This document shows positions 1 through 64,000 of a stretch of DNA of 64,000 nucleotides, in pieces; within the stretch, counting starts at the first letter, position 1; every line of letters begins with the position of its first letter. The stretch lies in NCBI GenBank assembly GCA_021790195.1, contig JAJYIF010000011.1, positions 19,069-83,068 on the forward strand, written 5' to 3'. Both the position numbers and the translations under genes were made by a program. The notes beneath the pieces were generated by a model that worked only from the letters and a program-made list of their open reading frames with translations, was not told where the DNA came from and did no database searches. The DNA is from Nitrospirota bacterium. GTDB taxonomy: Bacteria > Nitrospirota > Thermodesulfovibrionia > Thermodesulfovibrionales > UBA9159.

Positions 1-387
1 GGCGACGCGGGGATCAATGCCTATGGTGAGACTGTCGAAGATGTTTTCGTGAATGCCGCTATCGGTATGTATAGCCTTATCACGGACCTGAACGGGATAA
101 AAGAAATGAAAGAGGTCCAGGTGAAGGCGGAAAGTCATTCCCTGGAGGGGCTTATCGTTTCGTGGCTCAATGAGCTTGTGTTCCTTTTCGATGCGTTCGG
201 CTTTGTCGGGAAGAGGATAATCATAAAGACCTTCGGGGACTACAGGATCACAGCGGTTGTCCGGGGAGAGGATTTCGATCCCGATAGGCACGAGAGGAGA
301 TTGCTTATTAAGGCGGCAACCTATCATCAGCTCAGCATAGCCGAAGAGAAAGGGCTCTGGACTGCGAGAGTGATATTCGATATATGA
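1..387 (+). CDS. Archease (5' end lies outside the window)
   Basis: Frame 1 is open from base 1. The C-terminal translation ...LLIKAATYHQLSIAEEKGLWTARVIFDI matches the archease family C-terminus. It lies directly upstream of rtcB, the usual archease-RtcB pairing. Confidence 0.8.
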   Translation, partial: GDAGINAYGETVEDVFVNAAIGMYSLITDLNGIKEMKEVQVKAESHSLEGLIVSWLNELVFLFDAFGFVGKRIIIKTFGDYRITAVVRGEDFDPDRHERRLLIKAATYHQLSIAEEKGLWTARVIFDI

Positions 388-479
388 AGAACAAGTCAAG
401 GCAAAGGATAAGGCTGAGGTCAAGATTGAGAGCTCAACCTTGACCTTAATCTCAACCTGCTTGGGAAGGAGGTGATCTT

Positions 480-1925
480 GTGGGTATAGAGAAACTGAGG
501 AGGATCGACGGGACAAGGATGGAAGTCCCTGTGGACTATAAGGCCGGGATGAGGGTCAGGGGGATAATCTACGTGGACGAAGTCCTTGACGATGCCCTCG
601 AGAACCAATCGGTGGAACAGGTGGCCAACGTGGCGACTCTGCCCGGGATTGTCAGGGCATCCCTTGCCATGCCCGATATTCACACGGGCTATGGCTTTGC
701 CATCGGCGGTGTCGCCGCCTTCGATATCAAGGAGGGAATCATCTCTCCTGGCGGTGTAGGTTATGACATAAATTGAGGCGTCCGTCTTCTCAGGAGCAAC
801 CTCAGAAGAGGTGAGGTCCTCCCGAGAATAAAGGACCTCGTGGGGGTCCTTCACAGCGAGATACCTTCGGGCGTGGGCTCGAAAGGGAAGATCCGTCTCA
901 GCCCTCAGGACGAAAGAAGGCTGCTTACGTCGGGCGCCAGGTGGGCCGTCGAAAACGGTTATGGGGAAGCGTCGGATCTCGAGAGGATAGAGTCGGGCGG
1001 CTATATCGAGGGCGCAGATCCCGAGCTCATAAGTCAGAAGGCTTACGAAAGAGGACGGGCCCAGCAGGGGACCCTTGGTTCCGGCAATCACTTCCTCGAG
1101 ATCCAATATGTAGATGAGATATACGACGAAAAGGCGGCCCAGGCCCTCGGCCTCTTCAGGGACCAGATGACTGTCATGATACATACCGGCTCAAGAGGTT
1201 TCGGCCACCAGGTCTGCACCGATTTTCTGGAGGTGATGGAGAGGGCCGTCAGCAAATATGGAATCGAGCTGCCGGACAAGGAGCTTGCATGTGCGCCTTT
1301 TAACAGCCCCGAGGCGAGAGATTATCTCGCGGCAATGAGGGCCGCAGCCAATTATGCCTGGGCGAACAGGCAGTGTATTATGCATTGGGCGAGGGAGGCG
1401 TTCCTCAGGGTCTTTGCGGCCACGCCGAAAGACCTCGGCATGGGCCTTATCTACGACGTGGCACACAATATAGCCAAGGTCGAAGACCATATTGTGGACG
1501 GAAAGAACATGAAGCTTATCGTCCACAGGAAAGGCGCGACACGCGCGTTTCCGCCGGGGCATCCCGAGCTGCCTGCGGCTTATGGGAAGACGGGACAGCC
1601 TGTCCTGATACCCGGAGACATGGGAAGGGCCTCCTTCGTTCTTATAGGGACTGAAAAAGCGATGCAGGAGACCTTCGGCTCTACCTGTCACGGCGCCGGG
1701 AGGATGATGTCGAGACATCAGGCCATACGCCGGGCAAAGGGCCGGGCGATCTGGCGGGAGATGGAGGACAAGGGAATAATCGTGAGGTCTGCCGGAAGGG
1801 AGACGCTCGCTGAAGAAATGCCGGAGGCTTACAAGGACATAACCAATGTCGTCGATGTCGTGCATAATGCAGGGATATCGAGAAAGGTCGCGCGTCTCAG
1901 GCCCATGGGCGTGATTAAGGGGTGA
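480..1925 (+). CDS. rtcB: RNA-splicing ligase RtcB with one in-frame TGA (774-776) at the active-site Cys position; candidate selenoprotein, otherwise a pseudogene or sequencing error
   Basis: ORFs 480-776 and 840-1925 share one frame. The joined translation has RtcB motifs ([49 protein letters not shown]). AGGAGGTG lies 5 nt before the GTG start at 480. Confidence 0.85.
785..809 (+). promoter_or_regulatory. Candidate bacterial SECIS hairpin downstream of the rtcB UGA
   Basis: The arms tcttctcagg and cctcagaaga flank the loop agcaa, and 9 of 10 positions pair. The stem starts 8 nt after the TGA. The G-containing apical loop starts 18 nt after the TGA. Folded by eye only. Confidence 0.4.
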
Positions 1926-1929
1926 TTGG

Positions 1930-2220
1930 ATGAAAATTTGCGCATTATGCAATAAAAAGATAGAGGTCGACAAGTATTTTTCGAGGAAGTCCGCGTGTCC
2001 GCACTGCAGAGGAGACCTTCACATCTGTCTGAACTGCAGGTTCTATTCTGAAACTGCTCACAACAAGTGCCTTGAACCTAAGGCCGAATTTCAGCGGTCG
2101 CGGGACAAGGCAAACTTTTGTGACTATTTCGTTTTCAAGGACGGACCGTCAGTCGCCGCATCCGGCGCTGAAAGGGAGGATGCGAGGAAGAAGTTCGACG
2201 ACTTGTTTAGAAAATCCTGA
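1930..2220 (+). CDS. Small Cys-rich (zinc-ribbon-like) protein coupled to rtcB
   Basis: 96 aa with CALC, CPHC and CLNC pairs plus further Cys residues. The ATG lies 4 nt after the rtcB stop. No family name recognised. Confidence 0.6.
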   Translation: MKICALCNKKIEVDKYFSRKSACPHCRGDLHICLNCRFYSETAHNKCLEPKAEFQRSRDKANFCDYFVFKDGPSVAASGAEREDARKKFDDLFRKS

Positions 2221-2363
2221 AGGCGGTGCACCTTGCAGTTGCCAAGCTGCTTGATTTGGATATGACCGCTTGGCTGATTCGTGCCGGCACATTAATGTTC
2301 TCGATAAGAAACCATCTGCATTTCGATTTCTCACCGCGAAGTAAAGAATATGGGAAGTGGAGC

Positions 2364-2768
2364 CTATGGGTTTTCCTTCCTCAATTTCTTCTGTATTGCA
2401 TTTTCTATCTCTGCATGAGATCTTGTTATCTTTACATTAGTCTGCTGTGGAAAGTGCCATAAACTTGCACCATGTGTCGCACTGATATTACTTCCGAGCG
2501 AGGAAGAAAACTTATCCTTCAAGGAATGAATTATGGCTACATCGCAGATTAATTTGTCATGCCTGCAAGACTTTGCCTTATCATCAAACCGTTTATCCGC
2601 ACTTTCGAGAGGTTCAACAATGTGCGCCCGCACATTAAATTCCGACAAGAATCTGTGGCATACAATATTCCCATATCGAGAGAGCCCTCTGTAACTTAAT
2701 GGTTTGCGAGAACTACCATCGACAACCCTCCCTTCAATTGATTCACCTACCGATACGATTTCTACCAT
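2364..2768 (-). CDS. Hypothetical protein, third gene of the low-GC cassette
   Basis: 134-aa ORF starting 4 nt after the stop of the preceding cassette gene. Low GC (23/60 in sample 2521-2580). No recognisable family. Confidence 0.4.
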   Translation of the reverse strand: MVEIVSVGESIEGRVVDGSSRKPLSYRGLSRYGNIVCHRFLSEFNVRAHIVEPLESADKRFDDKAKSCRHDKLICDVAIIHSLKDKFSSSLGSNISATHGASLWHFPQQTNVKITRSHAEIENAIQKKLRKENP

Positions 2769-2772
2769 TTCG

Positions 2773-3252
2773 CTATTTTCGGATTAAAGCAGTCAGTATC
2801 TGTTCAGCATCATCAATTTCGCAATTGAACATAACTGATAATTGTTCGGCATCAAAAACAAGTGCAGAAACATTCATAAGTAATTGGATTTCACTCTTAA
2901 GCTCATCCAAATTATATTTTATAGCGGGAGGCAAATATTCTTGAACGATATTTTCAAACTCCTCATCGGTAATATTTCCAATTTTGTGATTTAATTGATG
3001 TCCAAGAAACTCTCTATTCTTTAGAAGATAAAAGAACGCCTTATTGATTATTGGCGATATTCGATCAACAACCTTATTAGCTGCATAAATGCTTAAAATA
3101 GCTGGAGAGGTCTCGATAGAGATACCTTCCTTGCTAATAATTACTTTAGTAACATCATCTACTGTCGTAACGTCAATCTCGCCCTTTAGCCTATCTTCGG
3201 CAAAAACTTTATCACATTCAATAGTAAGAGCATTATCTTCTCGTTCTGGCAT
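2773..3252 (-). CDS. Hypothetical protein, second gene of the low-GC cassette
   Basis: 159-aa ORF starting 3 nt after the stop of the first cassette gene. About 32% GC in sample 3001-3060. Acidic and helix-rich by eye. No recognisable family. Confidence 0.5.
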   Translation of the reverse strand: MPEREDNALTIECDKVFAEDRLKGEIDVTTVDDVTKVIISKEGISIETSPAILSIYAANKVVDRISPIINKAFFYLLKNREFLGHQLNHKIGNITDEEFENIVQEYLPPAIKYNLDELKSEIQLLMNVSALVFDAEQLSVMFNCEIDDAEQILTALIRK

Positions 3253-3255
3253 AAT

Positions 3256-3552
3256 CTATCCTTTCAATTCCATTTCCTTTTGAAATTTCTCATTTAAGCC
3301 ATTCAATTCTTTTAGTAACTGTTGAAAAACGGGATAGTCCATTACTAATTTAGCGACTGGCATAGGTTTAATACTCTCTGGACTAATTTTGCTTGCACCA
3401 CTTAATGAAACTGCCAATGCCTGATAGTCAAGCTGATAAAACGACATTGCAAAATTATTATTAACACGTGCAACCTTTAATAAATCAATTTTTGTATACG
3501 GAATTTGATCATTCACTCCTATATCAGTAAAGCCAATTACTTTTGCTTGCAT
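3256..3552 (-). CDS. Hypothetical small protein, first gene of the low-GC cassette (loose DUF3467-like look)
   Basis: I chose the start at 3552 (MQAKVIGF...) because GGAGGT (complement of 3557-3562) precedes it; the ORF-track start is 3579. The DUF3467 resemblance is from memory and is weak. Confidence 0.5.
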   Translation of the reverse strand: MQAKVIGFTDIGVNDQIPYTKIDLLKVARVNNNFAMSFYQLDYQALAVSLSGASKISPESIKPMPVAKLVMDYPVFQQLLKELNGLNEKFQKEMELKG

Positions 3553-3590
3553 ATAGACCTCCGAGTTCAAAATTGTCAATATTTGAATAT

Positions 3591-3620
3591 ATTATACGCG
3601 ACTTTCTCACTTTCTGTCGC
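3591..3620 (-). promoter_or_regulatory. Putative promoter and operator of the low-GC cassette
   Basis: On the minus strand: GCGACA (3615-3620), an 18-nt spacer, then TATAAT (3591-3596). The inverted repeat GCGAC-N13-GTCGC (3598-3620) overlaps the -35 region and spacer. Confidence 0.35.
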
Positions 3621-3798
3621 ACTACCAACCAGTTATTGAGCGGTTTATTAGTGTGGTATTAGTTCCCTCCCTCTCAAATCTCCCCTTTTCCGTCACAGCC
3701 CTCCTCCTCTGACAGAACTTGCTTCGTTACGACGATATAATAGAAAAATCAAGAGGAAGATGCAAGGAAAATAACCTTTCCTCAGACGGACGTATTTA

Positions 3799-4818
3799 TC
3801 ACGCCTTTATTATCAACGCTGCCACATATGCCAGATAAAGAGCCCCTCCGAAGAGGAGGGTTACCGGTGAAAGGCTCTTTCTGAATGTAAGCTGCGCGAG
3901 CATGATCAGCCCCGAGGCCATCGCAATGACAGCGGAGAAGAGGGCCAGGCCGGTAAGGCGCCAGTCGGTGAACAGCAGCCCCACGGAGACCGGAAAGGTG
4001 GCCTGAAAGACCATAGCGCCGGTTATGTTGCCGATGGCCAGAGTGTCACGCCCTTTCCATGTCCATGTGACGCTGTTGAATTTTTCCGGAAGCTCAGTGG
4101 CGACCGGCGCAAGGATGAGAGCGAACAGGAGGGGATCCATACCCAAACTGACAGAGACATGTCCGAGGCTCGCCACGAAGGTTTGCGCGCCCTCGACCAT
4201 GATAACCAGCGAGCAGATTACCTGGACAAGTATGAGGGCGATATGAGGCGAGGGGGACTTGCTCAAGCCGAGCCTTCTGCAAAATCTCCAGAGATACATC
4301 CCTTCGGCATGTTCTATGTCCGCGCTCTCGCCCCTGAAGGTCCGGTAGGCATAATAGAAGTACCCTGCGATCAGGATCATGACGATGAACACTGAGAATC
4401 TCTTCCCGGAAAGGAACGACGCAAGCACAGCGAGCGCATACATGGGAAGGAAGAAGAGGAGGTCTCTCTGTGTGGAGTGGGCCTCGACGTTTACATGGAA
4501 ATCCCTTCTCTTCCGGAAGGTCGATACGACAACCGTTATACCGACCAGAAAAAATGCGAGGGTGGAGAGCATGAACGGCGCGCCGAGTATTGCGCCTACG
4601 CCGATCTCCTTTGCCGATTCCCCGCCGTAAAGGAATATGGCGACCAGGGGCAAAATGGTCTCGGGCAGGGCCGTTCCCACGGCCGCCAGGATGCTGCCGA
4701 CTACCGCCTGGGAGAGAGAAAACCTCCTGCCGAGGTTCTCGATACCGTTGGTGAAACCTTCGGCCGCGGCAAGGATCATTGTGAGCCCGATCAGGAGAAG
4801 GACGATCTCGGAAAGCAT
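3799..4818 (-). CDS. Ca2+/cation antiporter (CaCA family, YrbG-like) membrane protein
   Basis: 339 aa and polytopic. Both alpha-repeat signatures are present (GSILAAVGTALPE and PVATELPEKF). The start overlaps the upstream usp stop by 1 nt (TGATG). Confidence 0.85.
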   Translation of the reverse strand: MLSEIVLLLIGLTMILAAAEGFTNGIENLGRRFSLSQAVVGSILAAVGTALPETILPLVAIFLYGGESAKEIGVGAILGAPFMLSTLAFFLVGITVVVSTFRKRRDFHVNVEAHSTQRDLLFFLPMYALAVLASFLSGKRFSVFIVMILIAGYFYYAYRTFRGESADIEHAEGMYLWRFCRRLGLSKSPSPHIALILVQVICSLVIMVEGAQTFVASLGHVSVSLGMDPLLFALILAPVATELPEKFNSVTWTWKGRDTLAIGNITGAMVFQATFPVSVGLLFTDWRLTGLALFSAVIAMASGLIMLAQLTFRKSLSPVTLLFGGALYLAYVAALIIKA

Positions 4819-5690
4819 CAGTGTATCACGAGCACGGGACAGGGGTACGCCCTCAAAACGGCGTCGGTCACGCTTCCAATGAGTATCCCTCTTATGAAGG
4901 AATGGCCCCTTGCGCCCATCACTATGAGATCGACGTCATTCCTCGAAGCTAATGAAATGATTTCCTTAGGTGGCTCGCCTTCCAATATGATCCCTTCCCC
5001 GCCGATACCCGATGTAGCAAGAAGGTCCGAGAGGTCGCCTCTCGCTTGGCCCAAAAGCTCTTCGGCGAGCCTGTCCATGTGCTCACCCGGGACCATCTTC
5101 TGTTTGATGACATGAGTCGGAACGACATGCGCCACCTCAATTTCTGAAGAGAAGATGCTCGCCACTTCAGCGGCAGCCTTCAGCGCCTTTTTTGCTGCCT
5201 CGGAGAAATCCACCGGACAGAGGACCTTTCGTATACTTACGGATCCGATCCCGGCAGACTCCGCTTTCTTGCCCTTCGCAACGAGCACCGGCATCTCAAG
5301 AGTCTTGATGAGTTTCTCGGAGCTGCTGCGTCTGAGGGCGTGGTGCTGAAAGCCTATCACGAGCATCCCAGCTTTCAGTTTCCCGATTTCGGAGTGAAAA
5401 GACTCCTGAAGTCTGCCGACCACAACCTCCAGGGCAGGCTCGATGCCTGTTTCCCTGAGCCTGTCCTTCCATGTGCCGAATTTCTCTTCGGCGTTCTTTT
5501 CCTCCTCTTCTATGTACCGGTCGAGGTATGCCGGAGGGGTGACAAGGAAGTCTATGACATGCAGGACATGTAGAGACGCGCCGAGTCCTTTCGCAAAAAG
5601 TGACGCATAGGCCAGGACCTTTCCGGTGTCGGGACCGAGGTCGATGCCGGCAAGGACTTTTTCAATCTTCATTGTCTGGGAAGAATTCAT
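4818..5690 (-). CDS. Universal stress protein, tandem UspA domains
   Basis: Two Usp-like halves, the second ending in the typical ...DLIVMGARGHSFIRGILIGSVTDAVLRAYPCPVLVI. Confidence 0.85.
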   Translation of the reverse strand: MNSSQTMKIEKVLAGIDLGPDTGKVLAYASLFAKGLGASLHVLHVIDFLVTPPAYLDRYIEEEEKNAEEKFGTWKDRLRETGIEPALEVVVGRLQESFHSEIGKLKAGMLVIGFQHHALRRSSSEKLIKTLEMPVLVAKGKKAESAGIGSVSIRKVLCPVDFSEAAKKALKAAAEVASIFSSEIEVAHVVPTHVIKQKMVPGEHMDRLAEELLGQARGDLSDLLATSGIGGEGIILEGEPPKEIISLASRNDVDLIVMGARGHSFIRGILIGSVTDAVLRAYPCPVLVIH

Positions 5691-5730
5691 TCGGCGCCGG
5701 TCCTATGCAAAGGATACCAGAAAGAGACCC

Positions 5731-5761
5731 AAAAAAAAAGGGATAGATGTCGGTCTATCCC
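5731..5761 (-). terminator. Rho-independent terminator after hup
   Basis: The minus strand has the stem GGGATAGA/TCTATCCC (5740-5761) followed by a run of 9 T (complement of 5731-5739). Confidence 0.6.
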
Positions 5762-5783
5762 TTGCGATGAAATAAAAAAAAGA

Positions 5784-6056
5784 TTATCTTACTGCGTCCT
5801 TTAGCGCTTTGCCTGACGTGAACTTGGGAGTCTTTGCTGCAGGAATGGTTATTACGGCACCTGTCCTCGGATTACGACCCTTCCGGGCTTTCCTCTTAAC
5901 CACTGAGAAGGTCCCAAAACCTACCAGTGTAACTTTCTGGCCTTTCTTCAACGACGCCTTTACTGCGTTCAGTGTCGAATCCAATGCCTTGCTTGCATCC
6001 GCCTTGCTAAGCCCGGCGCCAGAAGCTATCTTGTCGATAAGCTCCGCCTTTGTCAT
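5784..6056 (-). CDS. hup: DNA-binding protein HU
   Basis: 90 aa: [11 protein letters not shown]...[48 protein letters not shown] is canonical HU/IHF sequence. Confidence 0.95.
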
Positions 6057-6273
6057 TTACTTCCCCCCTTTCTTTAGTATTTCTCTAAGATTCCGCACTG
6101 TCTAAAGGTATCAAGAAGAGAACCTTTTGTCAAGCCAAAAATTTTGCGGTCAGGCTAAGAAAAAATCATGCCAGAGACCGGGCCGGCGACCAGCTGAATT
6201 CGGCTCTATATTTCAATCAAAAGCAAAGTCGGACTGTGGATTTTCCCGCTCCTCTATGGTATGTTTAGAAACG

Positions 6274-7941
6274 ATGCTCAGGCAGCTGCGTATTAGGGAC
6301 TTTGCGATCATCGACAGCCTGACCCTGGACCTCGAACCGGGTCTGAATGTCCTCACCGGCGAGACCGGGGCCGGGAAGTCCATAATCGTGGACGCCCTCG
6401 GTCTTACGCTCGGTGAAAGGGCGCACGCGGACATGATCAGGAGCGGGAAGAAGGAGACCTCCATAGAGGCGTATTTCGATATCAGGTCTCACCCTCTTCT
6501 GGAGCGGGCGGGCATCCCTGCCGAAGAAGGAGTGATCCTCCGGAGGACCCTCTCCTCAACGGGCAAGAGCAAGGCGTATATAAACGATACAATGGTGAAT
6601 CTTCAGACGCTCCTGGAGTTCGGCCGCTCGCTCGTCGATATACACGGACAGCACGAGCACCAGAGTCTGCTCTCGACCGACAATCAGATGTCCATGCTCG
6701 ACGCCTATGGGAAGCTGCTCGATGTCAGGTCCGAAGTGGAGAAGCTTTTCCATGAGACGCAGTCCCTTGGACAGGAACTCTCGGCCCTGAAGGGCGATAT
6801 CAGGGAAAGGGCACAGAGGAGCGATCTTCTAAAATTTCAGGTGAATGAGATAGACGCCTCGTCCTTGAAGCCCGGCGAACCGGAGGCGCTGAAAGAGGAA
6901 AGGACAATACTTGCGAATCTTGCAAGGCTCCGTGAGCTGACCGAGTCGGCGCGCGAGCTCCTTTACAGCGGGGAGGGTTCTTCATCCGAGAAGCTGTCCG
7001 CCGCTCTCGCATTTGTGAAAGATATCTCCCGTATAGACCCGACTGCCGGCGATGTTCTGCGCCTCCTCGAATCGGCGCTGCCCCTTATTGAAGATGCGGG
7101 CGTTTCGCTCAGGGGATACATGGAAAAATATGATATGGATCCCGGCAGACTCGAAGAGATAGAAGACAGGCTTGAGCTCATCAGGGGGCTCGAAAGGAAA
7201 TACGGGGAAGGGGTGGATGCGATTCTGAAACACAGGGACGATGCGGAGAGGGAGCTGCAGATGCTCACTCTTTCCGATGAAAGGCTGAAGGACCTGGAGG
7301 ACGGGCTCAAGGGCAAGGAAGATATGCTCTCCGCAAAGGCCGCTCGTCTTTCGGAGATGAGGAAGGAGGTGTCGCGGAAGATCGAGCGGGCCGTCAAGAC
7401 CATACTTGCCGACCTCGGAATGGAGAAGGCCGAGTTTGCGATTGATCTCAAAACAGCGCCTCTCTCTTCAGCCGGAGCCGACGCCATAGAGTTTCTTTTC
7501 TCTGCTAACAAGGGAGAGCCGCCGAAGTCTCTTGCGAGGGTGGCCTCCGGCGGGGAGCTTTCGAGGATAATGCTGGCCCTGAAGGAGATCCTTGCCGAGG
7601 TGGACAGGGTGCCTGTCCTGATCTTCGACGAGGTGGACGCGGGCATCGGGGGAAGGACCGCAGAAAGCATCGGCATAAAGTTAAGAGACCTCGGCGGCCG
7701 TCACCAGGTCTTGTGCATTACGCACCTTCCGCAGATCGCCTCGATGGCGCACCATCACGTTATGATAGAGAAGGCGCAAAGAAAAGAAGGCATCTGTGTT
7801 AAAGTAAAAGAGCTGTCGGACAGGGAGCGCGAGGAGGAGATCGCGAGAATGCTTGGGGGGAAGGTGACGGACATATCCCTCAGGCATGCAAGAGAGCTCC
7901 TGAGGCAGTCAACCGTCGCCGGTCAGCAGTCATTAGTCTGA
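6274..7941 (+). CDS. recN: DNA repair protein RecN
   Basis: MLRQLRIRDFAIIDSL...LNVLTGETGAGKSIIVDAL (Walker A), a long coiled coil, then a C-terminal SGGELSRIMLALK...LIFDEVDAGIGG. I chose the start at 6274 rather than the ORF-track 6127, because the extension has no RecN-like sequence. Confidence 0.9.
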   Translation: MLRQLRIRDFAIIDSLTLDLEPGLNVLTGETGAGKSIIVDALGLTLGERAHADMIRSGKKETSIEAYFDIRSHPLLERAGIPAEEGVILRRTLSSTGKSKAYINDTMVNLQTLLEFGRSLVDIHGQHEHQSLLSTDNQMSMLDAYGKLLDVRSEVEKLFHETQSLGQELSALKGDIRERAQRSDLLKFQVNEIDASSLKPGEPEALKEERTILANLARLRELTESARELLYSGEGSSSEKLSAALAFVKDISRIDPTAGDVLRLLESALPLIEDAGVSLRGYMEKYDMDPGRLEEIEDRLELIRGLERKYGEGVDAILKHRDDAERELQMLTLSDERLKDLEDGLKGKEDMLSAKAARLSEMRKEVSRKIERAVKTILADLGMEKAEFAIDLKTAPLSSAGADAIEFLFSANKGEPPKSLARVASGGELSRIMLALKEILAEVDRVPVLIFDEVDAGIGGRTAESIGIKLRDLGGRHQVLCITHLPQIASMAHHHVMIEKAQRKEGICVKVKELSDREREEEIARMLGGKVTDISLRHARELLRQSTVAGQQSLV

Positions 7942-7962
7942 ATCCGGAGGAATAGATTCGGG

Positions 7963-8202
7963 ATGAAAGGCAGGATTTTGATAGACAGAGAGCTTTGCAA
8001 GGGCTGCAAGTATTGCGTGCTGGCCTGCGTGAGGGGCGTGATCGCTATTGACAGCGAGTTCAACTCAAGCGGATATTTTCCGGCCAAAGAGGCGGCAGTC
8101 GAGAAATGTAACGGCTGTGCTTTGTGCGCGCAGATGTGCCCCGAGCTGGCTATAATGGTCCGGAAGGAAGAGGACGCGGCCAAGATTTCTTCTGCTGCTT
8201 AA
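7963..8202 (+). CDS. 2x[4Fe-4S] ferredoxin-domain protein
   Basis: 79 aa with CKGCKYCVLAC and CNGCALCAQMCP cluster motifs. GGAGG lies upstream. Confidence 0.8.
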   Translation: MKGRILIDRELCKGCKYCVLACVRGVIAIDSEFNSSGYFPAKEAAVEKCNGCALCAQMCPELAIMVRKEEDAAKISSAA

Positions 8203-8295
8203 ACCCCTGTCCGTTGTATCCGCCTCTGCGGAAATACTTCAAAAAAAATGCCCGGCATGTCGAGTACAGGCATTCTTTTCAGTCGACGGACGTTC

Positions 8296-9087
8296 CTAAT
8301 AATAAGGCGAATAGACTACTATGTTCATCGTCTTGTTGTCGCCCTGGGTCACGGTCACGGTGCCTCCGTTAGTGCCAACGCACACCGGGTTTCCCACATA
8401 CTCCTGATGCTGGTCGCCAAGACATTGGGATTCATAAATATAATAAGTCCCGCCGCTCTTCAGATTCATGAGGTAGTTCCCGTTTGCATCTGTGCGCTCA
8501 AGCGCCAGGTACTTTACAGGTCCGCAGCGGTTGGGGCCGTGCTGGTCAGGGTTGTATGGTCCGTAACTGGCGCTTATGCAGGGCTCGGTCTGTGCCCTCA
8601 CATAGCGGCCTGCCAGGGGGTTCCCTTTATCGTCTTTGACGGTCCCGGAGATCGTTATGGCCGGCTGGAAGAACGAAGCATATTTGGTGCCTAGGTCGGT
8701 CACCGATCCGTCCGTAATTGTGACAGTGGTCAACTGGGTCCAGGTATAATCGCCTGCCTCTGGCGGCCCCAAAGGACGGGCTGCACTGCCGAGATTCTGT
8801 CTTCTGGTAATTCGAATATAGTAAGCGCCGGCGGAAACGCTGGCGCTGATTCTTCCGTTTGCATCTGAAGGTCCGAGAATAAAGTCCGGGGGAGTGAAGA
8901 TCTTTTCCATGGGGGGGCCATCCGCTGCATTATGCAGATAAACATAAGCGTAAGCAAGCGGTTGTTGAACGTTATTGCTGTCCGTGTATTTGAATGTCAC
9001 TGTGAGCGTCCCGGTCGCCCCGGCAGAACCTGCGGTAAAGGCAGAAACCAATATCAGAAAGAAAGCGATAGCCATACACCGCTTCAT
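8296..9087 (-). CDS. Secreted protein with carboxypeptidase-regulatory-like beta-sandwich repeats
   Basis: Signal peptide MKRCMAIAFFLILVSAFTAGSAGA. GAGGAGG Shine-Dalgarno (SD) sequence. Repeated motif of the ...NG.Y...L..G.Y... type. Function unknown. Confidence 0.6.
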   Translation of the reverse strand: MKRCMAIAFFLILVSAFTAGSAGATGTLTVTFKYTDSNNVQQPLAYAYVYLHNAADGPPMEKIFTPPDFILGPSDANGRISASVSAGAYYIRITRRQNLGSAARPLGPPEAGDYTWTQLTTVTITDGSVTDLGTKYASFFQPAITISGTVKDDKGNPLAGRYVRAQTEPCISASYGPYNPDQHGPNRCGPVKYLALERTDANGNYLMNLKSGGTYYIYESQCLGDQHQEYVGNPVCVGTNGGTVTVTQGDNKTMNIVVYSPYY

Positions 9088-9134
9088 TTCATAACCTCCT
9101 CTTCAGGGATCATTCGGTTAATGACGCCTGGGTC

Positions 9135-9194
9135 TTAGCAAGGATGAATGACGGATGTGCCTATAACAGCGGGCTTCACATATTTCTTCTTCAT
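9135..9194 (-). CDS. Possible 19-aa peptide MKKKYVKPAVIGTSVIHPC
   Basis: Too short for the ORF track. AAGGAGGT sits 4 nt upstream of the ATG. It lies 47 nt upstream of the secreted-protein gene on the same strand. Confidence 0.35.
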   Translation of the reverse strand: MKKKYVKPAVIGTSVIHPC

Positions 9195-9344
9195 AATTAC
9201 CTCCTTTCACCGAAGTTTGACGAAAGGGGAAACGGTCGCGGCACACATTCCGCAACTCTTTCACGAAGATTGCCATATCTGTCAGGAATTGTCAAGACAA
9301 TTCTTAATTGATTGACTTTAGCATTTGCCGTGCCAATATTTCCG

Positions 9345-9557
9345 TTAGTCGCTTTCGGCTGCCCTTAAGATTTGGCCGGTCGGCATCATGTCCACCGGCG
9401 GCGGCGCCCCATGCTGCTTCCGGTAATCCTTGCGCTTGCACTCGTTCATCTTCGGTCCCACGCAATAAGTGCTTATCATCCCTTTGCAAGCACTGCTCCA
9501 GTCTTTCTCGTACTTCCTGAAGAATCCGCACGTCTCCAACAACTCACATCGTTCCAT
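9345..9557 (-). CDS. Small conserved-looking Cys-rich protein
   Basis: 70 aa: CELLETCGFF...ACKGMISTYCVGPKMNECKR...PPPVDMMPTG. I recall similar small proteins in anaerobes without an assigned function. It has its own promoter. Confidence 0.6.
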   Translation of the reverse strand: MERCELLETCGFFRKYEKDWSSACKGMISTYCVGPKMNECKRKDYRKQHGAPPPVDMMPTGQILRAAESD

Positions 9558-9601
9558 AGTTCATTCCCCCTAAACCTAAAGTTACAATTATAATATAATC
9601 T

Positions 9602-9630
9602 ATTCTAAGTGCCATGATCAATAATGTCAA
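9602..9630 (-). promoter_or_regulatory. Sigma70-type promoter for the Cys-rich small protein gene
   Basis: On the minus strand: TTGACA (9625-9630), a 17-nt spacer, then TAGAAT (9602-9607). It lies about 45 nt upstream of the ATG at 9557. Confidence 0.45.
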
Positions 9631-10122
9631 TTCACGAGGAATGGATATTGTCATTTTCCCGGGAACTTTATGATAGCGCTGCTATTGAAGGTCTCTTTTC
9701 GATCGATCTTGAGAATACCGTTATATCAAGTGGTTACGACCGCGAATGTAGGACAAATTCTATTGAAAAAGGTGATTATAAGGAATAAAATATAATCAAG
9801 AAGAGGAAGTTAAAGTATACTTCCAGACTCAGGGAAGAAGGGACTTAGTAAGGAAGAAAAAAGAAGAAAAATTGGGAATATTACCTGTCGGAAAAAGACA
9901 GGAATATAGGGCCCAAAAAAATCTTTGGATCCGACTGAGGTCCCAGGCTTCCCGGGGATCTGGAGGGTAGAGTATCCTGGAACCATACGAGGAGAAAGGA
10001 TATCCGTTAACACAACGGTCGGGTTCAGTGAGGACCCAAAGATAAAATCCCTCCCCGCATGGTTCTATAATTTTATCGTACCAGCTCTTTATTATGAGCG
10101 CAGCATTTAAGTCCTTGCCCTG

Positions 10123-10989
10123 CTACTTATTTACCGGACTTAATGTTTCTTCGTCAAAGCGCCAGGCTCCCTGCTCGCGTGAAAAATGGGCCTCCCCGCG
10201 GACTTCCCCTGTTTCTCCCTTCCCTTCAATGAGAAGAAGCGCCTTGTCCCCCTTCACATATGCGGCATTTACCTTCACTTCTCTCGGATGGCCCTGTTTC
10301 AGAAATGAGAGGAAAGAGTTCCCTTTGCCTTCAGCCTCTGCCTTGTCCCACACAGACCGGCGTTCCTCGGACAACAGCGACCTGAGTGCCCGTTTGTCCC
10401 AGCCGCTAAGTGCCCTGTGATAGGCCAAATATGCCTTGCCCGGTTCTCCTCCTCCCGGTCCCTGGGGCTTGCCATGGTCGTCATCAGAAACAGGCACATT
10501 GAGGGATATGTCGAACCAGCGGTGCCCGTCGGCGCCCTTGGGGAAGTTGAGCTTTCCGGTCAGTCTTCCGCCCTGGAGGATGACGGTCGACTGGACCAAG
10601 GGGTCGGCGCAATAGCCGCAGCCGTCATTCGGGCCGAAGTAATACGACAAGCCTCGATAACTGCCGTCAGGTCCGAACTCGAAATATACGATACCCGTCT
10701 TTTCGTCTTTGAAATAGCGTTCAAGCGCGTTCCTGCGGTCCCAATAGAGGTCCAGGGCCTCCTTAACGAAGCCCTGATTACTTACCGCAACTACTATAAC
10801 TTTCCCTTTGCCTCCGAGAGAGGGAGTTCCATAAAATGCATAAGCGTCCTTCACCTCCATAGCGGACCCGGTGGTCTTAAAACTGCCCGAGGCCCTGCCG
10901 CCTTCCTCGGCTGCAGAGAGCATGGCCGGCATGAGCAGACATAGACAGGACAAAATAAAGCTTACGAGGTTCCCGAAGGCGTTCTTCAA
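10123..10989 (-). CDS. Secreted hypothetical protein
   Basis: 288 aa with signal peptide ...LSCLCLLMPAMLSAAEE. No recognisable family. Confidence 0.6.
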   Translation of the reverse strand: MKNAFGNLVSFILSCLCLLMPAMLSAAEEGGRASGSFKTTGSAMEVKDAYAFYGTPSLGGKGKVIVVAVSNQGFVKEALDLYWDRRNALERYFKDEKTGIVYFEFGPDGSYRGLSYYFGPNDGCGYCADPLVQSTVILQGGRLTGKLNFPKGADGHRWFDISLNVPVSDDDHGKPQGPGGGEPGKAYLAYHRALSGWDKRALRSLLSEERRSVWDKAEAEGKGNSFLSFLKQGHPREVKVNAAYVKGDKALLLIEGKGETGEVRGEAHFSREQGAWRFDEETLSPVNK

Positions 10990-11149
10990 CAGAAGTCTCC
11001 TTTCTTAACCATATCTATTGATACTTCATTGACGTTGAGATGTCAAGGTCCCGACGTTTTTGGCTCCTGGCCCGTTTGTTCCTTTCAGGCGCTTGCCCAA
11101 AAGGACCGGTTTAGTGCAAAATATCAGCTACGCCTATGAGAGAGTATTC

Positions 11150-12061
11150 ATGCCGTTGAGAGTCGCCGTTGTGGGCGCAGGCTATTTGGGACAGCACCAC
11201 GCGAGGATATATGCGGAAATGAACGAAGCTGAACTTGCTTACGTGGTGGACAGTGACAAGGCGAGGGCGGATGAAGTTGCGGGCCGATACGGTTGCAGTG
11301 CCCGCACCGATTACCGCGCTGTACTCGCTGATGTCGATGTGGTGAGCGTGGTGGTCAGCACCACAAGTCATTTCGATGTGGCGCGTGACTGCTTAAGGGC
11401 CGGGAAGGATGTCATGGTGGAGAAACCCATTACGGCCACCTTGTCACAGGCGGATGAACTGGTAAATGAGGCGCAGAAGGCGGACTGCATATTACAGGTC
11501 GGGCATCTTGAAAGATACAACCCCGGAGTCAAGGTGATCTCTGAAATGGTGGATGGGCCGAGGCTGGTCGAGGCCGTCAGGCTGTCCCCTTTCCTAAACA
11601 GGGGCTGCGACGTGGATGTCACACTTGATCTTATGATACACGATATAGATATAGCTCTGAGCTTTATTCGGTCGCCTGTAAGGCGCGCCGACGCTGCGGG
11701 CTTTTCTTTCGTGACGGAGAAGATCGATGAGGCGAGGGCGTGGGTCGAGTTTGAAAATGGCGCAGTGGCTTGTTTTGCGGCGAGCCGGGTCTCGAATGAA
11801 AAGATGAGAAAGCTAAGTGTATTTCAGAAGGACGGGTTTATGGAACTCGATTATCAGTCCGGTATTGTCAAACGCACTTCGTCCGGCGCCGGGGAACCGG
11901 AAACCTTCAGGCCGGAATTCAAGGAGCCTTTGAAAGAAGAGCTCAGGGACTTTGTCCGTTGCGTCGCCAGGAGAGAGCGGCCTAAGGTATCGGGAGTAGA
12001 GGGCCGCAACGCCCTCGCACTGGCTCTTGAGATAGGCTCGGCAATGGAGAAGCACAGATGA
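11150..12061 (+). CDS. Gfo/Idh/MocA-family NAD-dependent sugar oxidoreductase (GnnA-like UDP-GlcNAc 3-dehydrogenase candidate)
   Basis: MPLRVAVVGAGYLGQHHARIY Rossmann N-terminus and an EKP motif (VMVEKPI). The stop overlaps the start of the downstream DegT aminotransferase (ATGA). I chose the start at 11150 over the ORF-track 11060. Confidence 0.75.
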   Translation: MPLRVAVVGAGYLGQHHARIYAEMNEAELAYVVDSDKARADEVAGRYGCSARTDYRAVLADVDVVSVVVSTTSHFDVARDCLRAGKDVMVEKPITATLSQADELVNEAQKADCILQVGHLERYNPGVKVISEMVDGPRLVEAVRLSPFLNRGCDVDVTLDLMIHDIDIALSFIRSPVRRADAAGFSFVTEKIDEARAWVEFENGAVACFAASRVSNEKMRKLSVFQKDGFMELDYQSGIVKRTSSGAGEPETFRPEFKEPLKEELRDFVRCVARRERPKVSGVEGRNALALALEIGSAMEKHR

Positions 12062-13155
12062 TCCCTATGGTCGATCTTGGAAAACAATTTGCGGGGATCC
12101 GGGAAGAGATCATGGAGATGATGTGCCGGATACTTGAGAGTTCTCACTACATCCTCGGTCCCAATGTCCGGGAGTTTGAGAAGAAGATAGCCGATTATTT
12201 AAAGGTCGCAGGCGCCATAGGAGTCGCCTCGGGGACCGACGCACTTCATCTCTCTGTAGAGGTCCTCGGTATCGGAGAGGGCGACGAGGTTATTACCACA
12301 CCATTTACTTTTTTTGCGACGGTCGAGGCGATTGTTTACACAGGTGCGCAACCGGTGTTTGTGGACATAGACGAGAAGACCTTCGCAATCGACTGCAGGA
12401 AGATCGAGGAAAAGATAACGCGCAAAACGAAGGCTATACTTCCTGTGCATCTCTTCGGTCATCCCGCGGACATGAAGACGGTTATGAAGATTGCCGGGAA
12501 ACACCGTCTCAGCGTTGTGGAGGACTGCGCCCAGGCCTTCGGAGCCGAGATAGAGGGCCAGAAGGTGGGCGGTTTCGGTAACACCGGCTGCTTCAGCTTC
12601 TATCCGAGCAAGAACCTCGGGGCTTATGGCGACGGGGGGATGATTACGCTCGGCAGGGACGGCAGCGTCTCGGACGAGATAAGGGAGCTCCGGAACCACG
12701 GGTCGAAGGGATCATATATTCATGACTCTGTCGGTTTCAACAGCAGGCTTGACGAAATCCAGGCCGGCATTCTCCAGATCAAGTTGAAAAGGATCGATGA
12801 ATACAACAGGAAGAGAAGAGAGAAGGCGGAGTTGTATAGCTCCCTGTTGTCGGACGCGGTCACCTGTCCGATTGAAAAGGAGGGTTGCTACCACGTTTAC
12901 AATCAGTATACGATCAGGTCTAGGAAACGGGATGAGATCCAGAGAAGGTTGAAGGAAGAGGGAATATCGTCTGTAGTTTATTATCCACGTCCGCTTCATC
13001 TCCAGAAGGCCCTGAGCTATCTTGGGCACAGGGAAGGAGATTTCCCTGCCGCGGAAGAGGCTGCGAAGGAGGTGCTTTCGCTGCCGATCTATCCGGAACT
13101 CGAGGAGTCTGACATAAAGAGAATCGCCGGTATAGTAAGAAAGGCCGCCGGATAA
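12058..13155 (+). CDS. DegT/DnrJ/EryC1-family PLP-dependent sugar aminotransferase (GnnB-like candidate)
   Basis: The family sequence is clear: ...GPNVREFEKKIADYL...ASGTDALHL...FYPSKNLGAYGDGG...RNHG... Confidence 0.85.
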   Translation: MIPMVDLGKQFAGIREEIMEMMCRILESSHYILGPNVREFEKKIADYLKVAGAIGVASGTDALHLSVEVLGIGEGDEVITTPFTFFATVEAIVYTGAQPVFVDIDEKTFAIDCRKIEEKITRKTKAILPVHLFGHPADMKTVMKIAGKHRLSVVEDCAQAFGAEIEGQKVGGFGNTGCFSFYPSKNLGAYGDGGMITLGRDGSVSDEIRELRNHGSKGSYIHDSVGFNSRLDEIQAGILQIKLKRIDEYNRKRREKAELYSSLLSDAVTCPIEKEGCYHVYNQYTIRSRKRDEIQRRLKEEGISSVVYYPRPLHLQKALSYLGHREGDFPAAEEAAKEVLSLPIYPELEESDIKRIAGIVRKAAG

Positions 13156-13256
13156 ATCCCTCCCAGCCTCCCTTTTTCAAAGGGAGGAGATTCTGCCGCT
13201 CTTTGACAGACGGGTGAGGCGAGATTTTTCGATAAGAATTTCTACTCTTGGATAAT

Positions 13257-14393
13257 ATGAAGACCGTTATGATAGTGGCAGGGGAAAGCTCCGGTGAGCT
13301 TTATGGCTCTCTTCTTGCAAAGGCCCTGAAGAGTATGTGGCCGGACGTAAGGGTCGCAGGCATCGGAGGGGAGAGGATGAGGGACGCCGGAGTGGAGATG
13401 CTCGCCGGCATCTCGAGCTCTTTCGGAATTACCGAGACGCTTCTGTCGCTGAAGAGACTGCGCGAATCTTTTGATATCGCTTCAAGTGCCCTGTCTTGGC
13501 TTGCCCCCGAGGTTGTTGTCCTCATAGACTATCCCGATTTCAATTTCAGGATAGCGCGCATCGCCAGAAGAAGGGGACTGAAGGTGCTCTATTATGTGAG
13601 TCCCCAGGTGTGGGCGTGGCGGAAGGGAAGGGTGAAGACCATGGGGGAGATAGCGGACAAGGTTGCGGTCATACTTCCCTTTGAGGAGGCGATTTACGCA
13701 AGGGCCGGCATCCCCTGCGAATTCGTCGGACACCCGGTCATGGAAGAGATAGAGGAATATGAATCCAGAATCCAGAATCCGGGAACCAAGAATCAAACCG
13801 GATCAAATCCGGTAATTGCGCTTCTTCCGGGAAGCAGGCCGCACGAGCTGAAGACATTGCTGCCTGTCTTTGTCGATTTTGTGAGGATGTCGAAGGACGT
13901 GCTTCAGGGTTCGAAATTCATCGTACCGCTTGCCCCGAATATAGAGGCGGAGAAGATCAGCGGGCTGGTGGGCCTGCTGCGCGGGATGGGCGTTGAATTT
14001 GTGAACGGCAGAACGATCGAAAGCCTTGCCGCCTCAGACCTCGCTGTTGTCGCCTCGGGGACCGCCACACTGCAGGCCGCGCTCCTGCGCGTTCCAACGG
14101 TAGTCGTCTATAAGGTATCGCCTGTCACCTACCTTGCCGGAAAGACGATACTGGATGTGAAGTATATCTCTCTCGTGAACATCATTCCCGGAAGACAGGT
14201 CATCCGGGAGCTCATTCAAAACGAGGCTAATGCAATGAACATAATGCAAGAGGTCAGGAAGATTTTGTATGATGTTAGCTACAGGAGCGCGATGATATCG
14301 TCCTTTGAGGAGATCAGAGTGATATTCTCAGGGAGGCGTCCGTCCCGCAGGGTGGCGGAGCTGATCGGTTCGATGGCCGGATGGAGGAATTAG
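13257..14393 (+). CDS. lpxB: Lipid-A-disaccharide synthase
   Basis: MKTVMIVAGESSGELYGSLLAKAL..., YYVSPQVWAWRKGR and LLPGSR motifs. The alternative TTG start is at 13248. Confidence 0.9.
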   Translation: MKTVMIVAGESSGELYGSLLAKALKSMWPDVRVAGIGGERMRDAGVEMLAGISSSFGITETLLSLKRLRESFDIASSALSWLAPEVVVLIDYPDFNFRIARIARRRGLKVLYYVSPQVWAWRKGRVKTMGEIADKVAVILPFEEAIYARAGIPCEFVGHPVMEEIEEYESRIQNPGTKNQTGSNPVIALLPGSRPHELKTLLPVFVDFVRMSKDVLQGSKFIVPLAPNIEAEKISGLVGLLRGMGVEFVNGRTIESLAASDLAVVASGTATLQAALLRVPTVVVYKVSPVTYLAGKTILDVKYISLVNIIPGRQVIRELIQNEANAMNIMQEVRKILYDVSYRSAMISSFEEIRVIFSGRRPSRRVAELIGSMAGWRN

Positions 14394-14403
14394 TCCCTGC
14401 TTG

Positions 14404-14431
14404 GAATCCTATAAATTAGAATCCTATAAAT
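14404..14431. repeat. Tandem 13-bp direct repeat GAATCCTATAAAT x2 in the lpxB-msbA intergenic region
   Basis: Exact copies at 14404-14416 and 14419-14431. Each contains a TATAAAT box. Possible promoter or operator. Confidence 0.5.
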
Positions 14432-14456
14432 CTGTGTGACTCTGAGGTAGATTGAG

Positions 14457-16226
14457 ATGGAAGCCCTGAAAAAGATACTCCTGCTTGTGAAGCCGTACTC
14501 TGGACGCATGCTCCTTGCAGGATTGTGCAGCCTTACGGTCTCGGCCACGAACGGCGCGCTCGCCTGGCTTGTGAAGCCGGCGGTCGACAAGGTATTCGTC
14601 GAGAGAGGAGCGGTGTTTATCTTTCCGCTCAGCGTCGCTATCATGCTCGTCTTCCTCGGCAGGGGTCTATTCACGTTCCTCCACAACTATCTCATGAGCT
14701 CGGTCGGAGCGAAGGTCGTGAGGGACATAAGAAACAGGATGTACCATCACATGCTGTATGTGCCTATGAGCTTCCTGCAAAGGGATTCGTCCGGCGCCAT
14801 GGTGTCGCGCGTGCTTAATGACGCAGGGGTGGTCCAGGGCCTGCTTGCCTATACCGTGAAAGACCTCTTTGTGGAAAGCGCCTCTGTCATAGTTCTCGTC
14901 TGTGTTGCGATGTACAGGCGCTGGGACCTGACCCTCATCTCGATCGTTGTTTTGCCGCTGGCCTTTCATTTCGTGTCGAGGCTTGGAAAGAAACTTAGAA
15001 AAGTGAGCCGGCGAACTCAGGAAAAGATAGCGGGCCTGACAGAGATGCTTACGGAAAGCTTCTCGGGAAGCAAGATCATCAAATCCTTCTGCCGTGAAGA
15101 GGACGAGGTGGAAAGGTTCCGGGAAAAGAACCAGGACTATTACCGGGAGCTCATGCGTTCCACGAGGATCACCGGCGCCACCTCGCTGATGATGGAATTC
15201 GTCGGCGGTGTCGGCATAGGGTTTGTGGTCTGGTACGGGGGGAGTCTTGTAATCAGGGGAGCGATCACTACCGGCGATTTCTTCTCGTTCCTCACTGCGA
15301 TCTTTCTGATTTATACCCCCGCAAAGAGACTTGCGGCAGCGCAGAATACCCTGCAACAGGTGCGGCCGCCCCTCGAAAGAGTGGAGCGCCTCTTAAAGGA
15401 AGAGGAGGAAAAGGACGGGAGCGTGTCTTTGGAAGGGTTCGGCGGCGAAATTGCATTTAACAATGTCTCTTTCAGATATGAAGGCAAGGATGACAATGCG
15501 CTGAACGGCATCTCTCTTTCGGTAAAGAAAGGCGAGGTCGTTGCGCTTGTGGGCAAGAGCGGGGCCGGGAAGACCACATTGGTCGACCTGATCCCGAGGT
15601 TCTTTTCCCCTTCGGAAGGAAGGATTACCGTGGACGGTGTCGATGTCTCGACGGTGACGCTCAAGTCTCTTCGCTCTCTCGTCGGCATAGTGAGCCAGGA
15701 CACTATACTCTTCAATGATACGATAAGGGCCAATATCGCCTACGGGAGACCGGGGGCCTCCGAGGAGGAATTGCTCGGCGCGTCCAAGGCCGCATACGCC
15801 CACGAATTCATTCTCCAGCTCCCGGACGGCTATGACACCGTGATCGGGGAAAGAGGGGTCAGGCTCTCCGGAGGTCAGAAACAGAGGCTTTCAATAGCCA
15901 GAGCAATTCTGAAGAACCCGCCGATACTCATCCTGGATGAAGCCACGTCTTCTCTCGATACCGCTTCAGAACTCATGGTCCAGAGGGCGCTTGAGAACCT
16001 GATGAACGATAGGACCGCCCTGGTGATTGCGCACCGGCTCTCCACTGTAAGAAGGGCCACCAGGATATTGGTGATGGACAACGGACGGATTGTCGAGTCG
16101 GGCACGCATGACGAACTGCTGGCCGTCAATGGAATCTACAGGAGATTATACAGCCTTCAGTTCGATGAGGCTGCTGCGGAGCAATTTACGGGCGAGTCCG
16201 CGGCCCTGAGGGAACAAGCTTCCTGA
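14457..16226 (+). CDS. msbA: ABC transporter ATP-binding/permease, MsbA-like lipid A exporter
   Basis: Six-TM domain plus nucleotide-binding domain: Walker A GKSGAGKTT, signature LSGGQKQR, Walker B ILILDEATS. Lies next to lpxB. Confidence 0.85.
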   Translation: MEALKKILLLVKPYSGRMLLAGLCSLTVSATNGALAWLVKPAVDKVFVERGAVFIFPLSVAIMLVFLGRGLFTFLHNYLMSSVGAKVVRDIRNRMYHHMLYVPMSFLQRDSSGAMVSRVLNDAGVVQGLLAYTVKDLFVESASVIVLVCVAMYRRWDLTLISIVVLPLAFHFVSRLGKKLRKVSRRTQEKIAGLTEMLTESFSGSKIIKSFCREEDEVERFREKNQDYYRELMRSTRITGATSLMMEFVGGVGIGFVVWYGGSLVIRGAITTGDFFSFLTAIFLIYTPAKRLAAAQNTLQQVRPPLERVERLLKEEEEKDGSVSLEGFGGEIAFNNVSFRYEGKDDNALNGISLSVKKGEVVALVGKSGAGKTTLVDLIPRFFSPSEGRITVDGVDVSTVTLKSLRSLVGIVSQDTILFNDTIRANIAYGRPGASEEELLGASKAAYAHEFILQLPDGYDTVIGERGVRLSGGQKQRLSIARAILKNPPILILDEATSSLDTASELMVQRALENLMNDRTALVIAHRLSTVRRATRILVMDNGRIVESGTHDELLAVNGIYRRLYSLQFDEAAAEQFTGESAALREQAS

Positions 16227-16335
16227 CATGCGCCAGCTCGAACAGCATTCCTAAGTGATATCTTAATATTGCCTCTTCGCTAGCTCCCGTTCACTTATAA
16301 GACGGTTCTGCTATGATGGAAATAACAGGATACTT

Positions 16336-17202
16336 ATGAATATCGTCGTCAGCGGCTCAACGGGCTTTATCGCTTCCCATCTGGTGAAGGTCTTCGCCGA
16401 AAAGAGCTGGCGCGTTATTCCTCTCCGCAGAGAAGATTTCAACCTCGACGATACGTCTTTCCTGAAGAAGATCGACGAAGCGGACGTGGTGATAAACCTT
16501 GCCGGCGCCTCTGTTGCGGAGAGATGGAGCGAGCAGTACAAGAAGGTGATGTACAGCAGCAGGATCGATACTACCAGAAAGATCGTGAGCGCCCTCGAAA
16601 AGATGCAGAGGAGACCGGAAGTATTTATATCGGCTTCGGCAGCCGGTATCTATAAACAGGGAGGTTCCTATACGGAGGAGGACAAGAGCTTCGCTGACGA
16701 TTTCCTCGGAAGGCTGGCCATAGAATGGGAACGGGAGGCCCTCAAGTCCAGAGAGAGCGGCGTCAGGACGGTGATCTTTCGTTTCGGCATTGTGCTCGGC
16801 AGCGACGGGGGCGCGCTGCAAAAGATGCTCGTCCCTTTCAGGATGGGGCTCGGCGGAGTGATCGGAGACGAGAAGCAGCCCTTTTCGTGGGTCCATGTCG
16901 ATGATCTCGTCCGGGCCTTTATTGCAGTTATAGAAGACAAAAGCTTCGAAGGGACCTATAATCTCACCGCACCCCATCCCACTACCAATGAGGTTATGGC
17001 AAAGACCCTCGGGAAAGCGCTTCATAAGCCCGCTCTCATGCGGGTCCCGGAATTTGTCCTCAGGCTTCAGCTCGGTGAGGGGGCCTCGGTGCTTCTGAAG
17101 GGACAAAGGGCCTTGCCCAAAAGGCTTGTCGAAAAAGGGTTTACCTTCAAGTTCACAGATATTGAAAAGGCCATAGAGGACCTCTTAAAGACCGACAAAT
17201 GA
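16336..17202 (+). CDS. TIGR01777/YfcH-type NAD-dependent epimerase family protein (C-terminal DUF1731)
   Basis: MNIVVSGSTGFIASHL Rossmann motif, ...VINLAGASVAERW..., and a typical C-terminus ...LKGQRALPKRLVEKGFTFKF. Confidence 0.8.
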   Translation: MNIVVSGSTGFIASHLVKVFAEKSWRVIPLRREDFNLDDTSFLKKIDEADVVINLAGASVAERWSEQYKKVMYSSRIDTTRKIVSALEKMQRRPEVFISASAAGIYKQGGSYTEEDKSFADDFLGRLAIEWEREALKSRESGVRTVIFRFGIVLGSDGGALQKMLVPFRMGLGGVIGDEKQPFSWVHVDDLVRAFIAVIEDKSFEGTYNLTAPHPTTNEVMAKTLGKALHKPALMRVPEFVLRLQLGEGASVLLKGQRALPKRLVEKGFTFKFTDIEKAIEDLLKTDK

Positions 17203-17313
17203 TTGGCCGTGTCCTCGGCGTGTACCCCCAAAATACCCATGCCGGGCGATTTACTTATCTGTGCTGTTCCGGTAGCATTCTTCAAGGTAAAATACTAACA
17301 CGGATTATTTGTT

Positions 17314-17432
17314 AACTTCGTTGCATGACGGGCAGATACGACTCAAAACCTTTTTGAAATCGACGGGATATCATGATCGGGAAGCCGGGATTAATGAAAA
17401 CCGACTGTAGCGACATGTGTCAAAGCGCTTAT
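17314..17432 (+). repeat. Conserved non-coding element, copy 1, upstream of a PilZ gene
   Basis: 119 nt. In my hand alignment, 106 of 120 columns are identical to the reverse complement of 58520-58639. It ends 64 nt before the PilZ start at 17497. Confidence 0.85.
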
Positions 17433-17496
17433 TGGGAATCTGCATTAAGGCGTTGGAACAAGAAAGTCTTGAGTTGCATCTGCCAATATTTTATGG

Positions 17497-17868
17497 ATGA
17501 TGTGGGCTAAAGATATGGAAACTCCGGTCGAGGGAAAGAAACGCCAGATAAGGTTTATAAAAAGGTGCGAGGTCGAGTTTTCATCGGACAGCGTGACCCG
17601 CAGGGGAATATCCTCCAACCTGTCGTTGAACGGTCTCTTCATCAGGACGGACCTTCCTTTCTTCCCGAACACGATACTCGACATGGTGATCTATCTTCCC
17701 GACGGTTCGGTCTCCGTACTGAAAGGGCGGGTCACAAGGTCGTCAAGGACGTCCCTTGGGATCACGGGGACGCACCTGAAGAATTTCAAGAACGGAATGG
17801 GCATCGAGATCATAAACAGGGACATCAATTATCAGAACTTTATCGGCTCGCTGTTGCGCGAAGCGTGA
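17497..17868 (+). CDS. Single-domain PilZ (c-di-GMP-binding) protein
   Basis: RFIKR (RxxxR) and NLSLNG ((D/N)xSxxG) motifs, and a C-terminal GMGIEI. The start is uncertain (17497 or 17515). Confidence 0.8.
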   Translation: MMWAKDMETPVEGKKRQIRFIKRCEVEFSSDSVTRRGISSNLSLNGLFIRTDLPFFPNTILDMVIYLPDGSVSVLKGRVTRSSRTSLGITGTHLKNFKNGMGIEIINRDINYQNFIGSLLREA

Positions 17869-17955
17869 GAAGACAGAGTTTCGTACGGCAAGGAGAACGA
17901 AGTTTCCGGAGACAAACAGCCGATCGAACTTAGTGACGCCGGAGGCGATGAACAA

Positions 17956-18255
17956 ATGGAACGGAGATCTCATATTCGTTATGAATTGAGACGGGACATA
18001 AAGTATGTGTTGAATTTAGCGACTTCGGAAGAAGTCTTTAAGGGAATTACCGTTAATATAAGTGATGTCGGGCTCGGCATGTACACATTTGATTTTCTCC
18101 GTGTCGGTCAGGAAATAACGATCACAAGCGGTCTCGATGACACCTGCCGCGAGGGCACTATAAAGTGGTGCGAGGAGCTTGGGGAGAATGTCTACAGGGT
18201 AGGGTTGCTTTTTAATACCGGGGAGCGGTTCACTTCATCAAGTCGCCGATCCTGA
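17956..18255 (+). CDS. Single-domain PilZ protein
   Basis: RSHIR and NISDVG motifs. The 3' end runs into the aldo/keto reductase remnant. Confidence 0.8.
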   Translation: MERRSHIRYELRRDIKYVLNLATSEEVFKGITVNISDVGLGMYTFDFLRVGQEITITSGLDDTCREGTIKWCEELGENVYRVGLLFNTGERFTSSSRRS

Positions 18256-18598
18256 AAGAAGGGCTGGGAGTGATCACCTATTCCTCCCTCGCACGCGGGT
18301 TTCTTACCGGCAAATACCGTTCGAAAGGGGACCTCGCGAAAAACGGACAACGGCGTTTGTCGAGAAGTATCTGAATGAGCGAGGGGTGCGGATACTCGAT
18401 GCCCTGGATCAGGTAGCGGGGAGGTTCGACTCCACTCTTGCCGCAGGATCTCTAGCCTGGGTGATGGCGCGTCCGGGTATAATCGCGCCCATTGCAAGCG
18501 CCGCCAATTTGGACCAGTTGAACGATTTCGTCAAAGCCGCAAATCTCAAGCCGGACCCGGTTTCGATCGGGCAGCTTGAGAAAGCTAGCTCTTATTGA
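18216..18598 (+). pseudogene. Aldo/keto reductase remnant (C-terminal third only, frameshifted)
   Basis: ...ILKEGLGVITYSSLARGFLTGKYRS... stops at about 18353. A second frame continues ...EKYLNERGVRILDALDQVAGRF...IIAPIASAANLDQLNDFV. No N-terminal two-thirds of the gene is present. Confidence 0.7.
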
Positions 18599-18743
18599 CC
18601 TTCCGCAAATCTTGCGCCTGGAATTGTCCGGGAAATTTCTTTCACCCACACAAAACGGCCGACAGACCCGTTTCGCACGTTAAGATTACTTAATCCTCGC
18701 TTAATCGGGTTTTAATGTTTAGAAACTATAATACGGTAACGTC

Positions 18744-19058
18744 ATGAAAGAGATTCGGAAGATACTTCAGGACGCAAAACGAACAGGGATCATGCCCCTG
18801 TCGGCCTTCTGCATAGCACTTGCATCTTACGCGCTACTTACCACCCCGGTTTACAATCACCTTGATTCAGGAATCCATTCGGAACATCCGGCCTGCAAGT
18901 TTGCAGAGGCGCTCTCCTATGGAGACAAAGTGGATGCGTATGCGATGGCTGTCCCTGATTTCCAGTATATCGCCCTGGATTCGGACGGCATCATCCGGAT
19001 TCCTCTGATAGTTATTCCTGCGGACGGTTCCCGCGGACCTCCACTACTTGCAGCTTAG
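18744..19058 (+). CDS. Hypothetical membrane-anchored protein upstream of the multihaem cytochrome
   Basis: 104 aa with one predicted TM segment (MPLSAFCIALASYALL). No recognisable family and no clear SD. Confidence 0.45.
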   Translation: MKEIRKILQDAKRTGIMPLSAFCIALASYALLTTPVYNHLDSGIHSEHPACKFAEALSYGDKVDAYAMAVPDFQYIALDSDGIIRIPLIVIPADGSRGPPLLAA

Positions 19059-19166
19059 AGGAGAGTTTCGGTGATTACGTCTTATAACGAGGCGTTTCGA
19101 CCGGGGGACCGCCCTGCCGCAAAAAGGCGGTTCCCCGAGAAAATAACAACAGAGAAGAGAGGAAAC

Positions 19167-21026
19167 ATGAAGAAGACATATTTCTATCTGACTTTAGTGG
19201 TTGTTCTGAGTCTGACGATCATCGGCACTGCGTATTCGGAGACGAGAAAATACAGATATTCTGACGGCACGTATAGAGACACTACACCTCCCACAGTGAC
19301 TTCTTTCAGTATACCGTCGACTTCGACATCGCTCACCGTTCCGATAACTTCATTTATCGCCACCGACAATGTAGGAGTGACAGGCTACCTGCTGACTCTG
19401 TCGTCGACAAAGCCCTCGGCGGGTGCGTCGGGATGGAGATCGACACCGCCTACAAGCTATACCTTCGGCTCGGCAGGCACCAAGACGCTGTATGCCTGGG
19501 CAAAGGATGCGGCTGGTAACGTGTCCACGAGCAAGAGTGCGTCCGTTACCATCACCTTGTCCACTTCGGGCGGAGGCACAGGCGGCACCGGAGGCGGGAC
19601 TACCGGTGGAACCGCCGCCATCTCCGGCATTGCAAGGGACATCTTAACAGGCGCGGCCATCTCCGGGGCGGTCGTCAGTGACGGCACGCACAGCGCCGCC
19701 ACTAGCAGCACGGGCGCATATTCCCTGAGCGAAGCAGCGGGCAGCTATACGCTCTCCATCACGAAGTCCGGCTATCTGACCACCTCCCAGGTGGCTGCCG
19801 TTGTTTCAGGCGCTACAACTACATTGAACTGGGCGCTGATAAAGGGCTACGGTGCGCAGGCCATTCCTGCCGCAAATATGAGCTACGTAATACTCGCCTG
19901 GAACGACCTGGGAATGCATTGCGACCAGAACGACTACTCGTATTTCGCCGTCTTGCCGCCGTATAACACCCTGCATGTCCAGGTGTTCAGGCGCGGCGGA
20001 GAAGGCGCAAGCCTTATAACCAGCGGCATAACCGTCAGCTATTATTTCCCTAAGAAGACGAACTCCGCATTGAACACCAACTTCTGGCAGTATGCGCCGC
20101 AGTTCGGCTGGAACGTTCCAACCAACGTAGGAATCTCCGGAACGCCCCTTGCGGGAAATATGGCGATCGATTCAAAAGGCCTGAGCTGGCAGGCAGTGGG
20201 TATCCCCATTACTCCGTATGATGATGACGGAACGTGGGACCCCTATGGCACGGCCGTTATCACGGTGAAAGACAGCTCCGGCAATGTCCTTCAGACGGCC
20301 AACGTCGTGGCGCCGGTCTCGACAGAGATGATGTGCAGCAACTGCCACGGCACAACCAATCCTCAGCTCGACATTCTGGAGAAACACGATGCGCTCAGCG
20401 GGACATCGCTGACCGCCGACCAGTCGAGGGGTGTTGTCCATCTCTGCGCAGAGTGCCATTCCGACAACGCGCTTGGGGCCGCAGGCAAACCGGGAGTGGA
20501 AAGTCTTTCCCTGGCGATGCACAATTTCCATAAGGACAAGATGAACACTACCGCAGCGGCAAGCGCCACCAGTCCGAGCTGCTACAACTGTCATCCGGGA
20601 CCCAAGACCCAGTGTCTGAGAGGCATCATGTACCGGGCTGGCAAAACATGCACAGACTGCCATGGAGACATGAACGGAATGACGGCCTCGATGATGAGCG
20701 GGCGTCAGCCCTGGCTGCAGGAGCCGCAGTGCGGCAGCTGCCACGGCGCAAGCCATGCCGAAAACACCAATACGTTGTATCGCAACTCCGTCTTGATGAA
20801 TGCAGTGGATGGCGATATGAACGGCAAGATCTACTGCGAGGCGTGCCACAACGGCACTCACGCCGAGTTGACTACCGCAAACGCGGCAGACCCGACTATA
20901 CCTCAGAAGTTCCAGGGTGACAACTACTGGATCTGGAGCTGCACGGTATGTCACAGCAGTCAGTCGCAGCAGGCCATGCATCGCGGCAGTACCAGTACGA
21001 GCGGATCTACTACTACTTCAGACTGA
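19167..21026 (+). CDS. Secreted multidomain seven-haem c-type cytochrome
   Basis: I chose the start at MKKTYFYLTLVVVLSLTIIGTAYS (a signal peptide). Domains in order: Ig-like domain, Gly/Thr linker, carboxypeptidase-regulatory-like domain, then seven CxxCH motifs (CSNCH, CAECH, CYNCH, CTDCH, CGSCH, CEACH, CTVCH). Confidence 0.8.
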   Translation: MKKTYFYLTLVVVLSLTIIGTAYSETRKYRYSDGTYRDTTPPTVTSFSIPSTSTSLTVPITSFIATDNVGVTGYLLTLSSTKPSAGASGWRSTPPTSYTFGSAGTKTLYAWAKDAAGNVSTSKSASVTITLSTSGGGTGGTGGGTTGGTAAISGIARDILTGAAISGAVVSDGTHSAATSSTGAYSLSEAAGSYTLSITKSGYLTTSQVAAVVSGATTTLNWALIKGYGAQAIPAANMSYVILAWNDLGMHCDQNDYSYFAVLPPYNTLHVQVFRRGGEGASLITSGITVSYYFPKKTNSALNTNFWQYAPQFGWNVPTNVGISGTPLAGNMAIDSKGLSWQAVGIPITPYDDDGTWDPYGTAVITVKDSSGNVLQTANVVAPVSTEMMCSNCHGTTNPQLDILEKHDALSGTSLTADQSRGVVHLCAECHSDNALGAAGKPGVESLSLAMHNFHKDKMNTTAAASATSPSCYNCHPGPKTQCLRGIMYRAGKTCTDCHGDMNGMTASMMSGRQPWLQEPQCGSCHGASHAENTNTLYRNSVLMNAVDGDMNGKIYCEACHNGTHAELTTANAADPTIPQKFQGDNYWIWSCTVCHSSQSQQAMHRGSTSTSGSTTTSD

Positions 21027-21042
21027 TCGGATAGACGCTCTT

Positions 21043-21072
21043 TTGGCGGGAGGGCTTTGCCCCTCCCGCCAA
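21043..21072 (+). terminator. GC-rich hairpin after the cytochrome gene
   Basis: A 12-bp stem TTGGCGGGAGGG/CCCTCCCGCCAA with a 6-nt loop. No U-tract follows, so the terminator function is inferred. Confidence 0.5.
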
Positions 21073-21119
21073 ATCTCTCAAAGTTATAACGTATTTGATC
21101 GAAATAGGAGAATAATATT

Positions 21120-21518
21120 ATGAGAAAAGGACCTGCATACTTAATTGTCGCCATATTGTCTTCGGTGATCCTCGCCGGATTCGGCTGCAGCTCGGAGAGC
21201 GCGACTCCCCGGGCGCTCCTGGAGAAATATTTTTCCTCGGCAGTGAACCAGGATTATGCCACGACTTACTCATGTTATTATGGGGCCTACAAGGCAAAGG
21301 TGGATAAGGACGAGTACATCAAACACAGGAAAGAGGCGTCGGTCCTTCAGTCGTACCAGATTGTTTCTTTGAACCAGGAGAATGCCGACAACGCACAGGC
21401 AGAAGTGCGTCTCACCTTTGCCCCCTTTGCGAAGTTAAAGAGGACCGAGCCCGTTACCACGACAGTTAAGGAAGACCTTGTCAGGGAAGACGGCGACTGG
21501 AAAATCAAGGTGTGGTAG
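21120..21518 (+). CDS. Small lipoprotein (NTF2/DUF4878-like look)
   Basis: Lipobox ...VILAGFGCSSE. 132 aa. Confidence 0.7.
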   Translation: MRKGPAYLIVAILSSVILAGFGCSSESATPRALLEKYFSSAVNQDYATTYSCYYGAYKAKVDKDEYIKHRKEASVLQSYQIVSLNQENADNAQAEVRLTFAPFAKLKRTEPVTTTVKEDLVREDGDWKIKVW

Positions 21519-21861
21519 AGACGTAGCTACGCATAAACTCCTTTCTAACGATATATAAGTAAGCCTTTCAGGCCCGTGCATTCTGGGAAAGGCGCAGACC
21601 CCGGCGCAGGCCGGGGTGACCTCAGAAGGCACAGTAGAGCTCATATTTTGTCCCGAAGATGCCCCTTCTCTCCTAGGGCCGAGGCTCCCGCCCCTTTGGA
21701 AAACCCGGTTCTCCTGGTTCCGCTTCATCCCCAACGACTCCCTCACCGAATAAAATCAACAAGCCATTTTTGCTATAATGATGCAAATTCTTGAAGTAAG
21801 CAGGATGCTATAAGTGTCGACAAATGTATTCGTCACGCTTTGGAGTTTAAGGGCGCCGCTC

Positions 21862-23109
21862 ATGGAAAGCGTAGATCTGAGTGCCTCTTCTGTCGGAGAC
21901 GCGAGGACAGGACTTTCCGTACTGCTTACCCTTATGGCCGCCGTCCCTGCCATAGCTCTTATCGTTTTAGTCTTCTTCATCTACAGGCGCATCGCAGGCA
22001 GGAGACGCCGGACCACCCTCGAAGAGGATTATAGGAAAGAGGCCGGGGAGCACGAAAGGGCGGGGAGATTTGTGTCCGCAGCCGGTATTTACAGGCACCA
22101 CTTGAAGGACGATAGGAGGGCGGCAGAGCTCTATGAGGAGGGCGGCGATTACCGGCAGGCTGCATTAATGTATGATTTGCTGGGGGAGCAGGCAAGGGCC
22201 GGGGAAATGTATAAGAAGGCAGGAGACAGTGAAAGCGCTGCCACAGTTTCCGTACTCGCGGGGGATTACGAAGAGGCCGCGAGGATCTATTATGACAGCG
22301 GCAGAAAGATCGACGCTGCGGCGATGCTCGAAAAGGCCGGCAGACGGATGGCCGCGATACCTGTTTACCGGGAGGCTGGAGAATACAGGAAAGCGGCAGA
22401 GCTCATGGAGGAGGAGGGCATGCTCAGGGAGGCTGCCGAGATGTTCGGCATATCGCTCCGTGAGAAGAAGGTAAGCGACTGCATCGATGATTTTTACGCA
22501 TATGCGCTTAAACTCGAAAGGGCGGGCGACAAACGGATGTCGCTTGAGGTATTCAGGGCGATAGAGCATGAGGACCGGAATTATCGGGATGTGAGGGAAA
22601 GACTTGAAACGCTCGCCCCGGAGCCTCATGAGGAGGACCCTGGATCAAGGACCACGTTGAGGAGCTTTATCCGAAGCGGCAAAATCGAGCCCAAGTATGC
22701 TCTCAAACTCTGGGTCCATATTCTCAGGGCACTCCAGGAGGCATATGCGAACGGAAGGCCCTTTGGCGGCCTGAATCCCGATTCAATAGCTATAGACGTC
22801 AATAACAACGTCTCCTTCCTTATGAAGCCGGCCGACTCTGTATATGCGTCCCCTGAAATCGTAAGAGGCGCCGAACCGGATGCCTGCTCAGATGTCTATT
22901 CAGCGGGAATAATCCTTTATGAGATGCTTGCCGGAAGCCTCGAAGGTCTCGGGCTTGAAAGGATAAGTAAGACAGTGGAAGACGTCCCCGAGTGGCTCGA
23001 TGAGATCGTGGTCAACTGCCTTCGAAAGGTGAGGGAAGACAGGTACCAGAACATAGAGATGATCTTCAGCGATATAAAGACACTTTCGGCTAAGAAGAAA
23101 GGCGAATAG
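21862..23109 (+). CDS. Membrane-anchored repeat protein with a C-terminal kinase C-lobe only (pseudokinase-like)
   Basis: TM segment LLTLMAAVPAIALIVLVFFIY. About 20-aa repeats (AAELYEEGGDYRQAA, ...AGDYEEAARIY, ...AGEYRKAAELM). The C-terminus has SPE and DVYSAGIILYEMLAG motifs, but there is no Gly-rich loop, VAIK Lys or HRD. The ORF-track start is 21814. Confidence 0.65.
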   Translation: MESVDLSASSVGDARTGLSVLLTLMAAVPAIALIVLVFFIYRRIAGRRRRTTLEEDYRKEAGEHERAGRFVSAAGIYRHHLKDDRRAAELYEEGGDYRQAALMYDLLGEQARAGEMYKKAGDSESAATVSVLAGDYEEAARIYYDSGRKIDAAAMLEKAGRRMAAIPVYREAGEYRKAAELMEEEGMLREAAEMFGISLREKKVSDCIDDFYAYALKLERAGDKRMSLEVFRAIEHEDRNYRDVRERLETLAPEPHEEDPGSRTTLRSFIRSGKIEPKYALKLWVHILRALQEAYANGRPFGGLNPDSIAIDVNNNVSFLMKPADSVYASPEIVRGAEPDACSDVYSAGIILYEMLAGSLEGLGLERISKTVEDVPEWLDEIVVNCLRKVREDRYQNIEMIFSDIKTLSAKKKGE

Positions 23110-23297
23110 CGCGGGGATCCGTTTCTTCTGTGCCGCTCTGTCCCTTCTAATGTCTTCTATTCTAAACTCAAGCCGTCACCAACCTCTGAGAGACAACCAG
23201 CTTGATTGCATAACCGGTTTGGGACATTTGCGCGATAACAGATGCGCCATTAGGCTTAATCGGGCCTTTGATTTTAAATCTGATATAATGGGCTTGG

Positions 23298-24194
23298 GTG
23301 GCTGTGAACAAGGAAGAATCCTCATACCGACTTTCGCGGCTCCTCGTATTTATGCAGAGGGTCCTCAGGGGATTCAAGCGCAATCAGGGCTTGCTCCTCT
23401 CCGGCGCGGTCGCCTACTATACTCTGCTTTCCATAGTGCCAACGGTGATTCTCACCCTTGTCGTTCTTTCACATTTCATTGAGAAAGAAGTTCTCTTCCG
23501 CACCGTGTCCACGTATCTCGAATTGGTCATACCGGGCTACGCCGGATATCTCACGGCTCAGGTTCAGACTTTTGTGGAGCACAGGCACGTGGTCGGCGTT
23601 ATAGGTTTCCTCGTCATGATCTTCTTCAGCTCGCTTGCCTTCACCGTCCTCGAAAACGCGATGTCGGTGATCTTCTTCCACCGTGTCAGGATCAAGCGGC
23701 GCCACTTCCTCGTTTCTGCTGTTATCCCGTATGTCTACATCCTGCTGTTAGGTCTGGGCATACTGCTAGTTTCTTTTATTGCGAGCGCCATCGAGACTAT
23801 CGGAGACCGGCAGGTCATGGTTTTCGGGTTGCACCTTAACCTCGAAGGCGCCTCGGGCGTTGCCCTGTATATACTCGGGACCCTCGGCGAAGTCTTCATG
23901 CTCACGTCACTCTATCTCGTGATGCCGGTGGGGCGCATCACGTTTCGTTATGCCTTCCTCGGCGGGATTACCGCCACAGTACTTTGGGAGGTCACCCGCC
24001 ACATACTCGTCTGGTATTACACCACCCTGTCCCTGGTCAATGTGATCTATGGCTCCTTGGCTGCCGCAGTGGTGGCGCTTCTCAGCATAGAGGCCGCCGC
24101 TGTTATTCTCCTGCTCGGGGCCCAGGTCATTGCGGAGTTCGAAAGATATTCCGGCGAACCGGGAGACTCCGGAGTCTCGGGTTTCCAGACGTAG
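23298..24194 (+). CDS. YihY/BrkB (virulence factor BrkB / RNase BN-like) family membrane protein
   Basis: ...LLLSGAVAYYTLLSIVPTVILTL... and six predicted TM segments, typical of the family. Confidence 0.85.
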   Translation: MAVNKEESSYRLSRLLVFMQRVLRGFKRNQGLLLSGAVAYYTLLSIVPTVILTLVVLSHFIEKEVLFRTVSTYLELVIPGYAGYLTAQVQTFVEHRHVVGVIGFLVMIFFSSLAFTVLENAMSVIFFHRVRIKRRHFLVSAVIPYVYILLLGLGILLVSFIASAIETIGDRQVMVFGLHLNLEGASGVALYILGTLGEVFMLTSLYLVMPVGRITFRYAFLGGITATVLWEVTRHILVWYYTTLSLVNVIYGSLAAAVVALLSIEAAAVILLLGAQVIAEFERYSGEPGDSGVSGFQT

Positions 24195-24334
24195 AGGCGG
24201 GAACTTCCGGGTCAGAATTTATCCTGCAAGAAACAGTCGCGCGACAGGAACGCCGGAAACGCAAAGTAAAACGAAGATCAGCAGTATTTACTCTAGCCAA
24301 GCGGTTCCTTTACAAACTTTGGGGCTTTGCGCGA

Positions 24335-24490
24335 TTAACGGCCGTCTTCAGGTCTATCTGTCTTCAATTTTCTGCGGCGCGCAAAATACCAGATTGCACC
24401 GATCGCGATTATCAAGATCGCGAAAGAGACCATAAGCACGTCCGGACCGACGTACATAAGAAAGTAGATGATATCGCCGGGATATTTCAT
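24335..24490 (-). CDS. Possible 51-aa single-TM protein
   Basis: Hand translation: MKYPGDIIYFLMYVGPDVLMVSFAILIIAIGAIWYFARRRKLKTDRPEDGR. A TM segment is followed by a basic patch. No SD. Below the ORF-track length cutoff. Confidence 0.3.
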   Translation of the reverse strand: MKYPGDIIYFLMYVGPDVLMVSFAILIIAIGAIWYFARRRKLKTDRPEDGR

Positions 24491-24545
24491 GAGAAGACCG
24501 CTTGAATAATACTATACACCATTTTTTGAACGGCTTTAAGTGAAA

Positions 24546-24578
24546 CAAAAAAGGCGGTCAGCATTAAGCTGACCGCCT
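24546..24578 (-). terminator. Rho-independent terminator of the glutamate synthase operon
   Basis: An 11-bp perfect stem (24552-24562 pairs with 24568-24578) and a 5-nt loop, followed on the minus strand by TTTTTT (24546-24551). Confidence 0.75.
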
Positions 24579-24600
24579 CTCCATACGCAATATTATTCTC

Positions 24601-27006
24601 TTAAACGTTCTCTACCATCTCCCACACGCCGCAGGGGCAGACGCCAGCGCAGAAGCCGCAGCCGATGCAGAGGTCCTCATCCACGACATACTCATAAGAG
24701 CCGTCCTTATGCTCCACCCTGCTGATAGCGCCCCAGTAACAGGTCGCCTCGCACATATGGCAGTCGCGGCAGGTGGCGCAGGACATGCACCTGTCCGCCT
24801 CTTTTTCTGGAGAGGCGAATTCTCCCCGGCAGACATCGTAATACTCCGTCTTTATGCGGTCATAAGATATGACCTGTTTGACCTCGGGCCAGCGAGGGGC
24901 ATGCATCAGCTGATAGTGAATGGTCTCGGCAGCGATCCTCCCCTGACCTATCGCGTGCGTTACGAGACCGAGCTGCGTAGCGTCGCCGATCGCAAACACC
25001 TTTACGTCCGAGGTCTGCCCTATCTGGTTTACCGCGATCCATCCCTTTTCCGTATGAATGCCCGGAGGCAGAAAGTCCACTATCGGGACGTCGCCTACCG
25101 AGACGACCACCAGGTCCGAATCGAGTGACGAACCGTCCTTGAAATATATCTTCTTCTCATTGTTGTCGTAACGCTCGGTGAATTTCGGCCAGAGGACTTG
25201 GGTCCCCTTGGACATTGCGACTTCCATCTCCTTGCCGAAGGCGGCGGGCTTTTGGATATCGACAGCTATGACGGATCCAGCGCCGTTGCTGTAAGCTTCG
25301 GACGCGACATCCATTCCGACATTCCCGGCGCCGATGATTACCACCTTCTTTCCATGGAGGGCCGGTTTGTTGCCGCTGTTTATCCTCTTGAGGAAATCAT
25401 ATGCCGAAATGCTGTGCTCCGAGCCCGGGAACGAGATGCCCCTCGGCTTATGCGCACCGCACGCCACAACGACTATCTCGTGGCTGCCGTGTATCTCTTC
25501 AAATTTCTTACGGTCAATTCTCGAATTGAGATGGACCTTTACACCAATCTCGCCGAACCTCGAAAGCTCTTTTTGTAGTATCTCGTGCGGCAGGCGTTCC
25601 CTCGGAATGCAGAGTTCGACTTTTCCGCCCAACTTGCGTTCTGCTTCATAAAGGTCCACGGTATGACCCTTCAAGGCAAGCTGCCACGCCGCGCTGAGTC
25701 CCGCCGGACCGCCTCCGACCACTGCAACTGTGTGGCCGGTTGGGCTTTCCTTTTTCGGGGCTGCCAGCTCCAACGCGAGACTTCCAAGTTTGTCGATGCC
25801 GAGGGGTCTGTCAAGCCGCCCCCTTGTGCAGGCGTTCATACACAGGTTGGGGCATATCTGGCCGCAGACGGTCGCCGGGAGAGGACTATATTGCAGTACG
25901 AGTTCCAAGGCGTCATGAATCTTCCCCTGTCTGATCAAAGTCGCTCTCTTGTGAGACGGGATATGTGTCGGGCATGCAAACGCGCACGGCGGATTATACT
26001 TCTCATTCGCCCATACCGGCTTGTTCCTTCTGTCCTTGCCCGTGGTTATATAAGGAAGCAGGGTGAGATCATGACCGAGGTACTCCGCAAAGATTCCGCC
26101 CTGTCCGACTCCCTTCTCCCACATGTTCTTCCTGAAATCGGAAGCAGACATCTTGAACCATTTCCTCGAGCGCTTTTCCTGTGGGGTATACGCCATCAGT
26201 TTCTTCCATTCGCCTGATGAGCGTGTCAATTCCTTGTAATAGGAGGACCTGTCGATGGCTTCAAGGAACGGTCCCATATTCGTCTTGAGCCATTCCCAAT
26301 CCTGCGGTGTGAGTTCAACAAGTCTCACGTCTTTCTCGCTATATCCCTGGATCGGTCCGCGGAAATAAATGGTCCCTCCGACCATTCCCACACACGGCCG
26401 GTAGCCCAGGACATTATCGGGGTTCCTTGGGTCAACGCCGCAGACCACGGCAATACCGCCAGCCTTGAACTCGGCAAAGGAATCACCAACGTTCCTGAAA
26501 TACCAGGACTGAGGGGGTTCAAACCGAGGGTTGTGCTTTGTCATGGTGTCACATCTGGCGCCCCCGCTCCCCTGGACATAGAGGATACCCTGAGCCGCCG
26601 CGTTGAAGGCGCCGTTTGTAACGTCGCCCAGGACCGTGATCTTAGCCCCGCAGTTGAGCCAGCCAATGTCATCGGACGCGCTGCCCTTCACAATTATCTC
26701 GGTCCCGGGCATGCCCATACTTCCAAGCCGCTGACCGACAGGGCCTTCCACCGTCAACTTTACGGTCTCGCTCCTCGGCCAGATGCGTCCTCCGATGCCG
26801 TGCTGTCCCTGGGCGACTACATGAAGTTCCCTCGCGCCCTCCTGAACGGCACGCTGGATCTGCTCTTCGAGTATCCTCGAAGGGACACGTGAGCCTTTTA
26901 CACTGCCATGAATGGTGACCCCCTCTTTCTTCCCCCCCTTACCAAGGGGGGGATTAGGGGGGGTGACTTTTGACCTTTTACTTTTTACCGTCTTCTTAGC
27001 AGACAT
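24601..27006 (-). CDS. Glutamate synthase GXGXG (GltB C-terminal) domain fused to a GltD-like NAD(P)H-dependent flavin oxidoreductase and a C-terminal 2x[4Fe-4S] ferredoxin domain
   Basis: N-terminal beta-helix repeats (GQHGIGG, GPVGQRLG, GSASDDIGW, GDVTNGAF, GSGGARC). A central segment ...TVAVVGGGPAGLSAAW...VVIIGAGNVGMD.... C-terminal CMSCATCRDC...CIGCGFCAGVCP. Confidence 0.85.
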   Translation of the reverse strand: MSAKKTVKSKRSKVTPPNPPLGKGGKKEGVTIHGSVKGSRVPSRILEEQIQRAVQEGARELHVVAQGQHGIGGRIWPRSETVKLTVEGPVGQRLGSMGMPGTEIIVKGSASDDIGWLNCGAKITVLGDVTNGAFNAAAQGILYVQGSGGARCDTMTKHNPRFEPPQSWYFRNVGDSFAEFKAGGIAVVCGVDPRNPDNVLGYRPCVGMVGGTIYFRGPIQGYSEKDVRLVELTPQDWEWLKTNMGPFLEAIDRSSYYKELTRSSGEWKKLMAYTPQEKRSRKWFKMSASDFRKNMWEKGVGQGGIFAEYLGHDLTLLPYITTGKDRRNKPVWANEKYNPPCAFACPTHIPSHKRATLIRQGKIHDALELVLQYSPLPATVCGQICPNLCMNACTRGRLDRPLGIDKLGSLALELAAPKKESPTGHTVAVVGGGPAGLSAAWQLALKGHTVDLYEAERKLGGKVELCIPRERLPHEILQKELSRFGEIGVKVHLNSRIDRKKFEEIHGSHEIVVVACGAHKPRGISFPGSEHSISAYDFLKRINSGNKPALHGKKVVIIGAGNVGMDVASEAYSNGAGSVIAVDIQKPAAFGKEMEVAMSKGTQVLWPKFTERYDNNEKKIYFKDGSSLDSDLVVVSVGDVPIVDFLPPGIHTEKGWIAVNQIGQTSDVKVFAIGDATQLGLVTHAIGQGRIAAETIHYQLMHAPRWPEVKQVISYDRIKTEYYDVCRGEFASPEKEADRCMSCATCRDCHMCEATCYWGAISRVEHKDGSYEYVVDEDLCIGCGFCAGVCPCGVWEMVENV

Positions 27007-28657
27007 AGCTTATCTCCAGCCTGTCCGCCATCGCCTTGTCTTCGATGCCGAGTCCGTCGGACATGCCGATAGGGAGCTCCGTGCTCCTTCCCATAGGGGC
27101 AAATATCTTTCTCAGCTCGACATCTGCAGCCTTAAAGGTTTCAACAACGCGCTCGGCCACCCTGTCGGAATCGAGCCTTCTGTAAAGCTTGGGATCCTGG
27201 GTGGTTATCCCCCTCGGGCACCTGCCGGTATTGCACAGATTGCATCGGTTATATTCATCCCCAAAGCAGTCAGCCGCAGCCTGCATAATGTATTTTCCGA
27301 TGGAAACCGCAGACGCGCCGAGCATAATGAGGGCCGCCGCATTCGCCGCGAGATTTCCCTTTTTCCCGACCCCCCCGGCAGCGATCAGCGGAAGCTCGTT
27401 CTGCTTGCCCTGCCTCACGAGGTCGAGGTAGCAGTCCCTAATGTTTGAGGCGATGGGATGCCCCATCTTGTCCATGGATACGTTGTATGCGGCGCCCGTG
27501 CCGCCGTCCTCCCCGTCGATAGACAGGGCCGCGGCGTAAGGGTTTCTCGCAAGATTGTTCAGCACGGCCCGCGCAGTCTTTGTCCCCGAGATCTTCGGAT
27601 AGACCGGGACCCTGAAACCCCACGCCATGGACATGGACTGGATCATCTTTGCGACCGCCTCTTCGATCGAATACTTTGTCTGGTGCGTGGGTGGAGAGGC
27701 AAGGTCTATGAACTGCGGGACCCCGCGAATGCTCGCAATGAGCTTAAGGACCTTCTGCGCCATGAGAAGTCCGCCGTCGCCGGGCTTTGCGCCCTGACCG
27801 TATTTGATCTCTATCGCCGCGGGGTCTTCGACCATATGCGGGAGAGCGTGTATGATTTCGTCCCAGCCGAAATATCCCGAAGCTATCTGTATAATGAAAT
27901 ATTTCAGATACTTCGACCTCAAAAGCCTCGGCGGCATTCCTCCTTCGCCCGAGCACATAACAACAGGCAGTCCTTCCACTTCGTTGAGGTATGCCACGCC
28001 CATAGCGAGCCCTTCCCACATTGGAGGGGAAAGCGCTCCCACGGACATGCTGCCGATCATGATAGGGTATATCTCTCGCACAGGAGGTATGAAACCGCGG
28101 CTCTCCTTGTCAACCGTCAACTTGCCGCCAACCGTCTTCAGCGGAAGCTCTTCCGGAGGCAATATTCTTCCAAGAAGGGTCCTGACGCGAAATTCGTGTC
28201 TGCCCGCGTCGAGGGCAGGGTCCGTGAGCATAGAAATCCTCGTGAACTTGAGTTTGTCGAGGGTCGATACGGAGGGGTCGTTTCTCCTGCCGCCCCTTTT
28301 GAACGGCTCTCCGCCTTTATTCTTGTAATGGTAAAACTTATGCTGGAAGTTGAACTCCGGCTCAATCGCCTCATTGGGGCAGACAAGGGTACAGCTGCCG
28401 CAGCCGGTGCAGTACCTCTCCATGTCCGTTACCTGCTCGACGACCTGGATGACCTTCCGTGCCGCAGACGGTGTAGGGGCAGGGCCCTCTGAATGAACGA
28501 GCCGCTGGACCTTCACCGTCGACTCGATCGCTTTGACCGGACAGACCGCAGTGCATCTGCCGCAACGTTTGCAGCGGTCGTCCCTCCATCTGACAATGTA
28601 TGGAAACTCTCTCAAGGAGAGTTTATGGTTATAGTCTAACCTTGAAGCTGGTTCCAT
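26996..28657 (-). CDS. Glutamate synthase FMN-binding (GltB central) domain protein with N-terminal ferredoxin domain
   Basis: CKRCGRCTAVCP and CTGCGSCTLVCP motifs, then GltB-like sequence: ...IMIGSMSVGALS..., EIKYGQGAKPGDGG, ...GEDGGTGAA... Confidence 0.9.
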   Translation of the reverse strand: MEPASRLDYNHKLSLREFPYIVRWRDDRCKRCGRCTAVCPVKAIESTVKVQRLVHSEGPAPTPSAARKVIQVVEQVTDMERYCTGCGSCTLVCPNEAIEPEFNFQHKFYHYKNKGGEPFKRGGRRNDPSVSTLDKLKFTRISMLTDPALDAGRHEFRVRTLLGRILPPEELPLKTVGGKLTVDKESRGFIPPVREIYPIMIGSMSVGALSPPMWEGLAMGVAYLNEVEGLPVVMCSGEGGMPPRLLRSKYLKYFIIQIASGYFGWDEIIHALPHMVEDPAAIEIKYGQGAKPGDGGLLMAQKVLKLIASIRGVPQFIDLASPPTHQTKYSIEEAVAKMIQSMSMAWGFRVPVYPKISGTKTARAVLNNLARNPYAAALSIDGEDGGTGAAYNVSMDKMGHPIASNIRDCYLDLVRQGKQNELPLIAAGGVGKKGNLAANAAALIMLGASAVSIGKYIMQAAADCFGDEYNRCNLCNTGRCPRGITTQDPKLYRRLDSDRVAERVVETFKAADVELRKIFAPMGRSTELPIGMSDGLGIEDKAMADRLEISYVC

Positions 28658-29745
28658 ACCGTTACCTCCTTCGCATGAGGAGAGACAATCACCATATCAT
28701 ACTTCATAGGGAAAATGTCCTTTGACTTGTCTCTTGCCGGGACAGCCTTGTCCGCCCCGCACTCCTCGGACATCAGGGCATACTTGCCTTTGACTCCTGC
28801 CACAACCCCCGGCCTCAGCTTCTTGGAGTCATGGACCATAAAACATGTGCCGTCGGGTGTGAATCCTATGACCACGTTCGGCCCGTCTATGCACAGGGGC
28901 CTCAGAGACTGCTTCATCAATCTGAGGGCCTGCCTGTCTTCCCTCTGCTCTATATCGGCGGCCTTAAGCGGAGTGATGACGTCCTTGTAGTAGTGCAGCG
29001 GAAAGCCTAACTGCCTCGATGTATAGTGAAGTATGTGCGTAAAGACCTCGCTGTCGCTGTTGTATCCCATGTATCCGGGGAATCCCCGCCCCGTGAGAAA
29101 TTCACGGATGGGGACGAACGCGGTGTTCTCTCCATTTGTCATGGTGCAGAAGCCCTGGATAAAGAAGGGATGACAAGCGTAAAGATAAATAGCGTAATTC
29201 GTATTCTGTCTTCCCTGGGCCAATACGACCTTTGCCCTGATGCCGTCCTTGTCGAGGCCGAAAAACTCCGCAAGCTGCAGCGGGTCCCCAACCTCTTTAA
29301 GCGTAATTACATCCGGATAGAAGGAAAAGATGAATATGGACCCGTCCGGCTCGCCGATCTTTCTCAGGGCGAGACGGGTGTTCATGAGGAGGTCTTCCTT
29401 CTCTCTCGGGGATTTGCCTTTGAAGGAATCGGGGTAGTCATATACCCTCGCAAAATAGTTCTCCCGCTGAGTTATGCTCTTCACCGGCTTTATCCTGGGC
29501 TTCCATTCACGCTTGAGTTTAAAGCCGTTCCTCTTCATGTAGGCGTCCAGGGTCTTCCTGCCGTCATTTGAACTGATGCCGGACATTATCGGATATTTCT
29601 TGAGGCCTTCGAAGTCGCCGCCGAGGTCCTTCAGGGTGAGGCCGAGACCCGAGCCGTCATGCCCTTCTTTCATCGTCTCCAGGGCGAGGATGTTCTCCAT
29701 CGGCGAGAAATATTTATCTGATGTTATAGCAGCAAGTCTGCACAT
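28636..29745 (-). CDS. Class II (Ntn) glutamine amidotransferase domain protein, glutamate synthase amidotransferase subunit
   Basis: Starts MCRLAAI (Cys right after the initiator Met, as in Ntn amidotransferases). First gene of the three-gene split GOGAT operon. Confidence 0.8.
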   Translation of the reverse strand: MCRLAAITSDKYFSPMENILALETMKEGHDGSGLGLTLKDLGGDFEGLKKYPIMSGISSNDGRKTLDAYMKRNGFKLKREWKPRIKPVKSITQRENYFARVYDYPDSFKGKSPREKEDLLMNTRLALRKIGEPDGSIFIFSFYPDVITLKEVGDPLQLAEFFGLDKDGIRAKVVLAQGRQNTNYAIYLYACHPFFIQGFCTMTNGENTAFVPIREFLTGRGFPGYMGYNSDSEVFTHILHYTSRQLGFPLHYYKDVITPLKAADIEQREDRQALRLMKQSLRPLCIDGPNVVIGFTPDGTCFMVHDSKKLRPGVVAGVKGKYALMSEECGADKAVPARDKSKDIFPMKYDMVIVSPHAKEVTVWNQLQG

Positions 29746-29852
29746 TCCGAATCCCTCGTGCTCCCAATCTGCGCCCGGTCTACAGGCAAAAAAAGCGTCT
29801 TACCAATACATGGCAACAGACGCCGTAGTGTTCAACCGTTGCACGTCCGTTT

Positions 29853-29882
29853 ATAATAAAAAGTTGTCTTCTTCTTTGTCAA
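29853..29882 (-). promoter_or_regulatory. Putative sigma70-type promoter of the glutamate synthase operon
   Basis: On the minus strand: TTGACA (29877-29882), an 18-nt spacer, then TATTAT (29853-29858). It lies about 105 nt upstream of the ATG at 29745. Confidence 0.4.
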
Positions 29883-29943
29883 CTTGCGCGGGGCGGAAAG
29901 GCCGGTCGAAGATATTGGCGGGCAAGCTCTATTAAGGCGCTGC

Positions 29944-31134
29944 CTACCTCTTGAAAACGGCGGTCTTGATCTTCCATTCAGAGTTGAGCTTTCTTGCCCG
30001 CCTGGAGGCTTCCTTCCTGCTCTTATATTTGCCGATCAAGACGCGATAGAGAGGCCTTTTCTTGCCGGGAGTGCTCTTGTATACGAAGGTCTTGTAGCCT
30101 TTCTTTTCGAAACGTTTCGCATAGGAAGCGGCATTGCTCTTCTTCTTGAAAACACCGACCTGTACCGAATAAAGCCCTCTATCAGGTCCTTTGGTTTCAG
30201 CCCTTGGTGTTACGGATGTGTCGCGAGATTTTGCTTTTGGCCCGGGTTTGGGGGCCTGGGCGGCCACAGCAGATTCGGGCTTGGGCGACGATGCCGGGAC
30301 CTCAGCAGGGACTGTTTGAACCGGACGATGCGCTTCGGGTGTTGGTGATTGAGCGGGGACAATGGTAGGAGCAGGCTCTGCTGTCTTTTGAGGCTCCGGC
30401 AGTGGATTGTTGTTTTGCAGGGCGTTTTTCCGGACCGGTTCGGGGGAGGACGCTGGTTTCTGAACTCTTGCCTCAAACAGCGGACTTTTATTATAGAAGA
30501 TAAAACCCGCGGCCCCGAGCATCACAATTACGACGGCTACTACAAGCGGGGCAGGCAATCTGGCGCCGAGTCTGGCCCTAATTGCGGTTTTCTCGGATGG
30601 GAGAGGTGTCTCCTGCTCGGCAGCCTCTTCTTCCTTTGCCCGCTCCTCAAAGAGGATATCAGGCTTTAACGACGGCTCTTCGCTGACCGGAGCATTGACT
30701 ACCGTCTCTTTGCGGACCTCCTCTGTATCGATTGTTTCGATTGTTGCAGCCTGCACATCTTCCGGGGTCATGGAGAGGGCCTCTTTTGTCCTCGCGACCA
30801 GATCTTTAGACGAGAACGGCTTCTGCAGGGAAGCTATAATGCCGTAGAGCGAAGCAGTATTCTTGTCCACGACTGAGTCAGGGGAAGATATGGCGATTAT
30901 GGGAACGTTCTTGAGATGGTCCATTTCGCGGAGCTTCTTGCAGATCTCCAGTCCCCGTCCGCCGGCAATGGCGGGATTGACAAAGATCAACAGGGGCTTT
31001 GTTCGCCTTGCCAGGGTGATCCCCACATTCTCTCCCTCGGCGGAGAAAACGAGATACTCTTTAGATTCAAGGGTATTCGCTATGCTCCTGCAGGTCTCTG
31101 TGTCGTCATCAATAACAAGAATTGTTTCGAGCAT
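29944..31134 (-). CDS. Receiver (REC)-like domain / single TM / C-terminal SPOR domain protein
   Basis: N-terminus ILVIDDDTETCRSI...IIAISS...LQKPF is CheY-like. TM segment PLVVAVVIVMLGAAGFIF. A Pro-rich linker follows. The C-terminus YSVQVGVFKKKSNAASYAKRFEKKGYKTFVY...YRVLIGKYKSRKEA is SPOR-like. Confidence 0.8.
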   Translation of the reverse strand: MLETILVIDDDTETCRSIANTLESKEYLVFSAEGENVGITLARRTKPLLIFVNPAIAGGRGLEICKKLREMDHLKNVPIIAISSPDSVVDKNTASLYGIIASLQKPFSSKDLVARTKEALSMTPEDVQAATIETIDTEEVRKETVVNAPVSEEPSLKPDILFEERAKEEEAAEQETPLPSEKTAIRARLGARLPAPLVVAVVIVMLGAAGFIFYNKSPLFEARVQKPASSPEPVRKNALQNNNPLPEPQKTAEPAPTIVPAQSPTPEAHRPVQTVPAEVPASSPKPESAVAAQAPKPGPKAKSRDTSVTPRAETKGPDRGLYSVQVGVFKKKSNAASYAKRFEKKGYKTFVYKSTPGKKRPLYRVLIGKYKSRKEASRRARKLNSEWKIKTAVFKR

Positions 31135-31177
31135 GATGGATGAGACACTTTAACAATTTTTCAGGGAAAATTCAAAT

Positions 31178-32107
31178 CTATGTATTTACGCCGTCGATCA
31201 TCTTCAGTCCCGCACCCAAGGCCGTCTTAACAGCTTCTTCATATTCTCCGGCGGTTATCCCCCTGTTGAGAGGCTGGTGCCCGACGGCTTTATAACACGG
31301 ATAGTATTGGTCCATGATGTTTATGTAAGTATTCCTCGAGATTTCTTCGGCGATGAATCTTATGACTTCTTTCGTGCCTGCAATCCCTTCCGGGAGCACG
31401 AGGTGTCGCACGAGGAGTCCCCTGAGCGCTATACCCCGCTCATCCATCTCAAGGTCCCCGACCTGACGATACATTTCTTTGATGGCTTCCTTTGCCTTCT
31501 CCGGGTAATCCCTCGCCTGCGAATACCTCATGGCCATCTCGGGATCGGAATATTTGAAGTCCGGCATATAGATGTCTACGATCCCCTCGATGATCCTCAA
31601 CGCCTCGACAGACTCATATCCTCCGCAGTTGTATACGACCGGCACGTTCAGTCCTTTTCCTGCTGCGATGGCGAGGGAACGGAGTATCATAGGCATTTGA
31701 TGCGTGGGGGTAACGAGATTTATATTGTGGCACCCCATGGACTGGAGGTCCGTCATTACGTCCGCAAGTTTTTCGAAGGAAATCTCCTCGCCTTCTCCAA
31801 GATGGCTGATGGTCCAGTTCTGGCAGAATATGCATCCCAGATTGCAGCGGCCGAAGAAGATCGTCCCCGAGCCGAACCTCCCCACAAGAGGTCTCTCCTC
31901 GCCGAAGTGCGGTCCCCAGCTCGAAACAAATGGCCTGTCGCCCGTCTTGCAGAAGCCGAACTTGCCGGATGTCCTGTCAACCCCGCACTCTCTCGGACAG
32001 AGTGTGCATTTCTTGAGGACTGCCTCCGCACGCTCCACTCGGGATTGCAACTCGGCTCCCGACAGTTTCAGGTAGGATGCCATGAATAGTCTGCCGCCGG
32101 AATTCAC
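31178..32107 (-). CDS. Radical SAM protein, PflX/COG1313-like (pyruvate formate-lyase activase homologue)
   Basis: CNLGCIFCQNW (CxxxCxxC) preceded by ...CTLCPRECGVDR... and GSGTIFFGR. The true start may be MASYLK at 32083. Confidence 0.8.
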   Translation of the reverse strand: MNSGGRLFMASYLKLSGAELQSRVERAEAVLKKCTLCPRECGVDRTSGKFGFCKTGDRPFVSSWGPHFGEERPLVGRFGSGTIFFGRCNLGCIFCQNWTISHLGEGEEISFEKLADVMTDLQSMGCHNINLVTPTHQMPMILRSLAIAAGKGLNVPVVYNCGGYESVEALRIIEGIVDIYMPDFKYSDPEMAMRYSQARDYPEKAKEAIKEMYRQVGDLEMDERGIALRGLLVRHLVLPEGIAGTKEVIRFIAEEISRNTYINIMDQYYPCYKAVGHQPLNRGITAGEYEEAVKTALGAGLKMIDGVNT

Positions 32108-32473
32108 TGTCTACCTTGCCGTTGCATAAAGACTGAAGGCAAATATGCCTCAAAACCTTCTATCCGCACACAGGCGGATTCACCGGGGCGAATAATGCGA
32201 TTTGAGTTTAGAATAGATACGTAAGCTGCACATAATGATGTTTGACAAGACATTGTTTAGTCGATAATCGGCACATGAAGATACCGCCATAAAAGTCTTT
32301 TCGCCATATCCTTCTTCAGAACTGCGTGGCAGTTGAAGATTGTAATTAATTATATCATTCATGCTGAATTTGCCGGGGCGGGTTTCTTGCTTTTTCGCTC
32401 GAAGTTCCTATATTCTTAAAATAAAGGTCTTGCTTGGGCGATGCCGTCTGCGCGGACAAATTAAGGAGGACAA

Positions 32474-32794
32474 GTGCTGACAATATCGGATGCTGCCGCC
32501 AAAAAGGCAAAAGAAATTCTCGTTGCGGAAGGAAAGGCGAGCTGGGGGCTGAGGATTTACACTGCCGGAGGCGGGTGCTGCGGACCGTCGTACGGCATGG
32601 ATCTGGACGAGAACCCTGCCGCCGGAGACCAGATTATTGAAAAGGACGGTCTCAAGGTCTTCATAGATATGAACACGTTTCAGAGCCTCGGTGACATGCA
32701 GGTCGATTTTATAAATGAAGGGGAAAGGCAGGGCTTTGTACTGACGGGCGGAAAAGCCCCCTCCTGCGGTCCTGGCTGCAGCTCGTGCGGATAA
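32474..32794 (+). CDS. HesB/IscA-family iron-sulfur cluster insertion protein
   Basis: MLTISDAAAKKAKEIL...GLRIYTAGGGCCGPSYGM...FINEGERQGFVL with a C-terminal Cys cluster. AAGGAGG lies 5 nt before the GTG start. Confidence 0.85.
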   Translation: MLTISDAAAKKAKEILVAEGKASWGLRIYTAGGGCCGPSYGMDLDENPAAGDQIIEKDGLKVFIDMNTFQSLGDMQVDFINEGERQGFVLTGGKAPSCGPGCSSCG

Positions 32795-32809
32795 GCCAAG
32801 GGATTTTGT

Positions 32810-33790
32810 ATGTTTCCGGTCCACAGACCTAGAAGGCTCAGGAGGAACGAGACAATCAGGCGGATGGTGAGGGAGACCTCCTTGTCCGTTTCGGATTTCA
32901 TCTATCCGCTCTTTGCAGTATATGGAAAGGACGTGAGAAAAGAGGTCTCTTCCATGCCGGGCTGTTTCCAGGAATCTGTGGACGAGCTCGTGAAGAACGC
33001 AAAGGAGATCCGCTCCCTCGGCGTCCCTGCGGTGATGCTTTTCGGCATCCCCGAGCACAAGGACGAAGTGGGCTCCGGCGCTTATGACGACAATGGGATC
33101 GTTCAGACAGCCGTTAGGGCGCTGAAAGACGCGGTCCCGGATTTATATGTGATCACGGACGTCTGCCTTTGCGAATACACGAGTCACGGCCACTGCGGCG
33201 TCATAGAAAAGGGGGACGTGGCAAACGATCCTACGCTCGAATTGCTCGCCAGGGAGGCGGTATCCCATGCGAAGGCGGGCGCGGACATGGTCGCGCCTTC
33301 CGATATGATGGACGGCAGGATAGAGGCGATCAGGCTTGCGCTTGACGATGAGGGGTTCCCGGACATTCCGGTGATGTCGTATGCCGCGAAGTATGCCTCC
33401 GCGTTTTATGGCCCTTTCAGAGAGGCTGCGGAATCGACCCCCCAATTCGGGGACAGGCGTTCTTACCAGATGGACCCCGCGAACAGGAGAGAGGCCCTCA
33501 AGGAGGTCGCTCTTGACATCGAAGAAGGCGCGGACATAGTGATGGTGAAGCCCGCCATGACATACCTGGATATTATCTCCGACGTCAGGGACAGCTTCGA
33601 TGTTCCGGTTGCCGCTTACAACGTCAGCGGTGAATACTCGCTTGTGAAGGCTGCCGCCAGACTCGGGTGGATCGACGAGCAGCGGATGATGCTGGAGGTC
33701 CTCACGTCGATCAAGCGCGCAGGTGCGGACCTGATTCTCACCTATTTTGCCAAGGATGCGGCAAAGGTCTTGAGTAGCATCGGGCTCTGA
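32810..33790 (+). CDS. hemB: Porphobilinogen synthase (delta-aminolevulinate dehydratase)
   Basis: [32 protein letters not shown] (Zn site), APSDMMDGR and [12 protein letters not shown] motifs. Confidence 0.95.
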
Positions 33791-33944
33791 TCTGCACAGA
33801 CTTCTCCAACGCAGTAAAAATCAGATTCTTTGCGGGTCTAAATCGCGCCTTCGCGTACGTCCGGCCTTTATGATCTGCATCATTTAACTTCCTGATAATT
33901 AAGTTATAATAAATCATTGACCAAAACTTTGGAGGTGATGGACC

Positions 33945-34172
33945 GTGATTGAGAGATCGAAGGTGGAGGATGCCCTGAACCAGATAAGACCTGCCCTTCA
34001 GCGTGACGGCGGCAATGTCGAACTTGTCGATGTTACAGCCGAAGGCATTGTCAAGGTGAAGCTTGTGGGAGCTTGCGGCACATGCCCGATGTCTATACTA
34101 ACATTGAAGCGCGGCATTGAGGCGACGTTGAAACAGCGGGTGCCGGAAATCGCGGCAGTAGAAGCGGTTTAA
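33945..34172 (+). CDS. NifU C-terminal-domain (Nfu-type) Fe-S scaffold protein
   Basis: 75 aa: ...IRPALQRDGGNVELVDV...VKVKLVGACGTCPMSILTLK.GIE. Confidence 0.85.
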   Translation: MIERSKVEDALNQIRPALQRDGGNVELVDVTAEGIVKVKLVGACGTCPMSILTLKRGIEATLKQRVPEIAAVEAV

Positions 34173-34405
34173 CGCAGTTTCTTCGTGATAAAACAGGCCT
34201 GCTCGCAAAGGCGCAGACTCGCTAATAAAGGGTCAAACAGTTCAAGAAGGGCAAATAGGTTAAACAGGTCAGGAAAGTCGCTTTCTGACTTGGAACTTTT
34301 TGACCTTGAAACTTCTTAACCTTTCATATGCTTCGTGAGCTTCGTGTGATGATCTGTCATTTGAGCTTAGCGGCTTGGCGTGATATTTCTCTCAGAGGGT
34401 TTTAA

Positions 34406-35446
34406 TCAGGGGAAGAGACCGATTGCATTAAGACCCGTCTTTTCGTCAAAGCCCATCATGATATTCATGTTGTGGACCGCCTGGGCAGATGCGCCCTTTT
34501 GCAAGTTGTCTATGGCAGTGACTATGATCAGAGTATCGGTCCTCGTATTGATTGTAATACCCAAATGGCACATGTTTGTGCCCCTGACGCTCTTGACGTT
34601 AGGGAACTTCCCGATTGGGAGGACCCTTGTGAACGGCTCTTTTTCGTATGCCCTGCCGTAAAGTCCATGCACTTCCCCGGCGCCGGTTTTTCTTGAGAGT
34701 CTGGCATAGATCGTGGTCAATATCCCACGGTCAATCGGGACTAGGTGGGGAGTGAAGTTGACTTTAATCGGATTCCCGGCCTGGCCGGACAGCTCCTGCT
34801 CGATCTCGGGCGTATGCCTGTGCACCGTGACGCTATACGCTTTAAAAGCCTCGTTCACCTCGCAGAAGGAAAAAGAGACGTCTGCCTGTCTTCCCGCGCC
34901 AGTTGTCCCGGATTTCGAATCGACCACAATCGAGTCGGTCCGTATGAGCTTGTTCTTCACCGCCGGGAAAAGGCCGAGGATCGCGCCGGTCGGATAGCAG
35001 CCGGGGTTTGCCACAAGACTTGCCTTCGCAATTCTCTTCCTGTGGAGTTCCGGCAGGCCGTAAACCGCCCTTTTCAATGTGCCCGGATACCTGTGGGGAA
35101 CTTTATACCATTCTTCGTAAACGGCGGGGTCTTTCAGTCTGTAATCAGCGGAGAGGTCTATTACCTTCTTCCCATGGTTGACAAAAAAATCGACCGCTTC
35201 CTGGGAAGCAGCATGGGGAAGGGCCATGAAGAAGACGTCCGCCTTTGGAAGGATCTTCTTCCTGTCTAAGGGCTCGTAGACAAGATGCTCATACGCTAGA
35301 AGGTGCGGAAAGAGGTCCGAGACCTTTTTCCCGGCCGATCGTTGGGATGTGACTGTTGTGATCCTGACTTCGGGGTGAGTTGCCAGTATCCTGAGCAGCT
35401 CTGCCCCGGCATATCCGCTGCCGCCGCATACTGCAACCTTTAGCAT
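34406..35446 (-). CDS. argC: N-acetyl-gamma-glutamyl-phosphate reductase
   Basis: MLKVAVCGGSGYAGAELLRIL, ...ANPGCYPT... (active-site Cys), and a typical C-terminus DNLQKGASAQAVHNMN. Confidence 0.95.
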   Translation of the reverse strand: MLKVAVCGGSGYAGAELLRILATHPEVRITTVTSQRSAGKKVSDLFPHLLAYEHLVYEPLDRKKILPKADVFFMALPHAASQEAVDFFVNHGKKVIDLSADYRLKDPAVYEEWYKVPHRYPGTLKRAVYGLPELHRKRIAKASLVANPGCYPTGAILGLFPAVKNKLIRTDSIVVDSKSGTTGAGRQADVSFSFCEVNEAFKAYSVTVHRHTPEIEQELSGQAGNPIKVNFTPHLVPIDRGILTTIYARLSRKTGAGEVHGLYGRAYEKEPFTRVLPIGKFPNVKSVRGTNMCHLGITINTRTDTLIIVTAIDNLQKGASAQAVHNMNIMMGFDEKTGLNAIGLFP

Positions 35447-35456
35447 TTGCCTTATC

Positions 35457-35849
35457 TTATCTCTTGGAGAACTGGAATCTCTTCCTTGCGCCCTTCTGGC
35501 CGTACTTCTTTCTTTCCTTTTCCCTCGGGTCTCTCGTGAGAAAGCCTTCTTTCTTCAGCTTCGACCTGAGGTCGTTGTCGAGTCTCACGAGCGCCCTCGA
35601 TATGCCGTGTTTCAATGCCCCGGCCTGGCCCGTGAGCCCGCCTCCCTCTACAATGGCGGATATATTGAGCTTCCCTATCATCCCGGTCAATTCGAGCGGC
35701 TGTCTGATTATCATCCGAAGGGTCTCTCTCGGGAAATAGGAATCAACCGGTTTCTGATTGACCATTATCTGGCCGTTGCCGGATGAGACCAAAACCCTCG
35801 CAATGGAGGTCTTTCTTCTTCCTGTGGCGTTGTATTTAATCTCGACCAT
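35457..35849 (-). CDS. rpsI: 30S ribosomal protein S9
   Basis: ...[12 protein letters not shown]... and a C-terminal ...[27 protein letters not shown]. Confidence 0.97.
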
Positions 35850-35859
35850 TCAAACTCCT

Positions 35860-36288
35860 TTATTGAATTATTTCCGGTTTTTGCGCAGCATGAGGGTGAT
35901 CGGACCCCTTGTAGACTTTGAGCTTCTTTAGCATGGCCCTGCCGAGCCTGTTCTTCGGAAGCATGCCCCACACCGCATCCTTTATTATCTCTTCGGGTTT
36001 GCTGTTAAGCCTCTCCTTCGCGGTCACAGCCTTTAAGCCGCCGATATAGCCGGAGTGGCTGTAATACACCTTGTCGGTCATCTTCTTACCGGTCAGCCTG
36101 ATCTTCCCGGCATTGACGACCACGACAAAATCCCCTGTATCGACATTGGGTGTGAATACGGGCTTGTTCTTGCCCCTCAGATACGTGGCCACCTTTGTCG
36201 CAAGACGGCCAAGCACCTTGTCCTTGGCGTCAAAGACGTACCATTTCCGCTCTATCTCGCCCTTTTTTGCAAATTGCGTTTTCATCAA
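35860..36288 (-). CDS. rplM: 50S ribosomal protein L13
   Basis: ...[41 protein letters not shown]... Confidence 0.97.
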
Positions 36289-36477
36289 GACACCGTCCTC
36301 ATTGATTTATAAGTCTAATACATTAAAAGAAACAATATCCAAAAGTCAATAACGTCCCTCTTTATTTCCCGCATCCGGCATGCCAAACTTCATTCGCTCG
36401 AAATCCTCATATCCGACATTTGTTATAATGGTACTCGATATTGACGTTTGCGAGTTTGGCTGTCAAAGGATGGAATA

Positions 36478-37065
36478 ATGGAGCTTATCAAATGTCCCCA
36501 ATGCGGAAAAGACGTAAACCCTAAGAGCGCCCTTTGTCCCTTTTGCGGGGGAAAGGTCGGCGACGAAAAGAGCTTTGCCACCCCCAGGTGTCCCAGGTGC
36601 GGTGTCTCACTTGAGATCAGAAGGGAAGACGTCGTGAATGTGCATGTCTGTCCCCGGTGTAACGGCCTCTGGCTCGATCCGGGAGAATTCGATGTCCTGA
36701 CCGCCGAGTCGACAGTCTATAGGGAAGGGCGGCTCGAAAAAGAATATAGCCGTCCTCCTCTGCCGGATAAGATCGAATATCTCCCCTGCGCAAGGTGCGG
36801 GAAACTCATGGTGAGGAAGAATTTTGGCCATATATCGGGCCTGATCATAGACGAGTGCGGCAGGCACGGCATCTGGCTCGACAGCGGGGAACTCGAAAAG
36901 ATCAGACAGTTTATCCTTGACGGAGGACTCGAAAAGGAACAGTTCAAGGAGATAGAGAAGAACAAGGCCGAGCTTACGGACCTGGCGGAAAAGGTGAAGG
37001 ACACCGCCTTTACGCAGAAGCTTATCCACTTCTGGAACTGGAAGAGGTGGTTTTACGGGCCGTAG
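36478..37065 (+). CDS. Zinc-ribbon protein with two TFIIB-type (zf-TFIIB-like) modules
   Basis: MELIKCPQCGK...CPFCGG, then CPRCGVSLE...VCPRCNGLWLDPGEFD and CARCGKLM...DECGRHGIWLDSGELEKI. I chose the start at 36478 (AAGGA upstream) over the ORF-track 36448. Confidence 0.7.
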   Translation: MELIKCPQCGKDVNPKSALCPFCGGKVGDEKSFATPRCPRCGVSLEIRREDVVNVHVCPRCNGLWLDPGEFDVLTAESTVYREGRLEKEYSRPPLPDKIEYLPCARCGKLMVRKNFGHISGLIIDECGRHGIWLDSGELEKIRQFILDGGLEKEQFKEIEKNKAELTDLAEKVKDTAFTQKLIHFWNWKRWFYGP

Positions 37066-37341
37066 AAATCGCTTCCTCCTTCCCGATCGAGAGCAATAGA
37101 AGCTTCAAGTGATCATGCGACAGAACTCTTCCCCGGGGTTCTAAGGCAGGCAAGACAGTCTTCCATGTTTCAGGAATAAGAGGAAACATTCAAATATATA
37201 TGACGTGTCCCCTAAAAATACCCATAGGGGGTGATTCAGAAATAAGCGATATAAATTATAGAATAGATCGTTAAGGGTCTTGATTTGACGAGCTATGGGC
37301 CGTTTGTTAGGCGCATATTACCTTAAATGCTGGAGGCGGGA

Positions 37342-38553
37342 ATGTACAGGTCTAATAATCTCTTAAGTCTTCTTTTAGGCTTTTTTGTTCTTGGATGTCT
37401 GGCTATGGTTATAGGATGCGGCGGAGGCAATAACGGTGGACAGTTTTCATCCGGCTGGAAAAGGTCCTTCGGAGGCCCCGGCGTAAATGTCGGAAACTCG
37501 ATTCAACAGACCACTGACGGGGGCTACATCATTACAGGGCAGACAAATTCAGCCGGCGCGGGACAATTTGATGTCTATCTGCTAAGGACCGACGCAGAAG
37601 GGAATGCACTCTGGTCTCAGACGTTTGGCGGTCCCGCAGACGAAAATGGGACCTCAGTCCGCCAGACAACGGACGGAGGATTTATAGTAGCAGGCAATAC
37701 CAATTCATTCGGCTCCGGAAAGTATGATGTTTATCTGGTAAAGACGGACTCACAGGGCAATGTTCTTTGGTCAAGAACGTTTGGAGGGACCGAGGATGAT
37801 ATTGCGTCTTCCGTGCGGCAGACCGCGGACGGGGGCTATGTCATTGTCGGGACTACCGGCGAAATATATTCTTCAAGAGTTCAGAGCAACGTTTATCTTA
37901 TTAAGACCGACGGTAATGGAAACGCCGTGTGGACAAAGACCTTTGGTCAGTCATCAATCAACAGCGGCAATGCAGTTCAACAGACAGTTGACGGCGGATT
38001 CATTGTGACCGGGACTACATTTGATTTTGTCAGTGGGCGCAATGCAGTTTATTCGGTCAAGACTGACCTTAACGGTGAAATGCAGTGGACAAAGACTTTT
38101 GAGGACAGCTCGCATCAGATGACGGGCATTTCCGTTCAGCAGACGAGCGACAGCGGCTATGTTGTCCTGGGAGAGCTTAATTCAGGCGCAGACGGTGGCG
38201 AAGCCATTGTTTCTCCGATTCTGATAAAAATGGATTCGGGCGGCAATGTCCTATGGACCAACACGCTTGAAGCGCCGGGTATGAGCGTGGCGGCATTTGA
38301 TAGCACATCAGATGGAGGATTCATCATTACAGGAACGTCAGGCAATATTCCGAACCAGTCAATTTATCTCGCGCGAACGGATTCCGTCGGGGATATGATT
38401 TGGCTGAAAACCCTTGCCGGAACAGGCGAATCGAGCGCATATGTCCAGCAGACCTCTGATGGGGGATATGTATTAGTGGGAGGGACGACCTCATACAGCG
38501 CGGGGATCGAGGGAGTCCTTGTCATAAAGACAGACAGTAACGGCGAGTTTTGA
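37342..38553 (+). CDS. Lipoprotein built from about 7 tandem ~50-aa repeats (beta-propeller-like)
   Basis: Lipobox LAMVIGCGGG. The repeat unit S(V/I)(R/Q)QT.DGG(F/Y)I(V/I).G.T.......DVYL(V/I)KTD..GN.LW..TFGG is seen 7 times. GGAGG precedes the ATG at 37342. Confidence 0.7.
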   Translation: MYRSNNLLSLLLGFFVLGCLAMVIGCGGGNNGGQFSSGWKRSFGGPGVNVGNSIQQTTDGGYIITGQTNSAGAGQFDVYLLRTDAEGNALWSQTFGGPADENGTSVRQTTDGGFIVAGNTNSFGSGKYDVYLVKTDSQGNVLWSRTFGGTEDDIASSVRQTADGGYVIVGTTGEIYSSRVQSNVYLIKTDGNGNAVWTKTFGQSSINSGNAVQQTVDGGFIVTGTTFDFVSGRNAVYSVKTDLNGEMQWTKTFEDSSHQMTGISVQQTSDSGYVVLGELNSGADGGEAIVSPILIKMDSGGNVLWTNTLEAPGMSVAAFDSTSDGGFIITGTSGNIPNQSIYLARTDSVGDMIWLKTLAGTGESSAYVQQTSDGGYVLVGGTTSYSAGIEGVLVIKTDSNGEF

Positions 38554-38871
38554 TTGCCCCCGTTCTTGTCTGCTCCCAGAGGACAAAGACATTAAATCTC
38601 TCTTTCGGAAAATCGATAGATTCTTGCAAATAACCGGACTTTCAGGAATGAAGGCGTGTAAAGAAGCTGAGCCTTCCTTCCTGAATATCTGACTGCCATG
38701 TTTTGTCATAAACCAAAGTTTCTCCCCGCGCTAAACACTACCCGACCGGATGTCGGACACGCACTTCATTTCCCCCAAAACAGGATAGAGACAACAGGTT
38801 CTTCCCTTCGGGATTCTTTAGGTATTCATCAAGTAGTGATCAAGCCCAAACAAGAGACTTATACGTCAATT

Positions 38872-39207
38872 CTATTGTGGAATCCTCTTGAGGGCTTCTT
38901 CCCTGACCCACAGAGGAACATCAGAATCAGGCAGCTTAATCTTGATCATTTTGTATTCAATGTCCCTTTCGATTGCCTGAACTTTAACGTCTCCCTGAAG
39001 CCTGACGATCACCTTATTTTCAATCATGGTGGCGAGACTTTGGGGGTCAGCTCTCTCGGCCTTGCTTAAATTGTCCTGAGTAGTCCCCGCAAGATGACCG
39101 CCATTGGTAAAATAATACTCATCAACCTGACATCCTGATGCACTCCCATGAATCCACAGGGTCAGGACAGCCAATGCCAAATAGAAAACTATTGTTGTGT
39201 TCCTCAT
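38872..39207 (-). CDS. Small lipoprotein, hypothetical
   Basis: I chose the start MRNTTIVFYLALAVLTLWIHGSASGCQ (a lipobox) with AGGAGGT upstream. The ORF-track start at 39462 adds an implausible extension. Confidence 0.6.
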   Translation of the reverse strand: MRNTTIVFYLALAVLTLWIHGSASGCQVDEYYFTNGGHLAGTTQDNLSKAERADPQSLATMIENKVIVRLQGDVKVQAIERDIEYKMIKIKLPDSDVPLWVREEALKRIPQ

Positions 39208-39519
39208 GATACCTCCTGCTTGAATGTCTGCCTTATAGAATAGTATACGAGAAGGAATGCAGTAAAATCTTCCGATAACTTCCCCTGCTACACGCGCAGT
39301 CCTATGGAATATTTTTTTAATGAATGTTGGCGGTGAAATTACATCGCGGTGTAAACTCCTGGTGCGCAAGGTCCGGCTATTATCTGAAGCACAACTTTTC
39401 TGAAATTCTTTCCCGCAGTCCTTTTGCACGAGTACTTCCACCAAAACAACATGCGCCCTCACATCGGCTTGACAATTGCTCAGCCCGGATTACAATGATT
39501 TTGACTGCGAGGGATTACG

Positions 39520-40563
39520 ATGAAACAGTATGTGGTTGAGAAACCCGGGATTCGTAAGTCAGTCGAAGAAGAACTTAAACGGAAAAAGGTCTGCGCTCCT
39601 GTAAAGCAGGAGAACTCCGCCAATTTCTCCGCGATCCATTCATTCGAGGAAATAGTCTGGGGACCTCCCCAGACTGTAATCCCTCCCAAGAAGTACTTTC
39701 TCCCGACCTCTGAAAACATACTTTCCTTCAGGAAGCGTGACGGCGGATTCGAGGTGGAGGCGCTGAATGCGGCAGAAGAGATCGTCCTCTTCGGCGTTCA
39801 TCCCTGCGACCTGAACGCGATCTATCTGACCGACCGGATTTTTGCAGAAAAAAACCAAGACGAGAATTATCTCGCAAAGAGGGAAAAGGCTGTCCTGATA
39901 GGGGTGGATTGCCTTACGCCCTGCTCGCCGGAGGCGGTCTGTCTGAGGATGGACGGGCTTAATCCAGGGGACAGGTTTGACTTGTTCCTGACTGACATTG
40001 GGGATGTCTATTTTGTCGAGGCCGCATCCCGGAAGGGAGAAGAATTCCTGAGAGGAGAGGGAAGGCCCGCCTCGGAGATTGACCATCGGAAGCTCTCCTC
40101 CGTGCGCAAGCAGAGGGATGAACTCTTCGATCAGGAAGAGAAGAAGCTCTTGCCCGACTACAATGACTTGCCGGGGTTGATGAAAAGAAATTACGTGCAT
40201 GCCGTATGGGAAGAGCACGGGGAAAAATGTTACGGCTGCGGGTCGTGTAATATGGTCTGTCCGACCTGCTATTGTTTCGATGTGGAAGACTACATGAGGG
40301 TCGATCTGGAAAATGGCTTTCGCAAGAGATTCTGGGACGGATGCATGCTTGAGGATTTTGCCAAAGTGGCTTCCGGTGAAAACTTCAGGGAAGAGAGGTT
40401 TGACCGTCTCAGGCACAGGACTAACCGGAAGCTGAATTATCTTTTCGATAAGTGGGGCCAATCTTTCTGTACCGGATGCGGTCGCTGCATCAAGGCCTGT
40501 CTCACCCATATTGTAAGTCCCCTCGAAATCGCAAACGAGATCTTCCAAAGGCAATCTGTATGA
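39520..40563 (+). CDS. Group 3b [NiFe]-hydrogenase (sulfhydrogenase-type) beta subunit, Fe-S protein (HydB/AsrA-like)
   Basis: CYGCGSCNMVCPTCYCFD and CTGCGRCIKAC motifs. 347 aa. First gene of a four-gene cluster joined by ATGA-type overlaps. Confidence 0.8.
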   Translation: MKQYVVEKPGIRKSVEEELKRKKVCAPVKQENSANFSAIHSFEEIVWGPPQTVIPPKKYFLPTSENILSFRKRDGGFEVEALNAAEEIVLFGVHPCDLNAIYLTDRIFAEKNQDENYLAKREKAVLIGVDCLTPCSPEAVCLRMDGLNPGDRFDLFLTDIGDVYFVEAASRKGEEFLRGEGRPASEIDHRKLSSVRKQRDELFDQEEKKLLPDYNDLPGLMKRNYVHAVWEEHGEKCYGCGSCNMVCPTCYCFDVEDYMRVDLENGFRKRFWDGCMLEDFAKVASGENFREERFDRLRHRTNRKLNYLFDKWGQSFCTGCGRCIKACLTHIVSPLEIANEIFQRQSV

Positions 40564-41381
40564 AAACACTTTTCACTCCCGAGCCGGCAAAAATCAGGAA
40601 GGCCGTTCCCCAGACGGAATTTGAAACCTTATTTGAGATGGAGCTTTCGGAGAGGAGCACGCTTGGGCACAAGCCGGGCCAGTTTGTTGAGGTCTCGGTC
40701 TTCGGCGTGGGTGAGGCGCCCATCTCGGTCTCTTCCGCTCCCGCTCCTTCGATGCCGACCTTTGAGCTGTGCGTCAGAAAGGTAGGCAACGTCACTAATG
40801 CGTTATTGAGTATGAAGAAAGGGGACCATGTCGGAATTCGCGGCCCCTTTGGTAACGGGTTTGATGTGAATCTCTTCAAGGGGAAGGACATCATCTTTGT
40901 TGCCGGAGGGATCGGCCTTGTGCCTTTGCGTTCATTCATTCGCGAAGTCCTGAACCACAGGGAGGATTACAACAGGGTCTTTATCTTATACGGCTGCAAG
41001 AGGCCTAAGGACATTCTGTTTGAAGACGAGCTCATGTCGTGGGGGAGTTTGGAGGGTATTGACCTTCAGACGACGGTTGATATCGCAGGCGACGACTGGA
41101 AGGGGAACGTGGGGGTCATAACCACCTTGATGCCCCGCCTGTCCCTCGATCCTCCAAAGACCGAAGCCGTGATCGTGGGTCCGCCGGTCATGTACCGTTT
41201 TGTCATCTCCGAATTGAAGAAGCGGCTGGTCTCTGAAAAAAACATATGGGTCTCGCTCGAGCGCAAGATGAAGTGCGGCGTCGGAAAGTGCGGACATTGT
41301 CAGATGAACGGCGTCTATGTTTGCAGTGACGGGCCGGTCTTCAACTACGCGGCGCTCAAAGAGATACCGGAGGCTATTTGA
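40560..41381 (+). CDS. Hydrogenase gamma subunit, FAD/NAD(P)-binding with C-terminal [2Fe-2S] (HydG/AsrB-like)
   Basis: PGQFVEV...GEAPISV, IFVAGGIGLVPL, and a C-terminal CGVGKCGHCQMNGVYVCSDGPVF. The ATG at 40560 overlaps the upstream stop. Confidence 0.85.
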   Translation: MKTLFTPEPAKIRKAVPQTEFETLFEMELSERSTLGHKPGQFVEVSVFGVGEAPISVSSAPAPSMPTFELCVRKVGNVTNALLSMKKGDHVGIRGPFGNGFDVNLFKGKDIIFVAGGIGLVPLRSFIREVLNHREDYNRVFILYGCKRPKDILFEDELMSWGSLEGIDLQTTVDIAGDDWKGNVGVITTLMPRLSLDPPKTEAVIVGPPVMYRFVISELKKRLVSEKNIWVSLERKMKCGVGKCGHCQMNGVYVCSDGPVFNYAALKEIPEAI

Positions 41382-42136
41382 TGGCGGACAGGCCGAAAGT
41401 CGGTTTCTTCAGTTTCACGGGCTGCGAGGGATGCCAGCTGGTGGTCCTCTCGATGGCGGACAGGCTGCTTGAGCTTCTTGGCGCTGTGGAGGTCGTCAAC
41501 TTTAGAGAGGCCTCGAGTTATAAGTGCGATGATTACGATATCGCGATTGTCGAGGGCGCGATTTCGAGGGTGCGTGAGATCACGGAACTGATCGAGATCA
41601 GAAAGCGCGCCGGGACTCTCATCGCGCTCGGCGCCTGCGCCCATGTTGGCGGCATAAACTGCATGAGGAATTTCGCCAATCAGTTCGAGATAAAGAAAGA
41701 GGTATACGGGGACAAGGCATCGAATTTCGATTCCTTTCTTGCGCAGCCGCTCGATGCTATCGTCAAGGTCGATCATTATGCGCGCGGCTGTCCGCCCAGC
41801 AGGGACGGTGAAGAGTTCCTGGAGATCGTGGTGGCGCTGATGCAGGGGAAGAGACCTTATATCCCTAACTATCCGGTCTGTGTTCACTGCAAGATGAAGG
41901 GGAACGTCTGCGTCTTTCACAAGGAGAGGCCGATTGCATGCCTGGGGCCGGTCACGCGCGCCGGCTGCATGGCCGCCTGTCCGAGCTTCGGCAACGCCTG
42001 TATAGGCTGCCGGGGACTGGCCGGCAAGCCGAATCTGAACGCCCACCAGCAAACCATGGAAGAGGCCGGTCTGACTCCCGAGGAGACGATGAAGTTCTAC
42101 CGGATGCTTAACGGGATGATGGAGGTCGGCAAATAG
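41378..42136 (+). CDS. [NiFe]-hydrogenase small (delta) subunit
   Basis: KVGFFSFTGCEGCQL..., ...ALGACA..GGI..., ...GCPP...CV.CK..GNVCV....PCLGPVTRAGC.A.CPS.G..CIGCRG. Confidence 0.9.
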   Translation: MMADRPKVGFFSFTGCEGCQLVVLSMADRLLELLGAVEVVNFREASSYKCDDYDIAIVEGAISRVREITELIEIRKRAGTLIALGACAHVGGINCMRNFANQFEIKKEVYGDKASNFDSFLAQPLDAIVKVDHYARGCPPSRDGEEFLEIVVALMQGKRPYIPNYPVCVHCKMKGNVCVFHKERPIACLGPVTRAGCMAACPSFGNACIGCRGLAGKPNLNAHQQTMEEAGLTPEETMKFYRMLNGMMEVGK

Positions 42137-43455
42137 TGGCCAGGGACATGCAGGTCAATGTTCATCATATCGCCCGCGTGGAAGGGCACGGCAACATCGT
42201 GATCGACGTTCAGGCCGGAGAACTGAAGAAGGTGGAGCTCGACATTGTGGAGTCCCCGCGCTTTTTCGAGGCAATGCTTGGCGGGCGAAGATATCCTGAG
42301 GCGCCCCAGATTACCTCCCGCATCTGCGGCATCTGCTCGGTCGGTCATGCGACGGCTTCTCTGAGGGCGCTTGAAGACGCCTTGGGGATCGAGCCTTCGA
42401 TGCAGACGCTACTGCTGAGAAAAGCGATACTCGAAGCCGAGACGCTTCAGTCTCACGTTTTGCACTACTATTTCCTCGTGGTCCCTGATTTTTTCAAGGT
42501 CCCGAGCGTGATCCCGCTGGCGTCAAGCCATCCGGATGTCGTCAAACGCGCCCTGAGGATGAAGAGACTTGCGGACGACATCATAGCGATGATAGGGGGC
42601 AGACATCCCCATCCGATATCCATGGCAATCGGCGGCTTCACTCATATGCCCGGGGAAGGAGAGGTCAGGGCGGCCATTTCCGATCTGAAAGAGGTCCTGG
42701 CGAAAGATGTCCCTCCTACAATAGAATTATTCGCTTCCCTCAGTTTTCCTGCGTTCGAGAGAAAGACAGATTACGTTTCCCTCACACACCCTGAAGAATA
42801 CGCCCTTTATGAAGGCGCAATTCATTCTTCGGAGACCGGCGAGACAAGACATCGCGATTATAAAAGCAAGGTGAAGGAAGAAGTGGTCCTCCACTCGACC
42901 GCCAAACATGCAAAAGGCCCTTTTAAGCCCTATATGGTTGGGGCGCTAGCAAGGTTTAACAACAATTCGGACAAGCTTATGCCAGGGGCAGAGGCAGCCG
43001 CGAAGAGGCTTGGACTTTTCGCTCAGAATTATAATCCGTATCTTATAACACTCGCTCAGGTAGTCGAATCGGTCCATAACATAGAAAGGATGATCTATCT
43101 CTTTGAAGAGATCCTCGACAGCGGTCTGAAAGAAGAGGACAAGGGGCAGATTGTCGCTGGCTGGTCAGGGAAAGTCGCGGAAGTAAAGAAATGCTGGGGG
43201 GTAGGAGCGGTCGAGGTGCCTCGCGGGACCCTCTTCCATGAGTATCGCATAGAGGGCGAACTCATTTCCGGCGCCAACTGCGTTATTCCGACCGCGCAGA
43301 ACCTCGCCAATATCGAGGAAGACATGAAAGAGCTTGTCCCTAAGGTCCTGGACAAACCGAAAGAAGAAATTACCCTCTTGCTGGAGATGCTGGTGCGTGC
43401 CTATGACCCGTGTATATCCTGCGCAGTCCATATGCTGAAGGTGGATTTTATATGA
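42136..43455 (+). CDS. [NiFe]-hydrogenase large (alpha) subunit
   Basis: The N-terminal RICGICSVGH and C-terminal DPCISCAVH Ni-binding motifs are both encoded as Cys. The alternative ATG start is at 42148. Confidence 0.9.
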   Translation: MARDMQVNVHHIARVEGHGNIVIDVQAGELKKVELDIVESPRFFEAMLGGRRYPEAPQITSRICGICSVGHATASLRALEDALGIEPSMQTLLLRKAILEAETLQSHVLHYYFLVVPDFFKVPSVIPLASSHPDVVKRALRMKRLADDIIAMIGGRHPHPISMAIGGFTHMPGEGEVRAAISDLKEVLAKDVPPTIELFASLSFPAFERKTDYVSLTHPEEYALYEGAIHSSETGETRHRDYKSKVKEEVVLHSTAKHAKGPFKPYMVGALARFNNNSDKLMPGAEAAAKRLGLFAQNYNPYLITLAQVVESVHNIERMIYLFEEILDSGLKEEDKGQIVAGWSGKVAEVKKCWGVGAVEVPRGTLFHEYRIEGELISGANCVIPTAQNLANIEEDMKELVPKVLDKPKEEITLLLEMLVRAYDPCISCAVHMLKVDFI

Positions 43456-43591
43456 GATCTACATCTCAACAGAGTCGCCATGAATACATTATTTTGGTCG
43501 CATAAGAGAGAATATGGACATGCCTCAAAACCTTTCAGCATATCCGCTCTTCTGCGTAATTAGTGTTTGCAAAAAAAGATCATAAAGGAGG

Positions 43592-44059
43592 TTGATCAAA
43601 ATGACTGTGACGCCTGAGATCCTGAAGGGTATGGACCTTTTTGAAGTGCTCGAAGCTGTCGAGCTTGCCGATATAGCTCCTCTCTGCGGCGTGGAGGAAT
43701 TCGCGAGCGGGCAATATGTTTATAGGGAGGGCGACAAGGCCGAAAAAATATACATGGTTCTGGAAGGGCGGGTGGCCGTAGAGATCGAGATCAGGCCCGG
43801 CAAGAAGGTCGTTATCTATACTGAGACCAAGGGGCACATGTTCGGCTATCCGTCTCTTGTCAGGCTCCAGACTTTTTTGACTTCGACGCGCTGCATAGAC
43901 AAGGTAAAGGTAGTTACAATAGATGCCGAAGAATTAGTGAGTAAGATATTCAAACCGGACTGCAGGCGCGGCTATCTTGTCATGAACAGGCTGGCCGAAA
44001 TAATCGCGGTAAAACTCAGGGAGACGAGGATGCAGCTTGTCTCTTTGGCCCACGGGTAA
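43592..44059 (+). CDS. Cyclic-nucleotide-binding domain protein (no HTH)
   Basis: ...FASGQYVYREGDKAEKIYMVLEGRVAVEI... has the typical cNMP-binding beta-roll. AAGGAGG SD. Confidence 0.8.
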   Translation: MIKMTVTPEILKGMDLFEVLEAVELADIAPLCGVEEFASGQYVYREGDKAEKIYMVLEGRVAVEIEIRPGKKVVIYTETKGHMFGYPSLVRLQTFLTSTRCIDKVKVVTIDAEELVSKIFKPDCRRGYLVMNRLAEIIAVKLRETRMQLVSLAHG

Positions 44060-44067
44060 GACAGGAC

Positions 44068-44385
44068 TCAAATCCTGTAGGGCCTGCAATTGGCCGCCCG
44101 GTCCGCCTCGCAGAAAGTCCCGCAGTCCCCTGACTTCTGATGGGGCAATTTATGAAAACATCTTGTTCCGGTGCAGACCACTGAATCTTCGCAGACGACC
44201 TCGTTTCCCTTCAGGTCCTTTTCGATCCAGACCTCTCCGGTCGTGTGTATCTCCATCTTCTCCTTCACGATTGTCCAGTAAGGCTGCGAGGGGGTAGGGT
44301 AGCCCACATAATCGGGCTCCCGGACCACCATGGTCTCGCCGTCCGGCTTCTTCAGCGCAACGAGCATCTCTTTCGGGTTTTCCAT
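44068..44385 (-). CDS. Hypothetical protein with Cys-rich C-terminus
   Basis: 105-aa ORF with AGGAAGGAG upstream of the ATG. No recognisable family. Confidence 0.5.
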   Translation of the reverse strand: MENPKEMLVALKKPDGETMVVREPDYVGYPTPSQPYWTIVKEKMEIHTTGEVWIEKDLKGNEVVCEDSVVCTGTRCFHKLPHQKSGDCGTFCEADRAANCRPYRI

Positions 44386-44444
44386 GTGATTTCTCCTTCC
44401 TCAGATATATATTACCTGATCAGCCAAGACGCCGCAAAAAAGTC

Positions 44445-45605
44445 TCACGTCTTATCCCTCCTGCTGCCTTCGTATAACTCATACTCCAAAAGACGGCATT
44501 CTATCGGCCCGTTAAAGAGCTGCACCCTTCGTTTAGCCCTCAGGCCGACTTTCTTCGACAAGTCAGGATTTCCTGTAAAGATGTAGCCGGTATACCCCCT
44601 GCATCTCTGTTTGAAGAAATCTCCGATCCCTTTGTAAACGCCTTCGAGTTCCCGGATCTTCCCCATCCTGTGCCCATATTCAGGGTTTGCGATGATTATC
44701 CCGCCCCCGTCAGGAACTGGGGTCTCGGCATAATCGCACACGCTGAATTCGATAAGATGTTCAACGCCGGCCGAAGACGCGTTCTTTCTCGCCGCCTCGA
44801 CCGCCTCTTCCCTGATATCAGTTGCGATTATCCCGTGGTCAAGGGTCTTTCTCGACGCTTTTTTCGCCTGAGCACGCAGGTCATCCCATAGCGGTTTCCT
44901 GAATCCTTTGATATGCATGAACCCGAAGTTGTCCCGTAGAAGGCCGGACGCCCTGTTCAGGCCCGCGAGGGCGGCCTCTATGGCAAGGGTGCCGCTGCCG
45001 CACATGGGGTTAACGAGATGCCCGTTGTCTTTCCATCCCGCCGCCTTAATAACCGCAGCTGCGAGGGTCTCCTGCATCGGAGCCGACAGGGGGACCTTCC
45101 TGTATCCGCGCCTTGAGAGGGGTTCGCCGGAAGTGTCAAAGTAAACAGAGCAGCCGTCGTTCTTCCAGTAGAGGTTCACCACTGTCCTGTTCTGATCAGG
45201 TCCCGAATCGGGGCGACGGCCGCGCTTTTCCTTTATCCGGTCAACTATAGCATCTTTGCATTTCAGGTTCGCGTAGCGCGAGTCGCTGATGCTTGGATTG
45301 TCCACGCTCGAGCTCACGCTGACATATCCGTCTTCAGCTATATAATCCTCCCACGGTATCTCAGACACTTCGCTGTACATGTCATCGGCGTTAGCCGCAG
45401 CGAATGATTTGACGAGAAAGAGGACGCGGTGTCCCGTGCGCAGGAGAAGGTTAAGGCGCATGGTGTCGTCGAGGGTCCCTTCCGTCGTCACGCCTGAGGC
45501 GGCCTCCGAGAGCACAGGAAATCCGAGATCGAGGAGCTCTTCTCTCAAAAACGGCGCTATCCCCTTTGCACACGTAACAAGGATGGGTCTCTTCCCGGGG
45601 TCCAT
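44445..45605 (-). CDS. THUMP-domain class I SAM-dependent RNA methyltransferase (RlmL N-terminal-half / COG0116 type)
   Basis: N-terminal THUMP-like region, then NPMCGSGTLAIEAAL (SAM-binding) and IIIANPEYGHRMG (NPPY-type) motifs. Confidence 0.85.
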   Translation of the reverse strand: MDPGKRPILVTCAKGIAPFLREELLDLGFPVLSEAASGVTTEGTLDDTMRLNLLLRTGHRVLFLVKSFAAANADDMYSEVSEIPWEDYIAEDGYVSVSSSVDNPSISDSRYANLKCKDAIVDRIKEKRGRRPDSGPDQNRTVVNLYWKNDGCSVYFDTSGEPLSRRGYRKVPLSAPMQETLAAAVIKAAGWKDNGHLVNPMCGSGTLAIEAALAGLNRASGLLRDNFGFMHIKGFRKPLWDDLRAQAKKASRKTLDHGIIATDIREEAVEAARKNASSAGVEHLIEFSVCDYAETPVPDGGGIIIANPEYGHRMGKIRELEGVYKGIGDFFKQRCRGYTGYIFTGNPDLSKKVGLRAKRRVQLFNGPIECRLLEYELYEGSRRDKT

Positions 45606-45799
45606 TATTTGCCGGAGATATCTTTCCTGGCCGTGCGCATGATGACAAAATCCTCCGGCCCCAGGTCCGGGTCCTTCTCAAGCTCCCCGACAAAGACCGA
45701 GATCGCTTTTTTCATAAAGGCAGAGAAATGGACGCCTTTAGGCAATGCGAGGATCCTCTGGCGTGTGTCCTCATCGATCGTAGCGCTGTACTTTGCCAT
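45605..45799 (-). CDS. Small hypothetical protein (possible ribbon-helix-helix)
   Basis: 64 aa with an AAGGAG SD. The stop overlaps the methyltransferase start by 1 nt. The RHH assignment is a guess. Confidence 0.5.
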   Translation of the reverse strand: MAKYSATIDEDTRQRILALPKGVHFSAFMKKAISVFVGELEKDPDLGPEDFVIMRTARKDISGK

Positions 45800-45939
45800 G
45801 TCCGCTCCTTATCAGAATGTGATGAATATATTCATTATACCGGAATCAAAAAAGCAGGGAATTACATGCGGCAAATATCGCTAGAAAATGAATCGGTCAC
45901 TCAATGCGATCACGAACGAAGAAGATCAAAGCGCGAGAC

Positions 45940-47049
45940 TCACTTTACGATGATGGTAGGCACAACGGACATGCCGATCCTGAGTACATGGCCGGGGTCC
46001 GTGTTCTTCTCAAGTACGATCTTCAGCGGGATCCTCTGAACCACCTTCACATAGTTGCCCGTGGCATTTTCCGGCGGGAACAATGAAAATACCGCTCCGG
46101 TCCCCGCCATAATGCTGTCGACTGTGCCCTTGAAGGTCTTGCCGGGATAAGTGTCCACTTTTATATCCACCTTCTGGCCGGGCCTGACTTTATCAAGCTG
46201 GGTCTCTTTATAATTAGCAGTTATATAGATGTCGCTGAGGGGGACGACCGACATCAACGGCTGACCGATCTGGACCTGATTGCCCGTCTCGACAGACTTT
46301 TTCGTGACGTAGCCGTCCACGGGTGCATAGATCTTCGTGTATCCGTAATTGAGGTCTGCCGTTTCCAGTACCGCCTCTTTTTGCTTGATTGTGGACAACT
46401 GGGTGGTCCTCGCCGCCTCGGCCTGTCTTATTACCGCTTTCTGGGCTTCCACTCCCGCCGTCGCGCTCCTCAACTCTTCCTGGGAAGCCTTGAGCTGGGC
46501 CGCGGAGACCTTACGGGCAGTCATGGTCTTTTCATATTTTTCTCTGGATATCGCATCTTTCTTGAAAAGGCCGTCCGCCCTCTTCGCGTCCGATTCGGCC
46601 TGTTCGAGACTGGCTTTCTGGAGCTCGATGACCGCCTTTGCAGAGTCGGCCCTCGCCTGCAGCTCGGACAACTGTCTCTTTGCAGTTTCAATCCTCGCAG
46701 CCATTTCGGCGAGCTTCGCCCTTTCCGCGTTCAGCGCTGAAGACGCCTCTTTTACCTTGGCTTCGTAATCGCGCACCTCCAACTCTACCAGAACGTCGCC
46801 CTGCTTGACGAACTGATTGTCGTTCACGAGGATCGTCTTGACCGTGCCGGAAACCTTTGACGCAATGACATGCACATAGCCCTCTATAAATGCATCGTCA
46901 GTCGTGATATGGGTGTTTTTGTACTGCATGTAAAAATACACGATCACTGCGCCTATCGCGGCAAGGACGGCGAAGACGACAGCGGCTGCGATCTTCCTCC
47001 TGTGGCTGTTGGACTGTTTCACTTCTTCAGGCTGCTTTATTTCGTCCAT
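45940..47049 (-). CDS. HlyD/EmrA-family membrane fusion protein
   Basis: N-terminal TM anchor, ...TDDAFIEGYVHVIASKVSGTV... lipoyl-like hairpin, a long coiled coil, then ...YTKIYAPVDGYV... and ...GMSVVPTI. Confidence 0.85.
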   Translation of the reverse strand: MDEIKQPEEVKQSNSHRRKIAAAVVFAVLAAIGAVIVYFYMQYKNTHITTDDAFIEGYVHVIASKVSGTVKTILVNDNQFVKQGDVLVELEVRDYEAKVKEASSALNAERAKLAEMAARIETAKRQLSELQARADSAKAVIELQKASLEQAESDAKRADGLFKKDAISREKYEKTMTARKVSAAQLKASQEELRSATAGVEAQKAVIRQAEAARTTQLSTIKQKEAVLETADLNYGYTKIYAPVDGYVTKKSVETGNQVQIGQPLMSVVPLSDIYITANYKETQLDKVRPGQKVDIKVDTYPGKTFKGTVDSIMAGTGAVFSLFPPENATGNYVKVVQRIPLKIVLEKNTDPGHVLRIGMSVVPTIIVK

Positions 47050-47106
47050 ATCATCCTCATTGTAACTCTCCCATTCCGCTCTTGGCTAAGAGGAGGTCGA
47101 GGTGCG

Positions 47107-48417
47107 TTATTTATATACATCCGCCAAATCCTTTCCCATGGAGTAAAGTAGCGCCGACTCGGCTCTCCTTAAATCATAGACAGACCGATAATAATTCGTT
47201 TCCGCTACCGTAAGAAGGGTGACGGCATCGAGCACCTCCGTGGCAGTACCTACCCCTTCTTCGTATCTCACCCTGTTTATCCTGAGGTTTTCCTCCGCCT
47301 GCCCGACTGAATCTTTGGTCGCCTTTATCCTGTCGGAGGCGTTCTTGACGTCGAGGATGTTGCTTTCGACCTCAAGCCGGATCTCGTCTTCCAGTCTTGA
47401 CTTCTGTTCCTGCAACTGGGCCTTCTGGTGATCTATCCTGAGAAGCTCCGCTTTTGTCCTGCCGCCGCTGAAGAGGTTCAGGGTCATGCCGAACATAAAA
47501 GAGGCGTTCCCCTGGTGGACCATGAACTTATTCTGAGTATAGTCGTAGGAGGCGTCGGCAAAAAACCTCGGATAATATTCGGCCTTCCTGGAGGTCTCCT
47601 CGAGATCAAGGGACTTCATTGTCTCGTAGACGATCCGCATCTCCGGCCTCTGTCCCAGAGCGGCATCCCAGGCCTTTTCCCGGTCTAGGACAACGCGCCC
47701 TGCGGGTGTCTCATCCACATCCTTTACCTCCACCTCGGTGCTCAGCGGCCGCGAGAGAATGGTATTCAGTCTCGATGCGTTGATCGCCCTGGCGTTACGT
47801 GCAGTCAGGAGCTTTTGTTGGGCGTCTGAAAGTCTCACTTCCGCCTGGAGCAGGTCGTTCTTTGTGATGACGCCTTCCTCAAAGAGGTTCCTGGCGTCGC
47901 GCAGGTGGGACTGCACGCTGTCCACTTCTTTCTCCGCCACCAGCACCAGCTTGTCCGATTCGAGGAGATTGAAATATGCAAGCGCGAAGTCGAGGGATGT
48001 GAGGTTCTTCACCCTCTGCGTGTCGATCCTCTTTGTGTCGAGGATCGCCTTGCTCGCCTTGTACTTCGAAGCAGCTCCCTCAAAATCATAGAGCAGCTGC
48101 TGGATGTCCAGACTGTAGGAAGCGAAGTTCTCGTTGGAGGTCGGAACAATCAGTGAGCCGAATACGTCCTTTGGCTGGTGCGCAAGAAAAGTCTGGCTCG
48201 CATAGGCGTTGACAGTCGGCAGCAGGGGAGACTTCGCAATAAGCGTATCCGCCTCGGAGATACCCTCCTGCTGGCGGGTGATCTTTATCGTCCTGTTGCT
48301 TTCAGCCGCAAGCCGCAGCCCCTCGGGCATAGTCAGGACCTCAGCCCTGGCCGGGACCACAAAGGCCGCCGGCAGTATCGCGCTCAGGAAAACAAGGAAG
48401 AAGGCCTTCATCTTCAT
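47107..48417 (-). CDS. TolC-family outer membrane efflux protein
   Basis: I chose the start MKMKAFFLVFLSAILPAAFVVPARA (a signal peptide). Two TolC repeats with typical ...YYRSVYDLRRAESALLYSMG. The ORF-track extension to 48636 actually covers the TetR remnant in another frame. Confidence 0.85.
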   Translation of the reverse strand: MKMKAFFLVFLSAILPAAFVVPARAEVLTMPEGLRLAAESNRTIKITRQQEGISEADTLIAKSPLLPTVNAYASQTFLAHQPKDVFGSLIVPTSNENFASYSLDIQQLLYDFEGAASKYKASKAILDTKRIDTQRVKNLTSLDFALAYFNLLESDKLVLVAEKEVDSVQSHLRDARNLFEEGVITKNDLLQAEVRLSDAQQKLLTARNARAINASRLNTILSRPLSTEVEVKDVDETPAGRVVLDREKAWDAALGQRPEMRIVYETMKSLDLEETSRKAEYYPRFFADASYDYTQNKFMVHQGNASFMFGMTLNLFSGGRTKAELLRIDHQKAQLQEQKSRLEDEIRLEVESNILDVKNASDRIKATKDSVGQAEENLRINRVRYEEGVGTATEVLDAVTLLTVAETNYYRSVYDLRRAESALLYSMGKDLADVYK

Positions 48418-48691
48418 TTGGCGGTGCCCTCTATAAATATGTCTGCGAGCCCTCTGATTGTCTCTTCGGAGTCGGCCAGCCTGTCTTTCTTCCGCATCAT
48501 GAGCTCCTGCGCGTTGAAATAGAAAAGAACATCTCGAGGAACGCCCTGGCCCCTGCCCCTGCGCTGAATTTTCTGAGTCTGCCCTTTTTCTGCATATATT
48601 CGGAATAGGATGCCAGAGTCCCGACCATTTCGTCAATGAGAGCGAGGTAGACCTTGCGTATCATGATAGGGAAGCTGCCGGATTGTGTCAA
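48414..48691 (-). pseudogene. TetR-family regulator remnant: C-terminal domain only, with a frameshift
   Basis: Frame A reads ...ARAFLEMFFS and stops at 48497. Frame C continues YFNAQELMMRKKDRLADSEETIRGLADIFIEGTAK, with its TGA overlapping the tolC ATG. No HTH domain lies upstream. The shift falls at a CTTTTC run. Confidence 0.55.
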
Positions 48692-48719
48692 GACCTCATG
48701 CGGTTCTGCGCGCCTGCCG

Positions 48720-49658
48720 TCATTCGGTCATAATGTAGTCGGCGTCCTGAGCGAGCTCGGAGGCCCCTGAGGCATGCTCGGGGACCTCCGGAAGTACGAC
48801 CATGCAGGAGAGACGGGAGAGCTGTTTGACCTGCTCGGGGATGCCCCTTTTCCATGAGTGGCCTATCCCGGCAAGCACGACCACGGTCTTGTCCGGGTTT
48901 TTCTTGAGGAACTCGGTGAGGTGCCAGGCCATGGACTTGTCCCATATCATCTGCGCCTCGCAAAAACTTACAAAAGACTTCTCATCCTTATCGTGAACGC
49001 TGTAGGCCCTTCTTATGAAATCCATATAAGTCGGGTCGACGTTGCAGCTTATGCCCGGCGGAAGCTGCTTCATCTCCGCATCGGTCAGCGAAGAAAAGCC
49101 CTCGCGGGACACCTTTTGAGTGATCTCCTCAGGCACATTGAGCCCGATAATGGGTATCTTGTTGTCCCGCGCATAAATGAAAATATCCTCATACAAAGGC
49201 CAGGGCATGTTCCAGTTATTGTAATATACCTTGAGGAAGTCGTTTAATCCGAAGGTCCCCTTTGTCCACTCATCGAGCTGTTTCTGGCTGTCCGCCCTGA
49301 ACATCTCCGTACCTATCGCGAGCTGCGCGCCCGCCTTGTGCAGGGCCTTTATGACGTCCAGCTGTATCTCGTGGTCCCGCTCGCTGCCATGGGACTCGCC
49401 CACGAAAACGATGTTAGCCTTTCTTATCTCGCCTATCATCTTGCCGAACTGAATGACCTCGTCGTCGCGTGTCCTGAGCACGTCGTCACTATTCGAGCAG
49501 CTGTCCGCCAGGATAAAGGCGAAAGAAAGGACTGCAAAAGGGATGACTTTATAAATGGCGCTATTCACTCTTCCAGTGTAGCTGTTTATCCGGAGGTCCG
49601 CAAGTCTAGGCGCGGTCTTTTCCCTTTGCCTCGTTCCACAGTTCGTCCATCTCTTCAA
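48720..49658 (-). CDS. ChaN-like (haem-binding uptake / Tiki superfamily, PF04187-like) protein
   Basis: ...IVFVGESHGSERDHEIQLDVIKALH...AIGTEMF... and ...VVLAGIGHS... motifs. The true start is probably internal (for example GTG at 49567), because the ORF-track start overlaps mazG by 53 nt. Confidence 0.7.
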   Translation of the reverse strand: MKRWTNCGTRQREKTAPRLADLRINSYTGRVNSAIYKVIPFAVLSFAFILADSCSNSDDVLRTRDDEVIQFGKMIGEIRKANIVFVGESHGSERDHEIQLDVIKALHKAGAQLAIGTEMFRADSQKQLDEWTKGTFGLNDFLKVYYNNWNMPWPLYEDIFIYARDNKIPIIGLNVPEEITQKVSREGFSSLTDAEMKQLPPGISCNVDPTYMDFIRRAYSVHDKDEKSFVSFCEAQMIWDKSMAWHLTEFLKKNPDKTVVVLAGIGHSWKRGIPEQVKQLSRLSCMVVLPEVPEHASGASELAQDADYIMTE

Positions 49659-50385
49659 GGGTCATTTCGGAGAGCCTTCTGCCGGAATCGGCGGCCTTCA
49701 TCTCTATATAGCGGAAACGGGAAATGAACTTGCTGATCGTCTTACGAAGCGCGTCTTCAGGGTTTACGCCGACAAAACGCGATATATTCACCAGCACGAA
49801 AAAAAGATCGCCCAGCTCGTCCTCGATCGACTTCTGCTCCTTCTTCTGGAGCGCCTCCCTGAATTCGCCGAGTTCTTCGTCCAGTTTCTTCAGGACGTCT
49901 CCCACCTGCGCCCAGTCGAAGCCGACGCGCGCGGCCCTTGCCTGGATCCTGTGCGCCCTCAGCAGCGAAGGGAGCTCCCTGGGGATGCCCTCGAGTATCG
50001 ACTCCCTACCTTTGCCCTCTTCCTTTTTCCTCTCCTCCCACTGCTTGAGGACCTCCTCGGCGGTCTCATATCTCGCCTCCCCGAACACATGGGGATGGCG
50101 CCCGCGCATCTTTTGCGATATCTTCGAGATCACGTCATCGATGTCGAACTCTCCGCGCTCTTTTGCGATCTGGCAATGGAAGACTATCTGAAAAAGCAGG
50201 TCTCCCAGCTCCTCCTTGATCTTCTCGGGATCGCCCTCATCCAGGGCATCGAGGACTTCGTATGTCTCCTCCACGAGAAAGGGCTTCAGCGACTCCCTTG
50301 TCTGCTCCTTGTCCCAGGGGCAGCCCTTTTCAGCCCGCAGGGCAGCCATGATCTCGACGAGCTTTTCGAATGCGTCTCCCGGCAT
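49606..50385 (-). CDS. mazG: Nucleoside triphosphate pyrophosphohydrolase MazG
   Basis: ...LRAEKGCPWDKEQTRESL.P.L.EE.YE..DA... plus a second EELGDLFF half-domain. I chose the start MPGDAFEKL at 50385. Confidence 0.9.
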   Translation of the reverse strand: MPGDAFEKLVEIMAALRAEKGCPWDKEQTRESLKPFLVEETYEVLDALDEGDPEKIKEELGDLLFQIVFHCQIAKERGEFDIDDVISKISQKMRGRHPHVFGEARYETAEEVLKQWEERKKEEGKGRESILEGIPRELPSLLRAHRIQARAARVGFDWAQVGDVLKKLDEELGEFREALQKKEQKSIEDELGDLFFVLVNISRFVGVNPEDALRKTISKFISRFRYIEMKAADSGRRLSEMTLEEMDELWNEAKGKDRA

Positions 50386-50409
50386 ACGCGAAGTATATAA
50401 TAGAGGTAG

Positions 50410-51546
50410 ATGAAAGGTAAACCGGGCTCGCTTTACATCCATATCCCCTTCTGCGCGAAGAAGTGCATATACTGCGATTTCTTCTCCATCCCCTTCGACG
50501 AAACGCGTGCTGTAAGATACATGGATTCGGCAGTCAAAGAACTGGAAATGACGAGAGGCAGGGCGTCGGCACTGGATACTATCTATATCGGAGGGGGAAC
50601 TCCTACAACAATGCCGGTCCGGTCGCTCGTAATGCTCGTGCGAAAGATTAAAGGCTCATTCGAAGTGGCCGACAAGGCCGAGATCACCATCGAGGCAAAT
50701 CCCGGCACTATTGACCGGGAGAAGGCGAGGGCGCTTCATGAGGCGGGGATAAACAGGTTCAGCATAGGCGCTCAGTCTTTCGACGACGGTCAGCTAAGGC
50801 TGCTCGGAAGGATACATACCTCAGAGGAGACGGTAAGTGCGATTGATGCCGTCCGTTCTGCCGGCGTCTCGAATATATCTATCGACCTGATCTATGGCAT
50901 ACCCGGACAGACGCTCGATGGCTGGCTGCATACCGTGGATGAGGCAGTCGGCCTTTCTCCCGCGCACATCTCGGCGTACGAGCTTACGCCCGAGAGAGGC
51001 ACCCCATTGTACGAGCTTATCTCGCAAGGCAGAATCGCAAAGCCTGACGAAGAAAGCATAGTGCAGATGTACTATTCCGCTATGGAGAAATTGGAGGCGG
51101 AAGGGTACGGTCATTATGAAATATCAAATTTCGCAAGGCCGGGATTTGAATGCGGACATAACCTCAATTACTGGAACAGAGGAGAATATATAGGCATCGG
51201 GGCCGGGGCCCACGGTTTTATCGGCGGCATAAGGACAAGGAATATATGCGACGTGGATAAGTACATAGACGCGACAGAGGTGGGCCGTCTTCCTGTTGAG
51301 GAAAGCAGCGAGATCTCACGCGAGGATGCGTTGAAGGAAGCGGTCTTCCTCGGACTGAGGAAGATGGAAGGGCTGAACATGACAGAGATACGGCAGGCCT
51401 TCGGAGTCGATATTGCAGCGGCAGCAGGAGAATTGGTTGATGAAGGACTGCTCCTGTCTGAAGGAGAAAGTCTCCGGCTTACGAGGAGAGGGGTAGTCGT
51501 TTCAAATACAGTCATAGCCGAACTGTTTGAAAGGATGGAATTGTGA
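50410..51546 (+). CDS. hemW: Radical SAM HemW/HemN-like protein (haem chaperone / coproporphyrinogen oxidase-like)
   Basis: LYIHIPFCAKKCIYCDF (CxxxCxxC), ...IYIGGGTPT... and ...NRFSIGAQSF... motifs. Confidence 0.85.
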   Translation: MKGKPGSLYIHIPFCAKKCIYCDFFSIPFDETRAVRYMDSAVKELEMTRGRASALDTIYIGGGTPTTMPVRSLVMLVRKIKGSFEVADKAEITIEANPGTIDREKARALHEAGINRFSIGAQSFDDGQLRLLGRIHTSEETVSAIDAVRSAGVSNISIDLIYGIPGQTLDGWLHTVDEAVGLSPAHISAYELTPERGTPLYELISQGRIAKPDEESIVQMYYSAMEKLEAEGYGHYEISNFARPGFECGHNLNYWNRGEYIGIGAGAHGFIGGIRTRNICDVDKYIDATEVGRLPVEESSEISREDALKEAVFLGLRKMEGLNMTEIRQAFGVDIAAAAGELVDEGLLLSEGESLRLTRRGVVVSNTVIAELFERMEL

Positions 51547-52322
51547 AGAAAGGTCCTCTCCTTCTAATTGCCGTCCTCTTGAGTACGTGCCTTGTTCCTG
51601 AGACGGCGTCCGGGATGACAGGCGCCCCGGTTTATGGATATAAGGTTGTCAGCGTCTACCCCCACGACCGGGACGCATTCACCCAGGGGTTATTCTTTGA
51701 AGACGGCTTTCTTTATGAAGGGACCGGGCTGTACGGGAGATCTGAACTTCGCAAAGTGGAACTGAAGACCGGAAAGGTCCTGCGGTCTTATCGTCTTCCG
51801 GACCGGTTCTTCGGGGAAGGAATAACGCAATGGGAAGACAAGATCATACAGCTTTCCTGGCGCGAGAAAGAGGGCTTTGTATACGAAAAGGAGGACTTCG
51901 GACTGGTGCGGAAGTTTTCTTATGAAACAGAAGGCTGGGGCCTGACCCGCGACGACAAACGCCTCATCATGAGCGACGGGAGCCCATATCTTCATTTCCT
52001 CGATCCTCAGACCTTCAAGGAGACGGGCCGGATAGAGGTGACCGACAAGGGCGTTCCGGTCGCAAACCTCAATGAGCTGGAATATGTGAAGGGAAGGATA
52101 TACGCCAATGTCTGGCAGACCTCGCGTATAGCGATCATCTCGCCTGAAACAGGCCTTGTAGAGGCATGGCTCGATCTTTCAGGACTTGTGCATGAATTGG
52201 GGGCCTTGCCGGACGCGGACGTCCTTAACGGGATCGCTTATGATAATGAGCACGACAGGCTCTTTGTGACCGGAAAATTCTGGCCGAAGTTGTTTGAGAT
52301 ACGGATAGTGCCGGTGAGATAG
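51543..52322 (+). CDS. Glutaminyl-peptide cyclotransferase (plant/bacterial beta-propeller type)
   Basis: Signal peptide, then ...YPHDRDAFTQGL.F.DG.LYEGTGLYG.S.LR.V.L.TG.V... and ...LNELEY..G.IYANVWQT..I..I.P.TG.V, typical of the family. Confidence 0.85.
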   Translation: MKKGPLLLIAVLLSTCLVPETASGMTGAPVYGYKVVSVYPHDRDAFTQGLFFEDGFLYEGTGLYGRSELRKVELKTGKVLRSYRLPDRFFGEGITQWEDKIIQLSWREKEGFVYEKEDFGLVRKFSYETEGWGLTRDDKRLIMSDGSPYLHFLDPQTFKETGRIEVTDKGVPVANLNELEYVKGRIYANVWQTSRIAIISPETGLVEAWLDLSGLVHELGALPDADVLNGIAYDNEHDRLFVTGKFWPKLFEIRIVPVR

Positions 52323-52337
52323 CGGACAATGATCAAT

Positions 52338-53501
<1,164 letters not shown>

Positions 53502-53606
53502 GCAAATAATAATGCAGGATACGAACGGAAATTACAAATGCATGACCTTTTTGCAATTTCCTCTGCGGGAGTGTTAGACTTTTAGACATCTTTTTCGAGA
53601 GCATTC

Positions 53607-55061
53607 ATGGAACTTTATACATTGGACATATCGGAGCTGAGAAGACTTCTTGACCGCAGAGAGGTGTCGGTCGGGGAGGTTGTCGATTCCGTCTACAAGA
53701 GGATCGATGCGGTGGAAGGCCGCGTGAAAGCCTTCGTCACTCTCACAAAAGAAGAGGCGCTGAAGATGGCCGGCCCGGCCCAGAAGAAGATCGATAATAA
53801 AGAGCCGGGGACGCTCCTCGGCATCCCGATCGCGATCAAGGACAACATGTGCGCGAAGGGCATAAGGACGACATGCTCCTCCAGGATTTTGGAGAAGTTT
53901 GTCCCGCCGTACGAAAGCACAGTGACTTCGAGATTGAAGGAACATGGGTATATCCTTGTCGGGAAGACGAACCTCGACGAATTTGCCATGGGCTCGTCCA
54001 CCGAGAATTCCGGGTTCCACACCACGAGAAATCCGTGGGACACTGCGAGGATCCCCGGTGGGAGCAGCGGCGGATCGACGGCTGCGGTGGCCGCGGATGA
54101 GTGCATGGCGGCCCTAGGTTCGGATACGGGGGGCTCCATCAGGCAGCCCGCGTCCCTTTGCGGAGTAGTAGGTCTGAAACCCACCTACGGGAGGGTGTCG
54201 AGATACGGACTCGTAGCCTTTGCGTCATCCCTCGATCAGATCGGCCCTATAACGAAAAACGTGTCTGATGCCGCATTGATCATGAACGTTATTTCGGGCC
54301 GGGACCTTCTCGACTCCACGTCGGCCCCGGTCGATGTGCCGGACTTTACCCGGATACTTGGACAGGATGTCAGGGGACTGAAGATCGGCGTGCCGAAGGA
54401 ATACTTTATCGAGGGCATGGAGGAAGACGTGGTCAATTCGGTGAAGGCCGCCGTCAGACAGATCGAGTCATTGGGCGCCGTGCCTGTCGAGATCTCTCTT
54501 CCGCATACGGACTATGCCATTGCCACATATTACCTCCTCGCGACCTCGGAAGCATCGTCGAACCTTGCGCGGTATGACGGGGTGAAATACGGGTTCAGAG
54601 AGAACGGCAAGGACCTCCTTGAGATGTACATGAACACACGTGCAGCCGGTTTCGGAGCGGAGGTGAAACGGAGGATCATGCTCGGCACTTATGCGCTTTC
54701 CTCGGGATACTATGACGCTTATTATAAAAAGGCCCAGCAGGCAAGGACCCTGATAAAGAAGGACTTCGAGCAGGCATTGAAGACCGTGGATATTATTGTG
54801 ACGCCCACCTCTCCCACCGCTGCCTTTAAGATCGGAGAAAAGGCGGATGACCCTCTGCAGATGTACCTCTCGGATATATTCACGATATCCGTGAACCTCG
54901 CAGGCGTGCCCGCGATTTCGATCCCCTGCGGATTCACGCGTGACGATCTGCCCGTGGGACTGCAACTCATCGGAAGACATTTTGATGAGGAGACGATACT
55001 GAAAGTTGCATACGCGTACGAGCAGTCAACGGAGTGGCACAAGAGGAAACCGAAGCTGTAA
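53607..55061 (+). CDS. gatA: Glu-tRNA(Gln)/Asp-tRNA(Asn) amidotransferase subunit A
   Basis: Amidase signature ...[13 protein letters not shown]....[32 protein letters not shown]... Confidence 0.95.
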
Positions 55062-55112
55062 GTGTGCGGAGCAGCTCCCGGCTGTCTATTTCGGCCGGTC
55101 TGCTTTCAATGA

Positions 55113-56402
55113 TCAGGATGAGCGGCCAATTTTCTTGCGGCCCAGAAAATAGACGGTGGAGGCCCCCAATGCGCAGAAAAGACCCCCTGCCTGCAAGGCA
55201 TGGCCGGACCCCACTCGTTGGGCGATGATTCCCATCCAAAAGCTTCCGATCGGCATACTCCCGCCGAAGACCAGTGCCCAAATACCCATCAGCCTTCCCC
55301 TCAGGTGATCGGGAGACTGGGTCTGGATGATGCTGTTTCCGATCGAGAAAAATAAGATGATGCCGAACCCGGCGAAGAATAGCAGGAAGGCCGCGCCGAC
55401 CGGATGCCGCATCAGACCGAACAGGACGATAAATGCCGCATAAATGCCTGTGCCGGCATAAAGCGTCCTGACGCGAACGATACGAGATCCTTGTGCGGCG
55501 ACGAATAAAGCTGCGGTACAAGCGCCGAGGCCGTTCAGGGCCAAAAGCCATCCATATCCCTGGGCGTCCATTTTCAACTGGGTTACCGCGAAGGCTGACA
55601 GCTGCGATCGGTAGGCCCAGCCTCCCAATCCCATGATGAAAAGCAGGGTCACCGCCTGGGCTATGGTGGGATTTGTCTTTAAATATTTGAATCCTTCCAA
55701 GGTATATTTCCAGTCTGCCTTTACTTTTTTTGGCGCGTAGTGCGAAGCCGGCAGCCGGATTTTATGAATGGCATAAAGGACCGCCAGATAACTCACGGCA
55801 TCCAAAAGGAAGCACCAGGGAGCCCCGAAGGATGCGAGTAAGAGACCTCCGATAGCTGGGCCGATGACCCGGGTCGAATTCACCATGGCGCTGTTGAGCG
55901 CGATTGCGTTCACCAAATCCCTCTTGCCCACCAGTTCCACCATCAGTGTCTGACGTGAAGGCATCTCAAAGGCGGTGAATAGTCCCCAGAGGGCGGAAAA
56001 GATCATTAGATATGCAATGTGAACGGGACCACGGAACAGCATGACAGCCAAAGTCAATGAGGAAAGGAGCGAAAGCCAGCTCGTCAAAGTGAAGATCCTG
56101 ATCTTGGGGATCCGGTCGGCAAGAGAACCCGCATAAACGGCGAAAAGGAAAATGGGAAGGGAATTGAGCATGAAGACGATACCCAGCAAGAATTCCGAAT
56201 GTGTGAACTGAAAGGCGATCCAGCCAAGGGCGGCGGTGCGGGCCCAGGTCCCGATCAAGGAAACTGTTTGTCCCGAATAAAAATAGCGGTAATTAGGATT
56301 GCGCAAGGCGGAAAGAGTCTTATGCCATCCTTTAAGAGGAGGCAGTCCCTCACTGTTTGCTCCTGATTGCTGCAATGTCTCCTGAGAGTTCCCTGAACTC
56401 AA
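55113..56402 (-). CDS. MFS transporter (MFS_3 / enterobactin-exporter-like)
   Basis: 429 aa with 12 predicted TM segments: ...NPNYRYFYSGQTVSLIGTW... and ...LADRIPK... Confidence 0.85.
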   Translation of the reverse strand: MSSGNSQETLQQSGANSEGLPPLKGWHKTLSALRNPNYRYFYSGQTVSLIGTWARTAALGWIAFQFTHSEFLLGIVFMLNSLPIFLFAVYAGSLADRIPKIRIFTLTSWLSLLSSLTLAVMLFRGPVHIAYLMIFSALWGLFTAFEMPSRQTLMVELVGKRDLVNAIALNSAMVNSTRVIGPAIGGLLLASFGAPWCFLLDAVSYLAVLYAIHKIRLPASHYAPKKVKADWKYTLEGFKYLKTNPTIAQAVTLLFIMGLGGWAYRSQLSAFAVTQLKMDAQGYGWLLALNGLGACTAALFVAAQGSRIVRVRTLYAGTGIYAAFIVLFGLMRHPVGAAFLLFFAGFGIILFFSIGNSIIQTQSPDHLRGRLMGIWALVFGGSMPIGSFWMGIIAQRVGSGHALQAGGLFCALGASTVYFLGRKKIGRSS

Positions 56403-56676
56403 TCATTCCCCCTGGTCTGCGCTTTTTAGAATGACGGAATACGCTTTTGAGCCTCTGAAAGAAGAACATAAAAGAGGCGTTTCCTCCTGTCTTTCAAAAT
56501 ACCTGTATTCCTTATCGGCGGAACAAGCACCATTATATCAGATAGTATTTCCTTTTCGAGTTTGACCTCTTGTCACTTCCTGAAAGAGTCGATGGTCAAA
56601 GTGTATAATATACCGTTATGGTCGCTGGACAGGGCCTGTGCCAACGCAGCGATCAATGCACGGATTACCGGTGAAC

Positions 56677-58107
56677 ATGAAATACGAAGCGGTCATAGGT
56701 CTTGAAGTCCACGCGCAGATGCTGACGGAATCTAAGATGTTCTGCGGATGCTCCGCGAGATTCGGGGCCGAGCCGAACAGCCAGACCTGCGAGATCTGCA
56801 TAGGCATGCCGGGGGTCCTGCCGGTCATGAACAAGAAAGCGCTGGAGTTTACGATACGGACCGGACTCGCCATGAACTGCACAATTTCGGCCTACAGCAG
56901 GTTCGCAAGGAAAAACTATTTCTACCCTGACCTGCCGAAGGGATACCAGATCAGCCAGTACGAGCTCCCGATATGCGGGCATGGACATGTGGACGTCATA
57001 GCCGGGGGGAGGAAGAGAAGGATCGGGATAACCCGCATCCATATGGAAGAGGACGCAGGGAAGAACATCCATGAGGGGCGCGGAAATTACAGCTTTGTCG
57101 ACCTGAACAGGGCGGGAGTGCCCCTGATGGAGATTGTCTCGGAGCCGGACATAAGGACGCCTGTCGAGGCGTCGGAATATATGAGAAAACTCAGGACTAT
57201 ATTGCGGTATCTCGGGGTGTGCGACGGCAACATGGAACAGGGATCGCTGCGCTGCGATGCGAACGTCTCTGTAAGACCCGAGGGCCGGAGAGAGCTAGGA
57301 GTCAAGGTCGAGATGAAGAACATCAACTCTTTCCGTTACGTGGAGAAGGCGCTGGAATATGAGATCGGGCGTCAGATCAAGGCCCTTCAGGAAGGTGAGA
57401 AGATCGTGCAGGAGACAAGACTCTGGGACCCGGCCACCGCCACGACCCAGTCCATGAGATCTAAGGAAGAGGCGCACGACTACCGCTATTTCCCGGAGCC
57501 CGACCTCGTGCCTATTATGGCGCACTGTAAATGGATCGACGCCGTTAAGGATGGTCTTCCAGAGCTGCCGGACGCTAAACGGGAAAGGTTTGTCTCAGGA
57601 TATGAGTTGCCTGAATACGACGCCGACCTCCTTACCTCTGAGAGGGCGATGGCAGATTGGTTTGAAGGCGCCATCAGGGCGGGGGCCGGCCCGAAGGCTG
57701 CGGCCAACTGGATGATGGGAGAGCTGATGAGGTTCCTGAACGAGGAGAACAAGACTATCGAGGGATGTCCCTTGAAGCCTTCTCAGCTTGCCGAGATGAT
57801 CAAACTCATCGACAAGGGGACTATCAGCGGGAAGATTGCAAAAACCGTCTTTGAAGAGATGTACAGGACCGGCAAAGACGCTGAAACAGTGGTGAAGGAA
57901 AAAGGGCTTGTGCAGATTAGTGATTCCGGCGCCATCGAAAAGGCTGTCGACGAGGCGATTGCCGGGAATCCGAAGGAAGTCGAAAGATTCAAGGCAGGCG
58001 ATGAAAAACTTATCGGCTTCTTTGTCGGTCAGGTGATGAAAGCGACCAAGGGAAAAGCGAACCCGCAGATGGTGAATGAACTCTTGAAGAAGAAACTCGG
58101 CGGCTGA
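56677..58107 (+). CDS. gatB: Glu-tRNA(Gln)/Asp-tRNA(Asn) amidotransferase subunit B
   Basis: [15 protein letters not shown], ...KMFC.C..., [23 protein letters not shown], and a C-terminal YqeY-like tail. I chose the start at 56677. Confidence 0.95.
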
Positions 58108-58437
58108 TCAGGAAAGGCTTCTGCCGTGCTGGAAGGACCGTATCAGTTTGAGATAACCGGGGCACGTTTCGACAAGCTCAATGCCCATGCCGTTTTGCCG
58201 GACCGATATAGCGGAAGTCTCGGCGTACTTGATAACCCCTTTCATACGGCATGAACTTTCTTCGGTTAAAGACAGGTCTATATCTACCGTAGTGCCGACA
58301 TTGAAGACCTTTTGGGCCCTTACAAAGAAGCCCTTTTCCGAAACCCTGACGGTGGTCCCCTTTATGACCCGGTCCCCCGCGGTCACCTCCACAGGAAGCT
58401 TTATCAGAAAACGTTCGCTTTCCCGCTTGACAACCAT
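58108..58437 (-). CDS. Single-domain PilZ protein
   Basis: RESER (RxxxR) and RVSEKG (a variant of (D/N)xSxxG) motifs, and NGMGIEL shared with the PilZ at 17497. Confidence 0.75.
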   Translation of the reverse strand: MVVKRESERFLIKLPVEVTAGDRVIKGTTVRVSEKGFFVRAQKVFNVGTTVDIDLSLTEESSCRMKGVIKYAETSAISVRQNGMGIELVETCPGYLKLIRSFQHGRSLS

Positions 58438-58519
58438 CGCCTAATATTAGCAGTTATCGAGTGCTAAGTCCACCTCTTGCCGCAGGCTTCTCATAGACCA
58501 TCAGCAACATGAATTTCCG

Positions 58520-58639
58520 ATAAGCACTTTGACACATGTCGCCACAGTCGGTTTTCATTAATCGCGGCTTCCGGGTCACGATATCGCGTCGATTGCAAGA
58601 AAAGTCTTGAGTCGTGTCTGCCCGTCATGTAACGAAGTT
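58520..58639 (-). repeat. Conserved non-coding element, copy 2, upstream of a PilZ gene
   Basis: 120 nt. The reverse complement aligns to 17314-17432, with 106 of 120 columns identical by hand. It ends 82 nt before the PilZ start at 58437. Confidence 0.85.
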
Positions 58640-58697
58640 CATGAATAATCTGAGTATATATGGAAATTATAGCAAAGGGCGGAAGTTCCTCAAGCCT

Positions 58698-59330
58698 CTA
58701 TATATTCCTCGAAGGACAGATATCGAAGAGGACGCATTCGCTGTGCCTGGGTTTCTTCGCCTGACATATCTTCCTGCCGTGGAATATGAGGAGATGGGAC
58801 AGGGTTGACCATTCCCGGGAGGGTGTTATTTCCATCAGGTCCCTTTCTATCTTCACCGGGTCCTCGTTCTTCGACAGCCCGAGTCTGGAAGAAAGCCTCT
58901 TCACATGCGTGTCGACTGCGATCCCGGCATTGATGCCGAAGGCGTTGGAGAGGACTATGTTTGCCGTCTTTCTGGCGACTCCGGGGAAACTCGTGAGCTC
59001 ATCCATAGTCTTCGGGACTTTCCCGTCGAATCTTTCAACAACCATTCTTGCCGATGCCTGAATGTTCTTTGCCTTGTTGTTATAAAAGTTTATCGAGCTA
59101 ATGTCCTTTCTTAGCTCGTCGAGCGGGACCGATGCATAATCGGCTATAGACCTGTACTTCCCAAAAAGGTTTCCCGTGACCTTATTGACAAGCACGTCTG
59201 TGGTCTGCGCCGAAAGAATGGTGGCCACGAGAAGCTCGAAGGGGTCCTTGAAATTAAGCGCGGTCTTCGGTTCCGGATATTCCTTTTTCAGTCTCTTCAG
59301 GACCTCTGAAGCTTTTTCCTTTGAAGTCAC
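58698..59330 (-). CDS. nth: Endonuclease III
   Basis: HhH-GPD motifs (...LLVATILSAQTTD..., ...L...PGVARKTANIVL...) and a C-terminal Fe-S loop C-x6-H-x2-C-x5-C. Confidence 0.9.
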   Translation of the reverse strand: MTSKEKASEVLKRLKKEYPEPKTALNFKDPFELLVATILSAQTTDVLVNKVTGNLFGKYRSIADYASVPLDELRKDISSINFYNNKAKNIQASARMVVERFDGKVPKTMDELTSFPGVARKTANIVLSNAFGINAGIAVDTHVKRLSSRLGLSKNEDPVKIERDLMEITPSREWSTLSHLLIFHGRKICQAKKPRHSECVLFDICPSRNI

Positions 59331-59470
59331 AATACCCTCCTTTGCCTTATAAATGCTATATTCCTAAAAAGAAGTATATCAGGGATTGTCACCGGTGCAA
59401 ATCAAAAAGATATCGCGGCGCCGGGATGAGAGGGAGCGCCGCCGCGGCGTACTTTCTTCATAAGTTCTTC

Positions 59471-60292
59471 ATGCTGCTAAGGTATGATTTAAATGGGAAA
59501 AGTTACAGCGTTATGCATGTTGTCGCAATATATGGACTGAAAGAGGACAAGGAGAGCCGTGCGGGAATTCTTGCGCGCTCTCTCGGAGTTACCGAATTGG
59601 AGGCCCTTTCGCGTCTGCGGGCGCCCGGCAGCGGTCCGGTGATCGTCCGCATCTTCGCGGACCGCGACCCGGCCGGAAGGCTTGCCGGACAACTTGAGTC
59701 CGGTGGGTTCCATACGGTGGTCCTGGGCAGCGCGGAGATCGAGGCTGAAGCTGGGCGGCTGATGGCGAGGAGATTCGCCCTCGACGCTCAACAGCTCCAG
59801 GTCGGATCAACGGACGGCGGAAAATTCGCAGTGGCCTGCCGTGATATTGAGGTCATCCTGCGCGGAACCGGGATCACCACAAGAACAGAAACCGAGACGA
59901 CAAAGAAGCGTTCCTTGAGCCTCGGAATGGCAGTGCTTACCGGCGGTCTCATCATGACAAAAACCACCAAGACCGTCCGGGAGATCACAACCGGAGAGCG
60001 GGAGGGGTTCCTTGCAGTTTACGCCGGGGACGGATCGATATTCGACTTTCGTGAGAACCTCGTTTCTTTTGAATCCCTCGGGCCGCAGATGAAACAATCG
60101 CGTTCGGAAAACTTCTCTTATCTCGCGGCGGAGCTGCGCAGGCGCTGCCCCGGCGCGGCTTACGATGAACGTCTGCTGAGCAGGGCAGGACAGGCTGCGC
60201 TTTTAGGTCCCACGCTCAGTCCAGAGAAGCACATCGATGTTGCGACTGCGCTCCTTGCGAAGGTGCTTCGGGGCCGCCCGGGGCGTCATTAG
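59471..60292 (+). CDS. Hypothetical protein
   Basis: A long ORF with native composition and no recognisable family. The start is uncertain (59471, 59513, or the ORF-track 59321, which overlaps the nth start). Confidence 0.5.
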   Translation: MLLRYDLNGKSYSVMHVVAIYGLKEDKESRAGILARSLGVTELEALSRLRAPGSGPVIVRIFADRDPAGRLAGQLESGGFHTVVLGSAEIEAEAGRLMARRFALDAQQLQVGSTDGGKFAVACRDIEVILRGTGITTRTETETTKKRSLSLGMAVLTGGLIMTKTTKTVREITTGEREGFLAVYAGDGSIFDFRENLVSFESLGPQMKQSRSENFSYLAAELRRRCPGAAYDERLLSRAGQAALLGPTLSPEKHIDVATALLAKVLRGRPGRH

Positions 60293-60965
60293 GGTTCGAA
60301 AGTCGGGACGATGATGCCGGGAAGCAGTGCCGGTTTCGGCGGTTTTCTGAGTCTCGACGACAGCCTGTTTGTGATGAACAGCACTAACACGCAGGGCAGC
60401 CTGACTCAGAATATGATGATCCTGCAAAGATAAAATATGGTGGGAATGAAAAGGGGGGCGCATGCGCCTCCCTTAATTTGTCCGGAGGCAATTACTTATA
60501 ATAGTTTGATATGACTATCAGCAGCGCCCGGATTTTCGGGTGAGCCACGCAGGTATCTTGATTCCTCTCTGCTCGAGTTTCTGGATGAGCCTTCCTCTCA
60601 CGGAGGGATTGACCCCTCCTCAAAGAAGCTTGCGGTAAGACATCCTTAGAATTATCGCCGAACCTGCATAAACGATCGCGAAAAAGAACAGTATGACAAG
60701 GACCACTTTCATCCTATTATCATACCATAGTCCGGAAGACGTATGCGGCTGAACCGGGAGACCAGGAGCGAAGATGCGCCGGCGTTTTAACGTTTCCGGC
60801 TCATTTCGCAAGCATTATGAATCATTCAAAGTCTCTTTTAATATCAGGTGGTTTTGTCCTGGGGTCGTTTTCATATTTTCTTCATAGTCTTCAATTATAT
60901 TTTTAATAGGAGGTTTGTAAGGAAACTATGGAACTTAGATCAAGGCCGAGAACAGAGGTGTTATC

Positions 60966-62396
60966 ATGAATAAGACGGAAGTCTTCGAAGAAATAATGGA
61001 GATAGGAAAGAGGCGGGGGACTCTCACCTATGACGAGATAAATGATGTCCTCCCGTCGGAGACTGATCCTGAGGAGATCGAGGAGTTAATGGACCTGCTT
61101 CAGGATATGGGAATAAATGTTACTGATTCCTATGAAATCCCCGCGGAAGAAGAGCTGGCCGAAGAGGAAGAAGCGCCGGAAGTTTACGAAGGCACGGAAG
61201 ATATAGTACAGGCCTATTTCAGGTCCATGGGAAATATCAGGATCCTGGCCCGTTCCGAGGAGGTGGAGCTGGCAAAGAGACTGGCGGACGGCAAGACCAT
61301 AGTCAGAAAGACCGTGACCGCTATGCCCTTGTACAAACAGGTGAACTCCGAACTGAGCGCCGAGCTTGAGGAAGAAGCGGAGATGGACGAGGAAGAGAGA
61401 CGAGATGAGGCTCTGCGCAGGAGTCTGAAGATCCTGGGCGATCTCATAAGGAAAACAGATGAGACGGACAGAAAAGTCGCGCGTTTTGGTTCCCTGAGGG
61501 GCCTGCAGGGGATGATCCGCGACAAGAGGAAAAAGGGGAAAGAGTGCCCGAAGCTCGCAGCGCTCGCAAAAGAGGTGCAGATGGAGTACAGGCATATAGA
61601 ATCGGTGACCGGACTTTCGGTACAGGAGCTGAAGGACCGATGGGAGAAGATCTCACGGGCTGAAAAGCTTGTCCAGGAGGCCAGGGACGAGCTGACCACG
61701 CGCAACCTCCGTCTTGTGGTGAACGTGGCCAAGAATTATGTCGGTCGCGGCCTGCCGCTGCTCGACATGATCCAGGAAGGTAACATCGGCCTTATGAAGG
61801 CGGTCGACAAATTCAAGTACGATAAGGGGTTCAAATTCAGCACCTATGCTACCTGGTGGATACGGCAGGGTATCACGAGGGCCTTGATGGACCAGACAAA
61901 GACAATCAGGATACCGGTTCACATGATGGAGTTCTACAACAGGGTCATGAAGGAATTCAGGGACCTGACCCAGAAGCTCGGCAGGGAGCCGGACAACCAG
62001 GAGATTGCGGCAAGTCTCAGCGTTTCCGTAAAGAAGGTGGAGGAGGCCTTCAGGGCTATGCAGGACCCTATCCCTCTCCAGAGCCCGGTGGGCGATGAAG
62101 ACTCGGAGTTCGGCGATTTCATAAAGGACACGAACGCGCCTTCGCCTTTTTCCGAGGCGGAAGGTCTCGAGACGACCGAAAACATGATCAGGATACTAAG
62201 GACGCTTACTCCAAAGGAAGAGCAGGTCATCCGACTGAGATTTGGGATCGGCGAGGACCGGGACTACACACTTGAAGAAGTCGGAAGGTTCCTCTCGATA
62301 ACGAGAGAGAGGGTGAGACAGATCGAAGCCAAGGCCTTGAGAAAGCTCAGGCACCCGACGAGACTGAAGGCCCTGGAAGTCCTTACGGCGGCATAA
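60966..62396 (+). CDS. rpoD: RNA polymerase sigma factor RpoD (sigma-70)
   Basis: Acidic region 1, then ...[55 protein letters not shown]... and region 4 ...[28 protein letters not shown]. Confidence 0.95.
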
Positions 62397-62401
62397 GGGA
62401 A

Positions 62402-62425
62402 GGGGGCGGTGTCCGCTCCCTTTTT
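62402..62425 (+). terminator. Rho-independent terminator of rpoD
   Basis: Stem GGGGGCGG/CCGCTCCC (one G-U pair), loop TGT, followed by TTTTT (62421-62425). Confidence 0.75.
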
Positions 62426-62427
62426 CA

Positions 62428-62739
62428 TTACAACAAACGGAAGAAGTAAACAACAGCCGCGACAAAAACAACGATAAGAAGGATTGAAACTAACAGAGGG
62501 AGTCTCTTTTTTATCCTTCCGGGAAGAAGCTGCTTACCATATTCGCGCGCGGCTGCACTTTGCGGGTCTGATACGGAGCCGAGAGGCTTGGTCCTGATCT
62601 CCAGAAATTCGGATATCTTAAAGTCCTTATACTCCACCTGGATTTCATCCTGACTGCTTGCCGCCTCATTGCCGCATTTAAGGCAGACAGTATCTCCCCT
62701 CATATCAGCGCCGCAGACCGGACATTTCATTGGATTCAC
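62428..62739 (-). CDS. Zinc-ribbon protein with C-terminal TM anchor
   Basis: MKCPVCGADMRGDTVCLKCG N-terminus and a C-terminal LPLLVSILLIVVFVAAVVYFF segment. Confidence 0.6.
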   Translation of the reverse strand: MNPMKCPVCGADMRGDTVCLKCGNEAASSQDEIQVEYKDFKISEFLEIRTKPLGSVSDPQSAAAREYGKQLLPGRIKKRLPLLVSILLIVVFVAAVVYFFRLL

Positions 62740-63042
62740 TTCCTTCCACTAATCCGGCGTAGCCGGAGCCAAAAAAGACTTTCTCGCGCAAAGCCGCAAA
62801 GCCGCAGAGTTTCTTTAAGAACAAATAATCTTGTCTTTCTTTGCGACCCTTGCGTCTTTGCGTGAGATATTTCGTTCATTTTGCACAAGACTCACCTTCA
62901 AAGGGAATAGTGAATAGATCTATTTCCAGTATATGTCTTTATTGTCTCTTTGTTCAAGCCGGAACCGCCTATCGCATTCTGACTCTGTCATTACGCCTTC
63001 AAAATGTTTTAGAATATCAAAAAAGAAATCGGGGGTCTCATC

Positions 63043-64000
63043 ATGCTTTCTGAACGCGCAAAGAAGATAAAACCTTCTCCAACTCTCGCAATAGACTCAA
63101 AGGCCAAGGCGCTGAAGGCCTCGGGATATGATGTAGTGAACTTCGGCGTGGGCGAACCGGATTTCGATACACCGGACAATATAAAGGAGGCCGCTATCAG
63201 GGCTCTGAGGGACGGCTTTACAAAATACACGCCGGTCGGCGGCATAGATCCCCTGAAGAATGCCGTGATTGAGAAGTTCAAGAAAGACAACGGCCTGAGT
63301 TATGAGCGGGAAGAGATCATCGTGTCCTGCGGGGCAAAACACAGCCTCTATAATATTGCTCAGGCCTTATACCGGCCCGGGGATGAGGTGCTCATTCCGT
63401 CTCCCTACTGGGTCTCCTATCCCGACCAGGTTGTCCTGAACGATGCGGTTCCGGTCATTGTGAAGACATACGAGGGCGATGCATTCATGCTGAAACCCGA
63501 GGCGCTCGAAGCGCATATAACGAAAAAGACGAGGGCCGTCATCCTGAACTCGCCGTCGAATCCCACTGGATTGACTTATGACAGGAAGACCCTCGAAGGG
63601 ATCGCGGAGGTAGCGCTAAGGCATAACCTCTTCGTGATCTCCGACGAGATTTATGAAAAACTCGTCTATGACGGGGTCGAGCATGTGAGCATAGCGTCTC
63701 TCGGAAATGAGATCAAGAAGAGTACCATCGTGGTCAACGGGCTGTCGAAGTCGCACGCGATGACGGGGTGGAGAGTCGGGTACGCGGCGGGCCCGAAGGA
63801 CGTCATCAAGGCAATGACGAACATACAGAGCCAATCGACATCCAACCCCAACTCCATCGCGCAAAAGGCCGCTGTCGAGGCCCTGACAGGACCCCAGGGT
63901 TTCATCGATATGATGCGAAAGGAGTTCGACGCGAGGAGGAAGTTCCTCGTGTCGGAACTGAACTCAATCCCCGGAGTGAAGTGCATAGCCCCGACGGGCG
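63043..64000 (+). CDS. Aspartate/aromatic aminotransferase, class I PLP enzyme (3' end outside the window)
   Basis: My own translation: MLSERAKKIKPSPTLAIDSKAKALKASGYDVVNFGVGEPDFDTP...NSPSNPTG...VNGLSKSHAMTGWRVGY. It is absent from the ORF track because no stop falls inside the window. Confidence 0.9.
   Translation, partial: MLSERAKKIKPSPTLAIDSKAKALKASGYDVVNFGVGEPDFDTPDNIKEAAIRALRDGFTKYTPVGGIDPLKNAVIEKFKKDNGLSYEREEIIVSCGAKHSLYNIAQALYRPGDEVLIPSPYWVSYPDQVVLNDAVPVIVKTYEGDAFMLKPEALEAHITKKTRAVILNSPSNPTGLTYDRKTLEGIAEVALRHNLFVISDEIYEKLVYDGVEHVSIASLGNEIKKSTIVVNGLSKSHAMTGWRVGYAAGPKDVIKAMTNIQSQSTSNPNSIAQKAAVEALTGPQGFIDMMRKEFDARRKFLVSELNSIPGVKCIAPTG

Follow-up and report, generated by a model that had tools for sequence, protein, structure and literature searches.

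The question raised by this locus is whether an rtcB gene of an anaerobic bacterium that carries an in-frame TGA at the codon of its metal-bridging cysteine is broken at that codon or is decoded through it as selenocysteine (Sec). The gene lies in the window (the whole stretch of 64,000 nt that was analysed); the features discussed are collected in Table 1.

Table 1: Coordinates of rtcB, its neighbours and the hairpins downstream of the internal UGA (positions in the window).
Feature	Position	Strand	Remarks
Archease gene (RtcB activator)	1–387 (ORF listed 49–387)	+	Pfam PF01951, E = 3e-31; 5' end cut by the window edge
Shine-Dalgarno-like AAGGAGG	466–472	+	7 nt before the GTG start of rtcB; read from the sequence
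rtcB, 3'-phosphate/5'-OH RNA ligase	480–1925	+	481 codons, one internal UGA; terminal stop also UGA
In-frame UGA, proposed selenocysteine codon	774–776	+	residue 99 here, Cys98 of P. horikoshii RtcB (alignment)
First hairpin of the original prediction	785–809	+	competing local fold; shared by the window with its close relatives L003 and L004 alone
Conserved hairpin, SECIS candidate	787–828	+	lower stem 787–791/824–828, bulged A792, middle stem 793–796/819–822
Conserved hairpin, upper part	799–804/812–817	+	upper stem; loop 805–811 GAAGAGG, starts 28 nt after the UGA
Second hairpin of the original prediction	813–839	+	overlaps the 3' arm of 787–828; the two exclude each other
Small Cys-rich ORF, 96 aa	1930–2220	+	several CxxC; starts 4 nt past the rtcB stop

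Reading frame, protein family and neighbouring genes

Open reading frames 480–776 and 840–1925 belong to one frame, the sole interruption of which is the TGA, as the original prediction had stated and translation confirmed; the 63 nt between them (777–839), when translated, align residue for residue with Pyrococcus horikoshii RtcB (GVRLIRTNLTEKEVRPRIKQL), and the view that this is one gene and not two was thereby upheld. Both halves of the gene match PF01139 (Pfam); comparison with P. horikoshii RtcB gave E = 6.8e-190 over residues 5–481. The UGA aligns with Cys98 of chain 1uc2/4dwq, the catalytic-metal cysteine on which it had been predicted to fall. Five of the six metal ligands and nucleophile are kept in this alignment (Asp95, His203, His234, His329, His404), the sixth, Cys98, being the UGA codon; the motif positions Asn202 and Asn330 are likewise kept, and the motifs GYDIN, GSGNHF, HTGSRG, VAHNI and CHGAGR are present. 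Cys98 bridges Mn1 and Mn2, its replacement by alanine abolishes all ligation steps, and cysteine occupies this position in every characterised RtcB (PMC9745838). Insertion of Sec or Cys at the UGA would be required to complete the RtcB ligand set.

UGA keeps its usual meaning of stop in this genome: TGA is the last codon of archease, of rtcB itself and of the gene for the large hydrogenase subunit. An intein-containing RtcB (NCBIfam NF038162) was considered and rejected; the score was 788, below the cut-off of 1150, the best stretch covered the C-extein only (query 98–481, profile 578–961), and a gene of 481 aa has no space for an intein of ca. 480 positions between the exteins.

A complete archease gene (138 aa) stands directly upstream of rtcB in two related loci (L082 and L083), and the order archease-rtcB recurs in Thermodesulfobacteriota, the second lineage described below (L206–L211). 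The Cys-rich ORF on the other side of rtcB, possibly co-transcribed with it, was also called beside rtcB in the independent contig L083; it gave no match in Pfam or NCBIfam.

Alternation of TGA and cysteine codons

Orthologues were collected from 80 related species genomes (Nitrospirota/Thermodesulfovibrionia), from which 79 orthologous loci with the motif were obtained. The check proposed with the original prediction, whether this codon switches between TGA and TGC/TGT, gave TGA in 25 loci, TGC in 43 and TGT in 11 (TGC/TGT together 54); TAA or TAG was found in none of the 79. Strict TGA/TGY alternation serves in the field to recognise Sec/Cys pairs, of which it is the signature (PMC13188914). 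The state changed between TGA and Cys at least 10 times on the tree. All 25 TGA genes are free of any further stop across 473 codons; dN/dS among them was 0.07 before the TGA and 0.06 after it, no different from the Cys forms, and dS of ca. 2 shows that the TGA forms are deeply diverged.

These data bear on the two readings in which the UGA is not decoded at all. A sequencing or assembly error at 774–776 has a negligible probability, and nothing was found in its favour: the 1446-nt rtcB is identical, TGA included, in the ENA assembly ERZ27233560 and in the Logan assembly of a different run, SRR13170412, and more than 120 metagenome contigs, as well as the genomes of 25 other species, have TGA at this codon too. 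Termination at the UGA, which would make the gene a pseudogene or else the source of an RtcB in two pieces (98 aa and a restarted C-terminal fragment) that lacks the cysteine, is highly improbable. Gene callers do split rtcB into 98 and 361 aa, and the GTG at 840 is preceded by AAGGA; however, purifying selection is equally strong on both sides of the codon in 25 species that carry no second lesion, the stop is always of the TGA type, and the possible restart codons vary: after Gly, 15 of 26 sequences have GTC, and the Val codon at 840 uses all four third bases. A fragment begun at 840 would moreover miss 21 conserved residues together with the essential metal-bridging residue. The features expected of a pseudogene (relaxed constraint, further lesions, mixed stop codons) were sought in the orthologue comparison and none was seen. 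Either an assembly error or a pseudogene had been named beforehand as an outcome that would overturn the selenocysteine interpretation; what was found instead was the same allele in independent assemblies and dN/dS of ca. 0.06 on both sides.

Hairpins downstream of the UGA

The hairpin at 787–828 was found in all 26 TGA-bearing orthologues (paired cells in alignment A1, 85.6%), with compensatory synonymous double changes at three of its pairs (21/60, 24/57 and 32/50; alignment A1). Mean MFE of the downstream hairpin was −23.6 kcal/mol in TGA forms (z = −5.2) vs −7.6 kcal/mol in Cys forms (z = −0.9; MWU p = 9e-11), and the difference is not due to GC content; the remaining 1475 44-nt windows of the same genes gave a mean of −9.1 and a minimum of −22.1. 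The 86-nt region 765–850 of the window folds at −33 kcal/mol (z = −2.55), 2 of 200 shuffles folding equally well. The expectation that a hairpin would be confined to TGA forms held in part: it is present in every TGA form and lacking in most Cys forms, but some Cys forms retain it, and these are neighbours of TGA forms on the tree.

The structure differs from the one first proposed. The pairing of 785–794 with 800–809 does exist in the window as described (9 of 10 pairs; loop AGCAA, 18 nt after the UGA), but among the 26 sequences it is confined to three, and in the remaining 23 the stretch of its 3' arm lies where the conserved hairpin has its variable loop; it was rejected as the conserved SECIS in favour of the hairpin 787–828 common to all. 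The second hairpin of the original prediction (813–820 with 832–839) is a perfect 8-bp helix, as stated, but cannot form together with the conserved one; GAGGT and GACCTC are kept in TGA forms, and since the pairs never vary they give no covariation evidence.

Published bSECIS criteria are: loop of 3–9 nt, upper stem of 4–16 bp, G in the first two loop positions, distance of 16–37 nt from the UGA and MFE ≤ −7.5 kcal/mol (PMC13188914). The window element fits them, with an upper stem of 6 bp, an MFE of −19.6 kcal/mol and the loop GAAGAGG at a distance of 28 nt. Across the window lineage, spacing and energy fit in 26/26 hairpins and G in the first two loop positions in 7/26; the loops are A-rich, lie 27–28 nt from the UGA and lack the canonical G/GU in 19/26, which is atypical for a SECIS. 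Rfam gave no relevant match, either for the whole window at the gathering threshold or for 700–900 at permissive E-values.

A metagenome scan yielded more than 120 further TGA-rtcB contigs, the majority from Thermodesulfobacteriota. In this second lineage TGA occupies the same codon and is followed by a different, shorter hairpin with the loop GGUC/GGUU and the CAGGUCUG apex of E. coli fdhF; the loop lies 21 nt after the UGA vs 18 nt in fdhF. Variants with wholly different stem sequences still pair, and covariation is seen in both lineages. No single fixed structure suits the second lineage well, as the register of the stem differs from one subgroup to the next; with folding of each sequence separately, the bSECIS criteria fit 89 of 92 hairpins outside the window lineage. 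TGA forms exceed Cys forms here by ca. 11:1. Rfam at permissive E-values gave nothing relevant for ten second-lineage loci. Of the closest protein clusters, 110/120 are truncated at the UGA site, and hundreds of database protein clusters are RtcB fragments of 361–381 aa.

Probable decoding of the UGA and its significance

A conserved UGA with a downstream hairpin, placed exactly at the position of the metal-bridging cysteine, makes a Sec version of RtcB the most likely explanation. The gene at 480–1925 is, on this sequence evidence, probably a single gene, the UGA of which is recoded to Sec with 787–828 as the SECIS; the selenocysteine interpretation of the original prediction is thus supported.

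Sec use is supported at the level of the lineage, by literature: Thermodesulfovibrio genomes carry selA, selB, selC and selD (PMC5389517), and the Sec-containing MccSep is common in Thermodesulfovibrionia (PMC13510729). In ca. 85 kb of this genome, the window and its 10-kb upstream flank included, and in 1.2 Mb of related loci, no selA, selB, selD or tRNA-Sec was found: no tRNA-Sec came out of tRNA scans run on the window and on 60 loci; Pfam gave no SelA, SelB or SelD among the large ORFs of the window; tblastn with E. coli SelA, SelB and SelD against the 1.2 Mb of window and loci returned a single weak GTPase match. Cytochrome c, SMC, ABC transporter, RpoD and GatA/GatB were among the Pfam matches of these large ORFs. 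No second selenoprotein gene was seen in the window. A mechanical search for further split ORFs joined by a single TGA gave 50 candidates, none convincing; of two that were inspected in the sequence, the ORF pair 18744/19071 was discarded (TAG between the two, own ribosome-binding site), as was the large subunit of the [NiFe] hydrogenase, which is of the Cys type (DPCISCAVH, true stop).

Two further readings accept that the UGA is decoded and differ in the residue inserted or in the mechanism. Recoding to cysteine, assisted by the hairpin, would employ a tRNASec-like tRNACys with the anticodon UCA (selC*), delivered by SelB or a paralogue. Such selC* tRNACys genes are reported for Thermodesulfovibrio, Nitrospirae-like contigs and deltaproteobacteria, and the UCA form can decode UGA as Cys (Mukai et al., PMC5389517); both TGA-rtcB lineages belong to taxa with selC* reports. 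The UCA forms with dedicated CysRS*/SelB*, however, are linked to particular subgroups within the Desulfobacterales and Syntrophobacterales, and all selC*-containing genomes possess the full Sec machinery (PMC5389517). Recoding to Cys would offer no gain over a plain TGC, yet TGA has been retained across the whole divergence of the window lineage and prevails over Cys forms in the second; the reading is judged highly improbable. Slightly more improbable still is SelB-independent read-through, in which the hairpin would delay the ribosome and the UGA would be read inefficiently by a near-cognate tRNA for Trp, Cys or Arg, the small amount of full-length protein and the 98-residue fragment together acting as a regulatory throttle on RtcB. 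The non-canonical loops of most window-lineage hairpins and the outcome of the search for Sec genes in the window and related loci are in its favour. It is opposed by the textbook fdhF-like SECIS apex of the second lineage and by the strict TGA/TGY alternation; moreover, Trp or Arg at the position of Cys98 would give an inactive enzyme, since the alanine mutant is dead.

According to the preferred reading, decoding as Sec, the hairpin 787–828 in the mRNA would act as a bacterial SECIS while the ribosome nears the UGA and would recruit SelB·GTP·Sec-tRNASec, so that Sec would be inserted and termination avoided. The product would be a full-length RtcB of 481 residues with a selenolate in place of the Cys98 thiolate, bridging the two catalytic metals (M1: His234, His329; M2: Asp95, His203); otherwise it should be an ordinary archease-activated, GTP-dependent 3'-P/5'-OH RNA ligase. 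SelB binding, the identity of the residue as Sec rather than another one, and a selective advantage are what we infer from the pattern. The most plausible advantage is that a selenium-containing metal-bridging residue would resist irreversible oxidative inactivation; changed metal affinity may be the alternative. The exchange of Cys for Sec is not automatically benign, as the engineered P. horikoshii RtcB Sec98, when made in E. coli, cleaved one of its own peptide bonds near the site (PMC4150793).

The gene resembles known RtcB proteins (PH1602, PDB 1uc2/4dwq; E. coli RtcB; human RTCB) in full-length alignment (P. horikoshii), in the ligand and His404 guanylylation motifs and in the archease neighbour; it differs in having a UGA followed by a conserved hairpin where characterised RtcB has Cys98. 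With E. coli fdhF (formate dehydrogenase H), the model among bacterial selenoprotein genes, it shares an in-frame UGA, a hairpin directly downstream within the ORF, the SECIS in fdhF and a candidate SECIS here, and Sec, proposed in the present case, as ligand of the catalytic metal; fdhF, however, encodes a Mo/W oxidoreductase and RtcB is an RNA ligase of the nucleotidyl-transferase type with a binuclear Mn site, and the window-lineage hairpin is longer than that of fdhF, with its A-rich loop farther from the UGA. [NiFeSe] hydrogenases, in which Sec replaces a Ni-ligand Cys (PMC13188914), are alike in Sec/Cys alternation at a metal ligand and in their anaerobic lineages of the sulfate-reducer type, and unlike in enzyme class and metal. 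That no Sec-RtcB was known, as the original prediction supposed, is true of natural ones: none turned up in the literature searched, among the more than 110 selenoprotein families covered by a 2026 review, or in NCBIfam, which has no model for such a family; the unvalidated groundwater-MAG candidates of Deng et al. 2026 lay outside the scope. An engineered protein does exist, P. horikoshii RtcB U98 of the Söll laboratory (PMC4150793), in which the same residue was replaced by Sec on purpose, with EF-Tu delivering it at a UAG codon and without a SECIS, whereas the present gene has a natural UGA and hairpin maintained in evolution. Metazoan RTCB-PYROXD1 counters the same liability, loss of activity when the active-site cysteine is oxidised, by a shielding protein partner instead of a changed residue; a link to Sec-RtcB is conjectural.

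To our knowledge, oxidoreductases account for nearly all of the selenoproteins described. A natural Sec that bridges two Mn ions in a nucleotidyl-transfer RNA ligase would, if true, widen the chemistry known to select selenium. It is rather likely that Sec-RtcB is a widespread, overlooked selenoprotein family: the first selenoenzyme of RNA ligation/repair and the first selenolate across a binuclear Mn(II) site, of repeated origin or exchanged in at least two anaerobic phyla, the main form in Thermodesulfobacteriota, served in Thermodesulfovibrionia by a non-canonical SECIS with a long stem and an A-rich loop, and a bacterial answer to the oxidative fragility of the active-site Cys, the role of PYROXD1 in animals. 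Annotation pipelines at present split or discard TGA-rtcB genes, so that the capacity for RNA repair is underestimated in genomes of Thermodesulfovibrionia and Thermodesulfobacteriota. How RTCB deals with the oxidation of its essential cysteine, and with inactivation of that residue by Cu, is an active question (PMC9745838, PMC12263435), on which Sec-RtcB would be a natural experiment; the many Sec/Cys switches, together with the 'fossil' hairpins in Cys forms, would make the family a clean system for following the gain and loss of SECIS elements.

The internal TGA of rtcB

The window gene (see the table) encodes a complete RtcB when translated through the internal TGA; both halves match PF01139, and alignment with Pyrococcus horikoshii RtcB (PhoRtcB, PDB 1uc2/4dwq) gave E = 6.8e-190 (residues 5–481 aligned), with Cys98 of PhoRtcB at the exact position of the stop. 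A single in-frame TGA at the active-site cysteine, as the original prediction had it, was thus confirmed by both the translation and the alignment. The remaining active-site motifs are intact: Asp95 (GYDIN), Asn202/His203 (GSGNHF), His234 (HTGSRG), His329 (VAHNI) and the motif of the guanylylated His404 (CHGAGR). The gene for archease, the RtcB activator, lies directly upstream. A Cys-rich ORF of 96 aa (CxxC...CxxC...CxxC; 1930–2220, + strand) begins 4 nt past the rtcB stop, and the independent contig L083 has it next to rtcB as well; no Pfam or NCBIfam match was obtained for this ORF, which may encode a zinc-ribbon partner belonging to an archease-rtcB operon.

Features of the window (nucleotide positions)
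Feature	Position	Strand	Remark
rtcB	start GTG at 480, end TGA at 1923–1925	+	AAGGAGG precedes start; one internal TGA, 774–776
Conserved hairpin, lower stem	787–791 / 824–828	+	
Conserved hairpin, bulged A	792	+	
Conserved hairpin, middle stem	793–796 / 819–822	+	
Conserved hairpin, upper stem	799–804 / 812–817	+	
Conserved hairpin, loop	805–811	+	
Four-gene cluster, soluble [NiFe] hydrogenase-like	39520–43455	+	Fer4_22 protein, FAD/NAD-binding subunit, small subunit (Oxidored_q6), large subunit (NiFeSe_Hases)
651-aa protein	19071–21026	+	cytochrome c7/c3-type multihaem motifs and CarboxypepD_reg domain

The TGA is neither an artefact nor a sign of gene decay. An assembly error was for practical purposes excluded by recurrence of the allele: an ENA assembly and a Logan assembly built from another run have exactly the same 1446-nt gene with its TGA. 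Protein search with the post-TGA part returned 120 close relatives (81–88% identity; Nitrospirota/Thermodesulfovibrionales MAGs), 29 of them truncated genes beginning just past the Cys position. In the DNA of 80 species-representative genomes the codon at the Cys98 site was TGA (25), TGC (43) or TGT (11), one locus being without the motif, and never TAA or TAG; the predicted alternation of TGA with TGC/TGT among orthologues was thereby observed. Over 473 aligned codons no TGA gene contains another stop; dN/dS of the TGA forms was 0.07 for the part preceding the TGA and 0.06 for the part following it, that of the TGC/TGT (Cys) forms 0.05–0.06 (dS ca. 2). The Sec/Cys state changed at least 10 times on the neighbour-joining tree. 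Elsewhere in this genome UGA is a normal stop, ending archease, rtcB itself and a hydrogenase gene.

Hairpins downstream of the TGA

Both hairpins of the original prediction are present at the positions given there, and the region 765–850 folds better than shuffles (z = −2.55). The one at 785–794/800–809, proposed as the SECIS, requires the stretch CAGAAG, which only the window and its close relatives L003 and L004 have; other orthologues have a variable loop at this position, and this hairpin was therefore rejected as a conserved signal and assigned to a lineage-specific competing fold. Folding of the 66 nt downstream of each TGA gave a different hairpin, common to 26/26 TGA sequences (see the table; 85.6% of cells paired in the consensus structure). 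Both sides have changed at three pairs; in the window, L003 and L004 the CG of pair 21/60 (alignment columns) has become UA by two synonymous changes, a Leu codon CTC turning into CTT and an Arg codon AGG into AGA. The 44-nt element of the TGA forms folds at −23.6 kcal/mol on average (z = −5.2, dinucleotide shuffles) versus −7.6 kcal/mol (z = −0.9) in the Cys forms (Mann–Whitney p = 9e-11); for the remaining 1475 windows of 44 nt in these genes the mean was −9.1, none being below −22.1. Composition does not explain this difference, since low-GC3 TGA forms retain the hairpin (−19 to −30 kcal/mol) and high-GC3 Cys forms not neighbouring TGA clades are devoid of it (−5 to −9). Pairing, both-side changes and folding energy are, on comparison of sequences, evidence for a selected RNA structure. 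As a point against a SECIS, the loops of the window lineage are A-rich, and the G that SECIS rules require within the first two loop positions is present in only 7/26 sequences, the window included.

In seven Cys forms (L018, L051, L058, L060, L068, L071, L033) a SECIS-like hairpin that folds strongly (−17 to −24.5 kcal/mol) lies ca. 12–56 nt past the TGC/TGT codon; these genes adjoin TGA forms in the tree and look like recent Sec/Cys switches with fossil SECIS elements. The expectation of a hairpin in TGA forms only held for its universal presence there and failed for these few genes near TGA clades.

A metagenome scan with the degenerate pattern GGNRTNGGNTWYGAYATHAAYTGAGGNGT matched at least 120 contigs; among the matches listed ca. 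22 were window-like, the remainder forming seven further clusters (56–64% protein identity to the window). The 120 database protein clusters closest to the largest one comprised 110 fragments of 379 aa, beginning four codons past the TGA, and 10 full-length Cys forms. In the second, larger lineage (Thermodesulfobacteriota TGA-rtcB) archease-rtcB synteny also occurs, and a neighbouring PBP1A gene has 90% identity to proteins labelled Thermodesulfobacteriota. The hairpin in these rtcB genes differs from that of the window and is compact, GCGCUCA-GGUC-UGAGC(C)GC; the loop begins 21 nt past the UGA in 73/92 sequences, and 89/92 agree with the published bacterial SECIS criteria. E. coli fdhF, read from the genome, has the same apex, CAGGUCUG, its loop beginning 18 nt past the UGA. 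Subgroups with other amino-acid sequences have a hairpin at the same place made of different bases (e.g., GAAGACC-AGUCU-GGUCUUC), with double changes at 6/7 pairs. Four Cys-form loci of this lineage (TGC; two distinct sequences) still have the hairpin. Side observations: the small metagenomic TGA-rtcB clusters (L095, L120, L144, L168; L149, L201; L132, L134; L152), also at 56–64% identity, have quite different hairpins (e.g., GAAGACC-AGUCU-GGUCUUC, CUCAGC-AGUUC-GCUGAG); second-lineage loci L206, L210 and L211 share the neighbourhood rubrerythrin – thioesterase-like – archease – rtcB – DUF1786 – Ogt (methylated-DNA-protein-cysteine methyltransferase) – CheR, the last three downstream of rtcB.

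Probable selenocysteine reading of the UGA

A Sec/Cys pair, UGA orthologues elsewhere, conservation past the UGA and a stem-loop right after it, i.e., the comparative criteria of the field for bacterial selenoproteins, were all found, and on these grounds window rtcB is most likely a selenoprotein gene. Through its hairpin the mRNA would bring in SelB·Sec-tRNASec, and the product would be an RtcB with a selenolate in place of the metal-bridging thiolate. No selA, selB, selC or selD was found in the window (64 kb), in 10 kb of sequence upstream of it or in any fetched rtcB locus; Sec use is supported at the level of lineage, by full Sec machinery in Thermodesulfovibrio genomes (PMC5389517), a Sec-containing cytochrome family common in Thermodesulfovibrionia (PMC13510729) and the rank of Thermodesulfobacteriota among the most selenoprotein-rich bacteria (PMC13188914). 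tRNASec-like tRNACys species are also described for these taxa (PMC5389517), so that decoding of the UGA as Cys keeps a low probability.

Other window candidates: the ARAGORN 'tRNA-Gly(GCC)' (97 nt, 13010–13106, + strand, inside a 365-aa ORF, 12058–13155) was rejected as tRNA-Sec because its anticodon is not UCA; its size and its place within an ORF point to a false positive. The four-gene cluster looks like a soluble [NiFe] hydrogenase; its large subunit ends ...DPCISCAVHMLKVDFI-TGA, is hence of the Cys type and was rejected as a selenoprotein. ORF 18744–19058 precedes the multihaem cytochrome gene in the same frame; a TAG between them and a separate ribosome-binding site make them two genes, and their reading as one was rejected.

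Oxidised Sec is reduced back more readily than over-oxidised Cys. Cys98 is the residue that links the two Mn ions of PhoRtcB; its replacement by alanine abolishes activity, and a crystal showed it oxidised to sulfonic acid (PMC9745838). In human RTCB, Cu-dependent oxidation inactivates the corresponding cysteine, for which PYROXD1 is the necessary protection (PMC12263435). From this sensitivity and the easier re-reduction of Sec, resistance to irreversible inactivation is the leading idea for the presumed advantage of Sec, with a change in metal affinity or selectivity as the alternative. A weak point of the Sec reading is that engineered PhoRtcB U98 undergoes spontaneous peptide-bond cleavage near Sec (PMC4150793), and that the Asn-Sec-Gly (DIN-U-G) context is unchanged in the natural TGA-rtcB genes. 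As a side observation, the NCBIfam NF038162 profile match breaks at residue 98, and the intein of archaeal RtcBs, in which Cys98 is the +1 extein nucleophile, inserts exactly at the UGA-encoded residue; one codon thus hosts unusual genetic events of two kinds, depending on the lineage.

The original prediction knew of no described Sec-RtcB, and full-text literature searches likewise yielded the engineered protein only, one groundwater-MAG paper with unvalidated candidates being outside this comparison. None of the terms 'RtcB', 'ligase', 'splicing' and 'PF01139' occurs in a May 2026 review tabulating more than 110 prokaryotic selenoprotein families (PMC13188914); RtcB is missing from the deep-Sep supplements; NCBIfam release 20 has many selenoprotein-specific models and none for RtcB; and a U residue occurs in 0/363 retrieved database proteins. 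The proposed Sec-RtcB is therefore classed as a new selenoprotein family using the known bacterial recoding mechanism, unusual in the position of its Sec and in its enzyme class.

What the first reader, a model, noticed from the sequence alone, without database searches (positions are those of the whole stretch)
17314..17432. About 120-nt non-coding element duplicated upstream of two distant PilZ genes, conserved far better than the genes
Sense-strand sequence 17314-17432 and the reverse complement of 58520-58639 align with 106 identical positions out of 120 columns (hand alignment, one 1-nt indel). Both copies lie in the same orientation relative to a downstream single-domain PilZ gene, 64 nt and 82 nt before the starts at 17497(+) and 58437(-). 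The two PilZ proteins share little beyond the PilZ motifs and NGMGIE. The upstream element is therefore under much stronger constraint than the coding sequence, or it spread recently. The small ORF opening in the element (MTGRYDSKPF* in copy 1) is not frame-conserved in copy 2, which argues that the element is non-coding. The element contains four CGAC(T/G) motifs and a small conserved hairpin (CGTT-[G/A]CAT-GACG) whose only substitution falls in the loop. The T-to-C change in CAGATACG and the A-to-G change in CTGTAGCG are compatible with a compensatory UACG/UGUA pairing. Candidate roles are a cis-regulatory leader RNA (plausibly second-messenger responsive, given the c-di-GMP receptor genes), a shared transcription-factor platform, or a small mobile repeat.
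Basis: seen in the sequence. Interest (0 to 1): 0.6.

Follow-up and report, generated by a model that had tools for sequence, protein, structure and literature searches.

The report
Duplicated upstream segment of PilZ genes
A non-coding stretch of about 140 bases from the control region of one c-di-GMP-receptor (PilZ) gene has a second copy that a genome rearrangement placed in front of another PilZ gene; the repeat is real but confined to one small clade, and nothing identifies it as a riboswitch or a widespread RNA family.

Summary
The repeat is real. Window 17298-17439(+) matches 58655-58513(-) at about 87% identity (E 1e-37), and it is the only sizeable dispersed repeat in the window. It is non-coding and matches no Rfam family. 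It folds no better than shuffled sequence, and the substitutions among the three available copies give no covariation signal beyond chance.

In the nearest relative (GCA_021813095.1) the element sits upstream of the PilZ1 ortholog. There it is 88.6% identical, against 77% at four-fold sites, so it is constrained. It is absent upstream of that relative's PilZ2 ortholog (94% aa), where a GNAT acetyltransferase gene sits instead.

The window still holds the last nine GNAT codons immediately 3' of copy 2. A gene block that adjoins PilZ2 in another relative lies inverted about 9-11 kb away. Copy 2 therefore reached PilZ2 through a rearrangement, and it lacks the 3' arm of a 26-nt inverted repeat that the PilZ1 leader has in both species.

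PilZ homologs at 56-75% identity lack the element. Short exact-word scans of genome and metagenome collections returned only chance hits.

Best reading: a clade-restricted, partly duplicated cis-regulatory leader or promoter segment, a two-member "putative mobile promoter" family. This is ordinary, and interest is low to moderate.

The parts
17298..17439 (+). Copy 1 of the element, in the intergenic region between an epimerase/DUF1731 gene and PilZ1.
   Evidence: blastn and the repeat finder against copy 2. The ortholog in L003 (2204-2346) is 88.6% identical, against 77% neutral.
58513..58655 (-). Copy 2 of the element, between the endonuclease III (nth) stop codon and the PilZ2 upstream region. 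It lacks the 3' arm that the copy 1 leader has.
   Evidence: It is 90% identical to the L003 copy. It is absent from the orthologous PilZ2 loci L021/L022 and from L023 and L024.
17515..17868 (+). PilZ1 gene (117 aa), 75 nt downstream of copy 1.
   Evidence: Exact match to P0001; Pfam PilZ.
58108..58437 (-). PilZ2 gene (109 aa), 75 nt downstream of copy 2.
   Evidence: Called gene in L037; Pfam PilZ; 25% identical to PilZ1.
17331..17356 (+). 5' arm, inside the element, of a 26-nt imperfect inverted repeat in the PilZ1 leader.
   Evidence: the repeat finder I1, 81% complementary. Duplex energy -28.9 kcal/mol against -13.3 +/- 3.0 for shuffles, 0 of 500 as good. The same feature is present in L003 at -27.0.
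17459..17484 (+). 3' arm of that inverted repeat, outside the shared element, 30 nt before the PilZ1 ATG. Copy 2 has no counterpart.
   Evidence: The copy 2 duplex is not significant (49 of 500 shuffles as good).
17394..17510 (+). Upstream ORF (38 codons, MKTDCSDMCQSAY...). It starts in the most conserved block of the element and ends at a TAA 4 nt before the PilZ1 ATG.
   Evidence: Six-frame translations and the sequence. The same arrangement occurs in L003. The peptide itself is not conserved.
58454..58558 (-). The same upstream ORF in copy 2 (34 codons). It reads in frame through the GNAT remnant and stops 22 nt before the PilZ2 ATG.
58478..58504 (-). Remnant of the last nine codons (LMVYEKPAA) of a GNAT acetyltransferase gene. 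This marks the rearrangement junction just 3' of copy 2.
   Evidence: Alignment with L021/L022. The L021 ORF ends ...VLMVYEKPAA*. It is GNAT by Pfam, E 5.6e-10. Homology with L021 starts at window 58509.
17223..17282 (+). A second conserved block upstream of copy 1 that copy 2 does not share. It contains a promoter-like TTTACT(17250)-N17-TAGCAT(17278).
   Evidence: 55 of 60 positions identical between the window and L003. The hexamers were read from the sequence; at 8 of 12 matches they fall below the scan tool's threshold.
58666..58693 (-). Promoter-like site TTGAGG-N16-TATAAT with an upstream TG, directly 5' of copy 2 and just after the nth stop codon.
   Evidence: scan_promoters_terminators, 10 of 12 matches. 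One such site per region is about what shuffles give.
58444..58472 (-). PilZ2's own proximal promoter-like motif, TGGACT-N17-TAATAT, ending 6 nt before the ATG.
   Evidence: Conserved in L021, L023 and L024, all of which lack the element.

Best explanation
The element is a clade-restricted piece of the cis-regulatory region (the transcribed leader) of the PilZ1 gene, and copy 2 is a partial paralogous copy of it.

At the PilZ1 locus the layout is as follows:
- The element lies just downstream of a separately conserved, promoter-like block.
- It supplies the 5' arm of a 26-nt long-range inverted repeat. The 3' arm sits 30 nt before the start codon.
- It carries the start of a 38-codon upstream ORF that ends 4 nt before the PilZ1 ATG, which has no clear Shine-Dalgarno sequence (my reading of the sequence).

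The inferred mechanism is that PilZ1 expression is set by leader folding and/or by translation of the upstream ORF, through termination-reinitiation coupling.

Copy 2 is the first ~140 nt of such a leader. A rearrangement in the window's lineage joined it to the PilZ2 upstream region. That event was an inversion and/or deletion that destroyed a GNAT gene. Copy 2 now lies behind another promoter-like site and ahead of PilZ2's own conserved proximal promoter. It may add a second, leader-bearing transcript in which the upstream ORF reads through the junction, or it may simply be tolerated.

Shown here: the homology, the non-coding nature, the constraint at the PilZ1 locus, the absence from the orthologous PilZ2 locus, the GNAT remnant, the inversion relative to L024, and the inverted repeat.

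Inferred: transcription start sites, action at the RNA level, coupling through the upstream ORF, and any function for copy 2.
For: - Homology: 87% over 138 nt, E 1e-37.
- Constraint: element orthologs 124/140 identical, against 77.2% at 597 four-fold sites (binomial p = 4.5e-4) and 78.6% in flanking intergenic DNA. Orthologous conservation falls off near 17440-17456, about where the copy 1 / copy 2 homology ends.
- Secondary association with PilZ2: L021 and L022 (PilZ2 94% aa) have a GNAT gene upstream and no element. The GNAT tail is retained at 58478-58504. The HSP20 / inositol-phosphate synthase / CDP-OH transferase block that precedes PilZ2 in L024 lies inverted in the window's contig.
- The arrangement is identical in an independent assembly (L038).
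- Restricted distribution: no element upstream of PilZ1 homologs at 56-63% identity (L004-L006, L033) or PilZ2 homologs at 73-75% (L023, L024). Scans of genome, metagenome and viral collections with exact 16- to 19-base words returned chance hits only.
- Leader features: the inverted repeat is present in copy 1 and in L003 (duplex -28.9 and -27.0 kcal/mol, 0 of 500 shuffles as good). Cognate arms pair better than swapped arms.
- The upstream ORF is open in all three copies, and its stop lies next to the PilZ1 ATG in both species.
- Promoter-like sites lie immediately 5' of both copies, in non-homologous sequence (sequence reading at 17250-17278).
Against: - There are no transcript data, and the promoter calls are at chance frequency.
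- There is no thermodynamic or covariation support for a fold of the shared 140 nt.
- Retention of the long-range duplex between the two species is only suggestive, p about 0.07. The antisense strand pairs at least as well (-32.6 kcal/mol), so a DNA-level or antisense role is equally possible.
- The upstream ORF's peptide is not conserved: I count 4 non-synonymous and 1 synonymous differences in the shared codons.
- Copy 2 lacks the 3' arm, so whatever depends on that helix cannot work there.
- PilZ2 keeps its own conserved proximal promoter.
- Only about 69 kb of this genome and about 9 kb of the relative could be examined, so the genome-wide copy number is unknown.
Confidence: 0.4

Rival explanations
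1. DNA-level regulatory module. The element is a platform for one or more DNA-binding regulators, or carries an alternative-sigma promoter, and it was copied without its gene. This is 'promoter propagation', and it would put both PilZ genes under one regulator.
For: - It meets the operational definition of a putative mobile promoter (tested).
- Constraint ends about 75 nt before both start codons.
- The invariant 37-nt block GATTAATGAAAACCGACTGTRGCRACATGTGTCAAAG contains an AAC-N18-TCAAA arrangement that resembles ECF sigma-type promoters. Its only two variable sites fall in the spacer (my reading).
- Four same-strand CGAC motifs occur against 0.56 expected.
- The inverted repeat is at least as good on the other strand.
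- The distance from element end to ATG is 75 nt in both copies.
Against: - No recognisable sigma-70, sigma-54 or sigma-28 site is conserved inside the element (manual reading).
- Two of the four CGAC motifs are mutated in L003.
- The internal direct repeats are at chance level by my rough estimate and were not reported by the repeat finder.
- The ECF-like reading is post hoc, and I did not look for a sigma or regulator gene.
- PilZ2 already has a conserved proximal promoter.
Confidence: 0.25
2. Small non-autonomous repeat. The element belongs to a genome-wide family of short palindromic intergenic repeats (MITE, ERIC or Correia-like), and its position before two PilZ genes is coincidence.
For: - Two copies in 69 kb would extrapolate to tens of copies per genome.
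- The copy 1 unit in both species is a long imperfect palindrome: in L003, arms at 2202-2221/2398-2417 and 2236-2270/2358-2392.
- Copy 2 sits at a rearrangement breakpoint, as repeats often do.
- One Logan contig (L002) starts inside copy 1.
Against: - There are no terminal inverted repeats or target-site duplications at the boundaries of the shared unit.
- Copy 2 is not a clean insertion; its 5' flank is not homologous to the relative's locus.
- Only two copies were seen, and there is no other repeat family and no third copy in the extra 5.3 kb of the contig. No transposase gene was looked for.
- The orthologous copy is under purifying selection, which is unusual for a selfish repeat.
- No relatives were found in 596 Gb of representative genomes or in the JGI metagenomes, by exact 18- and 19-mers.
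Confidence: 0.12
3. Neutral relic. Copy 2 is a functionless leftover of a segmental duplication and rearrangement, and its similarity reflects age rather than selection.
For: - Copy 2 lacks the 3' arm and sits on a junction that also carries a dead GNAT fragment.
- The same genome shows other decay and rearrangement: a 689-bp deletion in an aldo-keto reductase gene and a 1.6-kb insertion between gatA and gatB.
- PilZ2 orthologs function without the element.
Against: - Copy 2's private branch (8 substitutions and one indel in 141 columns) is no longer than that of the constrained copy 1 (10 substitutions). Copy 2 is 90% identical to the other species' copy, although neutral divergence between the species is 23%.
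- The upstream ORF stays open across the junction, and the GNAT stop codon was removed by a 3-nt deletion.
- This explanation addresses copy 2 only. It does not explain the constraint on copy 1.
Confidence: 0.15
4. Ligand-sensing structured RNA. The element is a new riboswitch-like aptamer, for example for c-di-GMP or a related nucleotide, controlling PilZ genes.
For: - The gene association is with c-di-GMP receptors.
- The element lies at the predicted 5' end of transcripts.
- Two small hairpins show pairing-compatible changes. In CAARA/UYUUG an A-U pair is replaced by G-C in copy 2. In the 3' hairpin CCGA..RGCR/YGCU..UYGG there are G-C, A-U and G-U variants.
Against: - There is no Rfam match at gathering threshold or at E <= 10; the only hit is a chance archaeal snoRNA match at E 0.64.
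- MFE z-scores are +0.86 for both copies.
- The single-sequence folds differ, and 3-7 pairs are broken per comparison.
- The covariation term is -0.66 kcal/mol with one double change among 32 pairs, and the null test is not significant.
- The distribution is limited to two species, whereas aptamers are normally widespread.
- There is no expression platform: no terminator and, in copy 2, no pairing with the spacer before the start codon.
Confidence: 0.06

Closest known systems
Putative mobile promoters / promoter propagation (Matus-Garcia, Nijveen and van Passel 2012, PMC3488235)
   Same: These are highly similar non-coding stretches (at least 50 nt at 80% identity or more) upstream of genes whose coding sequences do not align, with unrelated upstream neighbours. 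Families are as small as two members, and more than 4000 families were found in 1043 genomes. The present pair meets those criteria.
   Different: The category is operational and implies no mechanism. Here the way the copy reached the second gene can be partly reconstructed: a rearrangement that truncated a GNAT gene. The two downstream genes are distant paralogs at the protein level (25% identity, E 1e-9), not truly unrelated.
Short palindromic intergenic repeats: ERIC, Correia/NEMIS and other MITEs (from general knowledge)
   Same: They are 100-200 nt non-coding units in intergenic, often co-transcribed positions. They are imperfect palindromes and can supply promoters or processing sites. 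They are associated with rearrangement breakpoints.
   Different: No terminal inverted repeats or target-site duplication bound the shared unit. Only two copies were seen. The orthologous copy is under purifying selection. Copy 2 is not a clean insertion.
c-di-GMP-I (GEMM) and c-di-GMP-II riboswitches
   Same: They occupy the 5' leader position, and their gene context concerns c-di-GMP signalling.
   Different: Neither covariance model matches. There is no stable or conserved fold and no expression platform. The phylogenetic range is tiny.
Leader upstream ORFs with translational coupling or attenuation (from general knowledge, e.g. leader-peptide operons)
   Same: A short ORF starts in the most conserved block of the leader. 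It ends 4 nt before the main start codon, which has no clear Shine-Dalgarno sequence. A long-range helix could be opened by translation.
   Different: There is no terminator or anti-terminator pair. The peptide sequence is not conserved. Coupling is inferred only from geometry. In copy 2 the ORF ends 22 nt before the ATG.

Membership tests
Putative mobile promoter (PMP) family, as defined in PMC3488235 | At least 50 nt aligned at 80% identity or more between upstream regions of two genes in one genome. | tested here: met
   138 nt at 87%. About 75 nt of it lies within the -50 to -150 window used by the authors (element at -76 to -217).
Putative mobile promoter (PMP) family, as defined in PMC3488235 | Neither the downstream CDSs nor the upstream CDSs align (BLAST E < 1e-4). 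| tested here: met
   The best blastn hit between PilZ1 and PilZ2 has E 0.011 (18 nt). Epimerase against nth gives E 0.35 or worse. The proteins are nevertheless distant paralogs (BLASTP E 1e-9).
Putative mobile promoter (PMP) family, as defined in PMC3488235 | The sequence actually acts as a promoter or regulatory region. | not testable with these tools
   Only consensus scans are available. No transcript data exist.
c-di-GMP-I / c-di-GMP-II riboswitch (Rfam) | A match to the family covariance model at the gathering score. | tested here: not met
   There are 0 matches in the whole window at gathering threshold. None to these families appear at E <= 10 around either copy.
Riboswitch or structured cis-regulatory RNA in general | A conserved secondary structure supported by covariation and by stability above background. 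| tested here: not met
   z = +0.86 for both copies. The folds are inconsistent and pairs are broken. The alifold covariation term is -0.66 kcal/mol. The null test gives 123 of 400. Only three sequences exist, so power is low.
Riboswitch or structured cis-regulatory RNA in general | An expression platform: a terminator, or sequestration of the ribosome-binding site. | tested here: inconclusive
   No intrinsic terminator was found. Copy 1 and L003 have a long-range helix ending 30 nt before the ATG. Copy 2 has none.
MITE or short palindromic repeat (ERIC / Correia-like) | Terminal inverted repeats and a target-site duplication at the unit's boundaries. | tested here: not met
   The boundary sequences show neither. 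The 26-nt inverted repeat of copy 1 is internal-to-external, and copy 2 does not share it.
MITE or short palindromic repeat (ERIC / Correia-like) | Many dispersed copies per genome, and empty sites in relatives. | tested here: inconclusive
   Two copies were found in 69 kb. The relative's PilZ2 locus lacks the element but is not a clean empty site.
Independent small RNA gene | Its own promoter and an intrinsic terminator bounding the conserved unit. | tested here: not met
   Promoter-like sites lie 5' of both copies but are not homologous, and the -10-like TAAAAT next to copy 1 is not conserved in L003. No terminator-like site was found.
Small protein-coding gene | An ORF conserved in frame, with an excess of synonymous change. 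| tested here: not met
   The long ORF is intact only in L003. It has a stop in copy 1 and a frameshift in copy 2. The differences in its frame are almost all amino-acid-changing (translations, counted by eye).

The most novel reading that the evidence does not exclude
The element is the core of an undescribed leader RNA specific to one Thermodesulfovibrionales clade. It combines an upstream ORF with a long-range helix, and possibly binds a regulator or ligand, to control a c-di-GMP receptor gene. A natural rearrangement transplanted its functional 5' module onto a second PilZ gene, placing both receptors under one control. This would be a caught-in-the-act example of regulatory rewiring by leader capture.
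Probability: 0.12. Interest if true: 0.5.

Novelty: new member of a known kind. Interest (0 to 1): 0.25.

Why it matters
If the element is functional, it shows how a bacterium can bring a second c-di-GMP receptor gene under the control region of another without duplicating the gene, and the rearrangement scar (the GNAT remnant) is still visible. That makes it a tidy natural example of promoter or leader capture, but the phenomenon is already known to be common in prokaryotic genomes. The finding opens no long-standing question and gives no evidence for a new RNA class. Its main practical value is as a caution. High similarity between upstream regions alongside low similarity between the genes can arise from rearrangement, and need not mean exceptional constraint.

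Tried and rejected
- Rfam, at gathering threshold on the whole window and at E <= 10 on both copies: nothing except a chance snoRNA hit.
- Exact-word scans. An 18-mer against 596 Gb of representative genomes gave 9 hits, all limited to the word itself. A 19-mer against the JGI metagenomes gave 5 chance hits. Two words against viral contigs gave chance hits. The window's species and its relative are evidently not in those collections, so these scans say little about diverged copies.
- nhmmer with a three-copy profile against every fetched locus found only the known copies.
- I suspected that the first 60 nt of contig L021, upstream of the GNAT gene, might be a diverged element. Local alignment is no better than shuffles (130-256 of 1000), so this is rejected.
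- A GNAT body elsewhere in the window or contig: tblastn finds only the tail remnant.
- An nth-linked element in other Thermodesulfovibrionales. The closest non-self nth homologs are only 79-81% identical. The one examined (P0167) has a different downstream gene. L006 has nth, a 70-nt gap and then a PilZ1-like gene, with no element.
- Protein-coding reading of the element: rejected.
- Sigma-54, sigma-28 and sigma-70 sites inside the element, checked by manual reading: none is conserved in all copies.
- Strand asymmetry of the long-range helix as a test for RNA-level selection: none; the antisense strand is at least as stable.
- Structure-preserving substitution tests were not significant.
- One look-up was wasted on an RpoD ORF whose called start differs.

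Full report
**1. Observation.** Reading both regions and aligning them confirms a shared non-coding segment. blastn of 17300-17445 against the window returns 58650-58513 on the minus strand: 138 columns, 87% identity, one 1-nt gap, E 1.2e-37. The repeat finder extends the pair to 17298-17439 / 58513-58655, and it is the only substantial dispersed repeat in the 64 kb. Both downstream genes are single-domain PilZ proteins by Pfam. They are 25% identical and have no nucleotide-level alignment. Public gene calls start PilZ1 at 17515 (P0001). With that start, both copies end exactly 75 nt before the start codon.

**2. Source and relatives.** The PilZ and nth homologs identify the organism as an uncultured Thermodesulfovibrionales (Nitrospirota) bacterium. 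The same contig occurs in several assemblies. The Nth / copy 2 / PilZ2 arrangement is 100% identical in an independent Logan assembly (L038), so it is not a chimera. Only one close relative is available, GCA_021813095.1. Its PilZ1 is 87% identical and its PilZ2 94% identical to the window's proteins at the amino-acid level.

**3. Not coding, and not a known RNA.** Six-frame translation shows one long ORF that is intact only in the relative. It is interrupted by TGA in copy 1 and by the 1-nt indel in copy 2, and by eye the differences in its frame are almost all amino-acid-changing. Rfam gives nothing at gathering threshold. At E <= 10 it gives only a chance snoRNA hit. Each copy folds less stably than its shuffles, z = +0.86. 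No terminator-like site was found.

**4. Distribution.** The relative has the element upstream of its PilZ1 ortholog (L003 2204-2346). PilZ1 homologs at 56-63% identity lack it (L004-L006, L033). PilZ2 homologs at 73-75% identity also lack it (L023, L024). Exact 16- to 19-base words from its most conserved blocks hit only chance sites in the representative-genome, JGI metagenome and viral collections. The element is therefore confined, as far as can be seen, to one genus-level clade.

**5. Constraint.** Identity at four-fold degenerate sites between the window and the relative is 77.2% (597 sites, five genes). Flanking intergenic DNA is 78.6% identical. The element is 88.6% identical (124/140), binomial p = 4.5e-4. 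A separate upstream block, 17223-17282, is 92% conserved and contains TTTACT-N17-TAGCAT. Conservation dips between that block and the element, and again after about 17441-17456. Copy 1 is therefore a constrained module inside a structured intergenic region.
- Among the three copies, the private changes number 10 (copy 1), 4 (L003) and 8 plus one indel (copy 2).
- The duplication is therefore roughly as old as the species split.
- Copy 2 has not evolved faster than copy 1.

**6. How copy 2 came to sit before PilZ2.** In the relative, and in a second sample (L021, L022), the 94%-identical PilZ2 is preceded by a GNAT acetyltransferase gene (Pfam E 5.6e-10) that ends ...VLMVYEKPAA* 40 nt before the ATG. 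There is no element.
- In the window, homology with that locus begins at 58509, within a few bases of the end of the element at 58513.
- The window still reads LMVYEKPAA at 58504-58478. The body of the GNAT gene is nowhere in the window or in the extra 5.3 kb of contig.
- A more distant relative (L024) has HSP20, inositol-phosphate synthase, CDP-alcohol transferase and a cold-shock gene, in that order, before PilZ2. In the window's contig the first three genes lie inverted at window-equivalent coordinates of about 67.4-69.3 kb.
- Copy 2 thus lies at one breakpoint of a rearrangement in the window's lineage. The rearrangement was an inversion of at least 10.8 kb and/or a deletion.
- The 'element conserved, genes not' contrast follows from joining a PilZ1-type upstream segment to an unrelated PilZ gene.
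- One distant genome has nth followed directly by a PilZ1-family gene (L006). This hints that an nth / element / PilZ1-type arrangement may once have existed here. No PilZ1 paralog from this genome appears among the homologs.

**7. Anatomy bearing on mechanism.**
- (a) Promoter-like hexamers lie just 5' of both copies in non-homologous DNA: TTGAGG-N16-TGcTATAAT at 58693-58666 and TTTACT-N17-TAGCAT at 17250-17278 (my reading). If they are real, the element starts within about 15 nt of the transcript's 5' end.
- (b) In copy 1 and in L003, but not in copy 2, element positions 17331-17356 are complementary to 17459-17484, which lies 30 nt before the ATG. The duplex energies are -28.9 and -27.0 kcal/mol against about -13 +/- 3 for shuffles, with 0 of 500 shuffles as good.
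- Cognate arms pair better than swapped arms, and retention against random mutation gives p about 0.07. The antisense strand pairs at least as well, so this does not prove an RNA role.
- (c) The invariant 37-nt block carries ATG AAA ACC GAC TGT..., the start of an ORF that is open in all three copies.
- In copy 1 and L003 this ORF ends at a TAA 4 nt before the PilZ1 ATG, which has no clear Shine-Dalgarno sequence by my reading. In copy 2 it runs in frame into the GNAT remnant, whose stop codon has been lost through a 3-nt deletion, and stops 22 nt before PilZ2. The peptide is not conserved.
- (d) PilZ2 has its own proximal TGGACT-N17-TAATAT motif ending 6 nt before the ATG. The motif is conserved in relatives that lack the element, so PilZ2 does not depend on copy 2.

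**8. Structure tests.**
- RNAalifold on the three copies gives -18 kcal/mol, a covariation term of -0.66 kcal/mol and one double change among 32 pairs.
- Single-sequence folds disagree, and substitutions break 3-7 pairs per comparison.
- For the full PilZ1 leader of the two species, every varying pair in the consensus is wobble-compatible. However, placing the same 35 substitutions at random gives an equal or better consensus energy in 123 of 400 trials.
The numbers are too small to carry weight.

**9. Interpretation.** The evidence best fits a clade-restricted cis-regulatory segment of the PilZ1 upstream region that was partly duplicated and then brought in front of PilZ2 by rearrangement.
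- I favour a transcribed-leader mechanism, combining the upstream ORF with the long-range helix (confidence 0.4).
- A purely DNA-level platform or promoter is second (0.25).
- The remaining rivals are a neutral relic for copy 2 (0.15), a genome-wide small palindromic repeat (0.12) and a ligand-sensing RNA (0.06).
- Operationally the pair is a two-member 'putative mobile promoter' family as defined by Matus-Garcia et al. 2012 (criteria tested). More than 4000 such families are known, so the finding is a new member of a known kind.

**10. Limits.**
- Only three copies exist (two independent loci and one ortholog), so covariation tests have little power.
- Only about 69 kb of this genome and about 9 kb of its relative could be read.
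- There are no expression data.
- The far end of the inferred inversion lies 1-2 kb beyond the sequence I could fetch.

Noticed in passing
window 18250/18251, with remnant ORF 18386-18598: Compared with the relative (L003 3164-3852), 689 bp are missing, which removes the 5' two-thirds of an aldo-keto reductase gene (318 aa in L003). The window keeps only a C-terminal fragment, so this is a recent deletion or pseudogene.
   Followed up: partly
window 55058-56676: A 1.6-kb segment carrying an MFS transporter gene (55113-56402, minus strand) lies between gatA and gatB. Those two genes are directly adjacent in L021 and L024, so this is a lineage-specific insertion that splits the gatAB pair.
   Followed up: partly
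L037 52-1940 (window-equivalent about 67.4-69.3 kb), compared with L024 10-1928: The HSP20 / inositol-phosphate synthase / CDP-alcohol transferase block immediately precedes PilZ2 in L024. In this genome it lies inverted, about 9-11 kb from PilZ2. This indicates a large inversion with one breakpoint at the 3' end of copy 2.
   Followed up: partly
window 58444-58472 (minus strand): The motif TGGACT-N17-TAATAT ends 6 nt before the PilZ2 ATG and is conserved in four relatives down to about 75% nucleotide identity. There is no clear Shine-Dalgarno sequence, which suggests a leaderless or near-leaderless PilZ2 mRNA.
   Followed up: partly
window 58475-58483, compared with L021 478-492: A 3-nt deletion in the window removes the TGA stop codon of the GNAT remnant. 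As a result, the upstream ORF that starts in copy 2 continues 7 codons further, to 22 nt before PilZ2.
   Followed up: no
window 17223-17282: A second intergenic block is 92% conserved between the two species and is not shared with copy 2. It contains a promoter-like TTTACT-N17-TAGCAT and is probably the native PilZ1 promoter region.
   Followed up: partly
window 17956-18255: A third PilZ-domain gene (99 aa, Pfam E 1.5e-5) lies directly downstream of PilZ1. It probably forms a two-gene PilZ operon, which is conserved in the relative (L003 2869-3162).
   Followed up: no
homolog list (e.g. P0029, P0052, P0067): Many more distant PilZ1 homologs are 150-200 aa long and carry an N-terminal zinc-ribbon domain (PF21352 or PF13719) fused to PilZ. 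The window's protein is the short, PilZ-only form.
   Followed up: no
window 17439 and 58513, relative to the start codons at 17515 and 58437: The shared homology ends exactly 75 nt before the start codon in both copies, although the two spacers are unrelated. This could be coincidence or a spacing requirement.
   Followed up: no
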